Shown in pieces: positions 1 to 64,000 of a DNA stretch of 64,000 nt; within the stretch, counting starts at the first letter, position 1; each line of letters begins with the position of its first letter. Under the pieces are notes generated by a model. The model searched no databases. It was not told the origin of the DNA and saw nothing but the letters and a program-made list of their open reading frames with translations. The stretch is taken from the NCBI GenBank assembly GCA_039190745.1, contig JBCCXZ010000005.1, forward strand, positions 35,506-99,505, read 5' to 3'. Source of the DNA: Planctomycetota bacterium. Lineage in GTDB: Bacteria > Planctomycetota > Planctomycetia > Pirellulales > Lacipirellulaceae. The position numbers were made by a program, and so were the translations under genes.

Positions 1-189
1 CGCAACCGCACGTACCTCGTCCGCAGCCAAGGCCGCCGAGGGCACGAACGCGGCAGCTGGTTCTTCGACGAAGAGTGGACCGACTACGGCGGCCGGCTCT
101 ACAGCACCACCATGGCGATCCTCACCCTCGAGGTCTACTACCGCTACCTGCCAATGTACGGCGACGCGTTCATCGGCGAGGCGCCGTAG
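1..189 (+). CDS. 3' end of a prenyltransferase/squalene-oxidase-repeat (terpene cyclase-like fold) protein, partial
   Basis: Frame 1 reads RNRTYLVRSQGRRGHERGSWFFDEEWTDYGGRLYSTTMAILTLEVYYRYLPMYGDAFIGEAP*. The GSW..GGRLYST..A.LTLEVYYRYLP ending is typical of planctomycete prenyltransferase-repeat proteins. Not in the supplied ORF track. Confidence 0.75.
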   Translation, partial: RNRTYLVRSQGRRGHERGSWFFDEEWTDYGGRLYSTTMAILTLEVYYRYLPMYGDAFIGEAP

Positions 190-230
190 GAGAGAAGTGG
201 GAGTGGGAGCGGGGAGTTGGGGGAACTCTT

Positions 231-500
231 TGTGGGAGGCCTCTCCGAGGCCGATTACACTTTGCAACCGTCCCTAGCCGCCGACCTACGCGTCGGCGGC
301 CCGCCCCACGGGTGGCACGGACTGTCGGCCGCGGTAGACTCTGCCAGCAAGAGAAATCTGTTCGGCCGATTGTCCGTGTGCGCAGCACAGAAGGCAAACC
401 CGCCGAATCCTCGGTAACACGGGCATCTTGCCAGTGCCACCCGTCGCAGTGTGAATCCAACCCGACTCACCCCTGCTGGGCAAGCCAGCAGTGCCACCCG
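231..500. repeat. Cluster of REP-like palindromic intergenic repeats
   Basis: CAGTGCCACCCG occurs twice (432-443 and 489-500) with an inverted copy CGGGTGGCAC (309-318). Hairpins: GGCCTCtccGAGGCC, CCGCCGACctacgcGTCGGCGG, CTGCTGGgcaagCCAGCAG. Confidence 0.6.
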
Positions 501-503
501 CTC

Positions 504-1232
504 ATGCCGCTGCACCCACTAGCCCGAGACTCGCCCATCCCGATCATCCCCGTGATCGACCTGATGGGCGGCAAAGTCGTCCGCGCCATCCGCGGCGACC
601 GGGCGAACTACCGCCCCTGGCACTCGCACGTCTGCCCCACCGCCGACCCGCTCGAAGCCGCCGCCAACCTCACGGCGATGACCGGCCAGCGCCGCCTCTA
701 CGTCGCCGACCTCGACGCCATCGCCGGCGACCGCACGACGAACGCCGAGATCGTCCACAGGCTCGCCGCCAAGTACGACCTGCTGCTCGACCCCGGCATC
801 CGCACCGCGGCCGACGCAGCGTCGCTGCCCGAGTTGGGAAATGGCCAACTCGTCGTCGGCTCCGAGACGCTCGCGGATTGGGAGACGCTCGCCATGCTGG
901 CGGAGGATCGCCCGAATGGGGTGGCGTTCAGTTTTGACCTGCGCGGTGGGCGGCTGATGGGGAGCGCTCGTGAGGCAATATCGCCTGGCGAGGCAGCTTC
1001 ACGCGTTTCCGACAGCGGCGTGTTAGATGTGATCGCATTGGAGCTGGAGCAAGTCGGTACTGCGTCAGGACCCAACAGCCTTATTGAGTCCGTGACTGGC
1101 GTGCGTGACGCTTTGCCGCGAGTGGAGCTTATGGCCGGTGGCGGCATCAAGATCCTTGGTGACATCAGGAAGCTCGCGGAGCTCGGCTGCAGTGCATCGC
1201 TGATCGCTACTGCGTTGCATGACCTACGCTAA
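504..1232 (+). CDS. HisA/HisF-related TIM-barrel protein (type associated with H4MPT/methanofuran C1 gene sets)
   Basis: IIPVIDLMGGKVVRAIRGDRANYRP, LYVADLDAI, VVGSETL, SFDLRGG, VGTASGP, AGGGI, ATALH. Start moved to ATG 504 because the upstream part of the ORF lies in repeat sequence. Confidence 0.85.
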   Translation: MPLHPLARDSPIPIIPVIDLMGGKVVRAIRGDRANYRPWHSHVCPTADPLEAAANLTAMTGQRRLYVADLDAIAGDRTTNAEIVHRLAAKYDLLLDPGIRTAADAASLPELGNGQLVVGSETLADWETLAMLAEDRPNGVAFSFDLRGGRLMGSAREAISPGEAASRVSDSGVLDVIALELEQVGTASGPNSLIESVTGVRDALPRVELMAGGGIKILGDIRKLAELGCSASLIATALHDLR

Positions 1233-1358
1233 GACCACCCCAGGACGCACCGATTTTTGCTATGCTTCGGTCGCACACGACATAACACTTCTTCGACTCG
1301 ACTATATACAAGGCACGGTTTCAGTGCGCGCAAGTGCGTTACTTCGGCACCGCGAAAG

Positions 1359-2165
1359 TCATGCCTTCTCCTTGCGGGAGCTTGTCCAGTACCCCCACAG
1401 TATGTCGGGAATCTGACTCTCAATCTGAAAAAACGCAGAATCATATCCCTCGAACGCTTCTTCATCCTCATCCGTGATCGCATCTAGCTGAGAATCAAAC
1501 ACATTACAATCTGCCGATGGTTCGCCATCTGGAAACAGCGCGAACACAGGAGCAAATACGTCACGCAGGATAGACGACTCTATATCTTTGAGTGAAGTAA
1601 GCATATCGCAGGATTCCGGCCCAACATTCGAAAGGTAGCCGTAGAAACCATTGCACTGTATCTGCCACTTTGCTTGCATTACGACCCACACGTTTCTTGA
1701 ACGGGTGTCCATTCCTTCAACGCTCGAGTCTGCGCGAGAGTAGAGATCGTTGAGGATTTCCAGTAACTCATCGAAGGTACTGGCGACACTTGGATCGGGC
1801 TGTTCCGTTACAATGACAACGTGTTTGTACTCATCCGGCGGGTCACTGAGAATCACACATCTAGCATAGCTGTGCTTCTCCGACCTGAGAGTTACGACGA
1901 TTTCTTGCTCTGGGTTGTATGTACCTACTCTAGATGAAATCGCCACACTCGAGACGCCATCAAGGCCAAGCAGATGCGACACTTCGTGAGTAGTCAGGTA
2001 AGGAGTTTCACTCGGTTGTGGAATTGGCTTATCGACATCTATAAAGAAAGTACCTCGCCGCTTGTTGGTAAACCCAGTTCGCGCTTGGCTACAGTACTCT
2101 GGCCACTCAGCGTAGATAGACGCTGAGGCTGAATCAATAAGATGTTCTAGTTCTTGTGAGCGCAT
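1359..2165 (-). CDS. Hypothetical protein with C-terminal DUF4375/DMP19-like acidic domain
   Basis: C-terminal WQIQCNGFYGYLSN...YDSAFF motif and a very acidic tail resemble DUF4375. Visibly AT-richer than flanking genes. Confidence 0.6.
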   Translation of the reverse strand: MRSQELEHLIDSASASIYAEWPEYCSQARTGFTNKRRGTFFIDVDKPIPQPSETPYLTTHEVSHLLGLDGVSSVAISSRVGTYNPEQEIVVTLRSEKHSYARCVILSDPPDEYKHVVIVTEQPDPSVASTFDELLEILNDLYSRADSSVEGMDTRSRNVWVVMQAKWQIQCNGFYGYLSNVGPESCDMLTSLKDIESSILRDVFAPVFALFPDGEPSADCNVFDSQLDAITDEDEEAFEGYDSAFFQIESQIPDILWGYWTSSRKEKA

Positions 2166-2452
2166 GGCTTTACCGCTTAACGATCAGACTGAGTGATTTT
2201 GCTACAGGCGAATACCTGCAACAAACTACTTCCTCTGTGACCAAGCAAGGCCCAGAAACCCACTAAACCTGCGCGGCGTATTCTCGTATTCTTCTTGCAA
2301 TCGCTATCGGTCTGCTTGTGTTCGTGAACAAGGGCGGCACGGCGTCTTGTCTGGCGCTGACTTCGCTGTCGAGAAAACCCGATAGGGAAGTCATCAGCGT
2401 GCGAACCACAGAACGAAACTTCAGGCCTAGACTGTCACCGTCGATTCCCCTG

Positions 2453-3244
2453 CTAAGGCCACTCCGGCTCCCGCCCTTCCAGGTGAGCCGCAATCCCCTC
2501 CCGCGCCGCTTCAGTCGTCCGCGCCGTCGCGCTCATTGCGGCGCCGGCCGAGATCTTAGTTGACAGCCCCTCCGCAACCACCTCGCTCAACAGCCGCTTC
2601 GTGAGCTGCACCGCCTCCGGCGCCCCGGCGGCGCAGGCTTCGCCCAGCTCGGTCGCGCGGGCCCAGACCTTGTCGTTGGGCACCACCTCGTGGAACAGGT
2701 TCAGCCGCACCGCCGCGGCGGCGTCGAGCTCCTCGCCGGTCAGTAGAAGCTTGCCGGCCAACCCGCTGCCGATGCGGGCACACAGCAACGGCCCCGCCGC
2801 TCCGGCCACTAGCCCGCGTCGCACGTCCGGCAACGAGAACGTCGCGGTCTCGCCGGCGACGACGATGTCGCTCGCCGCCACCAGCCCCGCCCCCGACGAA
2901 ACCGCCGGGCCGTTCACCGCCGCGATGATCGGCTTGGTGATCTCCAGCATCCGCCCCAGCAGGTCGCGGTAAGCGGTCGCTTCCTCGCCCCACCCGCTAA
3001 CCGCGTCGGGCTGGTCGCTGTTGCTCTGCACCTCGCCGAGGTCATCCCCCTCGCAGAAGGCGTCGCCGGCGCCGGTCAGCACGATCGCCCGCACCCGTTT
3101 CTCGTAGTAAAGGTCGTCCAGAATGTCCGCCAGCCCGCGGACCATGGAGCGTGTGAGGGCGTTGCCCGCGTCGGGCCGGTTGAGGATGACGGTCCCCGTC
3201 TGGCCGACGACCTTTACCAGAATCGCGTCGCTCTGCATGAACAC
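2453..3244 (-). CDS. Enoyl-CoA hydratase/isomerase (crotonase) family protein
   Basis: LNRPDAGNALT, VLTGAGDAFCEGDDL, KPIIAAVNGPA, LPDVRRGLVAG, EAAREGIAAHLEGREPEW. Confidence 0.9.
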   Translation of the reverse strand: MFMQSDAILVKVVGQTGTVILNRPDAGNALTRSMVRGLADILDDLYYEKRVRAIVLTGAGDAFCEGDDLGEVQSNSDQPDAVSGWGEEATAYRDLLGRMLEITKPIIAAVNGPAVSSGAGLVAASDIVVAGETATFSLPDVRRGLVAGAAGPLLCARIGSGLAGKLLLTGEELDAAAAVRLNLFHEVVPNDKVWARATELGEACAAGAPEAVQLTKRLLSEVVAEGLSTKISAGAAMSATARTTEAAREGIAAHLEGREPEWP

Positions 3245-3274
3245 GGCGTCTCCTCCGCCCAGTCGCTCTGTTGC

Positions 3275-4456
3275 CTAGTACCACTCCGAGGCCGGCCGCG
3301 TGTCGATCGAGACCGACACCGAATCCCGCGGGACCGAGGCCCACTCGACGCTCGACTCGCGAAACACCGACGGCCACGGTCCGACGACATCATACCCGCT
3401 CGCGCCCGCTTGGGCGCCTAGAGACGCAACGGCTGCGGCGAACGCCCGACAGTGTTCGGCCTCGTTCGACCTGCAGAACACAACGGCCGTATTTTCCTTT
3501 CCGGCAATCAGGCGTACCTCGACAGTCGCGTCGGTCTGTCCGGCCAGAACCTGCTTCAGGTCTTCCGCCAGGTTCTCTGTGGCGTCGTCGGTCGGTTGGA
3601 CCAGCACCGGCGACGCGACATACCCCGATACCCGCTCCACCGCGGCCGGCCACCGCCCGTGCACATCGGCCGGCTTGGCGCCGCTGATGCGGCAAGCACC
3701 CCCGGGGGCTGGTTGCAGGTCCAACCCTATGAAGTCTGCATCGAAGTCGGCCCCGGGCACGACCCCGTGCGGCAATCGCAGTCGGAGGTCTTCGGCCGAC
3801 AGCGGCAAGAGCAGCGAACCGTCTGCAATCACCTCGCCGGCGCAGTGCGTGCCGACGAACCGGGCCGCGAGCGATGCCCCGACGAGTGCTTCGACTTCTT
3901 CCCAACCCCAACCGTGGTAGACCGCGGCGGCCGCTTGGAGCGGCGCGGCCGCGTCGTGCCGGCTGGTGATCACCACCTGGGCCCCCTCGGAGAGCGCCTT
4001 CGCGATCGGCCCCGCGCCCAGCTGTGCCCGAGCCGAGACCACGGCCGAGTCGGGCAGGCCCGGCAGCACGCCCGAGTCCGCCTCAGAGCCTATCGCCTCC
4101 TCCGCCGCGGCGAGCAAATCCCCCCCGGCCACCCACGAGACCAACACGTCGCCGCAGCCGCCCTCACGAAGCGTCGCCGCGACCGCCTCGACGCACGCCA
4201 CGCCCCCCCACCCGCCTCCGTCGCTGATCACCCGCAGGCCCGTCCCCAAGAAGAACGGCTTGATCAGCGCCCGCGTCGCGGTAATCAACCCGCGTGCGTA
4301 GTCGTCCCGGCCGTAACGCTTCACCGCCCCATCAACAGGCCAGCACCCCGGCCACCGGTAGTCGAGTTGCACGACGCACTCGCCCAGCGAATCGACCGCC
4401 GCCGGCAAGCCGGGGTCGAACCCCGCCGGGTCGCTAACACTGCGGTGGAACTTCAT
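3275..4456 (-). CDS. Divergent acyclic terpene utilization AtuA-like (DUF1446) protein
   Basis: GGDLL...SARAQLGAGPIAKALSEGAQVVITSRHDAA..YHGWGWE resembles the AtuA core (AYLGA.PI..AL..GAD.VITGR..D). Co-oriented directly upstream of the crotonase. Confidence 0.6.
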   Translation of the reverse strand: MKFHRSVSDPAGFDPGLPAAVDSLGECVVQLDYRWPGCWPVDGAVKRYGRDDYARGLITATRALIKPFFLGTGLRVISDGGGWGGVACVEAVAATLREGGCGDVLVSWVAGGDLLAAAEEAIGSEADSGVLPGLPDSAVVSARAQLGAGPIAKALSEGAQVVITSRHDAAAPLQAAAAVYHGWGWEEVEALVGASLAARFVGTHCAGEVIADGSLLLPLSAEDLRLRLPHGVVPGADFDADFIGLDLQPAPGGACRISGAKPADVHGRWPAAVERVSGYVASPVLVQPTDDATENLAEDLKQVLAGQTDATVEVRLIAGKENTAVVFCRSNEAEHCRAFAAAVASLGAQAGASGYDVVGPWPSVFRESSVEWASVPRDSVSVSIDTRPASEWY

Positions 4457-4702
4457 CCACTCCGCCTCGGGTTACTGTCCTGCCGGTTGTGCCAATCGTG
4501 TCCGGCGGTGCCTTCTGGCTACTCGGTGAGAAAACGCCACGCCGCTTGAGTCGCAAAGGCCACCGCCGCAGGCCATGCCCAGCCCGCTTTCTCGTCAAAC
4601 CGCTGGAAAAACAGCCTCCGACGCAATCTCCCTCTCCACGGCACACCCGCTGCTTACTCCTCTGCCGTCCGAAGCCGTCACCCGCGCACCGAGGAAAACG
4701 CC

Positions 4703-6280
4703 GTGGCAAGCAGAACGTCGAAACAACCGCGTGTCAACGAAACCCAAGCCGGAAAGCCCCGAGGCGGGAAGCGCGGCAAACCGAGCGCATCACCAGCGGA
4801 CGCCGGGAAGGAAGACGTGCTACAGGCTTCTGCCAACACGCACGACGACCACCACGACAGCGAGTACGACGACCACGAGGGCCCCGCGATCGAAGACCCG
4901 GTCCGCATGTACCTCATGCAGATGGGCGAGATCCCCATGCTCAACCGCGCTTCGGAAATCGAAGCCGCCAAAGCGATCGAGCTCACACGCCTCCGCTTCC
5001 GCCGGACGATGCTCTGCAACGACTTCATCCTACACGGAGCCGTCGAGCTGCTCGCGAAGGTCGCCGACGGTTCGCTGCGGCTCGACCGGACGATCGAGAT
5101 CTCCGTCACCAACACCGCCGAGAAGCGTCGCATCCTGCAACGGATCGAGCCGAACCTGGTGACCATCCGGGCCCTGCTCCACGAGAACCACGCCGACTAC
5201 CGGACCGCCGTGAGCCGCAAAACCACGCCCGCAGCAAAACGCGACGCCTGGCGCCGGCTGATCATCCGCCGCAACAAAGTCATCCGGCTCGTCGAAGAAC
5301 TCAACCTCCGCCTGCAGCGGCTCACCCCGCTGATGGACCGGCTGCACGAGATCAACGAGCGGATGCAGGTCATCAAGAGTCAGCTCTCCGACCCGGCACA
5401 GATGCTCCACCCCGGGCAGCAACTCGAGCTGCGGCAGGAGCTGCACTACCTGATGCGGATCACGCTCGAAAGCCCCGCCACGCTGGGCCGCCTCGTCTCT
5501 CGCACCATCGAACGCAAAGGCCGGTACGACGCCGCCAAACGCGACCTCTCCGCCGCCAACCTGCGGCTAGTCGTCTCGATCGCCAAACGGTACCGCAACC
5601 GCGGCATGAGCTTCCTCGACCTCATCCAGGAGGGCAACACCGGCCTGATGCGAGCGGTCGACAAGTTCGAGCACGCCCGCGGCTACAAGTTCTCCACGTA
5701 CGCCACGTGGTGGATCCGGCAAGCGATCACCCGCGCCATCGCCGACCAGAGCCGCACCATCCGCCTGCCGGTGCACATGATCGACACCATGAGCAAACTC
5801 CGGCAGGCCACGAGCGACTTCGTCCAAGAACACGGCCGAGAGCCGAACCCCGAGGAGATCGCCGACATCGCCGGCCTCTCGGTAGAAGACGCCCGCGTGG
5901 TGCACAAGATGACCCGCCAACCGCTGTCGCTCGACCAGCCGGTGGGCGACCACGAAGACAACTACTTCGGCGAGTTCCTCGAAGAACAGCGCGACGAAGA
6001 CCCTCTCTACGAGACGCACATGGAAGCCCTGAAAGACCGCCTCGAACAGGTCATGAACGAGCTCACCTACCGCGAGCGAGAAATCCTCCGCCTCCGCTAC
6101 GGCCTGGCCGACGGTTTCACTTACACGCTCGAAGAGGTCGGCAAAATCTTCAGCGTCACCCGCGAGCGCGTCCGCCAGATCGAGAGCAAGGCGGTGCGTA
6201 AGCTCCAGTCGCCCTACCGCTCACGCTCGCTGGCCGGCTTCCTCGACGGCGTCGACCCAGAGCCGGTCGACGCCGTGTAG
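4703..6280 (+). CDS. RNA polymerase sigma-70 factor, RpoD/SigA family (no obvious full region 1.1)
   Basis: Region 1.2 [16 protein letters not shown]; region 2 [38 protein letters not shown] and [31 protein letters not shown]; region 4 [20 protein letters not shown]. Confidence 0.95.
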
Positions 6281-6521
6281 CGGCTGCGTCTATATGGGCG
6301 AAGAGCGCAAGGCTCCGTACACCTCGCACGCCTTGCATTGGGGCCGGCCGCAGCTAGCGACCCGTGCCGCATCGTTCGGTTTGACCTACGACTCTCTGTT
6401 GCGTGATACTATTTTTCACGCGGTCTAGGGTGCCCACCCGCGGATGCCTTTGGGCCGCACTTATCCGGTAGTATCTTGCCCGAGGGCGCACGCGCCCCAT
6501 CAGCAGCAGTGAGGCACGATC

Positions 6522-8165
6522 ATGAGAGGCCTTTTGATCGCGGCAGTTTTTGCTTTTTTCTCCGTCTCCGTCGCAACCGCACAGACCTACCGCTACGAAG
6601 CCGAGAACGGCTCGCTCGCCGGCAACGGCACTTCCATCCAGAACAACGGCGGAGCCTCCGGTTCCCAGTACGTCCGCTTCAACAGCGGCGACGCGGGCAA
6701 CGCCGTGACCGTCAGCCCCACCGACCTCCCCGACGGTCTCTACGAATTGTGGGTCGGCTTCCGCACCCCCTTCGGCGAGAAGGGCTACTACTTCGACGTC
6801 GGCGGCGTCTCCGGCAGCGGCATGTTCGACGCCTCCTCGGCGTTCAGCGAAGACCTCGCCGGGCTGTTCGCCGTCGACGGCGGCCTCGGCGCCGCCTCGG
6901 TCTCCCAGTTCTGGGGCTACCACGACATCGACTTCCTCGAGTTCCGCCCCTACCAGCCCACCGAAGTGCTCCCGGTGCCGGCGACGCTGGTCAACGAGAA
7001 CGCCGACCTCCGTACCCGCCAGCTCATGCGTTACCTCACCGACATCTACGGCGAGAAAACCCTCAGCGGCCTGCAGCACGACGTCCACTCCGGAACCAAC
7101 ACGTTCCCGCCGACCAGCTACGCCTCGAAGTCGGGCGGGCTGCTCCCCGCCGTCCGCGGCTCGGACCTCATGAACTACTCGCCGACCCGCGTGCAGTTCG
7201 GCCAGTCCGCCCACGACGAGGTCGAAGACACCATCGCCTGGGCCCAGCAAACCGGCGGGGTCGTCACCATGATGTGGCACTGGAACGCCCCCGACGACCT
7301 CATCAACCAGCCCGGTATGGAGTGGTGGCGCGGCTTCTACACCGACTCCACCACGTTCGACCTCGCCGGCGCCCTCAGCAACCCCGGCGGAGCCGACTAC
7401 GGCAAGATCATCAGCGACATCGACGCCATCGCCGTGCAGCTGCAGAAGCTGGAAGACGCCAACATCCCCGTCATCTGGCGCCCGCTGCACGAGGCCGAAG
7501 GCGGCTGGTTCTGGTGGGGCGCCCACGGAGCCGACAACTTCAAGGCCCTCTGGAACATCACCTACGACCGCCTCACCAACCACCACGGCCTCGACAATCT
7601 CATCTGGGAATTCACCGACCTGGGCGACCCCGAGTGGTACCCAGGCGACGACGTCGTCGACATGATCGGCTTAGACATCTACACCGACCCCACCGACAAC
7701 ATGAGCGGCCCGTGGCTCGACGCCCTCGAGCGCTACAACGGCAACAAGCCCATCGCCCTCTCCGAGTCCGGCACGCTGCCCGACGCCGACGAGATGGAGC
7801 AGTGGGGCATCGCCTGGAACTACTTCGCCACCTGGAACGGCTTCGACAGCGCCTTCACCGCCCAGCAGCTGCAGGAGACCCTCGGCGACGAAGACATCCT
7901 CACCCTCGACGAACTCCCCTGGTTCCCCTGGGCCAACACGCTCCCAACCGACGGCGACTACGACAACGACGGCGACACCGACGTCCACGACCTCCTCTGG
8001 TGGCAACGCTGGGACGGCTCCGCCGAAGGCCTGTCGAGCATCGAGGACAACGCCGGACAAGGCTCCACGGCAGCGAATGTCGCGACAACCCCCGAGCCAA
8101 CCGCCGCAGTCCTCGCCGTGCTCGCCGTAGCCGGCTTCGTGCACACCCGCAGACGCACGCTCTAG
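6522..8165 (+). CDS. Secreted GH26 beta-mannanase with N-terminal CBM35-like module, dockerin-like repeat and PEP-CTERM tail
   Basis: Signal peptide; YEAENG; MWHWNAP; WRPLHEAEGGWFWWG (acid/base); WYPGDDVVDMIGLDIY; ALSESG (nucleophile); DGDYDNDGDTDVHDLLWWQR; TPEPTAAVLAVLAVAGFVHTRRR. Confidence 0.92.
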   Translation: MRGLLIAAVFAFFSVSVATAQTYRYEAENGSLAGNGTSIQNNGGASGSQYVRFNSGDAGNAVTVSPTDLPDGLYELWVGFRTPFGEKGYYFDVGGVSGSGMFDASSAFSEDLAGLFAVDGGLGAASVSQFWGYHDIDFLEFRPYQPTEVLPVPATLVNENADLRTRQLMRYLTDIYGEKTLSGLQHDVHSGTNTFPPTSYASKSGGLLPAVRGSDLMNYSPTRVQFGQSAHDEVEDTIAWAQQTGGVVTMMWHWNAPDDLINQPGMEWWRGFYTDSTTFDLAGALSNPGGADYGKIISDIDAIAVQLQKLEDANIPVIWRPLHEAEGGWFWWGAHGADNFKALWNITYDRLTNHHGLDNLIWEFTDLGDPEWYPGDDVVDMIGLDIYTDPTDNMSGPWLDALERYNGNKPIALSESGTLPDADEMEQWGIAWNYFATWNGFDSAFTAQQLQETLGDEDILTLDELPWFPWANTLPTDGDYDNDGDTDVHDLLWWQRWDGSAEGLSSIEDNAGQGSTAANVATTPEPTAAVLAVLAVAGFVHTRRRTL

Positions 8166-8171
8166 GCGTGG

Positions 8172-8191
8172 GATGGGTGTATCCACCCATC
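8172..8191 (+). terminator. Hairpin after the GH26 gene (terminator or REP-like)
   Basis: GATGGGTG-tatc-CACCCATC, a perfect 8-bp stem just after the stop, with only a weak U-tract. Confidence 0.45.
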
Positions 8192-8417
8192 ACTTCTCAG
8201 ACCGTCCATTAGACGCCGATGGACATGCGCGCTTACCCCCACGTCACTGCTGAGGTTCTAGATACTTCTGGAAGTTTGCCACTGCGAAGTGGCACGCCGA
8301 GAAGGAGCAGAGTTCGACCGAACCGACCACAAACCACCGATGTGTTTGTGTACGACCGATTCAGCGCCTGCGCGGGCGATTGCCTAGGCGGACAATCCCG
8401 CGAAGCCATCCGCTACT

Positions 8418-8432
8418 TGCAATCTGATTGCA
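8418..8432. promoter_or_regulatory. Perfect 7-1-7 palindrome, candidate Fur-family (Zur-like) operator
   Basis: TGCAATC-T-GATTGCA upstream of the thioredoxin-like and DUF1826 genes. Confidence 0.55.
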
Positions 8433-8499
8433 TGTGGGTACGATATGCGTGAACGAGCCAACCGTGCTCACGTACCTTGTATCTACGGCAGCGGAACCG

Positions 8500-9108
8500 A
8501 TGTTGTCCCGAAGTCTTGCACGCTTGCTAAGCCGACCTGAGACCGCGAACAAACGGCAAGTCATTCGACTTCGCTCATGGCTTGCTGCCCCAGGCGGACG
8601 AACCACGCCGCGAATCCGCGCTGAAGCAATAGCCAACAGGTTCCTTGCCTCACAGGTAGCTCTTTGCTTCCTGCTGGTAGCGACCGGCTGTCGCGTTGCC
8701 CGCAACTCACAGCCCGATCCCAGGACTATCGAATCTGTTTCTTACGTGACGGTAGACGAACTGGCCGCTTCGCTGTCTACGGACAGTGACTCTACGGACA
8801 GGAACGTTGTGCTTGTCGAGTTCTGCGTTCCTTCTGGTTGCCCCCGTTGTGATGAGATGCGCGCCCCTATCGACCGGTTGGCGAGCGACCAAGGACAGCG
8901 GCTTGAGGTTCAACGCGTGAATCTCCGCCGCGAGCCCGCCGTCGCTTGGGAGCTGGGAGTCACCGTTTGCCCGAGCTACATCGCGTTTCGTGACGGTCAA
9001 GAGGTGTTTCGGGCGGCTTACCCGACATCCGCCGAACGCATTGCCGCGGAACTCGAAGAGTGCCTGGACATGTCTCCAGCCGATCCGCAGGTATTCGCCG
9101 AACGCTAA
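8500..9108 (+). CDS. Thioredoxin-fold protein, probably exported/lipoprotein; start uncertain
   Basis: VVLVEFCVPSGCPRCDEM (CxxC plus an extra Cys), VTVCPSYIAFRDGQEV (cis-Pro loop), hydrophobic VALCFLLVATGC lipobox-like segment. Confidence 0.7.
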   Translation: MLSRSLARLLSRPETANKRQVIRLRSWLAAPGGRTTPRIRAEAIANRFLASQVALCFLLVATGCRVARNSQPDPRTIESVSYVTVDELAASLSTDSDSTDRNVVLVEFCVPSGCPRCDEMRAPIDRLASDQGQRLEVQRVNLRREPAVAWELGVTVCPSYIAFRDGQEVFRAAYPTSAERIAAELEECLDMSPADPQVFAER

Positions 9109-9303
9109 CCAACGGGCGTAATCCAACAACGTGAGGGCCTGCCATAACGAGAAACCCTCCCACCTCTGGCCCTGGAGCACGACCGACAGGGCCACACATA
9201 GCCAAGGTTCATTTTGAGGCCCGCGTGCGCCACCCCGAATCAGCGGCTTGGAAGCACCCGCTTTGATCGTGCGCAGTATTGGATTAGGAGGACGAGAACG
9301 CAC

Positions 9304-9855
9304 ATGCACCCTGTTGCAACAGAAACCATCACCGCCTGGAACGCAGAAACGGTAGCTGATTTCGCCGCCGGCAGCCCTGACATCCTGGTGCTGAAACGAC
9401 CCCCACTAAACAACCTCGGCCCGGTTGTCCAGGCAGGGCGCATCCACGAGTTCCTGGCGACCGTCCGTCGCCAGAAGATCGCTCTAGAGGTCCGAGCCGG
9501 GCTGGGCGAGTTTCGAATCAGGTCGCCCGAATTGGCGTCCGACCTCATCAACCTGCTAACTTCGTTCCTCGACCAGTTTGACCTGCCGGAAGCCAGGCTC
9601 CGGATCGAGATCTCTCGGTCGCAGCCGTGTCCAAAGTTCCACAGCGATAACATCCACGTACGGATGGTCACCACCTACGTCGGCCCAACCACCGAGTACC
9701 AGTACGCCGGAGAGAGCACCACCCACGCCGCCCCGCTGCAAGGGCTTGTGTTCCTCAAAGGGAACCATCACCCCACCCACCACGACACGGTGCACCACCG
9801 CTCGCCAGAGGTACCGGCCGGCGAAAAACGCTTATGCGTGGCGATCGACTACTAG
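9304..9855 (+). CDS. DUF1826 domain-containing protein
   Basis: CPKFHSDNIHVRMVTTYVGPTTEY, VFLKG and HRSP match the DUF1826 pattern (CPRFH.D...RL..TY.G.GTEW / LKG / HRSP). AGGAGG lies upstream. Confidence 0.85.
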   Translation: MHPVATETITAWNAETVADFAAGSPDILVLKRPPLNNLGPVVQAGRIHEFLATVRRQKIALEVRAGLGEFRIRSPELASDLINLLTSFLDQFDLPEARLRIEISRSQPCPKFHSDNIHVRMVTTYVGPTTEYQYAGESTTHAAPLQGLVFLKGNHHPTHHDTVHHRSPEVPAGEKRLCVAIDY

Positions 9856-10021
9856 GTTCTGGTCGTCGACGGCTCAACGCAGTGTCGATCTAACTCCCCT
9901 CATTGCCTCAAGATCGGCGACAATCGAAGTAGCCATAAAAAATTAGTATGCACCACCTGGATTGGCTGGAAGCGCACATCCGCTTCGCCACTAACGTAGA
10001 CGCCTATACGAAGGATAAACC

Positions 10022-10243
10022 GTGAACGACGACCACGCCTTCCCTTCCTCGTACGAGCAGTGGCGGCACTGCATCGAAGGCATCGGCAAGATACGACTGA
10101 CGCCGAGTTACCTCAGCAAGCGCCTGTCAGAACTACAGGATGAGAAGAATGCAAATACCCGTGAGTTTTCTAGGCTCTACGGAAACGATCGCCTCCAGCG
10201 AACCATCGAGTGGTTCCGTCGGGCGGCTGACGAATTGACCTGA
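10022..10243 (+). CDS. Small conserved-looking hypothetical protein (73 aa)
   Basis: RBS AAGGA before GTG. The P.SYEQWRHCI...LT..YL..RL..L......T..F.RLYG......I.WF.RA pattern looks like a real small-protein family; no name assigned. Confidence 0.65.
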   Translation: MNDDHAFPSSYEQWRHCIEGIGKIRLTPSYLSKRLSELQDEKNANTREFSRLYGNDRLQRTIEWFRRAADELT

Positions 10244-10695
10244 GTAACTCGAACACAAGCGGCGCCAAGAGTTGCTTGCCGAGACGGTCACTAAGCGGCG
10301 TGCGGCAGCATAGACGCAGGTATCGCACGCAGCGTCGGGCCGCCCCTTCGTGCTTCGCTCACTCGCTGAAACAACTGGGTTCTAGTCAAGCGGACGCGAG
10401 ACTGCAGCGCCAGCTTTCCGGTCCAACACTCCTGCTGCAAGAAGAGGCTCGCGCCTACGGAGAAGCACCACCTGCCTCACATCCAGGCAGTCGAACCGGA
10501 CGCACACTAAGTGGTCCAAACACCTACTCAGCAAGGCTTGCCTAGCGAGATGGAAATCGAATCAAGTCACTGCAGTATCCGTAGAACAGTAGTGGCAAGT
10601 AGCGATGATCAAAAAATTATGATTATCGACAATTAAGAAAGCTTGCGGCGAGTGACGAGGGATGCGAGATTGGTTTGCAGAATTGTGAGCCTACT

Positions 10696-11169
10696 ATGAA
10701 CGCATCGCCTCTCAGGCGTTCTATCACCGCCCTGCTTGTCACGCAGCTTGCCCTCCTGGGACTCACAGGAGAGTCGCTCCACTATTTGCTGGAGCCGAGC
10801 AACCCTCTCACCGAAGCGGGACAGCAACAAGCGGACGGCGAAAAGCACGTCCACTTCCACCGTCACGGCGCAGACTACCATTGGCACGCACACGCCGTAC
10901 CCTCAGTAAGCCGAGCGTCAGCGTCTGAGAATGTCAGAGAGGACGGCGTCGCCGATGCCGTCCGGATGCCGGCATTCTGCCACACACAGCACGCCTGCCC
11001 GGTCCTGAGCGCCCTCTCGGCACTCGAGGACGCGACATCGCAACACTCTGTCTTCGAACAGGTTGCTAATCATCAGCGGTTGCTGCGGAGCCAAGCTTGG
11101 CTCTGCTGGGATTGCGATCATTCTCGTGCCAACACCGCACGCGGACCGCCGGCTACCCCCTTCGGATAG
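10696..11169 (+). CDS. Secreted His-rich protein with C-terminal RGPP motif (DUF2946-like putative arrest-peptide leader)
   Basis: N-terminal hydrophobic segment (RRSITALLVTQLALLGL), HVHFHRHGADYHWHAH, CHTQHACP, C-terminal TARGPPATPFG*. Confidence 0.7.
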   Translation: MNASPLRRSITALLVTQLALLGLTGESLHYLLEPSNPLTEAGQQQADGEKHVHFHRHGADYHWHAHAVPSVSRASASENVREDGVADAVRMPAFCHTQHACPVLSALSALEDATSQHSVFEQVANHQRLLRSQAWLCWDCDHSRANTARGPPATPFG

Positions 11170-11361
11170 CTCTGTTCTCGGTCCACTTCGATGAGTTTCT
11201 CAGGGTCGGTACGCGCTAAGCCCGTCCACTCCAGCCCACATCCGGGCGTAAGTCGGTCGACGAAGCAGCTTAGCGTTCCCGCCACTCACTCTCGCTGAAA
11301 CGCACTCGGCCGCCCCCGCCAATGTGTGGCGGTGCGCCATCGCCTAAGGAAAACAACTCTC

Positions 11362-12291
11362 GTGAAGACTCGAATCCCTATCTTCTGTTTACTCGCCTTC
11401 GCGGCCGCCTGCGCAGGCTTCTCCGGCGAAGCCCACTCCCACGGCCTGCAGATCCTGCTCGACTCGGACGGGTCAGGCGGCCTGCTAGGCGGGTACGCGA
11501 GCGGCCCGCACCCACGCGTGACAGGCGTCCAGATCGACGAGGCGCTGTTGTGGGACGAACGCGTCCGCTACGCACCGGACTACCCCAAAGACCTCGCGAA
11601 CGGCATACCGGGAACCCTCCTGCCGGGCGACCCGCCAGTAGAGATCACTTGGCAAGGGCACAAGTACCTGATCGAGTACCACCCCGCCGAGTGGGATACC
11701 CAACTCGAGTGGCGGCTGGCGCCAGAGTCGAGCGACTTCCCAGGCGTCACGCCGTTGCGCGGCGCCTTCGAGGAGATCAACGCACACTACGGCGACGGAA
11801 CGCTCGACCTCCGTTTCAATCTGCAAGGGCCGCTGCGGCGATGGGACGGAGGAGCGTTCACGCCCGCGACCGACGCAAGCGTGAGCCTCACTAGCCAAGA
11901 CTGGCCCGAACCAGACGACGGATTCTGGTACGTCGAGTTGCACGACGAAGTGACGTCCTCAACCGGTGTTGTCTCCACAGTTCCTTACGATATCTCGTGG
12001 TCCGGCTACGACGACGGCGAGCACTGGCATTACCTGTGGACCCTCAACGGCCCCGACGAGCTAACGCCCGCCCCCGAGGGCGTGTACCTCGTCGAGTTCA
12101 CAATCAGCAGCGGAGACGGCGGCGTGGAGAGCCACCCGATGTGGCTGCTGCTGCGGCAGGGCCTCGACGCTAACTCGGCGACCTACCTTGCCGCGGAGGC
12201 GGCGGCAATCGCAGCGGTCCCCGAGCCCGCCGCACTCGCCGTCGCAATGCTCGGCGTCACGGCGCTGACTGCACGCCGGCGGAGGGCCTAA
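11362..12291 (+). CDS. PEP-CTERM surface protein with predicted mature N-terminal His and HWH motif (putative metal-binding)
   Basis: RBS AAGGA then GTG 11362; signal peptide ending AHS|HG; EHWHYLWTL..PAPEGVYLVEF; VPEPAALAVAMLGVTALTARRRRA. Confidence 0.85.
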   Translation: MKTRIPIFCLLAFAAACAGFSGEAHSHGLQILLDSDGSGGLLGGYASGPHPRVTGVQIDEALLWDERVRYAPDYPKDLANGIPGTLLPGDPPVEITWQGHKYLIEYHPAEWDTQLEWRLAPESSDFPGVTPLRGAFEEINAHYGDGTLDLRFNLQGPLRRWDGGAFTPATDASVSLTSQDWPEPDDGFWYVELHDEVTSSTGVVSTVPYDISWSGYDDGEHWHYLWTLNGPDELTPAPEGVYLVEFTISSGDGGVESHPMWLLLRQGLDANSATYLAAEAAAIAAVPEPAALAVAMLGVTALTARRRRA

Positions 12292-12294
12292 ACC

Positions 12295-12990
12295 ATGGGG
12301 CCCCCGCTCCGCCGGGCCGGGTTCACCCTTGTCGAGCTGCTCGTGGTGATCGCCATCATTGGAGTGCTCATCGCCATGCTCTTGCCTGCGGTCCAGGGCG
12401 CGCGGGAAGCCGCGCGCTCGGCCGCCAGCAAGAACAACCTGCGGCCGATAGGCCTCGCGGTGCAGATGTACTGCGACACGCACGACGGCGTGTTCCCCGA
12501 ACTCGACCACAGCTACGGCGAAGACTCACGCTCGTGGATTTTCTCGCTCGAGCCTCATGTTGAGTCGGTCGACGCGATCCGCATCTGCCCGACCGACGAG
12601 TTTGGCGATGACCGGTTGAGGCTCGACATGTCGAGCTACGTCCTGAACGACTACCTCGTTGGCGAGGTCGAGTGGGGCGTGCGCGACCGCGACAAGCTGC
12701 AAGCGACTACCAGGACCCTGCTCGCCATGGAGATCGCCGACCCGCCTCAGGACGCTCACGGCCAACCGGACGTGACCGCCCAGTACGAGCACGCCCACGC
12801 TAGCGCGTGGTTCACGCCCGGGGCGATCACCTTCGGACTGGTCCAAGCGAACGTCGAGAAAGACATCTGCCTCGACCGGCACAGCACCGGTTCGCACTAC
12901 CTGTACGTCAGCGGCCACGTGAAGACCATCTCTGCCGCGCAGGTCCACGAATGGATCGATCAACCGCACGATTTCGCGCGTCCGCAGTGA
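12295..12990 (+). CDS. DUF1559 / prepilin-type N-terminal cleavage domain protein with H-X9-DG-like C-terminus
   Basis: [69 protein letters not shown]. Confidence 0.9.
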
Positions 12991-13017
12991 CGCGCTCCCT
13001 AGAAAGGACAGGAAACA

Positions 13018-13908
13018 ATGACGACGCGCACGTGCTACGCGTTCGCGGTGATGGCGGCCCTGGCAGCCGCCCCAACCGTGCTGGGCCACGGGACACCGGC
13101 GGATGTAACGGCTGTCGGCGGCCAATTGACCATCACCGGCAACGCCCCAACTACGCCCGGCGGTTTCACCGACCAGCTCTTCGCCGAGACAATTACCGGG
13201 TCGGCCCTGATACCCGTTTCGCAAGATCGGCTCTTCACAGACTTCCCAGGCGTCGACATCACCGGCATCAGCGTCGGGTCGGGACTCTGGATCGAGCCCC
13301 TCATGCTCGACGCAGACCCGGGGCCCGGGGTCTCGCCGAGGGGCGTCTGGTGGTGGTCGCCGATCTCGGAGGAAGTTGAGCCGCTGGACGAAGAGTTCCG
13401 TATCGACCTGATCTCAGCCCGAGGCTTTGGGGTCACAAGCCTTGCCCCTGACGAAGCGATCGCCGAGCCCCTTGAGATCATGGAGCCCCTGGCCTCAGAC
13501 CTCAACAACCACCGCCACCCACTCTATTACGTCGTGCCTAACGGCTCTGTAGCCCCGACCGGGGCATTTGCCTTCTTCGCAAAGCTCACCTCGCCGACGT
13601 ACGATTCGTCTGAACCCTTCTTGATCGGCCTCAACCACGGTCTCGGGGCGACTCAGTTTGTCGAAGCCGTTCAAGCGATCAACGAAGCGGCGGGGAGTGT
13701 TCCGGGCTTCTACGACCCCGACCCCGACGGCGACGTAGCCGACCTCATGGCGTGGCAGAGGACCGACGGGACAACGCAATCGCTTACTAGTTGGGAAACC
13801 TACTTCGGCGAAGGGGCTTCTCCGATAGCGGCGGCCATCGGCGTGCCCGAGCCCTGCTCAGTAGTTCTGATGCTCGTCGGGACATTGTGTTTCCGTTCGC
13901 GCCGATAG
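13018..13908 (+). CDS. Second PEP-CTERM surface protein with predicted mature N-terminal His and HRH motif
   Basis: Signal peptide ending VLG|HG; NHRHPLYYV..APTGAFAFFAKL; DPDPDGDVADLMAWQR; VPEPCSVVLMLVGTLCFRSRR. Confidence 0.85.
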   Translation: MTTRTCYAFAVMAALAAAPTVLGHGTPADVTAVGGQLTITGNAPTTPGGFTDQLFAETITGSALIPVSQDRLFTDFPGVDITGISVGSGLWIEPLMLDADPGPGVSPRGVWWWSPISEEVEPLDEEFRIDLISARGFGVTSLAPDEAIAEPLEIMEPLASDLNNHRHPLYYVVPNGSVAPTGAFAFFAKLTSPTYDSSEPFLIGLNHGLGATQFVEAVQAINEAAGSVPGFYDPDPDGDVADLMAWQRTDGTTQSLTSWETYFGEGASPIAAAIGVPEPCSVVLMLVGTLCFRSRR

Positions 13909-13946
13909 GCCGAGTCGCCACTCGCAGAGATAGCCGGGCGGAAGGT

Positions 13947-13978
13947 GGAAGAAGTGGCAACGCAGCCACTCCTCTTCC
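13947..13978 (+). terminator. Hairpin downstream of the PEP-CTERM/DUF1559 operon
   Basis: GGAAGA-AGTGGC-aacgca-GCCACT-cc-TCTTCC followed by a pyrimidine run. Confidence 0.45.
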
Positions 13979-14052
13979 CCCCTCTTCGTTGAAAATAGCC
14001 ACCTGATCGGGTATACACTAATACGCCCTCAGCGCCCGCTCATTGATAACTC

Positions 14053-14396
14053 AGTCGTAAGCACGTAGCCGTCTGCCCTTAGCCAGACGAGCGCCGTGCC
14101 CTCTCTTCGTCTCAGCCCGTGTGCGTAAGGTCGCTTTCGTCCTCAGAAGCCGGGAGCACGTGCGCAGAACGAACTAGACGCCAACCGAACCCGAAGCGAC
14201 CTAACGCCATCCGGAAGAAACACTTCCAGTCACGGCGTCACACGAGAGCATGACGACTTCTGCAGAGCCCCCAAACACAAAACCCCGCAGTTTTGTCACT
14301 GCGCAACTAGCCGCGACTCTACAAGTCGCTGGAGAACCCAAGCCCCGGCCCGACAAAACCAACCGATTCTGTCCACGCCACGCGTGTAGGGCTCTG
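14053..14396. ncRNA. Candidate structured non-coding RNA or structured repeat element (unassigned)
   Basis: At least ten mutually compatible nested helices in a ~510-bp gap between convergent genes (see findings). No recognisable Rfam signature. Confidence 0.3.
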
Positions 14397-14419
14397 AGAG
14401 GTCAATAAAGAATGAGGAG

Positions 14420-15400
14420 TCACCGAACGCCAAAGCACTCGATCTCCAGCCCCGTCAGCTCCTCGGCAACCGCAGCCGCGCTCGCCGGCCGGCGGAGCGG
14501 GTCCTTCGCGAGCAGCCGGTGCACCAGCGACGCCACGCCCTTGGGCAGCGTCGGCACGAGGTGACGCACACAGTCGGGCGTCACTTCGCGGTGCTGGCGG
14601 ACAAGTTCCTCAGGCGACTCGGCTTCGAGCGGCAGCCGGCCGGTGATCAGCTCGTAGAGCGTCACCCCCAAGCTGTAGAGGTCCGCCGCAGGCCCCGCGG
14701 TCATCCGCGAGGTCACCGCTTCGGGTGCCACGTAACCCAGGCTCCCAACCACCGGCCGCTGGGTCCAGTGCAAGCACTCGGCCGGTGTTTGAGCAAAGCC
14801 CAAGTCGATCAGCGTCGCGTGCCCGTCGGCGGCGAGAACGATGTTGCCCGGCTTCACGTCGCTGTGCACGGCGCCCGCCGTGCGGTGCAACGCTTCCAGC
14901 CCCTCGGCAACCTGACGCACCGCCCACAGCATCGTAGGCAACGGCAGCTCACGCTCGCCGACGTACCGCGACAGTGGAACCCCGCCCAACAGCGGCGACA
15001 CCGTGTAGAAAGGCGGCTGCTGAACGCCCGACGAGAGCACCGGCAACAGGTGCGGGTGCGAAACTCTGGCCCCGATCCAAGCCGCCCGCCGTTGGAGCTG
15101 GATCGCCACCGGGTCGGCCCACCACTCCTTCCGCAGCACCTTCACCGCGTAAGCCGGCGGCTGCTGCGACGGAGACGACTCCGATCGGGCGGCGTACACC
15201 CGGCTGAGCGGACTCTCATGAATCAGCCGCACCAACTGCCAGGGGCCGATGCGGCCCACGCCGTCGACGGTGTTATCAGTACCCGCGAACCCCACCATCA
15301 GCGGGGCCCGCGGCGCAGACGCCGAGGCTTCTACCGTTGCCATACGCGTTCGAGCTGTCTTCGAGAGGAGCTGGGTCGCAGCGGCGCGGGTTGCAGTCAA
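14420..15400 (-). CDS. Hanks-type Ser/Thr protein kinase (kinase domain only; alternative start ATG 15343)
   Basis: YAVKVL, HPHLLPVL, VHSDVKPGNI, LIDLG, GSLGYVAPE, ADLYSLGVTLYELITGRLP, LLAKDPLRRP. Confidence 0.9.
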   Translation of the reverse strand: MTATRAAATQLLSKTARTRMATVEASASAPRAPLMVGFAGTDNTVDGVGRIGPWQLVRLIHESPLSRVYAARSESSPSQQPPAYAVKVLRKEWWADPVAIQLQRRAAWIGARVSHPHLLPVLSSGVQQPPFYTVSPLLGGVPLSRYVGERELPLPTMLWAVRQVAEGLEALHRTAGAVHSDVKPGNIVLAADGHATLIDLGFAQTPAECLHWTQRPVVGSLGYVAPEAVTSRMTAGPAADLYSLGVTLYELITGRLPLEAESPEELVRQHREVTPDCVRHLVPTLPKGVASLVHRLLAKDPLRRPASAAAVAEELTGLEIECFGVR

Positions 15401-15579
15401 CCAGAACCGCTGATGGGCGGCCGCGTTGCGGGACGCGGCCTCGCTAGCGACCGCCTGCGGGGGCCGTCGCCAAAGCCTACATCGGCGCAGTTTGCGGCGT
15501 CACTCGACTACGATCAGGCCGAATACACCGAGGAATCCCGCTCAAGTGTGAAGCTAGGAAACCGAGCGCGGGTTTGCCG

Positions 15580-16617
15580 TCAGGAACCGACATAGGTTGC
15601 CAGCACCTTGCGGGCAACAGCGGGGTCGTCGGTCCCCGAGATGATGGCCCTGCCATCGGTAAACAGCGTGACGGTAAACCCGTCAACCTCGAGTCGCAGG
15701 AGGTATGCGTTTCCGCGGACGACCCCTACGGGCTTGAGCTTTTCCGAGAGGATTGCCAAGTCGATCGTACCCGCTTCGGCCGAGGCGAGCTGCACGGCGT
15801 TGCGGCCGCAGAGCACCGCCGCCCGCGAGCCGCGGCGGCCTTCGAGCCAGGCGTAGTCGTGGCGGTCGCAAACGCGGCAGTTTCCGCCAGCGATGGCCGA
15901 CAGCTCCATCGACCGGAACTGATTGCGCCAAAGGTCGATCACGAAAAAGCCCCGCTGGATGGCGTCCCGCCGCCCGGCGAGCAGCTTCAACGCTTCCATC
16001 GCCTGCAACGAAGCAACCACGCCGACGATCGGCCCGACCACGCCGGCGGTTTCGCAGGTCGGCATCTGATCGGCCGGCGGTGGCTCGGGCACAACGCAAG
16101 CGAGGCAAGGCGTTTCACCGGGAACGACGGTCATAGACTGGCCCTCCGACCCGACGCAGGCGCCGAATACCCACGGCACGCCCGCAAAGTCGGAGTAGTC
16201 GTTCAGCAGATAGCGAGTTTCCAGGTTGTCGGTGCCGTCAACAATCACGTCGACGCTCTTGGCAAGCCGGGGCAGGTTCTCGGCGGTGACGTCGGCAACC
16301 TCCGGTTCGATGACAACCTCCGAGTTGATCGAACGCAGGTGATCGGCCGCCGCGATGGCCTTGGGCAACTCAGCCGCAACATCGGCCTCGGTATACATCA
16401 CCTGCCGGTGGAGGTTGTCGAGTTCTAGGAAGTCGCGGTCCACGATCCGCAGCCGGCCGACGCCGGCGCGGGCGAGCGACTCGCAGACTACTGAGCCCAA
16501 CGCCCCGCACCCGACAACCAACGCCGTGCCGCGCCGGATCCTCTGCTGGGCTTCTTTGCCCAGCGGCTCGAACCGCATCTGGCGGCGGTAGCGGTAGAGG
16601 TCATCGGTCTCGTCCAC
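15580..16617 (-). CDS. ThiF/MoeB family adenylyltransferase
   Basis: RYRRQ, VVGCGALGS, IVDRDFLELDNLHRQ, DGTDNLETRY, CLAC, CETAGV, CRVC, LCGRNAVQ. GTG start with GAGG RBS. Confidence 0.92.
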   Translation of the reverse strand: MDETDDLYRYRRQMRFEPLGKEAQQRIRRGTALVVGCGALGSVVCESLARAGVGRLRIVDRDFLELDNLHRQVMYTEADVAAELPKAIAAADHLRSINSEVVIEPEVADVTAENLPRLAKSVDVIVDGTDNLETRYLLNDYSDFAGVPWVFGACVGSEGQSMTVVPGETPCLACVVPEPPPADQMPTCETAGVVGPIVGVVASLQAMEALKLLAGRRDAIQRGFFVIDLWRNQFRSMELSAIAGGNCRVCDRHDYAWLEGRRGSRAAVLCGRNAVQLASAEAGTIDLAILSEKLKPVGVVRGNAYLLRLEVDGFTVTLFTDGRAIISGTDDPAVARKVLATYVGS

Positions 16618-16634
16618 GGGCGTCCTCGCAGCGT

Positions 16635-17519
16635 TCAGACGACGAAGTAGCCGGCCAGGTCGAATTCGGGAGCCAGCTCGGCCTGTAGCCTGTCGCTCGC
16701 GGCGCGAGCCTCGGCAGCGTCGTCGCAGCCAACGCCCGGTCGGATTGCTAAGACCGGCAAGCCGCACTCAATGGCCCAGAGCGGTGGCGTTTCACCGAGC
16801 GGCACTTCAAAGACAACCGCGTCGGGGCGGCAACCCAATACCTTGGCTTGCTCATCACTCATCCTGGCTATCACCGCGACAAACGAACGCTCGGGCCGGT
16901 AGTCACTCGCAGCCTGCTCTGGCGTGACGACCGTCAGCAGCACGCTGTCGTGCCAGTCAAGTCGGCGACTTACTTCGATCCACTCCTCTCGGATGGCGGT
17001 TAGGTTTGCCAGCAGCCCGACTCCCAGGCGATCGGCCTCCGAGCAGACCGCTTCGGTCGGGTCATTCAGCAGCAAGCAGGCTTCGGCCCGATGGGCGGAT
17101 TCGATATCGGCAACCGACTCCGCAAGAGCGGCGCCGCGGAGCACCGTCCGCTTTCGTTGCAGCCGGAAACTCGGCCCGTCGACGTGCCACTGTCGCAGGC
17201 AGACCCGAGTCAGGAGTTCCTCGGTCGTACCGTCGTCGAGACAAACCTGGGCCTGCAATTCGTATTGGAATGGCATCGCCGGCGACCAGCAGCATAGGTC
17301 GTAGACACCCGCTGTGGCGGCTGCCGTACCGCCTTCGGCTGGCTCTGTGTTGGCGAAAGGAAAGTCGGCGGCGAGCGTCCGGGCGTACTCGCAGTACGGC
17401 CCGCGTAATCGGCCCGAGATTGAAGCAACGCCGCTGCTCGACCGGGCGTCGAGACGGGCTTCCGCGACCGATTCGCTGTCGAGTCGGACGCTCCAGTGGA
17501 GCAGGTCGAGCACGCCCAT
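16635..17519 (-). CDS. Hypothetical protein resembling a degenerate GH2 fragment
   Basis: CWSPAMPFQY and LRQWHVDGPSFRLQRKRTVLRG resemble the GH2 WSPE.P.LY / G.R......F.LNG....LRG segments. ATG lies 2 nt after the uvrA stop. Confidence 0.55.
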   Translation of the reverse strand: MGVLDLLHWSVRLDSESVAEARLDARSSSGVASISGRLRGPYCEYARTLAADFPFANTEPAEGGTAAATAGVYDLCCWSPAMPFQYELQAQVCLDDGTTEELLTRVCLRQWHVDGPSFRLQRKRTVLRGAALAESVADIESAHRAEACLLLNDPTEAVCSEADRLGVGLLANLTAIREEWIEVSRRLDWHDSVLLTVVTPEQAASDYRPERSFVAVIARMSDEQAKVLGCRPDAVVFEVPLGETPPLWAIECGLPVLAIRPGVGCDDAAEARAASDRLQAELAPEFDLAGYFVV

Positions 17520-17520
17520 C

Positions 17521-20409
17521 TCAACCCGCCCCGCCGGCAGCAGCCGAGCTGTAGAGATTAGCGCCAAGCTCGCCAGTAAGAACTCGGCCCGTAACTGAAT
17601 CAGGATCCGCAGCAATTTGCTCAGGGGTTCCCACGGCAACCACTTGGCCGCCCTCTTCCGCGGCCCCAGGGCCGAGGTCGATGAGGTAGTCCGCCGCTTT
17701 CATCACTAGCGGGTTGTGGTCGACCGTCACGATAGAGTGGCCCAGTTCCAGGAGCGATTCGAAGCAGTCCAGTAACTGCAAGACATCAGAGAAGTGCAGG
17801 CCTGTGGTGGGTTCGTCGAACACGAACAGCGTGCGGCCTTTACGGGGCGCGGCGATGTAGGTCGCGAGCTTAAGCCGCTGCGACTCACCGCCGGAGAGCG
17901 TGTTGGCTGGTTGGCCAAGCCGCAGGTAGTCGAGCCCCACATCCAAGAGCGACTGCAGCTTCGTGAGGATCTTCCGTTGGCCTCGGAAGAACGTGAACGC
18001 CTCGCGGACCGAGAAGTTGAGTACGTCGGCGATCGTACACCCGCGGTGCTTCACTTGCAGCACCTCTCGCCGGTAGCGGTTGCCCTGGCACTCGGCGCAC
18101 TTCATGTACACGTCGGCCACGAACCGCATGTCGACCTGGGTATAACCTTCCCCAGCGCACGATTCGCAACGCCCGCCTTTGACGTTGAAGCTGAAGTGGC
18201 TCGCGGTGAAGCCCATCGACTGCGCTTCGACGCTCTCGGCAAACAACGCGCGGATTGGGTCGAACGCCTTCACCGCGGTCACCGGGTTGGAGCGGGGTGA
18301 GCGACCGATCGGTCCCTGGTCGATCATCACCGCGTCTTCAACTTGTGAGGCCCCGAGCAACTCGTCATGCTCCAGCGGCGTGTCGGCGTCGGCGCCCAAC
18401 GCGCGCGCGACCGCGGGGAACAAGGTCCGCTCGACGAGGGTTGTCTTGCCCGAGCCGCTCACGCCCGTCACCGCGCAGAGCACACCAAGCGGGAATTCGA
18501 CCGACACGTCTTGCAAGTTATTTCCTCGGGCGCCGATCAGTCGCAACCAACCTTGTTCGTTTTCGCGTCGCTCCAAACCCATCTCGCCGCCCCGCCGTCC
18601 GGAGACCCAGTCGCCGGTACGGCTTTCGGTCGACTCGATCATGCCGGCGACCGTGCCCTCGTAGACCAGCCTGCCCCCGGCCTCGCCGGCGCCGGGGCCT
18701 AGTTCGACCACGTGGTCTGCCGCGGCGATCAACTGCGGTTCGTGCTCCACCACGGCGACGGTGTTGCCGCGGTCGCGGAGGGCCTCCACGCTCTGCACCA
18801 AGCGGGGTACGTCGGCGGGGTGGAGCCCTGCGCACGGCTCGTCGAGCACGTAGAGCATGCCGACCAGATTGGAACCCAGAGCCGAAGTGAGCGCAACGCG
18901 TTGGGCCTCGCCGCCGCTGAGGGTGCGCAGCGGGCGGTCGATCGTCAGGTGCCCGACACCGACCACGTTGAGGTAATCGAGGCGGTAGGTGATCTGCTCC
19001 AGGAGCAACCTGCCAACCGACTCCTGCCAGTCGTCGAGCCGGAGACTGCGGAGCCAGTCTATCGCGTCACGGATCTTCATCCCCGCGACGTCGGCAAAAC
19101 TGCGGCCCGCGATCTGCACTGCGAGGGCCTCCTGCCTCAGGCGGGCGCCGCCGCACGCGCTACAGGGGTAGTAACTCCGCCAGCGGCTTAGAAAGACGCG
19201 GAGATGCATCTTGTATTTCCGCCGCTCAAGCCACTGGAAGAACCCGTCAAGTCCGCCGAAGTCTCGCTCCGGCACACCGGTGCGGATCAGAGCTAGGTGC
19301 TCTTCGGCAAGCTCCTCGAATGGAGTGGCCACAGGTATGCCGTAATCGGGCGCCAGTTCGAGCAGCTCATCGAGCTCGTGCTTGTAGGCTGGCGTGTTCC
19401 AAGGTGCAATGGCTCCATCGCGTATCGATTTCCTGGTGTCCGGCACCACCTTGTTCATGTCAACATCAATGACGTTGCCAAACCCCTCGCAAGTGGGGCA
19501 TGCTCCGAGTGGGTTGTTATAGTTCAGCAGTTGCGGCTCAGGCTTGACGAACTCGATGCCGCACTCTTCGCACCGCAGGTCGGTGCTGCAGGAGTGGGTG
19601 ATCCAGGGTCGTTCATCAAGATCGATCGTCACGAACCCCGGAGGGGCCTCCTCTCCGTCGTGCTCCGCCCACACCCTGCATACGCCGCGGCCGGCTGCCA
19701 GCGCGCTCTCCAACGAGTCGAGTGTCCGCTCGACTTGGTCGTCGCTGTTCTTTAGGCGGTCGAGGACCACGTCGGCACTGTCGCGTCCATCGAGTAACTC
19801 GACAGCTTTTTCGTCGAGATCGATAGTCCGACCATCAACTACTAGCCGGCGGTAGCCCAACGCCTTCAAGTCGGCGAGCCACGCTTCGGTGTCACGGGCC
19901 GGGCCGCAGTGCGAGGGGAAGCCGATCATCACACGCGCTCCCTCGGGCAGGCCGCGGATGCTCTCGACGGTCGACTCGGCGGATTCTTCCTTCACCACGT
20001 TGCCGCACCCGTAGCAGACCACGCGGCCGATCTTGGCGAAGAGCATCTGCAAGTGCTCGTTGATCTGCGACGAGCTGCCGACGGTCGCCCGGCTCGAGCG
20101 GCTGACCGACTTCCGCGTGATGGCGATCGAGGGGGGAATGGCCTCGACCGCCTCTGCGTCGGGCTTGTCGAGCTGCTCGAGGAACTGGCGGGTGTAGGTC
20201 GAGAAGCTCTCGATGTACCGCCGCTGGCCCTCGGCGTAGAGCGTGTCGAGCGCCAGGCTCGTCTTGCCGCTGCCGCTGACGCCGCAGAAGGCGATCAGCT
20301 TTCCGAGGGGGAGGTCCAGGTCGAGCGACTGCAGGTTGTGCACCCGGACCCCACGGAGCTGGACGCAATCGGCACTCAAGGGGGAACCTGTTGGGGGCAA
20401 GAGACTCAC
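17521..20409 (-). CDS. uvrA: Excinuclease ABC subunit A (UvrA family)
   Basis: VRVHNL, GVSGSGKTSLA.DTLYAEGQRRYIES, NNPLGACPTCEG, LSGGEAQR, LYVLDEP, GARGNNL, GVSGSGKTT, FSFNVKGGRCESC, LSGGESQRLKLA, DEPTTGLH. Confidence 0.95.
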   Translation of the reverse strand: MSLLPPTGSPLSADCVQLRGVRVHNLQSLDLDLPLGKLIAFCGVSGSGKTSLALDTLYAEGQRRYIESFSTYTRQFLEQLDKPDAEAVEAIPPSIAITRKSVSRSSRATVGSSSQINEHLQMLFAKIGRVVCYGCGNVVKEESAESTVESIRGLPEGARVMIGFPSHCGPARDTEAWLADLKALGYRRLVVDGRTIDLDEKAVELLDGRDSADVVLDRLKNSDDQVERTLDSLESALAAGRGVCRVWAEHDGEEAPPGFVTIDLDERPWITHSCSTDLRCEECGIEFVKPEPQLLNYNNPLGACPTCEGFGNVIDVDMNKVVPDTRKSIRDGAIAPWNTPAYKHELDELLELAPDYGIPVATPFEELAEEHLALIRTGVPERDFGGLDGFFQWLERRKYKMHLRVFLSRWRSYYPCSACGGARLRQEALAVQIAGRSFADVAGMKIRDAIDWLRSLRLDDWQESVGRLLLEQITYRLDYLNVVGVGHLTIDRPLRTLSGGEAQRVALTSALGSNLVGMLYVLDEPCAGLHPADVPRLVQSVEALRDRGNTVAVVEHEPQLIAAADHVVELGPGAGEAGGRLVYEGTVAGMIESTESRTGDWVSGRRGGEMGLERRENEQGWLRLIGARGNNLQDVSVEFPLGVLCAVTGVSGSGKTTLVERTLFPAVARALGADADTPLEHDELLGASQVEDAVMIDQGPIGRSPRSNPVTAVKAFDPIRALFAESVEAQSMGFTASHFSFNVKGGRCESCAGEGYTQVDMRFVADVYMKCAECQGNRYRREVLQVKHRGCTIADVLNFSVREAFTFFRGQRKILTKLQSLLDVGLDYLRLGQPANTLSGGESQRLKLATYIAAPRKGRTLFVFDEPTTGLHFSDVLQLLDCFESLLELGHSIVTVDHNPLVMKAADYLIDLGPGAAEEGGQVVAVGTPEQIAADPDSVTGRVLTGELGANLYSSAAAGGAG

Positions 20410-20547
20410 GGCAAACTACCCATTCTAGCCGATCGCGACCGCCCCCCGCCACCGCCTAGCCGCCTACGACTCGGGGCCGGCTGTCGCTAAAATAATGCTA
20501 GGATCGCGTCCCGACGGGGGTTCTCAGGCCCGGCGCCAGGTAACGGC

Positions 20548-20865
20548 ATGGCTTCGAAAAAAACCAAAACGATCAACCCGTTCTACGTGCTGCTGATCCC
20601 GGCGAGCGCCGCATTTTGCATCACCGCTGTAGCCTACGGGTACATGGCGTTCCAGGCCGTCAATTCCGGCAGACTGGGGATCGGTGAGCACGCCGACCAT
20701 CCGCTTTACGTTTGGTTGCAGGCGTACGGCACGGCGGCCATCCTGATTGAATTGGCGGTGCTGGCCGTCCTGACGATCGGGGCGATCGGTACCGACGGCT
20801 ACTGGTCGCGGGCGTCGGACGATGGCGGCGCCGGCACGGCTGACGCCGAAGACCAACCAAGTTAA
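20548..20865 (+). CDS. Small two-TM membrane protein
   Basis: NPFYVLL.. followed by two hydrophobic segments; ends 15 nt before ligA. Confidence 0.7.
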   Translation: MASKKTKTINPFYVLLIPASAAFCITAVAYGYMAFQAVNSGRLGIGEHADHPLYVWLQAYGTAAILIELAVLAVLTIGAIGTDGYWSRASDDGGAGTADAEDQPS

Positions 20866-23250
<2,385 letters not shown>

Positions 23251-23254
23251 CACC

Positions 23255-25420
23255 CTATTCTTCGCTAAGGGCGCGCCGGACGTCCGGCGGCAGCTTCACT
23301 CCGGCTGCTTCGGCGGCGAGGATCTCCTGGCGAGCCTCCGCGGTCCTGCCCTGTTGCCAGAGGTGGACGCCCAGGTTGAACCGCAAGGTTGCCGAGTCCG
23401 GCCGCGACGCGAGCCCGTCTCTGTAAACGGTCTCCGCCTCTTCGGAACGCCCAACCGCCGCGAGCAACGCCCCCAAGTTCCCGGCTACGTCCGGGTCTCC
23501 GCGGCGTAACCGCCACGCCGTTTCTAGAGATTCGAGCGCCGCGGCCGGGCGCCCCGCCGCGAGCAGCGCGTTGCCGAGCAGCATGTGGGCGTCGTGCCGA
23601 TCGGGCTCCAGCTCGATTGCCTTCTGGAGCGGGCCGATGGCGGCGGCCGGGTCGTTTCGACGCAGGCTCAACAGCCCGAGTTGAACGTGCGGCTCAGCGA
23701 CGCTCGGCGCCAACTCCGCCGCTTGGGTTAACTCCTCGTGTGCCGCCAGCGGTTCTTCTGCAAGAGCCAGCGCAGCGCCGTACGCATTGCGCGCCCGCCA
23801 GTCATCAGGTTGTCGATCGGCAAGTTTGCCGGCCGCTTCAACAGCCGCTTCGGTGTCGCCGCCGGCCATCTGCACCGCCACTCGGCCTAACCCGGCCTCC
23901 AATGAGCCCGGGGAGACCTCTTCGAGACGCCGATATGCCCAGGCCGCGCCTGAGTAATCTCCTAACTGAAGCCGTGCCGCTGCGAGGTCGTCGAGCAATT
24001 CGGCCGACCGAGGCTGCACACATAGGCCCTTCTCGGCGTGCTCGGCGGCCGCTGCCGGGTTTCCCTCGGCAAGTGCTAGTCGGGCGAGCAAGACCCGTGC
24101 GTCGGGAACGTTCGGGGTTAGTTCCGCCAGCTCCCTCATCGAGGCCTGCAATCGCTCGCGGTCGCCGCCGCGCTCCACCCCGAGGAACAAAAGACCGGCA
24201 ATGATGGCGAAGAGCACCGCGGACTTGCCCAAGTGGATCAGCGAGTCGGCCCGCGCGGCCAACGCGTTGGAGAGTGTCGGCCCTTCAACCAGGTGCTCCT
24301 GAGTCGGCTTCTCGCTCACCCGCCAGATAAATCCGTCGAAGTAAAAGTGCAGCATCGAAGAAGCCACAAACCACGAGAGGAGCCACTGGGAAGCGTCGTC
24401 CGCTGAGCCCGCGAAGAGGTACCGCTCCTCGGAACCGGTAAACAAGCGGAGCGAGCCGTAGGCCGCGATCAAGGCCAGGTAAACGCCCAGCATCGTCCAC
24501 CGATCGCTGAACAGGAATGAGAAGAGCCCAAACCGTCCGCCGGCCTTCTGGAAACGCTTGCGGCTGTAGAACCAGACAATCGCGTTGTACTGCAACGCGT
24601 GGTAGACCTCGAACATCGCGATCCCGATCGCGAGGTTGGTCGTTAACCGCCCGCAGTACCAATAGAACCAACCGGTGACCCCGGCGAGCAGCAGCTTGGT
24701 TGGGTTAAGCGGTTCGCCGGTCCGCATCCGGCGGAGGCACTCAAGCGTGTACAGCAAGAGCAGGACTAAGCCGATGGAAGCTACCGTGATCCGCAGGCCT
24801 GAGAGCATTGCCGGAGCAGGCGGCGTGGCGCCGGCGGCTGCCATCACTTGCCCGATGCCAAACACGCGCGTGTCGCTGAATACGACGCCCGCGGTAAAGA
24901 TCAAGAGGCAGAGACCGTGGTCAAGCCGAGCCGACCAAGGTGTGGTCACCCCGGCCCGAACGTCGTAAATCCTCATCAAGCCGTAGGTCTGCATCAGGCC
25001 GTGCCAGGTGCCCCAGAACAAGAGCAGCAGTTCTAGGCCATGCAAATGGGTCCAAGACATCCCTAGTGTCTCTCGGACCATCGCCGGAGGCGTGAAGAGC
25101 AACGCGACGCCAAAGGCGATGGGCGGAGCGAGCAGGAACCGCCAGCGGTAACGTGCGAAGAGATCGCTGTCTCCGTACGCCCGCAAGAAGCCAGGCAGAT
25201 GGTGGCCAAGCGAGGCGAAAGCGATGACGACCAACGAGATCTGTTCCGGGCCGAACCAGTTCGTCGATAGCCACCCGAGGATCGGCACGACCGCCAAAGG
25301 CGGCAGAACCAGGTACGCCAAGTCCCAGCGGGGCGAGACGATCCAGGTCCAGCCGCTGAGGTTGGCTGCCAGGGGGCGGGCGGTAAGCCCGTTGCGGGGT
25401 GCGCTGGTGGGAGAGCTCAT
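23255..25420 (-). CDS. Multi-pass membrane protein with conserved His motifs fused to C-terminal TPR repeats
   Basis: About 10 hydrophobic segments containing GHH, WH..MQTYG, YHALQY and LHFYFDGFIW; C-terminal A/L-rich TPR-like repeats (e.g. AHMLLGNAL, LRFNLGVHL). Confidence 0.8.
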   Translation of the reverse strand: MSSPTSAPRNGLTARPLAANLSGWTWIVSPRWDLAYLVLPPLAVVPILGWLSTNWFGPEQISLVVIAFASLGHHLPGFLRAYGDSDLFARYRWRFLLAPPIAFGVALLFTPPAMVRETLGMSWTHLHGLELLLLFWGTWHGLMQTYGLMRIYDVRAGVTTPWSARLDHGLCLLIFTAGVVFSDTRVFGIGQVMAAAGATPPAPAMLSGLRITVASIGLVLLLLYTLECLRRMRTGEPLNPTKLLLAGVTGWFYWYCGRLTTNLAIGIAMFEVYHALQYNAIVWFYSRKRFQKAGGRFGLFSFLFSDRWTMLGVYLALIAAYGSLRLFTGSEERYLFAGSADDASQWLLSWFVASSMLHFYFDGFIWRVSEKPTQEHLVEGPTLSNALAARADSLIHLGKSAVLFAIIAGLLFLGVERGGDRERLQASMRELAELTPNVPDARVLLARLALAEGNPAAAAEHAEKGLCVQPRSAELLDDLAAARLQLGDYSGAAWAYRRLEEVSPGSLEAGLGRVAVQMAGGDTEAAVEAAGKLADRQPDDWRARNAYGAALALAEEPLAAHEELTQAAELAPSVAEPHVQLGLLSLRRNDPAAAIGPLQKAIELEPDRHDAHMLLGNALLAAGRPAAALESLETAWRLRRGDPDVAGNLGALLAAVGRSEEAETVYRDGLASRPDSATLRFNLGVHLWQQGRTAEARQEILAAEAAGVKLPPDVRRALSEE

Positions 25421-25690
25421 CGGTGCGGGCGGTGCGGTCTGCCGTTGGGCGGCGGCCTCGGTCTGGGGCCGTTTCTCTAGTATTGCACCCGGAGACCGGA
25501 GCGCGGCGGCCGATCCCTCGGCAATCGCCTGCGGCCCTGCCTGATCGGAGTGTTTTTCTTGGATTTTCTCGCCCGGGCTGCTTATCCTAAGACCAGTGAA
25601 GGCAACAGCCTGCGTGCCCCGTGCACCCCCTCCGCGGCTCCGATCCCGCTGGCCTCCTCCCGATCGAACTACGACTTGAAGGCGAACCAG

Positions 25691-26626
25691 ATGAAGCGGC
25701 TTTTCTCGACTCTTGTGCTGGCGTTCGCGCTCACTGCCACCACGGCTCTCGGCGCCGACGCCCCCCCTGCAACCGATCCTGGCCAGCAGCCGGCTTCAGG
25801 CGGTGAGCCCGAGCCGATCGATATCTTCGACGCTATCGATACCGGGCTGCTCGAGGTGAAGTTCGTCGCTCGCGACGCCCGTCGCGGCCGGCTGGTGATG
25901 ACCAACAATACCGATCAGCCGGTCGACGTGATGGTTCCGGAAGCCTTCGCGGGCGTGCCGGTCTTGCGTCAGCTCGGCGGAGGCGGAGGCGGTCTCGGAG
26001 GCGGAGGCGGCGGACTTGGCGGCGGCGGCGGCCAGCAGAATGTCGGCGGCGGTGGGGGAGGGGGTGGACGCGGTGGCGGCGGAGGACGCTTCAGCATCCC
26101 GCCCGAACGCATCACCCGAGTCGACATCCCCCTGCTCTGCCTCGACCACGGGCTGAGAGACCCCTCGTCGAGCAAACCCTACAAAATCCGTCCGATCGAG
26201 AATGTAGTCACCGACCCGGCCGTGATCGAGATCGTCAAAGCCTTCGCCAATGGCGAGTTGCCGCGTGCCTCTTCCCAGGCGGCGGTCTGGCACGTGAATA
26301 GCGGCGTCTCGTGGAACGAACTCGCTTCGAAGCTGACGGGCACGGTACGCCACCACGTCCGCAACCCGTACTTTAGCCAGGGCGAGATTCAGGCCGGCAT
26401 CGCGATCGTCAACCGAGCGCGTGTTCTCACGGCCGGCCAGACCGTTACGCCGCGTGAGCGGACCCAGCCGGACGAGCCAACCAGTTCCGGAGGTGAAGAG
26501 CTGCGTCCCGGCGACGAGATACCCGCCGAGGACAACCAACCGGCGGAAGACCAAGCCGAGGAAGAACCCGCGGAGGGAGACGAGCAACCCGTCGAAGACG
26601 TTGGGAACGACTCCGAGGCCGCCTAA
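25691..26626 (+). CDS. Secreted hypothetical protein with poly-Gly linker and acidic tail
   Basis: Signal MKRLFSTLVLAFALTATTALG; ~38-residue Gly-rich tract; CLDHG; D/E-rich C-terminus. Confidence 0.8.
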   Translation: MKRLFSTLVLAFALTATTALGADAPPATDPGQQPASGGEPEPIDIFDAIDTGLLEVKFVARDARRGRLVMTNNTDQPVDVMVPEAFAGVPVLRQLGGGGGGLGGGGGGLGGGGGQQNVGGGGGGGGRGGGGGRFSIPPERITRVDIPLLCLDHGLRDPSSSKPYKIRPIENVVTDPAVIEIVKAFANGELPRASSQAAVWHVNSGVSWNELASKLTGTVRHHVRNPYFSQGEIQAGIAIVNRARVLTAGQTVTPRERTQPDEPTSSGGEELRPGDEIPAEDNQPAEDQAEEEPAEGDEQPVEDVGNDSEAA

Positions 26627-26629
26627 CGA

Positions 26630-28315
26630 CTAGGCCGCCCGCGAGCCGGCAAGCTGATGCTGCGCGAGCAGCTTTTGGATTTCTTGCTGGTAGGACGAAC
26701 GCTCGACCTGCCACTTGGCTTGTTCACCCTCGTGGGCGATCCGCAGCCGATTGAGTTCCTGCTCGCGGGCCACCAGCCGGGCGGCCTGTTCCTCGAGCTC
26801 GCGCTGCCGCCGCTCAAGCCATTCGGCGAGCTCACCCCGGCTGGTTTCGAGCTGCTCGTGCTGCTCGGCCAGCTCTACGCGAACCTCTTCCAGTTCGCGA
26901 CGGCGGCTCGCCACCTCTTCGGCCGCCAGCCGGAAGTGGTCCGCCAGTTGATTCTTGAGCTGCGCGACCGAGCTGGTGAGCGTCGCCGGGGCAAGCACGC
27001 CCTGCAGCCGCAGCCAGGTCTCTTCCGTTGCAAGCCGCGTCTCGAGCACGTCTCGCTGCGCCGCCCGTAACTGCTCGCGGAGCCCGTCAAGCGCGCGGCC
27101 ACGTTGCTCGGCCTCGGCTTCGCGTGCGTCGAGTCGTCGTTGCTCCTCGGCCTGCTCCGCCTTGGCCTGCTGCCTCGTCTGTTCGATCTGCCGTCGCTCG
27201 CGGGTCGCGGTGGTTTCAAGTTCAAGCTGCTGCTGCTGCAGAGAGCGTCTCGACTCTTCGAGTTGCACCTGCTGGTCTGCCAGCAAGAGCTCGGCCGCCT
27301 CGACGCACTGCGCGCGGGCGTCGAGTTCGGCGTCCCGTTGCTGCACCTCGCTGATTCTCTGTTCGGTGACGCCGAGCCGCTCGTAGCGTTCGATGGCCAG
27401 CTTAATTTCACGGTCGCGGAACTCCAGCCGCCGACTCCGCTCGTCGAGGCCCGCCTCACGCTCTTCCAGTTGTACCGCAGACCGCTCGATCTCAGCGGCC
27501 CGCAATTCGATCTCGCCCGAGCGTTCACCGAGTTTCTGCTCCCAAGCCTTGAGTTCGGCCAGCCGCGATTTCAGCTCCTGGTCGACCTTACCAAACTGCT
27601 CGCGTTCCTGGGTGAGCGCAACACGCTCGCTTGTCGCCGCCTCTTGCTGATTGTAAAGTTCGGCCTCACGCCGATCGAGCTCTCGTTGCCTGTCTTCGAG
27701 CGCTGCGTTCTTGCTGTCGAGCGCTTCCTGCTTCTCTAGGCACAGCGCGGTCCGCAGCTCCAAGTCACGCAGCTTCTGCTGCGACTCGGCCTCGGCAACT
27801 TGCAGCTCCATCTCACGCTCGTCGATCTGCTCGGCCCGTTGCTTGAGGTCTTCAGCCGCTAGGCCGGTCGCGTCTTCGCGTTCGCGCTGAGAATCCCGTT
27901 CGTTGCCGACTTCTTCTGCCTGCCTGCGAACTTTTTCCTCTCGCTCTTCGAGTTCTGACTGTTTCTGGTCCAGCCAAAGCCTTGCGTTCCGGACACGGTC
28001 TTCGAACTCCGCTTCCTGAGAACTCACCATCGATTGACGACGCTCGAGCTCGGCCATCCGCTCCTGCAATCGGTCGCCGAGCTGCTCCGCGTGCCGAACC
28101 GAGGCTGACTCTACCAGCAGCTCCGGCGGAGCCGCTTGGTGTGAGGCTTGCGACTCCTCGGCCGTCTTCGCACGCTCGGCGTCGGCCGCCGCCGGGACGC
28201 CCGTCGGTTCGCCGGACCTGCGACGTAGGCCGTGCGCACCGTCAACACGCGACTCGCGTGACGAATCGCCGTTGGAATCTGAGGTTTCACCCGGGTTCTG
28301 TGACGATTCGTTCAT
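26630..28315 (-). CDS. Long coiled-coil protein
   Basis: About 450 residues of E/R/Q/L heptad-like sequence after a disordered N-terminus; no ATPase motifs. Confidence 0.8.
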   Translation of the reverse strand: MNESSQNPGETSDSNGDSSRESRVDGAHGLRRRSGEPTGVPAAADAERAKTAEESQASHQAAPPELLVESASVRHAEQLGDRLQERMAELERRQSMVSSQEAEFEDRVRNARLWLDQKQSELEEREEKVRRQAEEVGNERDSQREREDATGLAAEDLKQRAEQIDEREMELQVAEAESQQKLRDLELRTALCLEKQEALDSKNAALEDRQRELDRREAELYNQQEAATSERVALTQEREQFGKVDQELKSRLAELKAWEQKLGERSGEIELRAAEIERSAVQLEEREAGLDERSRRLEFRDREIKLAIERYERLGVTEQRISEVQQRDAELDARAQCVEAAELLLADQQVQLEESRRSLQQQQLELETTATRERRQIEQTRQQAKAEQAEEQRRLDAREAEAEQRGRALDGLREQLRAAQRDVLETRLATEETWLRLQGVLAPATLTSSVAQLKNQLADHFRLAAEEVASRRRELEEVRVELAEQHEQLETSRGELAEWLERRQRELEEQAARLVAREQELNRLRIAHEGEQAKWQVERSSYQQEIQKLLAQHQLAGSRAA

Positions 28316-28531
28316 CGAAAAGCCCGTCGTAAGCTGAGAGCAGGGGAGTTGCCGCGACCGCAGGCCACACCGATAAGTCGCCTTAATCGGCAAGAGTTGC
28401 CCAGAACGTGCAATCGGCGCCCGGGCGGTAGGCAGTCCACAGCAAAGCTCAAGAACGGCCGGAACGGCCTCGGACGGCCTCCTGGGCGCTAGCAGCGCTA
28501 GCTACGCGCGGGGCGGCCAGCAGCTAGGCCG

Positions 28532-29329
28532 CTAGCCCGCCACAGGGTTAGTCAGCTCGCCGATTCCCTCGATCTCTACCGTGACAGTGTCGCCCGTCTG
28601 CAAGAACACCGGCGGGTTCCTGGCCATGCCCACACCCGAAGGCGTGCCGGTCAGGATGACGGTCCCAGGCAACAACGTTGTGTTGCCGCTTAAGAACTCG
28701 ATGAGGGTTGGCACGTCGAAGATCATGTCCGACGTGCTCGAATCCTGCATCAACTCACCGTTAAGAAGCGTGCGGATGCGGAGGGCGTTCGGGTCGGCGA
28801 TCTCGTCCGCCGTAGTGAGGCAGGGCCCCAACGGCGCGAACGTGTCGAACGTCTTGGCCCGGCAAAATTGGCCGCCGCCCCATTCTTTCTGCCAGTCGCG
28901 GGCGCTCACGTCGTTCGCGCAAGCGTACCCCAGCACGTAATCCAGCGCGTCGGCTTTGGCTACGTTCTTGCACTCGCGGCCGATCACCACGGCCAATTCG
29001 CCTTCGTAGTCTACCTTGTCGCTCCGGAGTGTCCGCGGCAGCTCGATCGGCTCGCCAGGGTGCTGTACGGCGGTCTTCGATTTCATAAACACCACCGGGA
29101 AACTAGGGCGCTGCGCGCCCGTCTCGTCCGCGTGTGCGGCGTAGTTCAACCCGATGCAGAAGAACACTTCCGGCTCAAGCGGAGCCAAGGTGTCGGCGAT
29201 CTCCACGGGCTCGCCAGTGTCTCGGAGCGAGCCATAGAGAACTCCGTCAAGCCGGGTGACAGCCCCCTCTACTCCTAGGACGCCTAAGCCGGTTGCACCA
29301 GCCCGGTCTTGGTAGCGAACGATCTTCAC
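28532..29329 (-). CDS. Fumarylacetoacetate hydrolase family protein
   Basis: CIGLNYAAHA.E, PVVFMK, VDYEGELAVVIG, NDVSARDWQ, KTFDTFAPLGP, ILTGTPSGVG. GTG start at 29329. Confidence 0.93.
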   Translation of the reverse strand: MKIVRYQDRAGATGLGVLGVEGAVTRLDGVLYGSLRDTGEPVEIADTLAPLEPEVFFCIGLNYAAHADETGAQRPSFPVVFMKSKTAVQHPGEPIELPRTLRSDKVDYEGELAVVIGRECKNVAKADALDYVLGYACANDVSARDWQKEWGGGQFCRAKTFDTFAPLGPCLTTADEIADPNALRIRTLLNGELMQDSSTSDMIFDVPTLIEFLSGNTTLLPGTVILTGTPSGVGMARNPPVFLQTGDTVTVEIEGIGELTNPVAG

Positions 29330-29473
29330 GGTGATTTCACCCTCGGGTTTTTTCGAAGCCGGACCCGTTGTAACGGCTCCGCTAACCGCAGGCAATTCTG
29401 CAGCCGCGGTGGCCGTTCTAGTCCGTTGCCGTACAATCTCAGGTACTGAGTTACTAAACCATGGACTAATTCG

Positions 29474-30136
29474 ATGCACGCCCTTTCCGCCTTGCACCGC
29501 CGCCGGTTCCTGCATACCACGCTCACCGGAGCAGCCGGCCTCTACGCACCGGGGGTTTTCGCCGAAGCGTTGACGCTCACTCCTCGGATGACCGAGGGCC
29601 CGTTCTACCCCGACCACCTCCCGCTCGACACCGACAATGATCTCCTGACGGTCAACGACGGCCTCACGCCGGCGGTCGGTGAGGTCACTCACCTCACTGG
29701 GCGAGTGCTCGACATGTCCGGCAGCCCGCTCCGCAACGTCGCTGTCGAAATCTGGCAAGTCGATAGCAAAGGAGCGTACATCCACACCGACAGCGCCCGC
29801 CGCGGCAGCCGCGACACCAACTTCCAAGGCTTCGGGCGGTTTCTCACCAACGCCAAAGGCGAGTACTACTTCCGCACCATCAAGCCTGTCGCGTACGGTT
29901 CGAGGACGCCCCACATCCACTTCGCGGTGAACCGGGGTGACCGGCGGCTGCTGACGACCCAGATGCTTGTGCGCGGTGAGCCCCAGAACGAGCGGGACGG
30001 GCTCTTCCGCCGCTTCCGCAAGGGCCCCGAGCGGGAAGCGATCCTCGCGGACTTCGTACCGGTAGAAGGCTCGTCTACGGGTGAGCTCCAGGCGAGCTTC
30101 GACCTGGTGCTGGGCGTCACCCCAGAAGACGCTTAA
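29474..30136 (+). CDS. Intradiol ring-cleavage dioxygenase family protein with twin-arginine signal
   Basis: HRRRFL Tat-like motif; TEGPFYP, VEIWQ.D..GAY, FQGFGR, FRTIKPVAY..RTPHIHF. Confidence 0.9.
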   Translation: MHALSALHRRRFLHTTLTGAAGLYAPGVFAEALTLTPRMTEGPFYPDHLPLDTDNDLLTVNDGLTPAVGEVTHLTGRVLDMSGSPLRNVAVEIWQVDSKGAYIHTDSARRGSRDTNFQGFGRFLTNAKGEYYFRTIKPVAYGSRTPHIHFAVNRGDRRLLTTQMLVRGEPQNERDGLFRRFRKGPEREAILADFVPVEGSSTGELQASFDLVLGVTPEDA

Positions 30137-30147
30137 GGCTGCCGTAA

Positions 30148-31029
30148 CTAGTCCGGCAGCGGCATCGGCTCACTCTCACTCGGGAACCGCTCCGGAGCCG
30201 GCAGCGTGACCTCTCCCGTTGCCGCCCACTCGACGCCTCGGCAAAGCGTCTCTGCGAAGCCCACGCACCGCATGGAGTACGTCGCGTGTCCCAACGTTGT
30301 GTGAAACACCCTACCTTTCCCGTATTCGAGCACCATCAAGAGAGGCTCGTCCCGCCCGGTGCCCCCGATGCCCGGCTCGGCATACGCGGTGGCTAAGATC
30401 GTCATGTTCTCGGCAGGTCCACGCAGCTGCTGGTAGAGCTCGTCTTTCGTGTGCATCCACCGTTCGGGCAGGCCTCGCAAGATTGGGTGATCCGGTTCAC
30501 GGGCTTCGACCACGAACTCGAATTGCTCGCCATGGCCCCCTCCGGGTCCTGGCGACGCGTCGCGGATCAGGCGGTCTTCGCGGAAGTAGACATAAGGCCC
30601 AGCAGACTCCGTCCGACCCCTCCAGCCACCCAGGCCGATCATGCGGTTGTACTGCGGCCAGCCCGGAAACGCATTGTTCGCCGCGTGAACGCTTACGAAA
30701 CCGCCGCCCCCGTTCACGAAAGCCTCAAAGGCGTCGTTCGTTGTTGCTGGCCAAGCCTCGCCGTCGTAGTTGCTGACCACGACGTCATAAGCAAGAAAGT
30801 TCGGTGAGAATCCCGAGAGGTCTGCTCCTTGGGGAGGCGAGGTAGCAACTTCTACCTCGAAGCGTCCACATTCCTCGAGCACCCTGTGTAGGATCGGCGT
30901 GGTATCGGCCCAAGCGTGGTGCTTGTTCTGCCCGTCGATAACCAAAGCGCGGATCTTCTCAGCCGCCAGAAGCCGCGGAGGATAACAGCAGAAAAACGCG
31001 AGCAGGGCGATTGTTGTCGTGCGACGCAT
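30148..31029 (-). CDS. Secreted ThuA-like domain protein
   Basis: Signal peptide; DGQNKHH.W, GGGFVSVHAA, HPILRGLP..W....DELY, YGKGRVFHTTLGH, RGVEWAA. Confidence 0.88.
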   Translation of the reverse strand: MRRTTTIALLAFFCCYPPRLLAAEKIRALVIDGQNKHHAWADTTPILHRVLEECGRFEVEVATSPPQGADLSGFSPNFLAYDVVVSNYDGEAWPATTNDAFEAFVNGGGGFVSVHAANNAFPGWPQYNRMIGLGGWRGRTESAGPYVYFREDRLIRDASPGPGGGHGEQFEFVVEAREPDHPILRGLPERWMHTKDELYQQLRGPAENMTILATAYAEPGIGGTGRDEPLLMVLEYGKGRVFHTTLGHATYSMRCVGFAETLCRGVEWAATGEVTLPAPERFPSESEPMPLPD

Positions 31030-31060
31030 TACAGCAGATTAACACATGCCCGCTCGAAGC

Positions 31061-32731
31061 TCACCCACGCACGTCGCGAGGCAATGCCGGGATGCACAGC
31101 TCGTCGAACCCAGACCCGAGCTCACGACCCATCACACCCCGCGGCCGATAGAGGTCGCGCATCGCCGCGATGTCGCTGCTGGCCGCCATAAACGCCGCTA
31201 CGACGATCGGGTCCCATTGCGTCCCGGCGCCTTCGGTCAAGATCGCGATGGCACGTTCGTGCGGCATGCCTTTGCGGTAGGCACGGTCGCTGGTCATCGC
31301 GTCGTAGGCGTCGACCACCGCGAGAACCCGGCCATCAAGAGAAATCGCGTCCCCACGCAGTCCGTCGGGGTAGCCTTTGCCGTCCACGCGTTCGTGGTGC
31401 TGCAACACGCCGGGGAGCACGTAACGCAGTTCATCCAGCTCTCGGAGGATGCCCCACCCCTCGGCCGGGTGCCGCTTGATCAGTTCGAACTCCTCTGGGG
31501 TAAGCGGACCCTCTTTCTTCAGCACCGCGTCGCTTACCCCGATCTTACCGATGTCGTGCAGCAGGCCGGTCAGGTACAGCTTTTGGCACGCCTGATCGGG
31601 AACGCCCATCTCTTCCGCCACGCGTCGAGCGAAGAGGCCTACCCGTTCGCTGTGGCCGCAGGTGTACTTGTCCTTGAGTTCCACCGCCGACACCAACGCT
31701 CGGACCATGTTGATCAGCAAGCGTTCCCGCTCTTGCATCATCAAGCGGTTGTTGGCGTGCGATGCGAACATCGCGGTCACAGTCGTCAGCAGCGAGGCCT
31801 GGCTCGTGCCAAACTCCTTGTCGGTCTGGTTGCGACCCTCAACGCCGGGCGTCCCCTTCGGTTCGCGGTTGAGAACCACAAACCACCCGAACACGCCGTT
31901 CGTGGAGCGTGCGGGCATCATGATCGCCTCGTGCACGCCGGGGAACCTGCTCGCCTCGGGACGAGACTCAAACCGGTTGAGCAGCAAAGGCTCAGTCCCG
32001 ATCAGGTCGCGGAAGGCGATCACCAAGTCAGCCAGCATTGCCGAGTCGGCTAGGCGGCCGGCGTTGCGATTCATCTGCCAGGAGCTGGCGAGCATCGGGA
32101 ACCCTGCCGAGTCGGCCGCCAAGAAATGAACCTCCTGAGCGCCGAGCGAGCAGCCAAGCCCCGGCAAGTTGTCCTCGATTGCGTTGAGTTCCGGCTCGCT
32201 CTCTGAGCAGTCCGCCAACGATTTGGCGACCGACCGGAGGTAAGTCAGTCCCTCGAAGTCGTCTCGCAACTGATGGACGAAGAAGTCGTTCTCTTCACGG
32301 AGCGATCGGCTCCTTTGGGTGTCCTTGTCCCAAGCAACTACGGTCTTTGCCAGTCGCACAGACAATGCCGAGTCTTGCGATGCACACGCTAAGGTCGCCA
32401 CAAAACGATTAGAGCCCGATCGGAAGGCAAGGGGCACCAGAACCAGCGTCGAGCCCGACCCGAAATCAAGGGTAACCGGAAACTCCGTCTCGCAAGCCGA
32501 GTGAAAAGCCTCGCCCAATTCTGCACGGAATGGCTCGTCGGTCTCGCACCGCAGGGCCGCCTCGACGCCGTGATTCGAGTCCATGGGGTCAAAAGTTACA
32601 GGGAGCCACTCGTCCGTTCCCCCGCAAGACCAGACGTCCACAGGCCTCTCAAAACCCTGTTCGAGCCGCGTGTGCAATAACGCAGCGGCCGAAGGAAGGG
32701 TCGGCTTGGATGTTGCTGTGCCTGTTGCCAT
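31061..32731 (-). CDS. HD-GYP domain c-di-GMP phosphodiesterase with N-terminal sensor (GAF-like) region; start uncertain
   Basis: KDKYTCGHSERV, LLHDIGKIG, HPAEG, HHERVDGKGYPDGL, VVDAYDAMTSDRAYR, GTQWDP. Confidence 0.92.
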   Translation of the reverse strand: MATGTATSKPTLPSAAALLHTRLEQGFERPVDVWSCGGTDEWLPVTFDPMDSNHGVEAALRCETDEPFRAELGEAFHSACETEFPVTLDFGSGSTLVLVPLAFRSGSNRFVATLACASQDSALSVRLAKTVVAWDKDTQRSRSLREENDFFVHQLRDDFEGLTYLRSVAKSLADCSESEPELNAIEDNLPGLGCSLGAQEVHFLAADSAGFPMLASSWQMNRNAGRLADSAMLADLVIAFRDLIGTEPLLLNRFESRPEASRFPGVHEAIMMPARSTNGVFGWFVVLNREPKGTPGVEGRNQTDKEFGTSQASLLTTVTAMFASHANNRLMMQERERLLINMVRALVSAVELKDKYTCGHSERVGLFARRVAEEMGVPDQACQKLYLTGLLHDIGKIGVSDAVLKKEGPLTPEEFELIKRHPAEGWGILRELDELRYVLPGVLQHHERVDGKGYPDGLRGDAISLDGRVLAVVDAYDAMTSDRAYRKGMPHERAIAILTEGAGTQWDPIVVAAFMAASSDIAAMRDLYRPRGVMGRELGSGFDELCIPALPRDVRG

Positions 32732-33244
32732 TACGAAACCGTGCCGCCTCGTCGGGTACTTGGGGAACCCGCCGTGACTCATCTTCCAGATTCTGTGAGC
32801 GGTCGCCTGAGAACGGGTCTTCGGGTCTATCGCGTCCCATGGACGGTAGTCCGTAAGGAAAATGTAGGTCACGCCAACCCGCGATCGAGCCAGTGCACCT
32901 ACTTGCGACAGGTGCTACGGGCCCAGCCCGACGCCTGCTAGGCGAGACAGGCGGAATAGCCGACAGGAGGGAAACGGCACAAACGGTAGAGCCCGAACCG
33001 CTGAGCCTTACGCCGCAACCGGTGGGAGAGTGATTCAGAGCCGACTCAAACGCGCCCCGGCCCCAGTTCGTCAACCAATTGCGGTAGACTGGGCTACAGC
33101 AGCTCCGGTTATGCCGAACCTGCCGAAGCACGCTTGACGAGACTTAATCCCATTGCCACCAGCACGCCCGCCATATCCACCAACCCCCACCGGCAGGGTG
33201 AAGACCGCGTTGCGGGCTGCGGAAAGATCGGGAGCAAGATAAGA

Positions 33245-33934
33245 TCAACACGCCGCATCGATCGCGGCTAGCAAGCCCTCGGAATCGGTGAGGTCTTGCA
33301 GGAGCAAGTCGGGCGATTCATCGAGTAGCTCTTCCACCGAGGTCGAACTCGTAGCCACGGCAACTGATACAGCGCCCACCGCCTTGGCGCAGCGAACGTC
33401 GTGGACCGTGTCTCCGATCACCATGGCGCCCGTCAGTCCCGCCCCTCCGGTAGATCGAGACCAGGCTGTCGCAGATTCAACCGCGTCACGTGCGATAAGC
33501 TCGCGCTCGGTGTGAACATCTCCGAACCCGCCGCAGTCGAAGCGCTCCCAGAGGCGGTAGTGTGTTAGTTTCCGTTCCGCCCCGTCCCGCATGTTGCCGG
33601 TCAGCAGCCCAACCAAGACGTCGGCCTGCGTCTCTAGCTGACTGAGGAGTGTCTCAACCCCGGGCAGCACGGCCCCGACGGACGACTGCAATGCGGGCAA
33701 CAATCGCGGCAGATAGCCCTCTCGGAATCGAGCCCAATTCCCATCCGTAGGCTCCACACCATGAACACGCATTAGGTCTAACGCGATCGCCCGGTCGCTC
33801 CTCCCTGCAAATCCAACCTCGTCGGAGATCGAGTCGATCCCGAAGTCTTCTGCAAATGTTTCGGCAAAAGCTACCTTTCCGGCGCCGCCGGTGGTGATGA
33901 GAGTCCCATCAATGTCAAAGAGCACTGCGTACAC
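33245..33934 (-). CDS. HAD-superfamily hydrolase (phosphoglycolate phosphatase-like)
   Basis: LFDIDGTL, LLTGN, GGFGD, VIGDT.HDV.CA. Confidence 0.9.
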   Translation of the reverse strand: MYAVLFDIDGTLITTGGAGKVAFAETFAEDFGIDSISDEVGFAGRSDRAIALDLMRVHGVEPTDGNWARFREGYLPRLLPALQSSVGAVLPGVETLLSQLETQADVLVGLLTGNMRDGAERKLTHYRLWERFDCGGFGDVHTERELIARDAVESATAWSRSTGGAGLTGAMVIGDTVHDVRCAKAVGAVSVAVATSSTSVEELLDESPDLLLQDLTDSEGLLAAIDAAC

Positions 33935-34033
33935 AATGAGTATCCCCGAAAGGTTCCACGCGGGTCGGTCGAATCGGGATTCTACGGGCTCGCAGGGCAG
34001 CAATCGAGGGGATCGAGCCGAGCAAACGAAGGG

Positions 34034-34546
34034 TCAGAACTTGAGCGGAGCCATGCCGCGCAACTCGCGTTGCTCGTTGACCCAGAGTGTTGCAGGCCGC
34101 TCCTTTTCAATCAGCCGCAGCAAGCTGGATGAACTCACGCCCAGGGCCTTTGCGGCAGCCGACAAGGCAAAGTCCGATCTTTGGAGGACATCGAGCACCT
34201 CTGCAAGGAGCGGGGGAAAGTCGACGTGGCCGGCCGCTACTGAAATGCGTCCGTGCGCAGTCCGCCGCTGCCACAGTTCGGAAGGCGCATCGTCTCCGAT
34301 CGCACGGACCCGCACGGCCAAGCGAACACGGAGCCTGTGGATCGCAACTTCACGGTTGCTGGCTTGGCTCCGCCTCTCATTAGCCTCAGCCGAAATGCCT
34401 GAGGGCGTGTGGGTGACCACAACGGCCGTCTCGGTTTTGTTGCGGTGCTGGCCACCGGGTCCGCTTCTGCGCGTCCGTTCGAAACGGCAATCCTGAAGGA
34501 GCCGTTCAATGTCCAGTGAACAAGGGTGGAGACCGCAATCCCCCAT
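34034..34546 (-). CDS. Peptide chain release factor-like protein (GGQ domain)
   Basis: RRSGPGGQHRNKTETAVVVTHTPSG..AEANERRSQ..NR..A..RLR. Confidence 0.88.
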   Translation of the reverse strand: MGDCGLHPCSLDIERLLQDCRFERTRRSGPGGQHRNKTETAVVVTHTPSGISAEANERRSQASNREVAIHRLRVRLAVRVRAIGDDAPSELWQRRTAHGRISVAAGHVDFPPLLAEVLDVLQRSDFALSAAAKALGVSSSSLLRLIEKERPATLWVNEQRELRGMAPLKF

Positions 34547-34661
34547 GGCTTCCCCGTGTGAAGGCTGTACCAACTGCCGGTAGTGGCTACCTGATCGTCG
34601 CGTTCTTTATCTGCACTTGTTCTCGCTGTTTGATGCCGTTCTCAGAAACCAGTCATACGGC

Positions 34662-34693
34662 TTGTCAATTAATGACTGATCGTCAATAATTGA
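34662..34693 (+). promoter_or_regulatory. Sigma-70 promoter overlapped by a 12-5-12 inverted repeat (probable TetR operator)
   Basis: TTGTCA (34662-34667), 17 bp, AATAAT (34685-34690). Inverted repeat TCAATTAATGAC-tgatc-GTCAATAATTGA (34665-34693) has 1 mismatch. Confidence 0.7.
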
Positions 34694-34699
34694 GTTGTC

Positions 34700-35413
34700 A
34701 TGGTAACACAGGCCCGAAAAGAACGCGAGCGACTCGAGAGAGAGGACCAGATCCTTGCTCATGCGCTCGAAATGCTGCAGCAATCTGGCTATTTGGGCCT
34801 CAACATGGACCGAATCGCTGCACGCATGGAGTATTCCAAAGGCACAATCTACCAACACTTCCGGAACAAAGAGGAAATCATCCTCGCTCTGGCGAACCGC
34901 GCTCTTGAGAAACGCGTGGACATGTTTCGCCGTGCGGCGACCTGGAGTGGTCGACCGCGAGAGCGGATGGCCGCAATCGGGGCTGCCGCCGAGTCTTTTG
35001 TTGAGAAGTACCCGCACCATTTTACGGTCGAGCAGATCGTGAGGTGTGCTTCGATCTGGGAGAAAACCTCTGAGGAGCGGCGACGCATCATGGAGACCTG
35101 CGAATCGCAGTGCCTGCAGATCGTGAGCGGTATCGTTCGGGACGGCCTGTCGTCAGGCGAGCTGCAACTGCCAGAAGACCGCTCGCCGGAAGACTTGGTG
35201 TTTGGGCTATGGTCCATGAGTTGGGGAGCCTACACCATCCTGACCACAAGCGAGACTCTGTCGGAGAATGGGATCACAGACCCGGTCCTCGCCCTCCGTC
35301 ACAATATGCACGAGATGCTGGACGGCTACGGCTGGGAGCCGCTGTCAGAGGTCTTGGACTACAACTCGGTGATGGATCAAGTCAAAGCGGGATTCGAGAG
35401 AGAACAATCATGA
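34700..35413 (+). CDS. TetR/AcrR family transcriptional regulator
   Basis: N-terminal HTH GYLGLNMDRIAARMEYSKGTIYQHFRNKEEI. Confidence 0.93.
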   Translation: MVTQARKERERLEREDQILAHALEMLQQSGYLGLNMDRIAARMEYSKGTIYQHFRNKEEIILALANRALEKRVDMFRRAATWSGRPRERMAAIGAAAESFVEKYPHHFTVEQIVRCASIWEKTSEERRRIMETCESQCLQIVSGIVRDGLSSGELQLPEDRSPEDLVFGLWSMSWGAYTILTTSETLSENGITDPVLALRHNMHEMLDGYGWEPLSEVLDYNSVMDQVKAGFEREQS

Positions 35414-36768
35414 GCAAGGCCGGTAGCACTCGACCCTTTTTTTTGGCAACGCTTTTGACGAACCGTCAAAGTACGACGCGACGGCGGATCGGAGTTTGTA
35501 TCTTGCTAGCGGCAGGCTTTGTCGGCCTCTACTACGGGGCAACCTCATTCGCTTCGCAGGCCGACGAGGCACCCGCTGCTCCCGCGACCGCACGGCCGGT
35601 ACCGGTTGAGATCGCCGTCGCCGAGAAGAGTGCGTTCTACATGCGGCACCGTGAGTACACCGGCGTGATTCGGGAGGCTCGCAAGAGCCTGTTAAGCTTC
35701 CAGGTCGGCGGGGAGATCGAAGAGATACTGTTCGACGAAGGAGACCGCGTTGAACACGGACAGCTGATCGCCCGACTCGACGACCGACACATCCGTGCCC
35801 GGCTGGCTCAGCTCGAAGCGGAGCACGCCGAAGCCGCCGCGGTGCTCGCAGAGTTGATCGCGGGGCCGAGGGTCGAGGCGATCGCATCGAAGCGTGCGGA
35901 ACTGCGACAGCTGGTCGCAATGCGCGACGACATCGCCCACAAACTGGAACGTCGGGAACAACTCCTCCGCTCCGCGTCGGTCTCCGAGGAAGAAGTGCAG
36001 AGTTACCGCTATGAACTCGACAGCTCCAGAGCGCGAGCCGATGCGGTCGCGCGGCAGCTCGACGAGTTGGTAGCGGGGACGCGAAAAGAGAAGATCACAG
36101 CTCAGCGTGCCCGCCTCGCGCGGCTGGACGCTTCGATCACAGAAGTCGCGCACGACCTCGAAGACACCCTCTTGAAGGCGCCTTACTCCGGCAGGATCAG
36201 CCAGCGGATGATCGACGAGGGCACGGTGCTCGCCGTCGGGACGCCGATCGCGGAGATGATCGACGACACCCGGTTGGAAGCGTGGGTCGGATTGCCCGCG
36301 AGCGAGACGAGCGAGCTGAAAGCGGGGTCTCCATACGAAGTGAGCTGCGGGGGCCGAAACCTTCCCGCCGTTCTCCGGTCGCTGTCGCCGCTGCTGGACG
36401 ATGCCACACGCACTCGGAACGTGATCCTCGACCTCAAGAGCTCTGCGGCTACGGGCCTCCTTCCTGGGCAAATCGTTCGGTTTGCTGCCGAGCAGCGAGT
36501 CGACGAACCCGGTTTCTGGGTGCCCACGACGGCGCTGGTGCGTGGCACTCGGGGGCTCTGGTCGGTCTACGCCGTTGAAGACTCCGCAGACCGCCAAATG
36601 CTGGCGCGCCGTGATGTGGAGGTACTCGACACGGTCGGCGGACGCAGCTACGTGCGCGGCACACTGATGCCAGGAGACCGCGTCGTCGTCGACGGGTCGC
36701 ACCGCGTGGTAGCTGGGCAGTCGGTCGTGATCTCGCCCGCGCGGGTTGCCGACGTCAGCAAGAACTAG
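35410..36768 (+). CDS. RND efflux periplasmic adaptor (membrane fusion protein)
   Basis: ATGA overlap with tetR; N-terminal TM; LSFQVGG.I..I..DEGDRV..GQLIARLD; coiled coil; LKAPYSG.I; VVVDG.HRV..GQ.V. Confidence 0.92.
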   Translation: MSKAGSTRPFFLATLLTNRQSTTRRRIGVCILLAAGFVGLYYGATSFASQADEAPAAPATARPVPVEIAVAEKSAFYMRHREYTGVIREARKSLLSFQVGGEIEEILFDEGDRVEHGQLIARLDDRHIRARLAQLEAEHAEAAAVLAELIAGPRVEAIASKRAELRQLVAMRDDIAHKLERREQLLRSASVSEEEVQSYRYELDSSRARADAVARQLDELVAGTRKEKITAQRARLARLDASITEVAHDLEDTLLKAPYSGRISQRMIDEGTVLAVGTPIAEMIDDTRLEAWVGLPASETSELKAGSPYEVSCGGRNLPAVLRSLSPLLDDATRTRNVILDLKSSAATGLLPGQIVRFAAEQRVDEPGFWVPTTALVRGTRGLWSVYAVEDSADRQMLARRDVEVLDTVGGRSYVRGTLMPGDRVVVDGSHRVVAGQSVVISPARVADVSKN

Positions 36769-36810
36769 CCGCGTCCTCCCGCCCCATCTCCTTCCAATGA
36801 GCCCGCCACG

Positions 36811-39800
36811 ATGAACGACAACGATACAAAGCCGTTAGAAGTCGCGAGCCTCTTCTTCGACAATAGACGGCTGCTGTTGTTGGCCTTGTTGCTCATCCTC
36901 GTAGCAGGACTGTCGTCGTTCTACGTGCTGCCGCGGATGGAAGACCCGGTCCTTACGCAGCGGGTCGCCATAATCAACACCCTCTACCCCGGCGCGGGCG
37001 CCGAGCGGGTGGAGGCCTTAATTACTGAGAAAATCGAGGAAGAGCTGCAGGAGATCGAAGAGATCAAAGAGCTGCGGTCTTCGAGCCGGGCGGGCATCTC
37101 GACGATCACGATCGAGCTGAAGGATAGCGTCTACGAGGTCGACGAGGTCTGGTCCCGCGTGCGGGACAAGATGGACGACGCGAGTATCTTGCTACCGCCA
37201 GAGGCGTTGGAGCCCGACTTCGACCTGCTTGAGGTGACCGCCTACGCGTCGATCGTCTCGTTGGTGTGGGAGCTTCCCGGGGAGGCCAACTACGCCGTCC
37301 TGCGTCGGCTCGCCGAAGCCCTGGAAGACGCGATGCGGGCCGTGCCCGGAACCCGAGAAGTCGACACTTACGGCGACCCGAGCGAAGAGGTTACCGTCGT
37401 CGTGCAGCAAGACGAACTGGCCTCGCTGGGCCTGACCGCGGCGGATGTCGCGGCACAGATCGCCGCGAGCGACGCGAAGGTCTCCGCGGGCCAACTGCGG
37501 ACGCCCGATGGCTCGTTCATCATGGAGGTCGACACCGAGCTCGAGACACTCGAACGCATCCGGGCGATCCCGATCAACTACGGATCGGACGGGCGGTTCG
37601 TGCGGCTGGCAGACCTGGCGGAGGTTAAGAAGACGATCCTCGACCCGCCGCGGAGCGTGGCGGTGGTCGATGGGCAGCCTGCGATCGCCCTGGGGGCGTT
37701 GGTGCGGGAAGAAAAACGGGTCGACCTTTGGGCGGCGGACTTCGACGCGGCGGTCCGAGAGTTCGAGTCGGAGCTGCCTCAGGGAGTGCGGCTCGCCCGA
37801 CTGTTTGAGCAGAACGAGTACGTCGCAGACCGGCTGTCGACGCTGCTGGGCAACCTGATCGCCGGGGCCAGTGCCGTGGTGTTTGTCATCTGGCTGATGA
37901 TGGGCTGGCGCAGCGCATTGGTGGTCGGGTCGGCGTTGCCACTCGCGGCGTTGATGGTGCTGGCGGGGATGCGTTTCATGGGCATCCCGATGCACCAGAT
38001 GTCGATCACCGGTTTGATCATTGCGTTGGGTCTGTTGATCGATAACGCGATTGTTATGGTCGACGAGGTCCGCGAGCGGATATCTGACGGCGAGGAGCGG
38101 CGACACGCGGTGGCGGGTGCGGTGAAGCACTTGGCGATCCCGCTGCTCGGCTCGACGGTGACGACCGCCTTGTCGTTCGCGCCGATCGCGTTGATGCCGG
38201 GACCAGCTGGGGAATTCGTCGGGTCGATCGCGGTAAGCGTCATCCTAGCAGTGGCCAGCTCGTTTGCTTTGGCGATGACAATCACGCCGACGCTGATCGC
38301 GATTTTCAGCGGCGGCGCCGCGGCGGCGAGGCCCCGCCGATGGTGGCGTGACGGCTATTCCAACAGCCGGCTGACGCGGGTGTACCGCGCGGCGTTGGGC
38401 TTCACTTTCCGCCACCCGGTGGTGGGCGTGCTGCTGGGGATGGTGTTGCCGGTGACGGGGTTCATCCTGGCCGGGACGCTCACCGAGCAGTTCTTCCCGC
38501 CATCGGACCGCAATCAATTCCAGGTGCAGATGACTCTGCCCTCTCAATCGTCGATCGGCCTGACCGAGCGGACCGCCATGCGGGCGCGCGACCTGATGCT
38601 GCAGCACGAGTTGGTGGAGTCGGTTCAGTGGTTTATCGGCGAGAGCGCTCCGCCGTTCTATTACAACATGCTCGCCAATCGGGAGGGCACGCCGCAGTAC
38701 GCTCAGGCGTTGGTACAGATCGGTCGGGCCGGGGATGCCGAGGGCGTGATCCGCGAGCTTCAGGCGTTGCTCGACCAGTCTCTGCCGGAGGCGCAAACGC
38801 TGGTACGACAGCTCGAGCAGGGGCCGCCGTTCGAGGCGCCGGTCGAGGTCCGGCTCTACGGGCCCGACCTGCAGGTTCTGCAGGAGTTGGGCGACGAAGT
38901 ACGGCGCGTCCTGTCGGAGACGCCGGACGTGCTGCACACGACGGCCAACCTGGCGGAGGCGTTGCCGAAGCTGGCGGTGCAGATCGACGAACAGCAGGCG
39001 CGGCTGGCGGGGATGGACCACCGCTCGGTGGCGCGGCAGTTGGACACGACGCTGGAAGGGGCGACCGGCGGCTCGATCTTGGAAGAGACCGAGGAACTCA
39101 CCGTGCGGGTGCGGGAAGCGAACGAGCGGCGGGCGGACCTGAGCCAGGTAGCTTCGCTCGACCTCTTGCCGCCGGGCTCGACGGGGCTGGAGCAGTCGAC
39201 GCCGCTCTCTTCTCTGGCCGACGTGGCGTTGGTGCCGGAGATCTCGGTAGTGCCGCATTTCAACACTCAGCGGATGAACGAAGTGCAGGCTTACATCACC
39301 GCGGGCGTGCTGCCTGCGCAGGTGTTGGCCGACTTTCAGCAGCGACTGGCGGCCGCGGGTTTTGAGGTCCCGCCGGGGTACTCGTTCGAGTACGGGGGCG
39401 AGGCCTCAAAGCGGGACGACGCGGTGGGTAACCTCCTCTCGAGCGTGGCGGTGCTGATGGTGATGATGGCGGCCACGCTGGTGCTGAGCTTCGGCAGCTT
39501 CCGGATGGCGGGCTTGGTGGCGATGGTCGGCGCCCTGTCGGTCGGGCTGAGCTTGGGGGCGCTCGCGGTGTTCGGGTACCCGTTTGGCTTCATGGCGATC
39601 GTGGGGACGATGGGCCTGGTCGGCGTGGCGATCAACGACACGATTGTGGTGCTGGCCGCTTTGCGTGAGGATCGGCTCGCGCGGGAGGGCGACCCCGACG
39701 CGGTGCGTGACGTGGTGGTGCGGGCGACTCGGCACGTGGTGGCGACCACGCTGACGACGATCGCCGGGTTCATGCCGCTGCTATTGGGCGGCGGGGGTTT

Positions 39801-39975
39801 CTGGCCCCCGTTGGCGACGACGATCGCCGGGGGCGTGGCGGGGGCAACGATCTTGGCGTTGTTCTTCGCGCCGTCGTGCTACGTGCTGCTGATGTGCCGG
39901 GGACGGCACGCGAGCGGCGGGTCGGAGGCCGAGCCGGTTGGGGCGTCGGCCGAGCGGGAGTTGGTTGCGGTCTAG
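36811..39975 (+). CDS. RND efflux permease (AcrB/AcrD/AcrF family)
   Basis: 1054 aa; LPRMEDP, GLIIALGLLIDNAIVMVDE, STVTTALSFAP, FFPPSDR, GLVGVAINDTIV, TTLTTIAGFMPL. Confidence 0.95.
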   Translation: MNDNDTKPLEVASLFFDNRRLLLLALLLILVAGLSSFYVLPRMEDPVLTQRVAIINTLYPGAGAERVEALITEKIEEELQEIEEIKELRSSSRAGISTITIELKDSVYEVDEVWSRVRDKMDDASILLPPEALEPDFDLLEVTAYASIVSLVWELPGEANYAVLRRLAEALEDAMRAVPGTREVDTYGDPSEEVTVVVQQDELASLGLTAADVAAQIAASDAKVSAGQLRTPDGSFIMEVDTELETLERIRAIPINYGSDGRFVRLADLAEVKKTILDPPRSVAVVDGQPAIALGALVREEKRVDLWAADFDAAVREFESELPQGVRLARLFEQNEYVADRLSTLLGNLIAGASAVVFVIWLMMGWRSALVVGSALPLAALMVLAGMRFMGIPMHQMSITGLIIALGLLIDNAIVMVDEVRERISDGEERRHAVAGAVKHLAIPLLGSTVTTALSFAPIALMPGPAGEFVGSIAVSVILAVASSFALAMTITPTLIAIFSGGAAAARPRRWWRDGYSNSRLTRVYRAALGFTFRHPVVGVLLGMVLPVTGFILAGTLTEQFFPPSDRNQFQVQMTLPSQSSIGLTERTAMRARDLMLQHELVESVQWFIGESAPPFYYNMLANREGTPQYAQALVQIGRAGDAEGVIRELQALLDQSLPEAQTLVRQLEQGPPFEAPVEVRLYGPDLQVLQELGDEVRRVLSETPDVLHTTANLAEALPKLAVQIDEQQARLAGMDHRSVARQLDTTLEGATGGSILEETEELTVRVREANERRADLSQVASLDLLPPGSTGLEQSTPLSSLADVALVPEISVVPHFNTQRMNEVQAYITAGVLPAQVLADFQQRLAAAGFEVPPGYSFEYGGEASKRDDAVGNLLSSVAVLMVMMAATLVLSFGSFRMAGLVAMVGALSVGLSLGALAVFGYPFGFMAIVGTMGLVGVAINDTIVVLAALREDRLAREGDPDAVRDVVVRATRHVVATTLTTIAGFMPLLLGGGGFWPPLATTIAGGVAGATILALFFAPSCYVLLMCRGRHASGGSEAEPVGASAERELVAV

Positions 39976-40417
39976 TTCTGTCCACGATCAACTTTTGGCG
40001 CCATTCGGGGAACACGCGGCGATACGCCAAAAGTCGGGGCATTTGTCCGCCGTCGCTGGGGCGTGACCCTGTTTTATTGGATTGCGGCGGCTGATGGCGC
40101 GGACTCAATCAACGCGGGTTTAGGTTTTCGGTGGTTGAGTTTTTAATGACGAAACTCTTCGGCTTTCCTGCGTGGGTTGCTTCTTGGCGGTCGGCCGTCG
40201 ACGCGTAGATCGACGGTTAGGAACGCGATGATTGTTGTTTCGAAGTCTTGTCTTGCTGGCAGAGCTCCCCACTTCATAGCAACTGTAGTGGCCCAATTTC
40301 AACAAGATTCTTGACGGCATTCGGGGGTGCTTTCTGGTGCGCATCCTAGCTGGCGGGTAGCCGCGCTCGTTGATACGTTGGGAGGGTTCACTTGTGGAAC
40401 TAATCAGGAGGCTTGGG

Positions 40418-41788
40418 ATGCGGAACTTGTGGGTAGGTCTTGTCGTCGCTTGCTCGCTTAGCGTCGGCGCGGTGCGTGCTGCGGAATTCGATCTGGCTGC
40501 CGCGGCTACCGCGCTGTCGGAGTATGTCCAACGGCCGGATGAGAGCTTCGCGTGGAAGAAGGTGCACGGGGGCCAGGTCGGCGGGGCGGACTACGCTGAG
40601 CTTACGCTGACCTCCCAGACGTGGCGGGGTGTCGCCTGGAAGCACCAGTTGTTTGTCATCAAGCCGAAGTCGCTCGACCCGGCGGGCAAGCAGGCGCTTC
40701 TGTACATCACGGGCGGGTCTTGGGACGAGGGCTTGGAATCGCAAGACCGCGACTATGGCCTGCCCGCGGTCGCCGGACGGTTCGCAGAGCTCGCCGAGAC
40801 GCTGCGGTCGCCGCTTGCGGTACTGCTTCAGGTGCCGCACCAGCCGATGTTCGAGGGGAAGTACGAAGACCAGATTATCGCGCACACGTTCCGCGAGTTC
40901 CTGCGGTCGGGCGAGAGCGATTGGCCGCTGCTGGCCCCGATGACGAAGGCGGCGGTGCGGGGGATGGACGCGGTTCAGCAGTTTTGCATCGAGGAGTGGT
41001 CCCACGAATTGGAGGGGTTCACGGTAACGGGCGCCTCGAAACGCGGGTGGACGACTTGGCTCGCGGCGTCGCAGGACGAACGTGTGAAGGCCCTGGCGCC
41101 GATGGTGATCGACGTGCTGCGGATGGACGCGCAGCTCGACTACCACGTGGAGTGCTGGGGCGACCACTCGTCGAAGATTTCTGACTACACGGAGCTCGGG
41201 CTGCACAAGTACCTGCGGACACCCGGTGGGCAGGCGTTGCAGGGGATTGTCGACCCGTGGAGCTATCGTGAACGGATCACCCAGCCGAAGTGGGTGATCC
41301 TCGGCACAAACGACCGGTACTGGCCGGTGGACGCGGCGAACCTTTATTGGGACGGGCTCCGCGGCCCGAAGCGGCTGCTGAACGTGCCGAACAACCGTCA
41401 CGGGTTGACCGACCTGGTGCGGGTGGCGGGGGCTGTCAACGCGTTGCATCAGAGCGTGGCCGGCGACGCCTCGTTGGCGGAAGTGCGCTGGGAGTTCGAA
41501 GAGTCGGGAGGCGTGGTTCGGCTGCGTATGGAGTGCGATCGGGAGCCCAAGCTCGTGCAGACGTGGCGGGCTCAGACAGGCGACCGAGACTTCCGCGGTG
41601 CGCTTTGGACTGCGACCGTTTGCGAGGCGGCCCAAGGCGGCTATGTGGCGGAGTTGCCGGTCCCGGGGTCCGGGCACGCCGCGATCTTCGGCGAGGCGGT
41701 GTTCGACGAGTTGGATCTGCCGTACTACGTGTCGACGACAATCCGCGTGGCGGGGGCAAGAGCGGGGGCTGCGGAGGGCGGCGAGTGA
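40418..41788 (+). CDS. PqaA-like (PhoPQ-activated pathogenicity-related) alpha/beta-hydrolase-fold secreted protein
   Basis: AGGAGG RBS; signal peptide; LTSQTW..W.H, QVP.QP, EDQIIA, PMTKA.VR.MD, VTGASKRGWTTW, IVDPWSY, GTNDRYW, VPN..H. Confidence 0.85.
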   Translation: MRNLWVGLVVACSLSVGAVRAAEFDLAAAATALSEYVQRPDESFAWKKVHGGQVGGADYAELTLTSQTWRGVAWKHQLFVIKPKSLDPAGKQALLYITGGSWDEGLESQDRDYGLPAVAGRFAELAETLRSPLAVLLQVPHQPMFEGKYEDQIIAHTFREFLRSGESDWPLLAPMTKAAVRGMDAVQQFCIEEWSHELEGFTVTGASKRGWTTWLAASQDERVKALAPMVIDVLRMDAQLDYHVECWGDHSSKISDYTELGLHKYLRTPGGQALQGIVDPWSYRERITQPKWVILGTNDRYWPVDAANLYWDGLRGPKRLLNVPNNRHGLTDLVRVAGAVNALHQSVAGDASLAEVRWEFEESGGVVRLRMECDREPKLVQTWRAQTGDRDFRGALWTATVCEAAQGGYVAELPVPGSGHAAIFGEAVFDELDLPYYVSTTIRVAGARAGAAEGGE

Positions 41789-41881
41789 GGCGGTGGTTGG
41801 CCTTTGGCCGTGTATGCAGGCTCAGCGCAATCGGGCTCTGAGAGCCCTCCTTCCGCATCGCATCCACCGCCGTGAACAGCC

Positions 41882-42490
41882 TTATGGCGAGGCCAAGGGG
41901 TTGTCGTCGTCGGAGTTGCTGAGAGCGACCGGGATGGCGATCGCGGCCGCGACCACTCCGCCCATGACGACGGGGTTGCGGAAGGGGTGGCTTCTTCGGC
42001 CGTAGCCTTGCCCGTATCCGGAACCGACCCGTGAACCGCAGTGCTGGCCGAGGGCGATGTCACTCGGTGCAACGAGCAGGAGGCCCGTCTGTGCGTTGGG
42101 CGGCTGCGTGCCTGGCGCCCAAGCCCGGCAGAAGGTGGTTTGCCCGGCTGCCTCGACGCGGTGGAGGCCGCCTTCGAGGCCGGCGATGGCGAAGCGGCCG
42201 TTGGCGTCGGTGGTCGTTCGGCTCTGTCCTTTGCGGCTCGCGGCGACAACGGCGACGCCTGGGAGCGAGGCCCCTTTGGCGTCGGTGATTTGGCCGGTCA
42301 AGACGCCGCCTTGCTGCAGGCCGACGTCGGCGATGCTGGCGGCGGGCTGCTTGGTAACCGGTTGTTTGACAGCGGGCGGGCTGCCAGCAGCCCGGCTCTC
42401 CTGCGCGGCCTGCGTCAGTGCGGGCTGGAGCACCACAGAGAGCACTGCGAGTGAGGCGGTGATTCTAGAAAACGGCGATGCGACGAACAT
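41882..42490 (-). CDS. Secreted carboxypeptidase-regulatory-like (beta-sandwich) domain protein
   Basis: Signal peptide; DVGLQQGGVLTGQITDAKG, TTDANGRFAIAGLEGG, RAWAPGTQPP; C-terminal AAAIAIPVAL + DDD. Confidence 0.75.
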   Translation of the reverse strand: MFVASPFSRITASLAVLSVVLQPALTQAAQESRAAGSPPAVKQPVTKQPAASIADVGLQQGGVLTGQITDAKGASLPGVAVVAASRKGQSRTTTDANGRFAIAGLEGGLHRVEAAGQTTFCRAWAPGTQPPNAQTGLLLVAPSDIALGQHCGSRVGSGYGQGYGRRSHPFRNPVVMGGVVAAAIAIPVALSNSDDDNPLASP

Positions 42491-42686
42491 GGCGGGGCTC
42501 CTGTTGGCATGCCCTGCGAACGACCGCGGCCTGGGCGCCGGGGTCGCGGCGTCAGTGATTGTTGGAAAAGACGAAACAGCACTTTGCCCACGAGGCGCCC
42601 CACGGTCGAACCGCGAGTGCATCTGGGGTTTGGCTTGAAGACAAGTGCGGCCTCGGCGTGTGAAAACCGAAGCCCATAATGAATAT

Positions 42687-42723
42687 CGGCCCCGCGGCGT
42701 CCGGACTGGACTCCGCGGGGCCG
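42687..42723 (-). terminator. GC-rich hairpin between the two paralogues
   Basis: CGGCCCCGCGG-c-GTCC-ggact-GGAC-t-CCGCGGGGCCG, followed by an AT-rich tract on the minus strand. Confidence 0.6.
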
Positions 42724-42754
42724 GATTAGGTCAACTTTTCCGCTTGGCTGGAGA

Positions 42755-43288
42755 TCAGCTCGCGGGGGGATCGTCGTCGTCGTCGCTGACGGCGATGGGG
42801 ATCGCGATCGCGGCGGCGATGCCGGCGCCGGTCAGGATCGGGTGCTTGGTGACGAAGTCGATCACCGGGCCGAACGGCCCCGAGGGCCCGCCGTACTGAC
42901 CGAGGGCGAAGTCACCCTTGGAGACCAGCATGATGCCCTGCTTGGCGGCCGGGGGCGCGGTCTCGGGGGCCCAAAGGCGGTAGGCTCCGACATTGCCCGC
43001 AGAAGCGACGTGGTAGACGCCTCCCTTGAGGCCCTGGACGGCGAACTTACCGCTCTTGTCGGTCTTTACCTGAGCGACGTTCTTACCCTGGGAAAAGACC
43101 CAGACGGGGGCAGACTGCACCGAGGCGCCCTTGGCGTCGGTGATCTGACCGACGAGGACGCCGCCTTTCTGGAGGCTTACGTCGGCGGTCTTGGGGGCGG
43201 CTACGGTGGCAGCGGCGGCGGTGGGTGCTAGCTGCATCCCGACCACGGCCAGTGCTGCTGCGACGGATCCCAGCTTCGCAATTTTCAT
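42755..43288 (-). CDS. Secreted carboxypeptidase-regulatory-like domain protein (tandem paralogue of 41882-42490)
   Basis: RBS AAAGGA; DVSLQKGGVLVGQITDAKG, KTDKSGKFAVQGLKGG, RLWAPETAPP, AAAIAIPIAVSDDDDD. Confidence 0.8.
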   Translation of the reverse strand: MKIAKLGSVAAALAVVGMQLAPTAAAATVAAPKTADVSLQKGGVLVGQITDAKGASVQSAPVWVFSQGKNVAQVKTDKSGKFAVQGLKGGVYHVASAGNVGAYRLWAPETAPPAAKQGIMLVSKGDFALGQYGGPSGPFGPVIDFVTKHPILTGAGIAAAIAIPIAVSDDDDDPPAS

Positions 43289-43569
43289 TTTCGTCATCCT
43301 TTGACTAGTGGGGCCCTGCTTGGGCACACGAGACGAGCAGAACGTGCGGGCTTGAACGCCCGCTGCGTGATCGACTCAACCGGTTTCGCCCCCCCGCGGA
43401 GCTCAACAGACTCTAGCTTTTGTGGCGGCCCTTCCATGGCCGACGGCGACGCTCTAGCGCCGAGCGATTGCACTCTGGTTCGGTTTATCGACTGGGCAGA
43501 CTACGCGACTTCAGTGAATGTGTTGTTGGGCGGCGCCTTCTGATCGCTGCTTGTTGCTTGCTGCGGCTC

Positions 43570-44382
43570 TCAGGCCCTCCAGTTTCGGAAGTGCTGGGTC
43601 ATGCGGTCTTCCAGTTGGGGAACGGCCTCGCGGAGCCTTTCGGAAAGCTTGCCCGGCGGCTGGCCTCGTTGGATGTCGGCCAGGTAGTGGACCAACGCCC
43701 GATGGGCGGGCACGGGGCCGTGGAGCATGAAGTGGACCCAGGCCCAGGCGAAGCGGTACTCGGCCCCTCCCATATCTTGCAGGTCGCGAGCGTCTTCGAG
43801 GGATTCCACCGTCTGGATCATCCCCAGGCGGAGGTTCCAGCGGAGCTTGTCGAGGTGCGGGTGATGGAAGGCGCGCCGGCTTTCGGGCATCTCGAAGTAC
43901 TCGGCGAGCCCCTCGTCGAGCCATAGCGGCACCATCGGGAAGCTGGCGTGCAGCAACGCGTGGGTACACTCGTGGCGGAGGTCGATCGGCAGCTCCGGGT
44001 GCCGGTAGGCGAGGACGCTGGCGTGGTCGTTGCGTTGGAGGTACAGGGCGCGGCGGTAGGGCGTGCGGGGCAGGTGCTGGTGGCAGTAGTCGCGGTGCTG
44101 GCGTTCGCTGCTGAATAGCAGAACGTCGACCGATTCGGTCCCCGGCGGCAGCGCGAGCGTGCGGCGGAGTTCACGCTCGAGCGAGGCGAGCTCGCGGAAC
44201 ATCGGCTTGAGCGGCTCGAGCGGGAACGTAGCCCGGCAGTGGAATGGCGGGTAGGTCTGGAAGTCGGTCCAACGGGCCGCCGAGGCGTGCACGGTATTGG
44301 CCAAGCAGCAAACGCCGGCGAGGGCGCCGCCGGCGGTGAGGCAGCTGCTTCTGAGGAAGCCGCGTCGGGTGAAGGGCGCCAT
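43570..44382 (-). CDS. Tat-exported zincin-type metallopeptidase-like protein (DUF1570-like)
   Basis: TRRGFL Tat motif; LRHECTHALL (HExxH); PLWLDEGLAEYFE; Y..AWAWVHFML. Start overlaps the upstream stop. Confidence 0.8.
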   Translation of the reverse strand: MAPFTRRGFLRSSCLTAGGALAGVCCLANTVHASAARWTDFQTYPPFHCRATFPLEPLKPMFRELASLERELRRTLALPPGTESVDVLLFSSERQHRDYCHQHLPRTPYRRALYLQRNDHASVLAYRHPELPIDLRHECTHALLHASFPMVPLWLDEGLAEYFEMPESRRAFHHPHLDKLRWNLRLGMIQTVESLEDARDLQDMGGAEYRFAWAWVHFMLHGPVPAHRALVHYLADIQRGQPPGKLSERLREAVPQLEDRMTQHFRNWRA

Positions 44383-45176
44383 CAGCCGGCCCTCCTTCCG
44401 GAGAACAGCCCGCGGAAGCCGCGTTTGCGGACGGGCATCACCCCGGGGGGGACGCTTTCGCCGCGGGCGATGCGGGAGGGGTTCTCGCAGAACATGGCCA
44501 GGCACGTGGCCTCGGGGGCGAGCTCGACGGCGCGCTCGTAGGCGCGGCGCATGAGCGGCCGGCGTTTGACGATGCCGTGGGCGTCTGTGGAGATGAAGTG
44601 CACCAAGCCCCGGGCGAGCATGCTCTCGGCGAGCTGCTGGCTGTGCGGGCCGAAGGTGCCCATCAGGCTGCCGGCGGTGACCTGCATCAGGCAGCCGTAG
44701 TCGACAAGGCTCGGCAGCAGGCTGGGTGTGCGGAGGATTCCGTGGTTGCGTTCCGGGTGGGAGAGGATGCCGGTGATGCCGCGGGCGGAGAGTTCATCGA
44801 GCAGCGGTTCGAGCGGGAAGTAGAGCTCGTGGGGCAGCTCGAGCAGCACGTGCCGGCCGAGGTCGCCGAGGGAGAGGACCTCGCCTGCGACGAGTTGTTC
44901 CACCATGCCTTCTTCGATACGCACATCGCCGCCGGGGGCGATACGCAGGGGGATCTGCTCTCGGTCGAGTTCGGCCTGCAGCTCGGCGGTGAGGCGGCGG
45001 ATGTCGTCGCCGGTGTTGTGTGCGTAGGAACCGAGTTGGTGGGGCGTGACGACGATCTCACGCGTGCCCTCGGCCACGGCCATGCGGGCCATGGCGAGCG
45101 ATTCCTGCAGGTCGCGGGCGCCGTCGTCGATGCCCGGGAGCAGGTGGCAGTGGATGTCGGTAAACGCTAGGGGCAT
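44382..45176 (-). CDS. CpsB/CapC/YwqE family PHP-type tyrosine-protein phosphatase
   Basis: DIHCHLLPGIDDGA, VTPH, LLELP, LSHPERN, QVTAGSL.G.FG, STDAH. Confidence 0.92.
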   Translation of the reverse strand: MPLAFTDIHCHLLPGIDDGARDLQESLAMARMAVAEGTREIVVTPHQLGSYAHNTGDDIRRLTAELQAELDREQIPLRIAPGGDVRIEEGMVEQLVAGEVLSLGDLGRHVLLELPHELYFPLEPLLDELSARGITGILSHPERNHGILRTPSLLPSLVDYGCLMQVTAGSLMGTFGPHSQQLAESMLARGLVHFISTDAHGIVKRRPLMRRAYERAVELAPEATCLAMFCENPSRIARGESVPPGVMPVRKRGFRGLFSGRRAG

Positions 45177-45531
45177 GGCGTAGGCGCTGGGTGCTCACCC
45201 CGTGATGGATCCAAACCAGAAAAGTAGCGCTGCGCAAGCGGCGCCGGGTCGAAAAGCGGGCGGGAGTATAGCGGCGCCGGTGGGGCGGTCAAGCCGGGTT
45301 GAGGGCTTGCCGGCTGAGCCGATTTAGAGAAGAGGATCGACGATGGATGTGATCAGAGATTGTTGATCTAAGATTGCAGATCGGAGAAGGGATGAGACAA
45401 GCTGTGGACGCCGAATTGGCGTGCATGCAACGATGGCAACCCAGTTGCTTACGCCTTCTCTTGCCTCTCTCCCTTCATCTCCAACATCCTCGCTATCTCC
45501 TACCTCCGAGACAGCTCAGCTAGAGAGAAGA

Positions 45532-46434
45532 CTAGAAGCTGAGCATCTTCTGGTACTCTTCCAGGCGGGTTTCGATCTGGTCTCGAGAGATCTGCTGCAC
45601 GCCCTCTAGTCCGAAGCCCTCGACGTTGAAGCTGGCGACCAGCGTGCCGTAGGCGAGGGCCTTCTTGAGCGTGGCAGCGTCGAAGCGGTCTTGCTCGGCG
45701 AGGTAGCCCATCATGCCGCCGGCAAAGCTGTCGCCGGCGCCGGTGGGGTCGACGACATTCTCGGTGGGGAAGGCTGGGAGGACGTAGGTTTCGTCCTCGC
45801 CGAAGAACATAGCGCCGTGTTCGCCCTTCTTGATGACGACGAACTTGGGGCCCATCTCGCGGACCTTGTGACCGGCGAGCACGAGGTTCTCCATTCCGGT
45901 AAGCAGCTTGGCCTCGCTGTCGTTGAGAACCAATCCGTCGAGCATGCCGAGCAGTTTATCGAGGTCGTCACGCTGGGTGTTGATCCAGAGGTCCATCGTG
46001 TCGGCGACGGCGAGCTTGCGGTCGGGCGTCTGCTCGAGGACCTTCATCTGCACGGCCGGCACGCCGTTGGCGAGGAAGACGTACTTCGCCTTGCGGTAGC
46101 TTTCCGGCAGGACGGGGTTGAACTCGCCGAACACGTTGAGCTGCACGTCGAGCGTGTCGCGGTCGTTCATGTTGTCGTGGTAGCGGCCGGTCCAGGTGAA
46201 GGTCTCGCCGCCCTCGATCTGCTGCAGCCCGGAGGTGTCGATGCCGCGGCCGTTGAGCAGCTCGGTGTGCTGCTGTGGCCAGTCTTCTCCCACAACGCCG
46301 ACCAAGCGGACGGCGGTAAAGAAGCTGGCTGCATAAGAAAAGTGGGTGGCAGAGCCGCCCAGCAGGTCGTCGCGACGCTCTTGGGGCGTTTCGACGTTAT
46401 CGATGGCGACCGATCCGACAACAACAAGGGGCAT
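45532..46434 (-). CDS. PfkB family carbohydrate/nucleoside kinase
   Basis: VVGSVAID.VETP, LGGSA, LNDSEA, IKKGEHGA, VDPTGAGDSFAGG. Confidence 0.92.
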   Translation of the reverse strand: MPLVVVGSVAIDNVETPQERRDDLLGGSATHFSYAASFFTAVRLVGVVGEDWPQQHTELLNGRGIDTSGLQQIEGGETFTWTGRYHDNMNDRDTLDVQLNVFGEFNPVLPESYRKAKYVFLANGVPAVQMKVLEQTPDRKLAVADTMDLWINTQRDDLDKLLGMLDGLVLNDSEAKLLTGMENLVLAGHKVREMGPKFVVIKKGEHGAMFFGEDETYVLPAFPTENVVDPTGAGDSFAGGMMGYLAEQDRFDAATLKKALAYGTLVASFNVEGFGLEGVQQISRDQIETRLEEYQKMLSF

Positions 46435-46538
46435 GGCTTTGGCGGGGCTTGGAAGGGGTGCTGGAGGTTGGAGAGGACGCCGACGGCGGCCGACTGGCTT
46501 GGAGTAGCCCGGCAGTATGGGGGGTGCGGGGCGAGTGT

Positions 46539-47159
46539 TCAAGCCGCGGCAGGGAGGTGACCGCCCGCAACGAGCGCCTCGTAGGCGGTTTCTGCGAGCC
46601 GCCGTGTGCCTGCAGCGTCGGGGTGCACGCCATCGGGAAAGCGGTCGGGCCGATCGGCCAAGGGCGTGTAGAAGTCGATCGAGACTTCGCGGGTCTCGGC
46701 GGCGATCTGTTCGACCGTCGGTCGGATAAACTCGTCGAGGGTCCGGAGGTCGAGCGCGTCTTCCGGCCCAAACGCGGGGGCTGGCAGGCCGACAAGGACT
46801 GCCGGCTTCGACACAAGGCCGTGGAAGTGGGCCACGAGGTCGCGATAGTCTGCCTCGAACCGATCAAGCGTGTGACGGTTGGCGTGCTGGGCGTCGTTCA
46901 CGCCGAGGAGCAGGATGACCAGCTCGGGCTGGTAACGTGTGGCGTCGCCGAAGGCTGTGGTCTGCCAGTAGGGTTCGTTGCCGTCGCGGGCGGCGGTGGC
47001 GCCGCTGTAGCCGTAGTTGCGCACGCGGGCGGCGTCGCCGGCGAGGGTTTGCAGCACGGAGGGGTAGGCCTCCTCGCGGCGGTTCTCAAGGCCGAAGCCG
47101 AAGGTGGTGCTGTCGCCGACGCAGGCGATACGCAGCGGCTCGACAGAGTCGGTGTTCAC
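46539..47159 (-). CDS. SGNH/GDSL hydrolase (esterase)
   Basis: CVGDSTTFG (block I), NYGYSG, LGVND, PDGVHP. Confidence 0.92.
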   Translation of the reverse strand: MNTDSVEPLRIACVGDSTTFGFGLENRREEAYPSVLQTLAGDAARVRNYGYSGATAARDGNEPYWQTTAFGDATRYQPELVILLLGVNDAQHANRHTLDRFEADYRDLVAHFHGLVSKPAVLVGLPAPAFGPEDALDLRTLDEFIRPTVEQIAAETREVSIDFYTPLADRPDRFPDGVHPDAAGTRRLAETAYEALVAGGHLPAAA

Positions 47160-48865
47160 GGGCGTCGGATCTCTTCGAGGCCATCGACCGAGAGGTACTT
47201 GGCAAGCTCACCGGGGTCGATGTCTAGCGGAATCGATTCGACGTGCCCGTCGACGAAGCCGGCGACAAACACTTTGGGGTGCAACCCGCCCAACCCCTTG
47301 AGCGGTTGCTTCGGATCGGGCTGCCAGTCGTTGGGCTTGGTCCAGATCGGAGCCCGGTCGTCGCTGACCTGCACGATCGCGACGCTGTTCGATAAGCCGT
47401 CGACCATCTCCCGGATCTCGCGGCCCTTCGCGGTTCCGCTGAAGAAGGCCTTAGGGCCAAGAACGCCGACATAGCTCGTGCGGCCTTCGCTCGGGGCGAG
47501 TTTCGAGCTGGGGTCGAGGAACACCTCGGGCATCTGCGAGATCAGCTGCTTGTTGTGCTCGCTGTCCCACGGCTCGTCGAGGCGGAACTCGCCGTACACG
47601 CCTGGGTCGTCCAGGTACGGAAGGATCTGCACGCGCCAGCTCAAGAGCGGCTTGCCGGCGTCGTCGTAGACGGCGTGGGCCGGGAAGCGTCGGTTTGCGC
47701 TCTCGTAGTTATACAAACCGAGAAGCAGGTTCTTGATGTCGTTCTGGGCGCTGTTGCGGCGGGCGGCTTCGCGGGCGGCCTGCACGGCGGGGAGCAGCAG
47801 GCCGACCAAGACGCCGATAATGGCAACGTTCACTAAGCTGCCGGTCTGGGCGTTGCCGAACTCTTCGGGCACGCTCAGCAGCGTGAACCGCAGGCCGTCG
47901 CGGTTTGGGCGGAGTTGTTTGGCCCAGTCGGGTGCGACACGCATCTGGTAACGGCCCATCGCCTGCATGACCGGGTCTTCACTCGCGAGAAGGTCGGCTG
48001 TCTGGGCCGTGATCTGTGCGTCGTAGAGCTGCAGGGCTTCGTCGAGCAGCTCGTCGATCCGGTCGGCGTCCGCCTCGTCGTTAGCGACGGCGACTAGTTC
48101 GGTTGGGCCGCCGCCGGAGAGGCTCAAGCGGACCTCGGCCCTGGAGAGCAACGAGGGGACCTCCAGGAACTGATGGTACTCCTGCGGCACCTCCTCGTAG
48201 AGCTGCCCCATTCCCATCTGGATCAGTGCACTCAGGCGGACAAGGTCAACAGCGATAGCCGCGTCGTCCGACGCCGATTCGCTGAACCACTTGCCGAGCT
48301 GGCCCTTTAGCTTCGGGCCTCGATCGTTGAGGAATCGCTCCATAGCGCGTTCGCTGGCTGCGATCACGACGTTCGGGGCGGGTTGGTAGTAGCTGGGCTG
48401 ATTGGGTCGCGGGCTCTTGAGGTAGGTCTTGCCGCCCGCGGAGTCCTCGACGTGCTGCGGCAGCCGGGCCTGGACACTCGACAGGTCAAAGTCTTTTGTG
48501 AAGGTCACCTGCCCGGCGTAGTCGAATGTGTCGCCCATCGGCACGCCGATGGTTATCAGCACCGATTCGACTTCAACCGGGTCGAAGCCGAGCTGTTGCA
48601 AGCCGAAGGCGGTGACGACTTCGACGGGGAGCGGCTTTGCAAACTCGGAAGTGAGTAACTGCCGCGGCCGGAGTACCGCGGCGGCGCAGGCTCCAGGAGC
48701 GATGTAAGTGGGTTCGATCTGAGCGGGTCCGACGGCGGCTTCAGGAGAAGCCTGCTCCTGCGCGTTGGCCAAATGACACAAGCATGGTTGAAGCGTCATC
48801 AGCAAGGCAAGGAGGCAGGACAGCAGCCGTACCCTAAACCCGATGCGGGCGTGAGAGAAAGGCAT
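47156..48865 (-). CDS. DUF1559 domain protein with long secreted N-terminal extension
   Basis: Signal peptide; internal IIGVLVGLLLPAVQAAREAARRN..QN..K, LSWRVQILPY, LDEPWDSEHN, DGLSN, WTKP.D, F.DGHV. Confidence 0.88.
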   Translation of the reverse strand: MPFSHARIGFRVRLLSCLLALLMTLQPCLCHLANAQEQASPEAAVGPAQIEPTYIAPGACAAAVLRPRQLLTSEFAKPLPVEVVTAFGLQQLGFDPVEVESVLITIGVPMGDTFDYAGQVTFTKDFDLSSVQARLPQHVEDSAGGKTYLKSPRPNQPSYYQPAPNVVIAASERAMERFLNDRGPKLKGQLGKWFSESASDDAAIAVDLVRLSALIQMGMGQLYEEVPQEYHQFLEVPSLLSRAEVRLSLSGGGPTELVAVANDEADADRIDELLDEALQLYDAQITAQTADLLASEDPVMQAMGRYQMRVAPDWAKQLRPNRDGLRFTLLSVPEEFGNAQTGSLVNVAIIGVLVGLLLPAVQAAREAARRNSAQNDIKNLLLGLYNYESANRRFPAHAVYDDAGKPLLSWRVQILPYLDDPGVYGEFRLDEPWDSEHNKQLISQMPEVFLDPSSKLAPSEGRTSYVGVLGPKAFFSGTAKGREIREMVDGLSNSVAIVQVSDDRAPIWTKPNDWQPDPKQPLKGLGGLHPKVFVAGFVDGHVESIPLDIDPGELAKYLSVDGLEEIRRP

Positions 48866-48911
48866 CACTAACACTTGTGGGCACTCCTTTGAGTTTTGTC
48901 TGCTTCACTGT

Positions 48912-48943
48912 TGTCGGGGATGTCGAGTGTCGGGGATGTCGAG
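48912..48943. repeat. Perfect 16-bp tandem duplication
   Basis: TGTCGGGGATGTCGAG x2, upstream of the DUF1559 gene. Confidence 0.8.
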
Positions 48944-49408
48944 CCGATCGGAAGCCTGGCACTCTTCTACCCGTTCTTCGAGTTACGGTAAAGCTAAGGC
49001 TTCCCAGGCGAAAACCTCTGCTCTAGCGGTTCAGTTTGCTGCCTAGGCGAAGAAGAACCTTCGGCTTTCGACGTAGCAGACGCATGTTCCTGAAGCTTTC
49101 TTAGTTCGCCAGACGCAGTCCTTCGGCGCATCAAGTGCGAACGCACGATGAACATGGAAGTGCGGTTCCGCATTGAAGCACGGCGCGGCGACCTTGCTGG
49201 GGTCTTTGGAGCTGCCGCCACGGCCGTTCAAAAGTCTTTACCTACAAAGGGATAGACCTGAAACAGGATCATTTTTCCCTCAAAAAACACCATAAAAAAC
49301 TTGATCCCAGCGTCAAGACCCGTCATAAGTGTGCCGCGTCGTGATCTAGGAGAATTGGTCGCTTGCTAACCTGTGAATCATGGAGGTTGTCTCTACGGGA
49401 ACACCCTG

Positions 49409-50866
49409 ATGTCAATAGGCAGAAGCGTCGGTCTAAACTATTCCGAGGACTCTCGCTTTATGGTCCTCATCCATGAGTGGGAGCAACTTGAGCAAGTCAT
49501 AGGTCGCCAAGAATCGTTCCGCGTAGAAATACGGAAATGGGGCGGCGCAATCTTCGGGGTCCTGATCGCGTCTATATCGGGAACCACGCCTGCCCTCGGC
49601 GGTCTGCCACGGTCTGACAACTACAGTTTGCAGGACCTTCTCAGCAGCCCCTGGCGCAACGTGCTCCTCGGCGGCCTCCTCTACCTGATTCTGTTCTATC
49701 TGGTAGAGCGCGTTTACATGATCGCGCAATCCACTGCGATCAAACGCAAACGAGAACTCGACCGCCTGCTGCGAGATCCCATGAGTCGCCTGATTGAGTA
49801 TGACGGCCCCTGTATCGGAGACCGCATCAAGGAGAGCTACAAGCTCACTAACGTCATCAGCACTATCTTCTTAGCCGGATTCCCACATACATTGCGTTTC
49901 ATTCAGAGAACTCTGCAACTGCAAGTTATTTATTTATGCCTAAACGCCGCCCGACTCGTTATTGCGTGTGTTCGGGCGACGCTGTCGGCGATCGCCTCCA
50001 GCTACTACCGCCGGCAGGCGCTCCGCGGGGTGTGGGGCGCTCTGCAGGATTGGGTGTCACGGAAAGAGAATACTTACAACAAAGCCGGCAAGAGTAGTGT
50101 AAGAACCCGTTTGGACCGATTCAGGGATAGCCGCGCGCGTTTCTACTTAAATGTTACCGAGAACGAGACGCTGACTCGTGTCGTTTCGTTCTACGCTGCG
50201 ATCTTGATAATCTTCGTCTTTGCTTGGCGGACCTACCCCTCCTATGCATTGCAGCAGGCCCCGCCCGCCCCGCGCACTGTCGCGTGCGCCTGTGAGGGCG
50301 AACCCCGCGGAACGTGCGGTGTTTGCTCCGGCCTCGACGCCTCGGCACGCTTTGATTTGGAAAGCCTCCACGCCAAGCTGGACACGAGCCTTTTGGCGAT
50401 CGACCGTTCCTCGCGGAATGTAGAAGCCCTCGCCAAGAACAGCCTCCGCCTGTTCCACTTCGATACAAGTGATCGGCAACCCTGGCTGGGCAACATCGAC
50501 CTCTCGAATTGCAGGATCGATTTGGGCAACATTGGCCTGCTCAACGTGGCCTGGGATGTCGTTGTCGAGCGGCTCGTCCTGGGCTTGGACGTGACCTATC
50601 GACGAGACCTTGTGCAGAATGATCAGAGCTTCAACATACAACTAACGCAGTTTTTCAAGCAGGATCAGCGGTTGGCCGTCGTCGCTGGCATCATCCAGAA
50701 GTCGCTGCATACAGCGTTCTGGCGACTCAATCAGCTGCAGGTTGCGGTAGATGCCTTGCTCTTAAAGCTCGAAGAGCATAGGCACGAACCGCAGCCAACC
50801 CCTCGATGTGGAGCGGGCTGTCCTAAGTGCAAAGGCTTCGGCTGCCACAAGCTAAGGCGGAAGTAG
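49409..50866 (+). CDS. Hypothetical membrane protein with Cys clusters (atypical composition; start uncertain)
   Basis: Long ORF with 4-5 hydrophobic segments; CACEGEPRGTCGVC and CGAGCPKCKGFGC; AT-richer codons than neighbours. Confidence 0.55.
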   Translation: MSIGRSVGLNYSEDSRFMVLIHEWEQLEQVIGRQESFRVEIRKWGGAIFGVLIASISGTTPALGGLPRSDNYSLQDLLSSPWRNVLLGGLLYLILFYLVERVYMIAQSTAIKRKRELDRLLRDPMSRLIEYDGPCIGDRIKESYKLTNVISTIFLAGFPHTLRFIQRTLQLQVIYLCLNAARLVIACVRATLSAIASSYYRRQALRGVWGALQDWVSRKENTYNKAGKSSVRTRLDRFRDSRARFYLNVTENETLTRVVSFYAAILIIFVFAWRTYPSYALQQAPPAPRTVACACEGEPRGTCGVCSGLDASARFDLESLHAKLDTSLLAIDRSSRNVEALAKNSLRLFHFDTSDRQPWLGNIDLSNCRIDLGNIGLLNVAWDVVVERLVLGLDVTYRRDLVQNDQSFNIQLTQFFKQDQRLAVVAGIIQKSLHTAFWRLNQLQVAVDALLLKLEEHRHEPQPTPRCGAGCPKCKGFGCHKLRRK

Positions 50867-50873
50867 ACCCGCC

Positions 50874-52556
50874 CTAGCCAGTTTTCTGCTTCGCCCAAGA
50901 GTCGCGCAGGGTGGCGGTTCGGTTGAACACCGGGGCGCCGGGTTTGGACTCGACCGGATCAACGCAGAAGTAGCCTGTGCGTTCGAACTGGAACGTGGCG
51001 CCCGCCTCGGCGTCGGCGAGCGAGGGTTCGAGCTTGGCCTCGACCACTTCCAGCGAGTTCGGGTTGAGGTTGTCGAGGAACGTGCCGCCCTCGGGCGCCT
51101 TGTCGGGGTTTTCAACGCCGAACAGGTGATCGTAGAGCCGCACCTCCGCCGTGAGGGCGTGGCTCGCAGAGACCCAGTGGATCGTGCCCTTCACCTTGCG
51201 GCTGGTGTCGGGGTCGAATGTGCAGCGGAGCTCGGTGACGTTGCCGGCTTCGTCTTTGATCACCTCTTCGCACTCGAGGATGCCCGCGTTGCGGAGCCGG
51301 ACGGCGCCGCCAGGCTTGAGGCGGAAGAACTTCTTGGGGGCTTCCTCCATGAAGTCGTCGCGCTCGATGTACAGCTCGCTCGAGAACGGCACTTTGCGCG
51401 AACCCATCGACTCGTCCTTGGGGTGGTTGGCCGCTTCGAATTCTTCGGTTTTGTCCGCCGGGTAGTTAGTGAGCACCACCTTCAGCGGCCGCAAGACGCC
51501 CATCGCTCGGGGGGCGTGCTCGTTAAGGTCTTCGCGCAGGGCGTCCTCCAACCAGGCCATGTCGATGGTGCTGTTGAATTTGGCCACACCGATCCGTTCG
51601 CAGAAGGCGCGGATCGCGCGGCTGGTGTACCCGCGGCGGCGGAGCCCGCGGATGGTGAGCATGCGGGGGTCGTCCCAACCGCTGACGTGGCCTTCGTCGA
51701 CCAGCTGCAGCAGCTTGCGTTTGCTCATCACCGCGTAGGTGAGGTTGAGCCGGGCGAACTCGATCTGCTGCGGGTGGTGGATGCCGAGCGACTCACAGAA
51801 CCAGTCGTACAGCGGCCGGTGGTTCTCGAACTCGAGCGTGCAGATCGAGTGGGTGATGCCTTCGATCGAGTCGCTCTGACCGTGTGTGAAGTCGTACGAC
51901 GGGTAGATGCACCACTTGTCGCCCGTGCGGTGGTGGTGGGCACGCTTGATCCGGTACATCACCGGGTCGCGGAGGTTGAGGTTGGGCGAAGCCATGTCGA
52001 TCTTGGCCCGGAGGGTCTTGGCGCCGTCGGGGAACTCGCCCGCCTTCATCCGCCCGAGCAGGTCGAGGTTCTCGTCGGGGGTGCGGGTGCGGAAGCAGCA
52101 CTCGCGGCCGGGCTCGGTGAGCGTGCCGCGGTGCTCGCGCATCTCTTCGGCGTTGAGGTCGCAGACGTAGGCGTTTCCGGCTTGGACGAGCTGAACGGCG
52201 TAGTCGTAGAGCTGGTCGAAGTAGTCGGAGGCGAAGAAGAGCCGGTCTTCCCAGTCGGCGCCGAGCCAGCGGACGTCGTCGACGATCGAGTCGACGTACT
52301 CCTGCTCTTCCTTGGCGGGGTTGGTGTCGTCGAACCGGAGGTTGAATTTGCCGCCGTACTCCACGGCGAGGCCGGAGTTGAGGCAGATGCTCTTGGCGTG
52401 GCCGATGTGCAGGTAGCCGTTAGGCTCGGGCGGGAACCTTGTGTGGACGCGCCCCTCGTGCTTCCCGGCTGCCCGGTCGGCGTCGATGATCTGCTGGATG
52501 AAGTGGCGACGCGCCGGTTCGTTGTCCGGGGGCGTTTCGGTGGGTTCTTTGGGCAT
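50874..52556 (-). CDS. glnS: Glutamine--tRNA ligase
   Basis: [77 protein letters not shown]. Confidence 0.97.
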
Positions 52557-52655
52557 GGCGGCGGGCCGGAAGAGCGCCGGGGTGGGGAGGCGTGGCACGG
52601 GCGAATCTAGCAGAAGCCCGCCCCCGTCAGTAGACCGACCGTCGACGCCACGGGT

Positions 52656-53384
52656 TCACTCGCCCGGGGCAGAACGCTCCTGATTGAGCATCCACTCGTA
52701 CAGCTCGGCGTGGTTGTAGGTTTCCGTCCACGAGTCGTGGCCGGTTTCGGGGTACTCGGTGTACTTCACCTCGGCGCCGACTTCCTTGAGGGCATTGACC
52801 ATGACCCTTGAGTTCCAGACACCGACCACTTCGTCCTTCTCGCCGTGGAACACCCAGAGGGGCATGTCTTTGATGAGGTCCGCCTTCTTCGGGACGGCCC
52901 ATCCGCAGATGGGGGCCGCAGCGGCGAAGAGGTCGGGCCGCTCGGCGATGAGGCGCCATGTGCCGAGGCCGCCCATGCTCAGCCCGGTGACGTAAACCCG
53001 GTCGGGGTCGACGGGCAGGGTCTTGAGCAGGTGCTCGGTGAGCGCCGCAGTGGCGTCGGGGTCCCACCACTCTTCGGCGGGCGCCTGCGGGGCGGCGATC
53101 ACCACGTCGAGCCCCATTTCGGCAACCTTCTTGTAGGGGCCGTGGATCTTCACCATGTCGAGGTCGTCGCCTTCTTCTCCTTTACCGTGCAGGAAAATGA
53201 TGAGCGGGTACGACTTGCTTGGGTCGTAGCCCTCGGGCTTCACAACTAGGTAGCGGTAGCCAACGGTTTTTGAAATCTGAGTCTCGAACGCTTCGGCGGT
53301 CTCTTCAGACATGGCGGCCTGCGGTAGCAATGCGGTGAGGGCCAGGAGCAGAAAGAAAGCAAAAAATGGAATCGGTGTTTTCAT
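52656..53384 (-). CDS. Secreted alpha/beta hydrolase (phospholipase/carboxylesterase or peptidase-like)
   Basis: YPLIIFLHG.GE.G, VYVTGLSMGG.GTW, WVFHGEKDEVV, YTEYPETGHDSW. Confidence 0.9.
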   Translation of the reverse strand: MKTPIPFFAFFLLLALTALLPQAAMSEETAEAFETQISKTVGYRYLVVKPEGYDPSKSYPLIIFLHGKGEEGDDLDMVKIHGPYKKVAEMGLDVVIAAPQAPAEEWWDPDATAALTEHLLKTLPVDPDRVYVTGLSMGGLGTWRLIAERPDLFAAAAPICGWAVPKKADLIKDMPLWVFHGEKDEVVGVWNSRVMVNALKEVGAEVKYTEYPETGHDSWTETYNHAELYEWMLNQERSAPGE

Positions 53385-53600
53385 GGTGGCAGCTCGGCGG
53401 AGATGAGAGGGTGTGGGGTCGGCACGGGGGAATGTACCAGAGAGCCGGGGCGGCGTTCCACTCGGATCGTGCAGGCTGCTGCTCTGTGTGGTTGGCCTGG
53501 GCGGCGGGTCGGGGAGGTTGGTACGGCGGCTGGCGGATGCTCTATTGGAGCGGCATTCACTTTAGTCCACTGCACACCCAATCCCGGAAGGGTCGCCCCA

Positions 53601-55220
53601 TTGAGTACGGCCGGCGATACGGTGACTTTCCGCCCCGAACTCGCCGTCGACCGCCGGCAGTGGTCGTGGTACCACCGGCATGCGCTGCTGCTGGTCGGGG
53701 TCTCGCCGATCTTGGCCAACATCATCGGCAGCGTTTTCAATATCCTCTACAACAAAACGCAGACCGACCCGCTGCTTTCCGCGGCGCAGCAGGACCGTTT
53801 CTACGACTGCTGGACGGTGTTCAACGTGCTGATCTACCCGGCGGCGGTGCTCGCGTGGGTGCTGCCGATCTGGTGGCTCCGCGGGTCGCACCGGAAGCTC
53901 ATCGACGGAATCCGCCCGCACCAAGACGTGCTGCAAAGGGCGCAGCGGTACGTGGTGAACCTGCCGTGGTGGATCTTCTCAATCGCGAGCGCTGCGTGGC
54001 TGCTGTGCGTGCCCGTGTTTTGGGCGGCGCTGAAGGCGTTGCCCGAGCCGCTGCCGGGTGAGGTTTCGTTGCACCTGACCCTGTCGTTTGTGATCGCCGG
54101 GATGATCGCGATCACACACAGTTTCTTTGTCACGGAGTTGGTGAGCCAGAAGGCGTTGTACCCAGTATTCTTCAGGCGGGAGAACCCGGCGCATGTTCCG
54201 GGGGCGTTGCCGCTTTCCATCACCGCGCGGGGCGTTCTTTGGGCGCTCTCGGGCGGGGTGTGCCCGCTGATCTCGCTGTTGCTGCTGCTGTTGGTGCCGC
54301 ACGACCCGCAGGACCTCCGATGGTTCGCGGTGGCGGTGGTGGTAGTGGCCACACTGTTTAACCTCGGCACGGCGTGGATGATCGGCAAGCTTGTGGCGAC
54401 GCCAGTGGCCCAACTCCGGCGGGCCTCGGCGCGGATCGCCGAGGGCGACTTGGACGTGCGGGTGAACCTGCTGCGGGCGGACGATTTTGGGCCGCTGATC
54501 GAGCGGTTCAACCTGATGGTCGAGGGCCTCCGCGACCGCGAGCAGCTGCAAGAAACCTTCGGCCGGCACGTCGGCGAGGAGGCGGCGCAGCAGATCCTCG
54601 CCCACGGCGGGGGGCTGAGCGGAGCCGAGCAGCACATCACCGCGATGTTTGTCGACGTGCGGAACTTCACCGAGCACTCCGAGCGGCACACGCCCGAGGA
54701 GGTCGTGTCGGCGCTAAACATCTTCTTCCGCGACGCGGTCGAGACGATCGAGGCCCACGGGGGGATGGTCAACAAGTTTCTGGGCGACGGGTTTATGGCG
54801 CTGTTCGGGATCGGTAGCCGGGCGGAAGGGCACGCCCGACGGGCGGTCGAGGCAGGGCTCGAATTGCTTTGCTGCCTGGAAGACGCGGCCGAAGAACTGG
54901 AACGGGCCGGCTGGCCGGGGCTAGCGATCGGCATCGGCGTGAACACCGGGCCGGCGATCGTGGGCAGTATCGGCTCGCCGAAGCGGCTGGAGTACACGGC
55001 GATCGGCGACACGGTCAATGTGGCAGCCCGGGTGGAGGCGCTCACCAAGCACGTGGGCCGTCCGCTGGTAGTGACCGAATCGACCCACGCCGAGCTGCCC
55101 GTCTGCGTGCAGGCCGAGGAGCTTCCGCCGCAGCCGGTGAAGGGCAAGGGGCTGCCGCTACGGGTGTTTGCGGTGACGGGATCGTCGCCGGCTGCGGCCG
55201 AGAAAGTTGCGGACTGCTAG
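53601..55220 (+). CDS. Membrane-bound class III adenylate/guanylate cyclase with HAMP domain (start uncertain)
   Basis: About 6 TM segments; HAMP (PVAQL..A..RIAEGDL..DDFG.L..FN.M); MFVDVRNFT, VNKFLGDGFMA, EYTAIGDTVNVAARVE, VKGK. The Lys in NKFLGD and Thr in EYT fit ATP specificity. Confidence 0.92.
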   Translation: MSTAGDTVTFRPELAVDRRQWSWYHRHALLLVGVSPILANIIGSVFNILYNKTQTDPLLSAAQQDRFYDCWTVFNVLIYPAAVLAWVLPIWWLRGSHRKLIDGIRPHQDVLQRAQRYVVNLPWWIFSIASAAWLLCVPVFWAALKALPEPLPGEVSLHLTLSFVIAGMIAITHSFFVTELVSQKALYPVFFRRENPAHVPGALPLSITARGVLWALSGGVCPLISLLLLLLVPHDPQDLRWFAVAVVVVATLFNLGTAWMIGKLVATPVAQLRRASARIAEGDLDVRVNLLRADDFGPLIERFNLMVEGLRDREQLQETFGRHVGEEAAQQILAHGGGLSGAEQHITAMFVDVRNFTEHSERHTPEEVVSALNIFFRDAVETIEAHGGMVNKFLGDGFMALFGIGSRAEGHARRAVEAGLELLCCLEDAAEELERAGWPGLAIGIGVNTGPAIVGSIGSPKRLEYTAIGDTVNVAARVEALTKHVGRPLVVTESTHAELPVCVQAEELPPQPVKGKGLPLRVFAVTGSSPAAAEKVADC

Positions 55221-55391
55221 CGTCCCTGTGCCACAGGCAATTGCGTTTGCCGAAGCCTGAGGGGGAGCGCGACCGGCATATCTTCTCCAAGCGGTGCTTG
55301 CGGAAAAACGCGGGCAATTCCGCCGACCGACGCCGCCAAGGCCCGATGCGTACCCCAAGAGGTTGGGATTGCGCACCCTGAATCGGTCGTC

Positions 55392-56735
55392 ATGCATCTG
55401 CGGCATCTTGCTATCGTCGGGCTTCTCGGGCTGCTGCCGTCTGTGATGGGATGCAGCTGCCCGTCCTCGTGCCGCGTGCCGTGCACGCCGTCGGCGCCGT
55501 GCGCCTTCGACGCGGTGAAACAGGAAGAACTGCCGCCGGACTTCGTGCAGCTGGTCTCCGCCTCGGCCGAAGGGGTGGAGCTGGCCGAGATGCCGGCGCC
55601 GGACGAGTCGTTCCGCCCGCTGGAGGCCGCCGACGCCCAGTGCTACGCGGCGACCAACAGCAACCTCGCGAACATGGTGATGCTCGAGCGGCACTGGGCC
55701 AAGATTATGGTCGAGTGCGACACGCGGATCGTCGGCGAGAACCTCTGCCTGTTCCGCGACGGCTTTGCCCTGCGGGCCTCGAACATGCGGAACGAGGCGG
55801 CGGCCGCAGCGCTTGAGACGTTCTATCAGCTTGCCGGGCTGGAGGCCCGCGGTCGGGTGCTCTCCGCGGGGCTCGCCCAAGCGGAGCAAAGCCTGGAGCG
55901 GATCGACCGGCTCGAAGCGCAGGGCCTCGATGTGCCCGAGGAGATTCGGCGGCCGGAGATCGCCGCCGAGGTGCAGCGGCTCCGCGACAACCTGACGCAG
56001 CTGGACTACCAGCGGCTCTTGCTGAACGGCAAGCTGCAGAAACTCGTCGGGTGCCCGATCGACGAGACGGCGTTCTTCTGGCCGTTGGTTGACTGGTCGC
56101 CGGACCTGGCGCCGGTAGACGCCGACCTGGAAGTGCAGACAGGCCTCGAGCAGCGGACCGACCTGCGGGCCCTGCAACTAGTGCTTTGCCGGTTGGAGAA
56201 GGTGACGCTTCCGGTGGCACGGGCGCTGCTGGGCTCAGCCGACGCGACGCTGGGCGCGGTCGAACCGCGCGAAGGTCTGCGTCACTGGCTTCGGTGCATG
56301 AAGTGCACCGACGCAGAAGTGCCGATCCGCTGCCGTCAGCTTGCACTGCTGTACGACGAGAAGGAAGCACTCGCCATCGGCGAGATCAAGTCGGCTGTCT
56401 ACGCGGTGACGATGCACCAAGAGCGGGTGGCCCTAGCGACCGAAGCGGTGCTCGACCGGCAGGCGCAGCTGCAGGAGTTGGAGGGCCGCCGCGACGTGGA
56501 CAACGTCGTGGTGTTCGAGATGACCCGCAGCCGCGGCGACCTCTTGCAGGCGGAGTCAGACCTCATCGCCCGGCTGACCGACCTGAAGGTCGCTCGGATC
56601 GAGCTGAAGCGTGCCCGCGCCGACCTGGCCCGCGAGTGCGGCCACGCCGCGGTGCTCTGCTGCGAGGGCCCCTGCTGCGGCGAGTGCGTGCGGTGCACCA
56701 AGCGGCCGAAGAGCGAAGGCTGCCGGTGTAAGTGA
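55392..56735 (+). CDS. Putative lipoprotein with TolC-like helical core and Cys-rich termini
   Basis: Lipobox-like VMG-C; long amphipathic helices with an R.DL motif (EQRTDLRAL) as in outer-membrane efflux proteins; multiple Cys at both ends. Confidence 0.55.
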   Translation: MHLRHLAIVGLLGLLPSVMGCSCPSSCRVPCTPSAPCAFDAVKQEELPPDFVQLVSASAEGVELAEMPAPDESFRPLEAADAQCYAATNSNLANMVMLERHWAKIMVECDTRIVGENLCLFRDGFALRASNMRNEAAAAALETFYQLAGLEARGRVLSAGLAQAEQSLERIDRLEAQGLDVPEEIRRPEIAAEVQRLRDNLTQLDYQRLLLNGKLQKLVGCPIDETAFFWPLVDWSPDLAPVDADLEVQTGLEQRTDLRALQLVLCRLEKVTLPVARALLGSADATLGAVEPREGLRHWLRCMKCTDAEVPIRCRQLALLYDEKEALAIGEIKSAVYAVTMHQERVALATEAVLDRQAQLQELEGRRDVDNVVVFEMTRSRGDLLQAESDLIARLTDLKVARIELKRARADLARECGHAAVLCCEGPCCGECVRCTKRPKSEGCRCK

Positions 56736-57176
56736 GGCGTTCCGCCTTCGCTTGTTACTCGATCTGCCCGGGGTGGTGCCTTTGGGAATCCCTCGGAGTG
56801 GATCCTTCCGGCAATGAAGCGGTCTCTCTTGCTTCACGCCGATTCCGGGTTGGACATCGCGATTGTCAGCTTCGGGGCGCCTGATGCGTCGGTCCGCCAA
56901 CTACTGCAGAACCGGGTCTCAGCGATCCGTCCGAGAGATTAAAGCGGGGCTGAGCCGTCCGTTGCCCCGATGGATTCCTGGCTTTCCGCCGCCTGAGATT
57001 GCAAGTGTCCAGGATGGAACTGCGGGGCAACCGTACCGTTGTGTTGGACGTTTTCTGGGCTCGTCTAGCTGCGGCCTGAGCTGCCAAAACCCTTTCTCTG
57101 CAGTGTCTAACCGACTTCTCTGAACCGGCGTTTCCACGCGATTGGCGGCCCCAAAAGAGAAAAGCTGGAAATTAAC

Positions 57177-57206
57177 TTGCTTACATAATAGTTATTATCT
57201 AAACTA
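57177..57206 (+). promoter_or_regulatory. Sigma-70 promoter with overlapping TAGTT-N8-AACTA inverted repeat (probable MarR operator)
   Basis: TTGCTT (57177-57182), 17 bp, TAAACT (57200-57205); TAGTT (57189-57193) and AACTA (57202-57206). Confidence 0.6.
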
Positions 57207-57237
57207 ATTGGCGTGAGACATCCCCGGAGACTTAAAG

Positions 57238-57735
57238 ATGGCCGGAAAGCTCGAAGACCAACTTAAAAAGAAGAGGGGTTTTGCCTCGGCCCAGCAGGCC
57301 GTGGTTGTTGGCATGCTGCGGACGAACGACATGTTTCAATACCGGTTTGGCCAGCTGTTCCGGAGCTTTGAATTAACACAGCCGCAATACAACGTGTTGA
57401 CCATTCTTCGTGGCGAAGGAAAACCGCTGCCCATCCTGGAGATCCGCGAGCGGTTGGTCGCCCGCACGGCTGCGATTACCGGGTTGGTTGACAAGCTGGT
57501 CCGCGGGGGTCTAGTAGACCGCGAGCAATGCAGCGACGACCGCCGGGTTTGGTACGTGAGCCTTACCGAGGCCGGCCAAGAGCTCGTTGCACGCATGGAC
57601 GACTCCGTTATGAAACTGCACAAAGACCTGTGCCGAGGACTCTCCACAACGGAGTGTAAACAGCTTGCCGAGCTCATGGAGCGAGCCCGCGAGGGCGCGG
57701 CGTCAGAAGATAAACCGTCTGTAAGAGTTCAATGA
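57238..57735 (+). CDS. MarR family transcriptional regulator
   Basis: LTQPQYNVL.ILRG, ITGLVDKL...GLV.R....DRRV..V.LT..G. Confidence 0.93.
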   Translation: MAGKLEDQLKKKRGFASAQQAVVVGMLRTNDMFQYRFGQLFRSFELTQPQYNVLTILRGEGKPLPILEIRERLVARTAAITGLVDKLVRGGLVDREQCSDDRRVWYVSLTEAGQELVARMDDSVMKLHKDLCRGLSTTECKQLAELMERAREGAASEDKPSVRVQ

Positions 57736-57805
57736 TTTCACGTTGCACGAATACTACTTGTGATTGATTCACAGTAACACCATATCCGAGAAAGGTGGGA
57801 TCACT

Positions 57806-58936
57806 ATGACCACTTCAAACAAAGACCGTTCACCGCTGCTCGACCCGATTCAACTCGGGGCAGTCCAACTCCGCAACCGGGTGGCAATGGCGCCGATGAC
57901 CCGCTCGCGGGCGGGCGAAGAAGGCATGCCCAACGCGATGATGGCGGAGTACTACCGCCAGCGGGCATCGGCAGGCCTGATTATCACCGAAGCCACGTCC
58001 ATCTCCGACGAAGGCCGGGGCTGGCTCAACACGCCGCGGATCGAAAACCAAGAACACGTCGAGGCGTGGAAGCCTATCGTCGACACCATCCACGAGGAGG
58101 GGGGGACGGTCTTCATGCAGCTGTGGCACACGGGGCGTGCCTCGCACAGCAGTTTCCACGCGGGCGGGGCCCTGCCGGTTGCGGCGTCGGCGGTAAAGCA
58201 CCGGGGCAAATACATCCACACCCCCAATGGCAAGCAAGACTACGAGGTCCCTCGCGCACTGGAGACTGGCGAGATCCCCCGGGTGGTCGACGACTACGCG
58301 AAGGCTGCCGAGCGCGCGAAACAAGCCGGATTCGACGGGGTCGAGATCCACGCCGCCAACGGCTACCTCATCGACACATTCCTCCAGTCGCACACCAACC
58401 AGCGTGAAGACGCCTACGGCGGGAGCCTGGAGAACCGCTTCCGCTTCCTCGGCGAGGTTACCGAGGCGGTCTCTTCGGTTTTCAACGCCGACCGCGTGGG
58501 CGTCCGCCTGGGGCCGAACACCAACTACAACGACATGGGGGCCCCCGACTACCGCGAGGCGTTCCTCTACTTCGCGAAAAGCCTCGATCCGGTCGGCCTC
58601 GCTTACCTGCATGTGCTCGACGGGACCTCGTTCGGGTGGCACGACCTTGGCGAGCCGGTAGCGCTCGACGAAGTCCGGGCCGTCTATGGGGGCCTTATGA
58701 TGGGCAACACCGGCTACGACCAGGCCGCTGCCGAGAAAGCCCTCCGAGCAGGGTCTGCGGACATGATTGCCTTCGGCCGCCCGTTTATCACCAACCCCGA
58801 CTTGGTCGACCGGTTCGCCAACCACTGGCCACTTGCCGCTATGCCGGAGACAAGTATCTGGTACTCATCCGGCAGCGAGGGTTACACCGACTTCCCCCGC
58901 TACCAAGACCCGGCCGCCGAGCCGGTAAGCAGCTGA
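57806..58936 (+). CDS. Alkene reductase, classical Old Yellow Enzyme (NemA/XenB-like)
   Basis: NRVAMAPMTRSRA, YYRQRASAGLIITEAT, QLWHTGR, GFDGVEIHAANGYLIDTFL, FGRPFITNPDL, GYTDFP. Confidence 0.95.
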   Translation: MTTSNKDRSPLLDPIQLGAVQLRNRVAMAPMTRSRAGEEGMPNAMMAEYYRQRASAGLIITEATSISDEGRGWLNTPRIENQEHVEAWKPIVDTIHEEGGTVFMQLWHTGRASHSSFHAGGALPVAASAVKHRGKYIHTPNGKQDYEVPRALETGEIPRVVDDYAKAAERAKQAGFDGVEIHAANGYLIDTFLQSHTNQREDAYGGSLENRFRFLGEVTEAVSSVFNADRVGVRLGPNTNYNDMGAPDYREAFLYFAKSLDPVGLAYLHVLDGTSFGWHDLGEPVALDEVRAVYGGLMMGNTGYDQAAAEKALRAGSADMIAFGRPFITNPDLVDRFANHWPLAAMPETSIWYSSGSEGYTDFPRYQDPAAEPVSS

Positions 58937-58990
58937 ACCGGTCGGCGCGGGTCAGCCGCTGAAGGAATCCGAAGCACGAGGAACCACAGC

Positions 58991-60124
58991 ATGACGCTCC
59001 TGTTCAGCCCGATCGAACTCCGGACATCGACGGTCCGGAACCGGATCGGCATGTCGCCCATGTCGATGTACTCGGCAATCGAGGGGCGCGTCGGTGTGCT
59101 CGACGCGGCCCACTACGGGGCCCGTGCGATCGGCGGGACGGGCCTGGTCTTCACAGGCACGGTAGCCGTATCGCCGGAAGGTCGGATCACGCCTCGAGAC
59201 CCGGGTTTGTGGGAAGACGGCCAGGTTGCCGGGCTCTGCCAGATCTCTGAAGTCGTGCGAGCGGCGGGGGGAACACCGGCGATCCAGATTGGCCATGCCG
59301 GCAGGAAGGCCTCGACCTCGGCGCCTTGGCACGGTGGCGAACCCAGGTCGGAGGGGCGGAGCCTCGGCGACGACGAGGGGGGTTGGCCCACCCTGGCGCC
59401 AACGGCCCTGGCCTTCGGGGGGAACCGACCGAAGGTTCCCGCGGAGCTGGCCACCGACGCGATCCAGCGCATTGTCGCCGATTTCGCTACCGCCGCAGAG
59501 CGGGCAGATCGCGCTGGGTTCGACGCGCTCGAACTGCACGGCGGGCACGGCTATCTGCTGCACGAGTTTTACTCGCCCCTAACGAATCAACGCGGAGACG
59601 AGTACGGCGGTTCGTTCGAGAATCGGGTGCGGTTCCCGCTGGAAGTCGTACGCGCGATCCGCCGCGTGTGGCCGGAGGGGAAGCCGTTGGCCTTCCGCCT
59701 TACGGTCGACGACTTCGTGACGGGCGGGTGGGGACCGGAGGACGGCCTTGCACTGGCGAAGCAGCTTGTCGCAGAGGGAGTCGACCTGCTGGACCTCATG
59801 TCGTTCGGCGGGCTGACTCCTGAGGCCGAGGTTCCTTGGGACAGGAACTTCACAGCTGAGCACGGCCGCCGATTCAAAGAGGCATTCTCCGACACGGCGA
59901 TTGCCGTCTCGGCCCAAACGGCCCCGGCTTACGACACGCCGGCCGCTGACATTGCTCGCCTGGTAGACGAAGGGGCCGCCGACATCGTGCTGCTGGGGCG
60001 CCAACTGTTGACCGACCCGCACTACGCCGCCCATGCGGCGACCGCTTTGGGGCACGAAGATCCCTTGTTGCCCAGCAACTACGAGCACTGGCTGACGGGC
60101 AGGCCTTCCTCGCACGAATTCTGA
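58991..60124 (+). CDS. NADH:flavin oxidoreductase, YqjM/NamA-like Old Yellow Enzyme
   Basis: RNRIGMSPMSMYSA, AVSPEGRIT, QIGHAGRKAS, GFDALELHGGHGYLLHEFYSPLTN.R.DEYGGSFENR.RF. Confidence 0.92.
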   Translation: MTLLFSPIELRTSTVRNRIGMSPMSMYSAIEGRVGVLDAAHYGARAIGGTGLVFTGTVAVSPEGRITPRDPGLWEDGQVAGLCQISEVVRAAGGTPAIQIGHAGRKASTSAPWHGGEPRSEGRSLGDDEGGWPTLAPTALAFGGNRPKVPAELATDAIQRIVADFATAAERADRAGFDALELHGGHGYLLHEFYSPLTNQRGDEYGGSFENRVRFPLEVVRAIRRVWPEGKPLAFRLTVDDFVTGGWGPEDGLALAKQLVAEGVDLLDLMSFGGLTPEAEVPWDRNFTAEHGRRFKEAFSDTAIAVSAQTAPAYDTPAADIARLVDEGAADIVLLGRQLLTDPHYAAHAATALGHEDPLLPSNYEHWLTGRPSSHEF

Positions 60125-60187
60125 AGCGGGCTATCCGCCGGATCGTCCAGCCTCTTACTTAGCTGGGCCTCAGAACCTAAGCCGTCG

Positions 60188-61870
60188 CTACTTCTCACCA
60201 GATACCGACTCGGCAATGTTCTGCGTGTGATCGAGCACGCGCGAGTAGGCATTGAGCGACGCGAGGAACGCGACGCTCACCAGGGGCGGCACTTCGTTGT
60301 GCGAGAGGTCGTCGAGGTGCTTCCCGCGCAGCTGCTTGACCAGCGCACGGATCCGAGCCGCCGCCGGGGTTACCTCGACCATGATATTCTGGTTTCCGGC
60401 GTGGAGCGCCTGATTGATCGAGATCAACAGCTCGCTCACTTCCTGGTTGAGCCTGTCCAACGCGGCCCGCTGATCTGCGCTAAACCGCTGACCATCGCGA
60501 CGCAGCTTGCGATCGAACTCGGAGAGGTTTGCGACATAGTCGCTTACCGATTCGAACTCGTAGGCCATCCGGAGATGCCGCCTGGCTTCGTCCGCAACGG
60601 TGTGCGGGATACTCCCGGACAGCATGTTGGTAATGAAGGCCGATATCTCATCGTGGATCGAGTCGAGCACTGTCTCCCGACGCCTCAGCCGGCTTGCGAG
60701 CTGCTGGTCTGGACTGCTCTGCGAGCGGAGCTCAACCAGCCAGTTCAGCATCTTCTCACACCCGTCTCCCATACGCTCCAGTTCGGTCTGAGATTGCTCG
60801 ATCGCCAGCGCGGGCGTGTCGAACAACCGCACGTCGAGGTCGGTCAGGTGCGGTTTTTCCTTGAAGTCCTTCGAGGGGACAATGCGTTCTAGTAAGCGGA
60901 CCAACAGCGGCACAAACGGGAGAAACAGAATCGTATTTGCAATATTGAAAAAGGAGTGCGTCGCGGCGATCGCCGGGGTCGTAGAGGGGAACGTAGCCTC
61001 GCCGTTCACGAGCTCCGAAGCCCCGACGTCTAGCGCAAGAAACCACTGCACGAACTCGATGTACCACGGAAACAGGAGCGTGATCCAGAACACACCGCAG
61101 AGGTTGAACATCACGTGGAAGTAAGCGGCGCGGCGGGCGTTGGTCGTGGCGCCGAGCGACGCAAGCAGGGCGGTGAGCGTCGTGCCGATGTTCTCACCCA
61201 GCACGAGCGCGGCGGCCGACTCGAACGAGATCACCCCCTGGAAGGCCAGGGAGATCGTGATGCCCAGCGTCGCCGAGGAAGACTGCACCAGCGTGGTGAG
61301 CACGCAGCCGGCGAGCGCACACTTTAAGACGCCCAGGTAGCTGTCGGCACGGAAGACCTGGAACCACGCCTCAAACTCGGGCGTGTCCTTGATAATGGCG
61401 CAAGCGTTCTTCATGAGCTCCAAGCCGAAGAACACCATGCCGACGCCCATCAGCACGAGCGCCCAATAACGCCAGCGATCGCTCCGAGAAAAGAGGAAGA
61501 CGAAAGCGGCTACGCCGAGCAGCGGCAGGCCGTACTTGCCGATCTTCAGCACCAGGATCCACCCCGTGATGGTGGTGCCGATGTTGGAGCCCATAATCAC
61601 GCCCACGGCCTGGACGAGGTTCATGACTCCGCTGTTGACGAAGCCGACGACCATCACGGTGGTGATTGAGCTGGACTGGACAATGCAGGTGACGATCGCA
61701 CCAACGATGATGGCGAAAAAGCGATTGCCGGTAACCGTGCCGATCAGACGACGGAGGCTGTTGCCCGCGACGGCCTGCATTCCGTCGGACATGTTCTTCA
61801 TGCCAAGCAGGAAGATGCCGAGGCCGCCGATCAGATCGAAGAAGAGGTGGGCGAGAGAAGAGAGGGTCAA
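60188..61870 (-). CDS. Na/Pi cotransporter family protein (NptA/YjbB-like) with C-terminal PhoU-like domains
   Basis: GGLGIFLLGMK.MS.G, VQSSS.TT, GSNIGTTIT, second repeat VQSSSAT and GENIGTT; helical C-terminus with E.VSDY. Confidence 0.93.
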   Translation of the reverse strand: MTLSSLAHLFFDLIGGLGIFLLGMKNMSDGMQAVAGNSLRRLIGTVTGNRFFAIIVGAIVTCIVQSSSITTVMVVGFVNSGVMNLVQAVGVIMGSNIGTTITGWILVLKIGKYGLPLLGVAAFVFLFSRSDRWRYWALVLMGVGMVFFGLELMKNACAIIKDTPEFEAWFQVFRADSYLGVLKCALAGCVLTTLVQSSSATLGITISLAFQGVISFESAAALVLGENIGTTLTALLASLGATTNARRAAYFHVMFNLCGVFWITLLFPWYIEFVQWFLALDVGASELVNGEATFPSTTPAIAATHSFFNIANTILFLPFVPLLVRLLERIVPSKDFKEKPHLTDLDVRLFDTPALAIEQSQTELERMGDGCEKMLNWLVELRSQSSPDQQLASRLRRRETVLDSIHDEISAFITNMLSGSIPHTVADEARRHLRMAYEFESVSDYVANLSEFDRKLRRDGQRFSADQRAALDRLNQEVSELLISINQALHAGNQNIMVEVTPAAARIRALVKQLRGKHLDDLSHNEVPPLVSVAFLASLNAYSRVLDHTQNIAESVSGEK

Positions 61871-62125
61871 AGCGGCCTGCCTGGCAGAATCGCACTGTTC
61901 GGAGTTCGTAGAGCCGCTGGTTTGGGGGCGAGTATAGACGGTTGGTTGTCGGGTGCAAGGATCGCGTGCTGGAGCATTGCGGCGGGGCTACGCGGCCCCT
62001 GCAACCGGGTGGTTAAACGAGAGCAGAAATACTGCATTTCGCCCGGTGACCCTATGCAAATAGGGGTTCTCGCAGCACCCCGGGGGCCAGGTACCACCAC
62101 AGTGGGAGCCGGGCTGATCCCGCCG

Positions 62126-63262
62126 CTACTGCCGACCGAACAGCGCCTGCCTAAGCTCTTCCTCGAACGTCGCACTGCGGTCGAGCGTGTGGCGGAAGTC
62201 GTCCTTGCCTAACGCGTAGAAGATCGACTTCTCTGTCGCCCTGACCGTCGCATTTCGCGGCTCGTTCGTGATCAAGGCCGCCTCGCCGAAGTAGGCGCCT
62301 TCGTCGAGCGCGGCCACCTTCGTCTCGTTCTGCAGCACGTCGACCTTACCGCTGCGGATCAGGTAGAACAGGTCGCCGGGGTCGCCCTGGCGGATGACCA
62401 CGTCGCCCGGCTCGGCCTCGTGCACCATCATCTTGTCGGCCACCTCCGAGAGCGTGTTCGGCGTCAGGTTATCGAACAAATCGACCTTCTTGAGGAACTC
62501 GCAGATGACCGAGGTCTCTTGCACCTGCACGTCGGAGCGGATGTAGCCGTCGACCATGTTCACGATGCGGTCGGCGACGTCCAAGATGCGGTTGTCGTGC
62601 GTGACCATGATGATGGTGCAGCCCTCGTCGCGGGCAAGCTCTTGGAACAGCGTCACTACCTCGCGGCCCGATTTCTCGTCGAGCGCGGCGGTCGGCTCGT
62701 CGGCCAGCACCAGCCGGGGGCGGTGCACCAACCCGCGGGCGATGGCAACCCGCTGCTTCTGCCCGCCGGAGAGCGAGCCGGGCTTGTAGTGCACGCGCTC
62801 GCCCAAGCCCAAACGCTCAAGCAATGACTTGATGCGGTGGTCGGCCAGGTCGCGGTCGAGCCCAACCAGCTCGGCGGCCATGTTCACGTTCTGGTAGGCG
62901 GTGAGCGACTCGAACAGGTTGTGCGCCTGGAAGATAAAGCCCAGCTCGCGGCGGAGCCGGACGATCAGGTCGCGGCTGGCGCCGAGTAGCTCGTTGCCGA
63001 GCACCTTGAGGCTGCCCTCCTGCACGGTGCGCAGCGTGCCGATGAGCGTGAGCAGCGTGGTTTTGCCCGAGCCGCTGGGCCCGGTCATGATGACGATCTC
63101 GCCGCGGCGGACCTGGAGGTTGTTCTCAAAGAGCGCCTGCTTGCGGAGCTCGCCCTCGCCAAAAAAGTGGTTGAGGCCCTCGACGCAGACGGTCTTGGGC
63201 AGGACCACGCCGCCGCCGAAGGCGCCGCTGGTGGCAGGAATAGTAGTTTGCGAGGCGGTCAT
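62126..63262 (-). CDS. DevA-like ABC exporter ATP-binding protein fused to a C-terminal cyclic-nucleotide-binding domain (alternative start 63283)
   Basis: GPSGSGKTT, GFIFQAHNL, LSGGQKQRVAIAR, LADEPTAALD, VTHD; then IRQGDPGDLFYLIRSG.V, YFGEAAL, EPRNATVRA. Confidence 0.93.
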   Translation of the reverse strand: MTASQTTIPATSGAFGGGVVLPKTVCVEGLNHFFGEGELRKQALFENNLQVRRGEIVIMTGPSGSGKTTLLTLIGTLRTVQEGSLKVLGNELLGASRDLIVRLRRELGFIFQAHNLFESLTAYQNVNMAAELVGLDRDLADHRIKSLLERLGLGERVHYKPGSLSGGQKQRVAIARGLVHRPRLVLADEPTAALDEKSGREVVTLFQELARDEGCTIIMVTHDNRILDVADRIVNMVDGYIRSDVQVQETSVICEFLKKVDLFDNLTPNTLSEVADKMMVHEAEPGDVVIRQGDPGDLFYLIRSGKVDVLQNETKVAALDEGAYFGEAALITNEPRNATVRATEKSIFYALGKDDFRHTLDRSATFEEELRQALFGRQ

Positions 63263-63282
63263 GAGGGTGGTCCTCTCAGGCA

Positions 63283-64000
63283 TTAAAACAGCGACGCGGG
63301 GTCGGCTTGCAGGAGCTTACGGACGGCGAGCAAGCCGGAACCGACGCACATCGCCACTGTGGCCGCGAACACGAACAGCATCGACGAACCTGTAAGCTGC
63401 AGGAGCAACCCCGTGCGGCCGGCGAGCCAGGTGTACAGCAGCCAGCTAACGAAGGTCCCCGGCACGAACCCGATGACCGCCAGCAGCACGGCCTCATTGA
63501 CGATCAGGCGGATGAAATACTTGGAGGTGTAGCCCATGGCCTTGAGCGTAGCAAACTCAGGCATGTGATCGGCGATGTCGGAGTAGATCACCTGGTAGCA
63601 GATGACCATGCCGACGATGAAGCCGATGATGGTTCCGGCGAGGAACACGACGCCGATGGGGGTGCTCTTGTCCCAGAACTCGATCTCTCCGTTGCGGAAC
63701 TGCTCGCGGGTGAGCGGGGCGACGTCGCGGTCGAGCGTGCCCCGTAGCTGGCGGGCGACCGCGGCGGGGTCGGCGCCCTCGCGGAGTTCCAGGACGCCGA
63801 TGTCGACCACAGCGAGCGGGTCGCCGTAGCGGTTGCGGTAGGGGAAGAAGCGTGCGAAGTTCTCGGCGCTCATCACGAGGTTGCCGTCGTGGGCGAAGTC
63901 GGCGCCCAAGTCGAACGTGCCGACCAGCTTCAGTTTCTTGTTGGAGAGTTCGGTCTTCACCCCGGCGAGGGCCTGGTCGTCGTCGAGCGGGAAGTCGAAG
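63283..64000 (-). CDS. DevC-like ABC exporter permease, partial (5' end outside window)
   Basis: F.LGADF..DGNL, E..FW...TPIG.VF..G..IGFIVG.VICYQVIYSDI.DH..EFATLKAMGY, A.RKL..ADPA.LF. Confidence 0.9.
   Translation of the reverse strand, partial: FDFPLDDDQALAGVKTELSNKKLKLVGTFDLGADFAHDGNLVMSAENFARFFPYRNRYGDPLAVVDIGVLELREGADPAAVARQLRGTLDRDVAPLTREQFRNGEIEFWDKSTPIGVVFLAGTIIGFIVGMVICYQVIYSDIADHMPEFATLKAMGYTSKYFIRLIVNEAVLLAVIGFVPGTFVSWLLYTWLAGRTGLLLQLTGSSMLFVFAATVAMCVGSGLLAVRKLLQADPASLF

Follow-up and report, generated by a model that had tools for sequence, protein, structure and literature searches.

What role does a short open reading frame (ORF) ending in the motif RGPP play ahead of a run of surface-protein genes in a planctomycete? 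The question arises at a locus within a 64,000-nt stretch of a Lacipirellulaceae genome (contig JBCCXZ010000005.1, positions 35,506 to 99,505; hereafter, the window), where a 157-residue, His-rich ORF precedes three co-oriented genes (11362–12291, 12295–12990, and 13018–13908). A preliminary description had taken this ORF for a metal-sensing ribosome-arrest leader, and the ORF, His cluster, CHTQHACP motif, and RGPP are all present as it claimed. The leader and its parts, numbered by position in the window, are as follows:

10696–11169, + strand: leader ORF, a His-type, CruR-like putative arrest peptide (157 amino acids [aa] from the ATG, recognized by homologue conservation).
10708–10791, + strand: hydrophobic N-terminal helix (residues 5–32, ending GLTGESLHY), a predicted signal or membrane anchor.
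10858–10893, + strand: His hairpin (H55-x-H57 ... H64-x-H66), a predicted beta-hairpin and putative metal site.
10981–11007, + strand: H96-x-x-H99-x-C101-x-x-L104 motif, in the CxxC register, 44 residues ahead of Arg149.
11140–11151, + strand: RGPP, the candidate arrest core, five codons before the stop.

The 157-aa ORF is a genuine gene that has approximately 80 relatives; its dN/dS against the same-genus orthologue is 0.31, and Pfam and NCBIfam profiles give no match to it. The family was found by whole-genome and HMM searches, a word-index protein search with the leader having returned 177 candidates, none at E ≤ 1. The genome search gave 25 matches, of which five (E of 0.001 to 0.01, four with internal stops) had no leader ORF and were excluded, leaving 20 loci. 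In a sample of 400 genomes of the phylum, five non-self genomes matched, one with a CxxC-type leader and four weakly (E ≥ 1e-4); the CxxC-less His-type subfamily was found only in one planctomycete family.

The preliminary description had let its reading turn on the conservation of RGPP and the His motifs, and both are kept. R[GA]PP stands at the C-terminal end of all 20 genomic copies and of 82/87 protein clusters, and RGPP is terminal in 20/20 leader homologues, including all nine whose alignment to the query ended short of the motif. The four hairpin His are invariant (77/77 leader-family sequences), and a His lies exactly 50 residues upstream of the Arg at 20/20 loci and in 81/82 clusters. 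Around this residue, Leu at −45 (81/82 clusters), His at −53 (71/82), and Cys at −48 (70/82) recur, and positions −47 to −36 form a conserved hydrophobic helix. The linker from the hairpin to this His varies from 29 to 43 residues, while the distance from His to Arg is 50 without variance (20/20), and that from Leu104, at the second-Cys position, to Arg is 44 (20/20). A CxxC at the ruler register occurs in 0/82 clusters, its second Cys position being taken by Leu, and 6/20 leaders lack both register cysteines; a C137-x-x-C140 in the window's leader, 9 residues from the Arg, is absent from all others of the 20 homologues. The RGPP codons of the homologues use all four Arg and all four Gly codons, so selection keeps the peptide, in a genome whose crude long-ORF set is depleted of RGPP (9 seen versus 20 expected; for AGPP, 31 versus 33).

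Toward the N terminus, where hydropathy is 2.2 across 12 residues, G25 is invariant and L14 and G22 are at least 90% conserved (77 sequences), and the helix is modeled with a pLDDT of about 80 to 90. Strands 52–57 and 62–67 form the hairpin in the structure model, and we infer that it is likely a metal site; overall pTM is 0.31, and a contact between the two His sites in the model is hypothetical.

The same genome carries two CxxC-type RGPP leaders, and the two groups are homologous over their full length (hhalign 99.5%, E of 3e-22). These sisters share the 44-residue ruler (43 to 45 residues between metal motif and R-x-P-P) and head homologous cargo, but have CxC plus CxxC where the His type has HxH...HxH plus HxxH. 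Both types occur together in this genome and in seven others (four of the seven checked as CxxC). The affinity to DUF2946 suggested at the outset holds in part: DUF2946 is the nearest ESM Atlas cluster to the leader (score of 0.96), but PF11162 (cut-off, 23.7 bits) gives no match at E ≤ 1 in 77/77 family members. The CxxC sisters are also under this cut-off, and 6 of 30 weaker-grade proteins scanned match the profile below it (best, 18.5 bits). The preliminary description had passed over the 50-residue ruler, the loss of CxxC, the same-genome CxxC sisters, and a Zur-like box 2.3 kb upstream of the leader.

Three tightly spaced genes make up the cargo:

11362–12291, + strand: PEP-CTERM surface protein 1, with His at the predicted mature N terminus (11440) and an HWH motif (12022–12030).
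12295–12990, + strand: DUF1559 prepilin-type protein of a His-bearing subfamily, with HAHxxxWF at 12790.
13018–13908, + strand: PEP-CTERM surface protein 2, a paralogue of protein 1, with His at the predicted mature N terminus (13087), HRH (13510–13518), and a predicted beta-sandwich.

The second gene passes the cut-offs for both DUF1559 (PF07596; 41.4 bits versus 23.3) and N_methyl (PF07963; 31.8 versus 21.2). The PEP-CTERM tails, with their motif visible, score just below theirs (gene 1, Pfam, 19.1 versus 20.7; genes 1 and 3, TIGR02595, 12.6 and 13.7 versus 16), and two homologues pass (29.1 and 20.0 versus 16). DUF1559 is a very large uncharacterised family. The supposed association of the leader with such genes was borne out across loci: a DUF1559 pilin lies downstream in 20/20 and PEP-CTERM genes in 17/20, the first gene behind the leader being a pilin (16 loci), a PEP-CTERM gene (3), or FmdE (1). 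H-x-H-x(1-4)-WF is found in 18/22 pilins behind His-type leaders, and H-x-H is at least 90% conserved among 33 cargo proteins. The 33 mature cargo domains gave no NCBIfam families beyond two single weak matches, and the cargo had no match to PDB sequences below an E of 0.79 and none by Foldseek at E ≤ 0.001; its best VIA-align hit (Z of 6.5, rmsd of 3.9, 136 aligned) reflects a common Ig-like arrangement. The ESM Atlas lead for the cargo is a cluster named "metallo-mystery pair four-Cys" (0.87). No TonB-dependent receptor (PF00593) was matched in this genome, which is 95% complete.

From these analyses, we propose, with a probability of roughly 0.5, that this is a CruR-like leader that stalls at RGPP when metal is scarce, such that the cargo is transcribed, and whose stall ends when metal, likeliest zinc, occupies its His residues. 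Ribosome arrest by the leader is very likely and metal gating of that arrest likely, whereas expression of the cargo under metal scarcity is probable with somewhat less assurance; zinc, given metal gating, is a little better than an even bet. The length of the exit tunnel underlies the placement of residues at its mouth, where the 50-residue ruler would set His96/His99 and the following helix, and RGPP would arrest while Pro151 occupies the P site, the arrangement that toeprinting revealed for CruR. Metal would bridge the HxxH-x-C motif and the hairpin, the chain would fold and pull, and translation would be completed; the freed RNA, pyrimidine-rich past the stop, would then be terminated by Rho within the spacer. 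Under scarcity, the His-tipped beta-sandwich proteins and the His-bearing pilin would capture metal at the cell surface. Seven Streptomyces RAPP/RGPP arrests, as well as that of CruR, have been shown in vitro, and RGPP is reported there as a strong arrest core (PMC12992588).

The proposed transcriptional step would place the switch in the leader-to-cargo spacer:

11170–11361, + strand: spacer of 192 nt, without intrinsic terminator or Rfam family.
11170–11181, + strand: pyrimidine-rich tract directly after the stop, a candidate Rho-loading element.

Such spacers measure 75 to 192 nt among homologues. No intrinsic terminator was called in the window's spacer, and an Rfam search of 8000–14500 gave 0 matches. 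At least 9 of the 12 nt directly after the stop are pyrimidines in 13/20 leaders, versus 8.6% of 1,558 long genes in this genome, which has two Rho-domain genes. The spacer had been called C-rich in its 3′ part; the 192-nt spacer has 70 C versus 48 G, a modest excess, but the homologues' spacers average a C/G of ~1. A pairing of GGACCG with CGGTCC, also put forward, does form in the predicted fold (probability of ~0.64), but only 3/20 homologues have the complement 60 nt or less from the stop, and folding of the region is no more stable than that of shuffled sequences (z of −0.15); on both counts, it was rejected as a switch. What endures of the original interpretation is a conserved His-type RGPP leader of CruR-like build, fixed before DUF1559/PEP-CTERM genes in a genome where PF00593 had no match, and what does not is the RNA pairing switch.

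The choice of zinc rests on two upstream elements in the window:

8418–8432, strand not applicable: palindrome TGCAAT-N3-ATTGCA, likely a Zur operator, at the head of the co-oriented genes that precede the leader.
9304–9855, + strand: DUF1826 gene, recognized by a Pfam-type profile match.

The exact box has four copies in the genome (expectation, 0.02; none at any of nine other spacings), one of them in the window and two in the gap that separates a Fur-family gene from one for a ZigA-like GTPase; the Fur-family protein is a putative zinc regulator (Zur). DUF1826 genes are known to adjoin COG0523 genes under Zur control (PMC2770081, PMC5786701). No + strand terminator was called between 10240 and the leader, a promoter scan of 10240–14300 called no site, and a motif search found no shared palindrome in the 160 nt upstream of 20 leaders. 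Among 21 related His-type leaders, no exact box and a single two-mismatch box lie upstream, so the zinc context is peculiar to this window and, at 2.3 kb from the leader, weighs less for zinc.

The rival that survives best, though rather unlikely, keeps the same switch and changes the metal: the His type would read nickel/cobalt (or copper), and the CxxC sisters zinc. All-His sites suit nickel and cobalt, and the coexistence of both leader types in single genomes would fit such a division. HupE/UreJ directly upstream of the leader at two loci (G008 and G028; one genus), FmdE directly downstream in G001, and a corrin methylase upstream in G071 point toward nickel or cobalt, but such neighbours adjoin only 4/21 loci, and the scan that gave them covered a selected 72 of the 161 ORFs nearby. 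Cassettes related to the window's carry ZepA, a protein whose role in zinc uptake has been tested (PMC10957091). ZepA lies <6 kb downstream of 12/36 weaker-grade leaders (mostly CxxC; there is kin among the loci, so the counts are not independent) and of 0/22 His-type leaders (0/11 in ZepA-bearing genomes), which counts against zinc. Near-matches to the Zur-like box occur at both CxxC leaders of this genome; ZepA follows the CxxC sisters and the box sometimes precedes them, neither being typical of the His type. Against a different metal stand the homologous cargo behind both leader types and the zinc-type upstream context of the window.

It is improbable that the polarity is instead that of CutF, whereby metal outside the membrane would cause or prolong the stall and open the ribosome-binding site (RBS), and the cassette would be induced by excess metal. 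CutF does so, requiring its signal sequence (bioRxiv 10.1101/2025.02.05.636593); here, the anchor is conserved, a thiol-free site would presumably withstand an oxidising periplasm, and the pilins nearest the window's in a quick tree sit behind Cys-rich polyproline leaders. However, in equilibrium folding at 20 loci, the mean unpaired fraction at the downstream start is 0.39 versus 0.40 when foldings with and without the stalled-ribosome footprint blocked are compared, and blocking opens the start region by >0.1 in 1/20 and closes it in 1/20. The downstream start also lies 75 to 192 nt beyond the stop, and an uptake protein is among the sister-cassette cargo. SecM-type unmasking of the start site is not predicted by the same folding.

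No more plausible is an export monitor of the SecM/ApdP type, in which Sec pulling would free the stall, the His would be structural, and output would be matched to export capacity. An N-terminal anchor combined with RGPP is how Sec-monitoring peptides are laid out (PMC12992588), the hydrophobic helix between −47 and −36 is kept, and the cargo is wholly exported, but a sec or yidC gene lies downstream in 0/20 loci, five His are invariant in a leader homologous to CxxC leaders, and the export signal of CruR is dispensable (PMC9426467). Very improbable is a small membrane protein, rich in His, with an ordinary role in storing or passing metal and a non-regulatory RGPP: it is His-rich and under purifying selection, but planctomycete proteomes strongly avoid RGPP (mean bias of 0.15; PMC12992588 supplement), yet it is kept here with free codon choice, in a peptide whose ruler is fixed in length and free in sequence and which is always first in its cassette.

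The combination had been thought undescribed. The pairing of RAPP leaders with DUF1559 is present in the source data of PMC12992588, where DUF1559 is one of 30 downstream products enriched behind RAPP uORFs (112 versus 68, 6.5-fold), but the main text of that paper mentions neither DUF1559 nor PEP-CTERM. Among the papers listed by literature searches, none describes a CxxC-less His leader or a metal role for DUF1559. Two things are new here: the CxxC-less His subfamily, found in a single planctomycete family, and the interchange of three leader types ahead of related cargo. More tentatively, and with considerable doubt, planctomycetes may place swappable Cys-RGPP, thiol-independent His-RGPP, and Cys-rich polyproline leaders over the same cargo, with the His type reading nickel/cobalt or the periplasm. 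The tested metal-gated ribosome arrests that we found respond to copper via cysteine motifs (CruR, CutF). If this more tentative reading is true, the His type would be the first ribosome-arrest switch for a non-copper metal, and exchanging Cys for His while the ruler stays at 50 residues would be what changes its specificity. The family also suggests a role in surface metal capture without TonB receptors for one His-bearing DUF1559 branch and an unnamed PEP-CTERM domain. Because the His leaders retain the geometry without the Cys pair, the natural His/Cys pair in one genome offers a clean test of metal choice and of fold-and-pull release.

Among known systems, CruR of Bordetella pertussis (Bp2923, DUF2946/PF11162; PMC9426467) resembles the leader in its export-type N terminus, ruler, place as first operon gene, and long spacer. 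From metal motif to R-x-P-P, CruR has 45 residues and the His type 44, and five added residues strongly weakened the copper response of CruR (PMC9426467). CruR has CxxC and RAPP and precedes a TonB receptor or copper genes, whereas the His type lacks CxxC, adds the four-His hairpin, ends in RGPP, and precedes DUF1559 and PEP-CTERM genes. The RAPP/RGPP uORFs of Fujiwara et al. (PMC12992588) are likewise small secreted-type ORFs ahead of metal genes, many His-rich, but at least 29 of the DUF1559 rows there have a RAPP leader, in most cases one with CxxC; four motifs of the His type, as well as HACPVL, had 0 matches among the RAPP entries listed, and the RGPP list may hold these leaders. CutF of Rhodobacter capsulatus (bioRxiv 10.1101/2025.02.05.636593), a DUF2946-type leader of opposite polarity to the one proposed, is alike in its exported nascent chain, metal motif, proline-rich stall site, and control of the next gene, and differs in its PPP with EF-P dependence, copper-induced stall, and stem-loop over the RBS, none of which is seen here. 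On the cargo side, ZepA (All3515, NF040463; PMC10957091) gives no match in the window's proteins or genome (threshold, 75 bits) and an hhalign profile match of only 5.5%, but is like the cargo in being a PEP-CTERM surface protein with an Ig-like beta-sandwich and a conserved H-x-H; in Anabaena, it carries His at its mature N terminus (PMC10957091), as is predicted for the window's cargo.

The leader upstream of the PEP-CTERM/DUF1559 operon is a genuine CruR-like putative arrest leader. It represents a new His type, restricted to one planctomycete family, and we infer its function. The ORF, its motifs, the spacer and the three downstream genes all lie in the sequence where the preliminary description placed them:

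10696-11169, plus strand: leader ORF, 157 aa
11362-12291, plus strand: gene 1, PEP-CTERM protein, tail scoring just under cut-offs
12295-12990, plus strand: gene 2, DUF1559 prepilin-type protein
13018-13908, plus strand: gene 3, PEP-CTERM protein, tail likewise just under cut-offs

The leader, which has no match in Pfam or NCBIfam, is a real, conserved gene: its dN/dS against the nearest orthologue is 0.31. In the ESM Atlas it lies next to a cluster of DUF2946 (0.96) and two clusters without a name, in which the few members that carry labels come from planctomycetes. A search of 120 same-family genomes gave 25 matches, from which 20 full leaders were kept and 5 weak ones dropped. As had been anticipated, RGPP is conserved, closing all 20 leaders at a distance of 4 to 10 residues from the stop (TAG in 16, versus 45% of long genes in the window's genome); these 20 include all nine homologues whose query match stopped short of the motif, and its codons vary freely. 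When 1.84 billion representatives were searched with a profile, 87 clusters matched at E ≤ 1e-10, 80 with RGPP, 2 with RAPP and 5 with neither, a count biased towards RGPP because the profile itself included it; the last 5 are likely fragments or frameshifts, since their match ends by profile position 124. Only G25, H55, H57, H64, H66, H99, R149, P151 and P152 are invariant in 77 aligned leaders. His-type leaders occupy 22 loci in 20 of the 120 family genomes, and 267 genomes taken from the order's other families yielded one match, of the CxxC type.

The downstream association also held: a pilin lies within about 2.2 kb in 20/20 loci and a co-oriented PEP-CTERM gene in 17/20, the first gene being a pilin in 16, a PEP-CTERM gene in 3 (the window's own locus, G031 and G071) and FmdE in 1. 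The cargo proteins belong to a single family without a name and are predicted to fold as a beta-sandwich, for which structure comparison found no specific match; their H-x-H is ≥90% conserved (33 sequences, cut at the first His, which is thus invariant by construction). Unrelated to the cassette is a PEP-CTERM-type anchored GH26/CBM35 glycoside hydrolase at 6522-8165.

Contig C12 of the window's genome (G000) carries two further leaders with RGPP, each of the CxxC type; a pilin and two cargo paralogues follow one of them. The other, and a third leader class ahead of related cargo, are located as follows:

G000:C12:24579-28809: region with the CxxC leader between ZigA-like GTPase operon and ArsP-type permease (order: Fur-family gene divergent from the GTPase, membrane gene, leader, permease; three TGCAA-N5-TTGCA-type boxes)
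L003:342-920, L010:391-993, L011:2471-3109: third leader class

Third-class leaders have a membrane segment, a CxxCxCGC...CWRDCCC cluster and a polyproline C-terminus, with no RGPP and no Pfam match; possibly they are CutF-like stalling leaders. In a quick tree of 52 pilins, at least four changes of leader type are required across starred branches. The pilin of the window falls together (support 92) with its counterparts from genomes G016 and G006, which sit behind this third, Cys-rich class; an exchange of leaders over the cargo is therefore likely. At L049 (G066:C61:57447-58506), His-type and CxxC-type leaders stand back to back, each with its own pilin/PEP-CTERM cassette, a ready-made natural comparison of the two types. 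CxxC-type cassettes often contain a second RGPP/RAPP leader further downstream (L107, L113, L118-L121 and L049), in several cases directly ahead of a ZepA/All3515 gene, giving two putative arrest leaders per gene cluster.

As to the metal at the window's locus, we rank zinc first and nickel or cobalt second. Zinc is favoured by an exact Zur-like palindrome (TGCAAT-N3-ATTGCA) upstream, which occurs 4 times in the genome against an expectation of 0.02, and by DUF1826, which PMC2770081 and PMC5786701 place in Zur-regulated clusters. The box heads three genes on the leader's strand:

8418-8432: exact palindrome
8503-9108, leader's strand: thioredoxin-like gene
9304-9855, leader's strand: DUF1826 gene
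10022-10243, leader's strand: 73-aa ORF of no known family
G000:C43:29312 (locus L132): fourth exact copy of the box, ahead of a gene for a flavin-dependent oxidoreductase

The remaining two boxes flank a Fur-family gene beside a ZigA-like gene. The region 8418-10243 (GC 54-61% versus 65% for the genome) is likely a Zur-controlled gene string with a putative operator. Against zinc, no exact box lies upstream of 21 related His-type loci, and ZepA follows none of 22 His-type leaders. The exact box precedes 2/17 CxxC loci, and ZepA follows 12/36 leaders of weaker grade (of these 36, 24 were examined, 23 being CxxC and one intermediate; 9 of the 12 ZepA-linked ones checked as CxxC). HupE/UreJ, FmdE or corrin methylase genes adjoin a few His-type loci (72/161 neighbouring ORFs scanned).

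The proposed pairing of GGACCG (11143-11148) with CGGTCC (11179-11184) appears in the window's predicted fold, but the complement recurs in only 3/20 homologues; forcing the stalled-ribosome footprint open altered the downstream start region in 2/20 loci, one in each direction. Rho-dependent control, the route of CruR in PMC9426467, would fit better than SecM- or CutF-type unmasking, given a pyrimidine-rich tract directly after the stop (13/20 leaders versus 8.6% of genes, the kin not being independent), two Rho-domain genes in the window's genome and no intrinsic terminator found in the leader-cargo spacer. A block at 10620-10695 is shared with genome G001 although the upstream genes differ, which suggests that the leader has its own promoter; a consensus promoter scan made no call there.

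RAPP/RGPP uORFs ahead of metal genes are described in PMC12992588, with arrest demonstrated for CruR and seven Streptomyces peptides. In its source table DUF1559 is enriched downstream (112 versus 68), and the leaders in the 29 DUF1559 rows covered here are His-rich and mostly CxxC; its main text mentions none of DUF1559, PEP-CTERM and zinc. A literature search whose reach excluded that paper's RGPP list returned no description of a CxxC-less leader group.

The predicted His-type leader comprises an anchor helix, a beta-hairpin with four His and, beginning at residue 102, a long helix (pTM 0.31, packing between elements not being readable from the model). His99 lies 50 residues ahead of Arg149 in 20/20 loci, measured alignment-free, and a His holds that position in 81/82 clusters; the linker from the His cluster to His99 varies from 29 to 43 across the 20 loci. 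Within H-x-x-H-x-C-x-x-L, Leu is present in 81/82 and Cys in 70/82 clusters. Weaker-grade matches carry CxxC at the same register in 41/50 (43-45 residues ahead of Arg), and alignment of His-type and weaker-grade leaders extends over the full length (99.5%). An intermediate leader, L102 (genome G068), has a partial His hairpin and HDHVCPP without CxxC, and its pilin clusters with those of His-type cassettes. In CruR, as PMC9426467 reports, 45 residues intervene, CxxC is required for copper control and adding five residues abolishes much of it. The His-type leaders resemble CruR in the geometry of the metal motif relative to R-x-P-P, and in that respect the family may work like CruR; they differ in lacking CxxC (0/82 clusters), and the suggested comparison with DUF2946 gave a Pfam match in 0/77. 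By these defining tests the leader is outside DUF2946.
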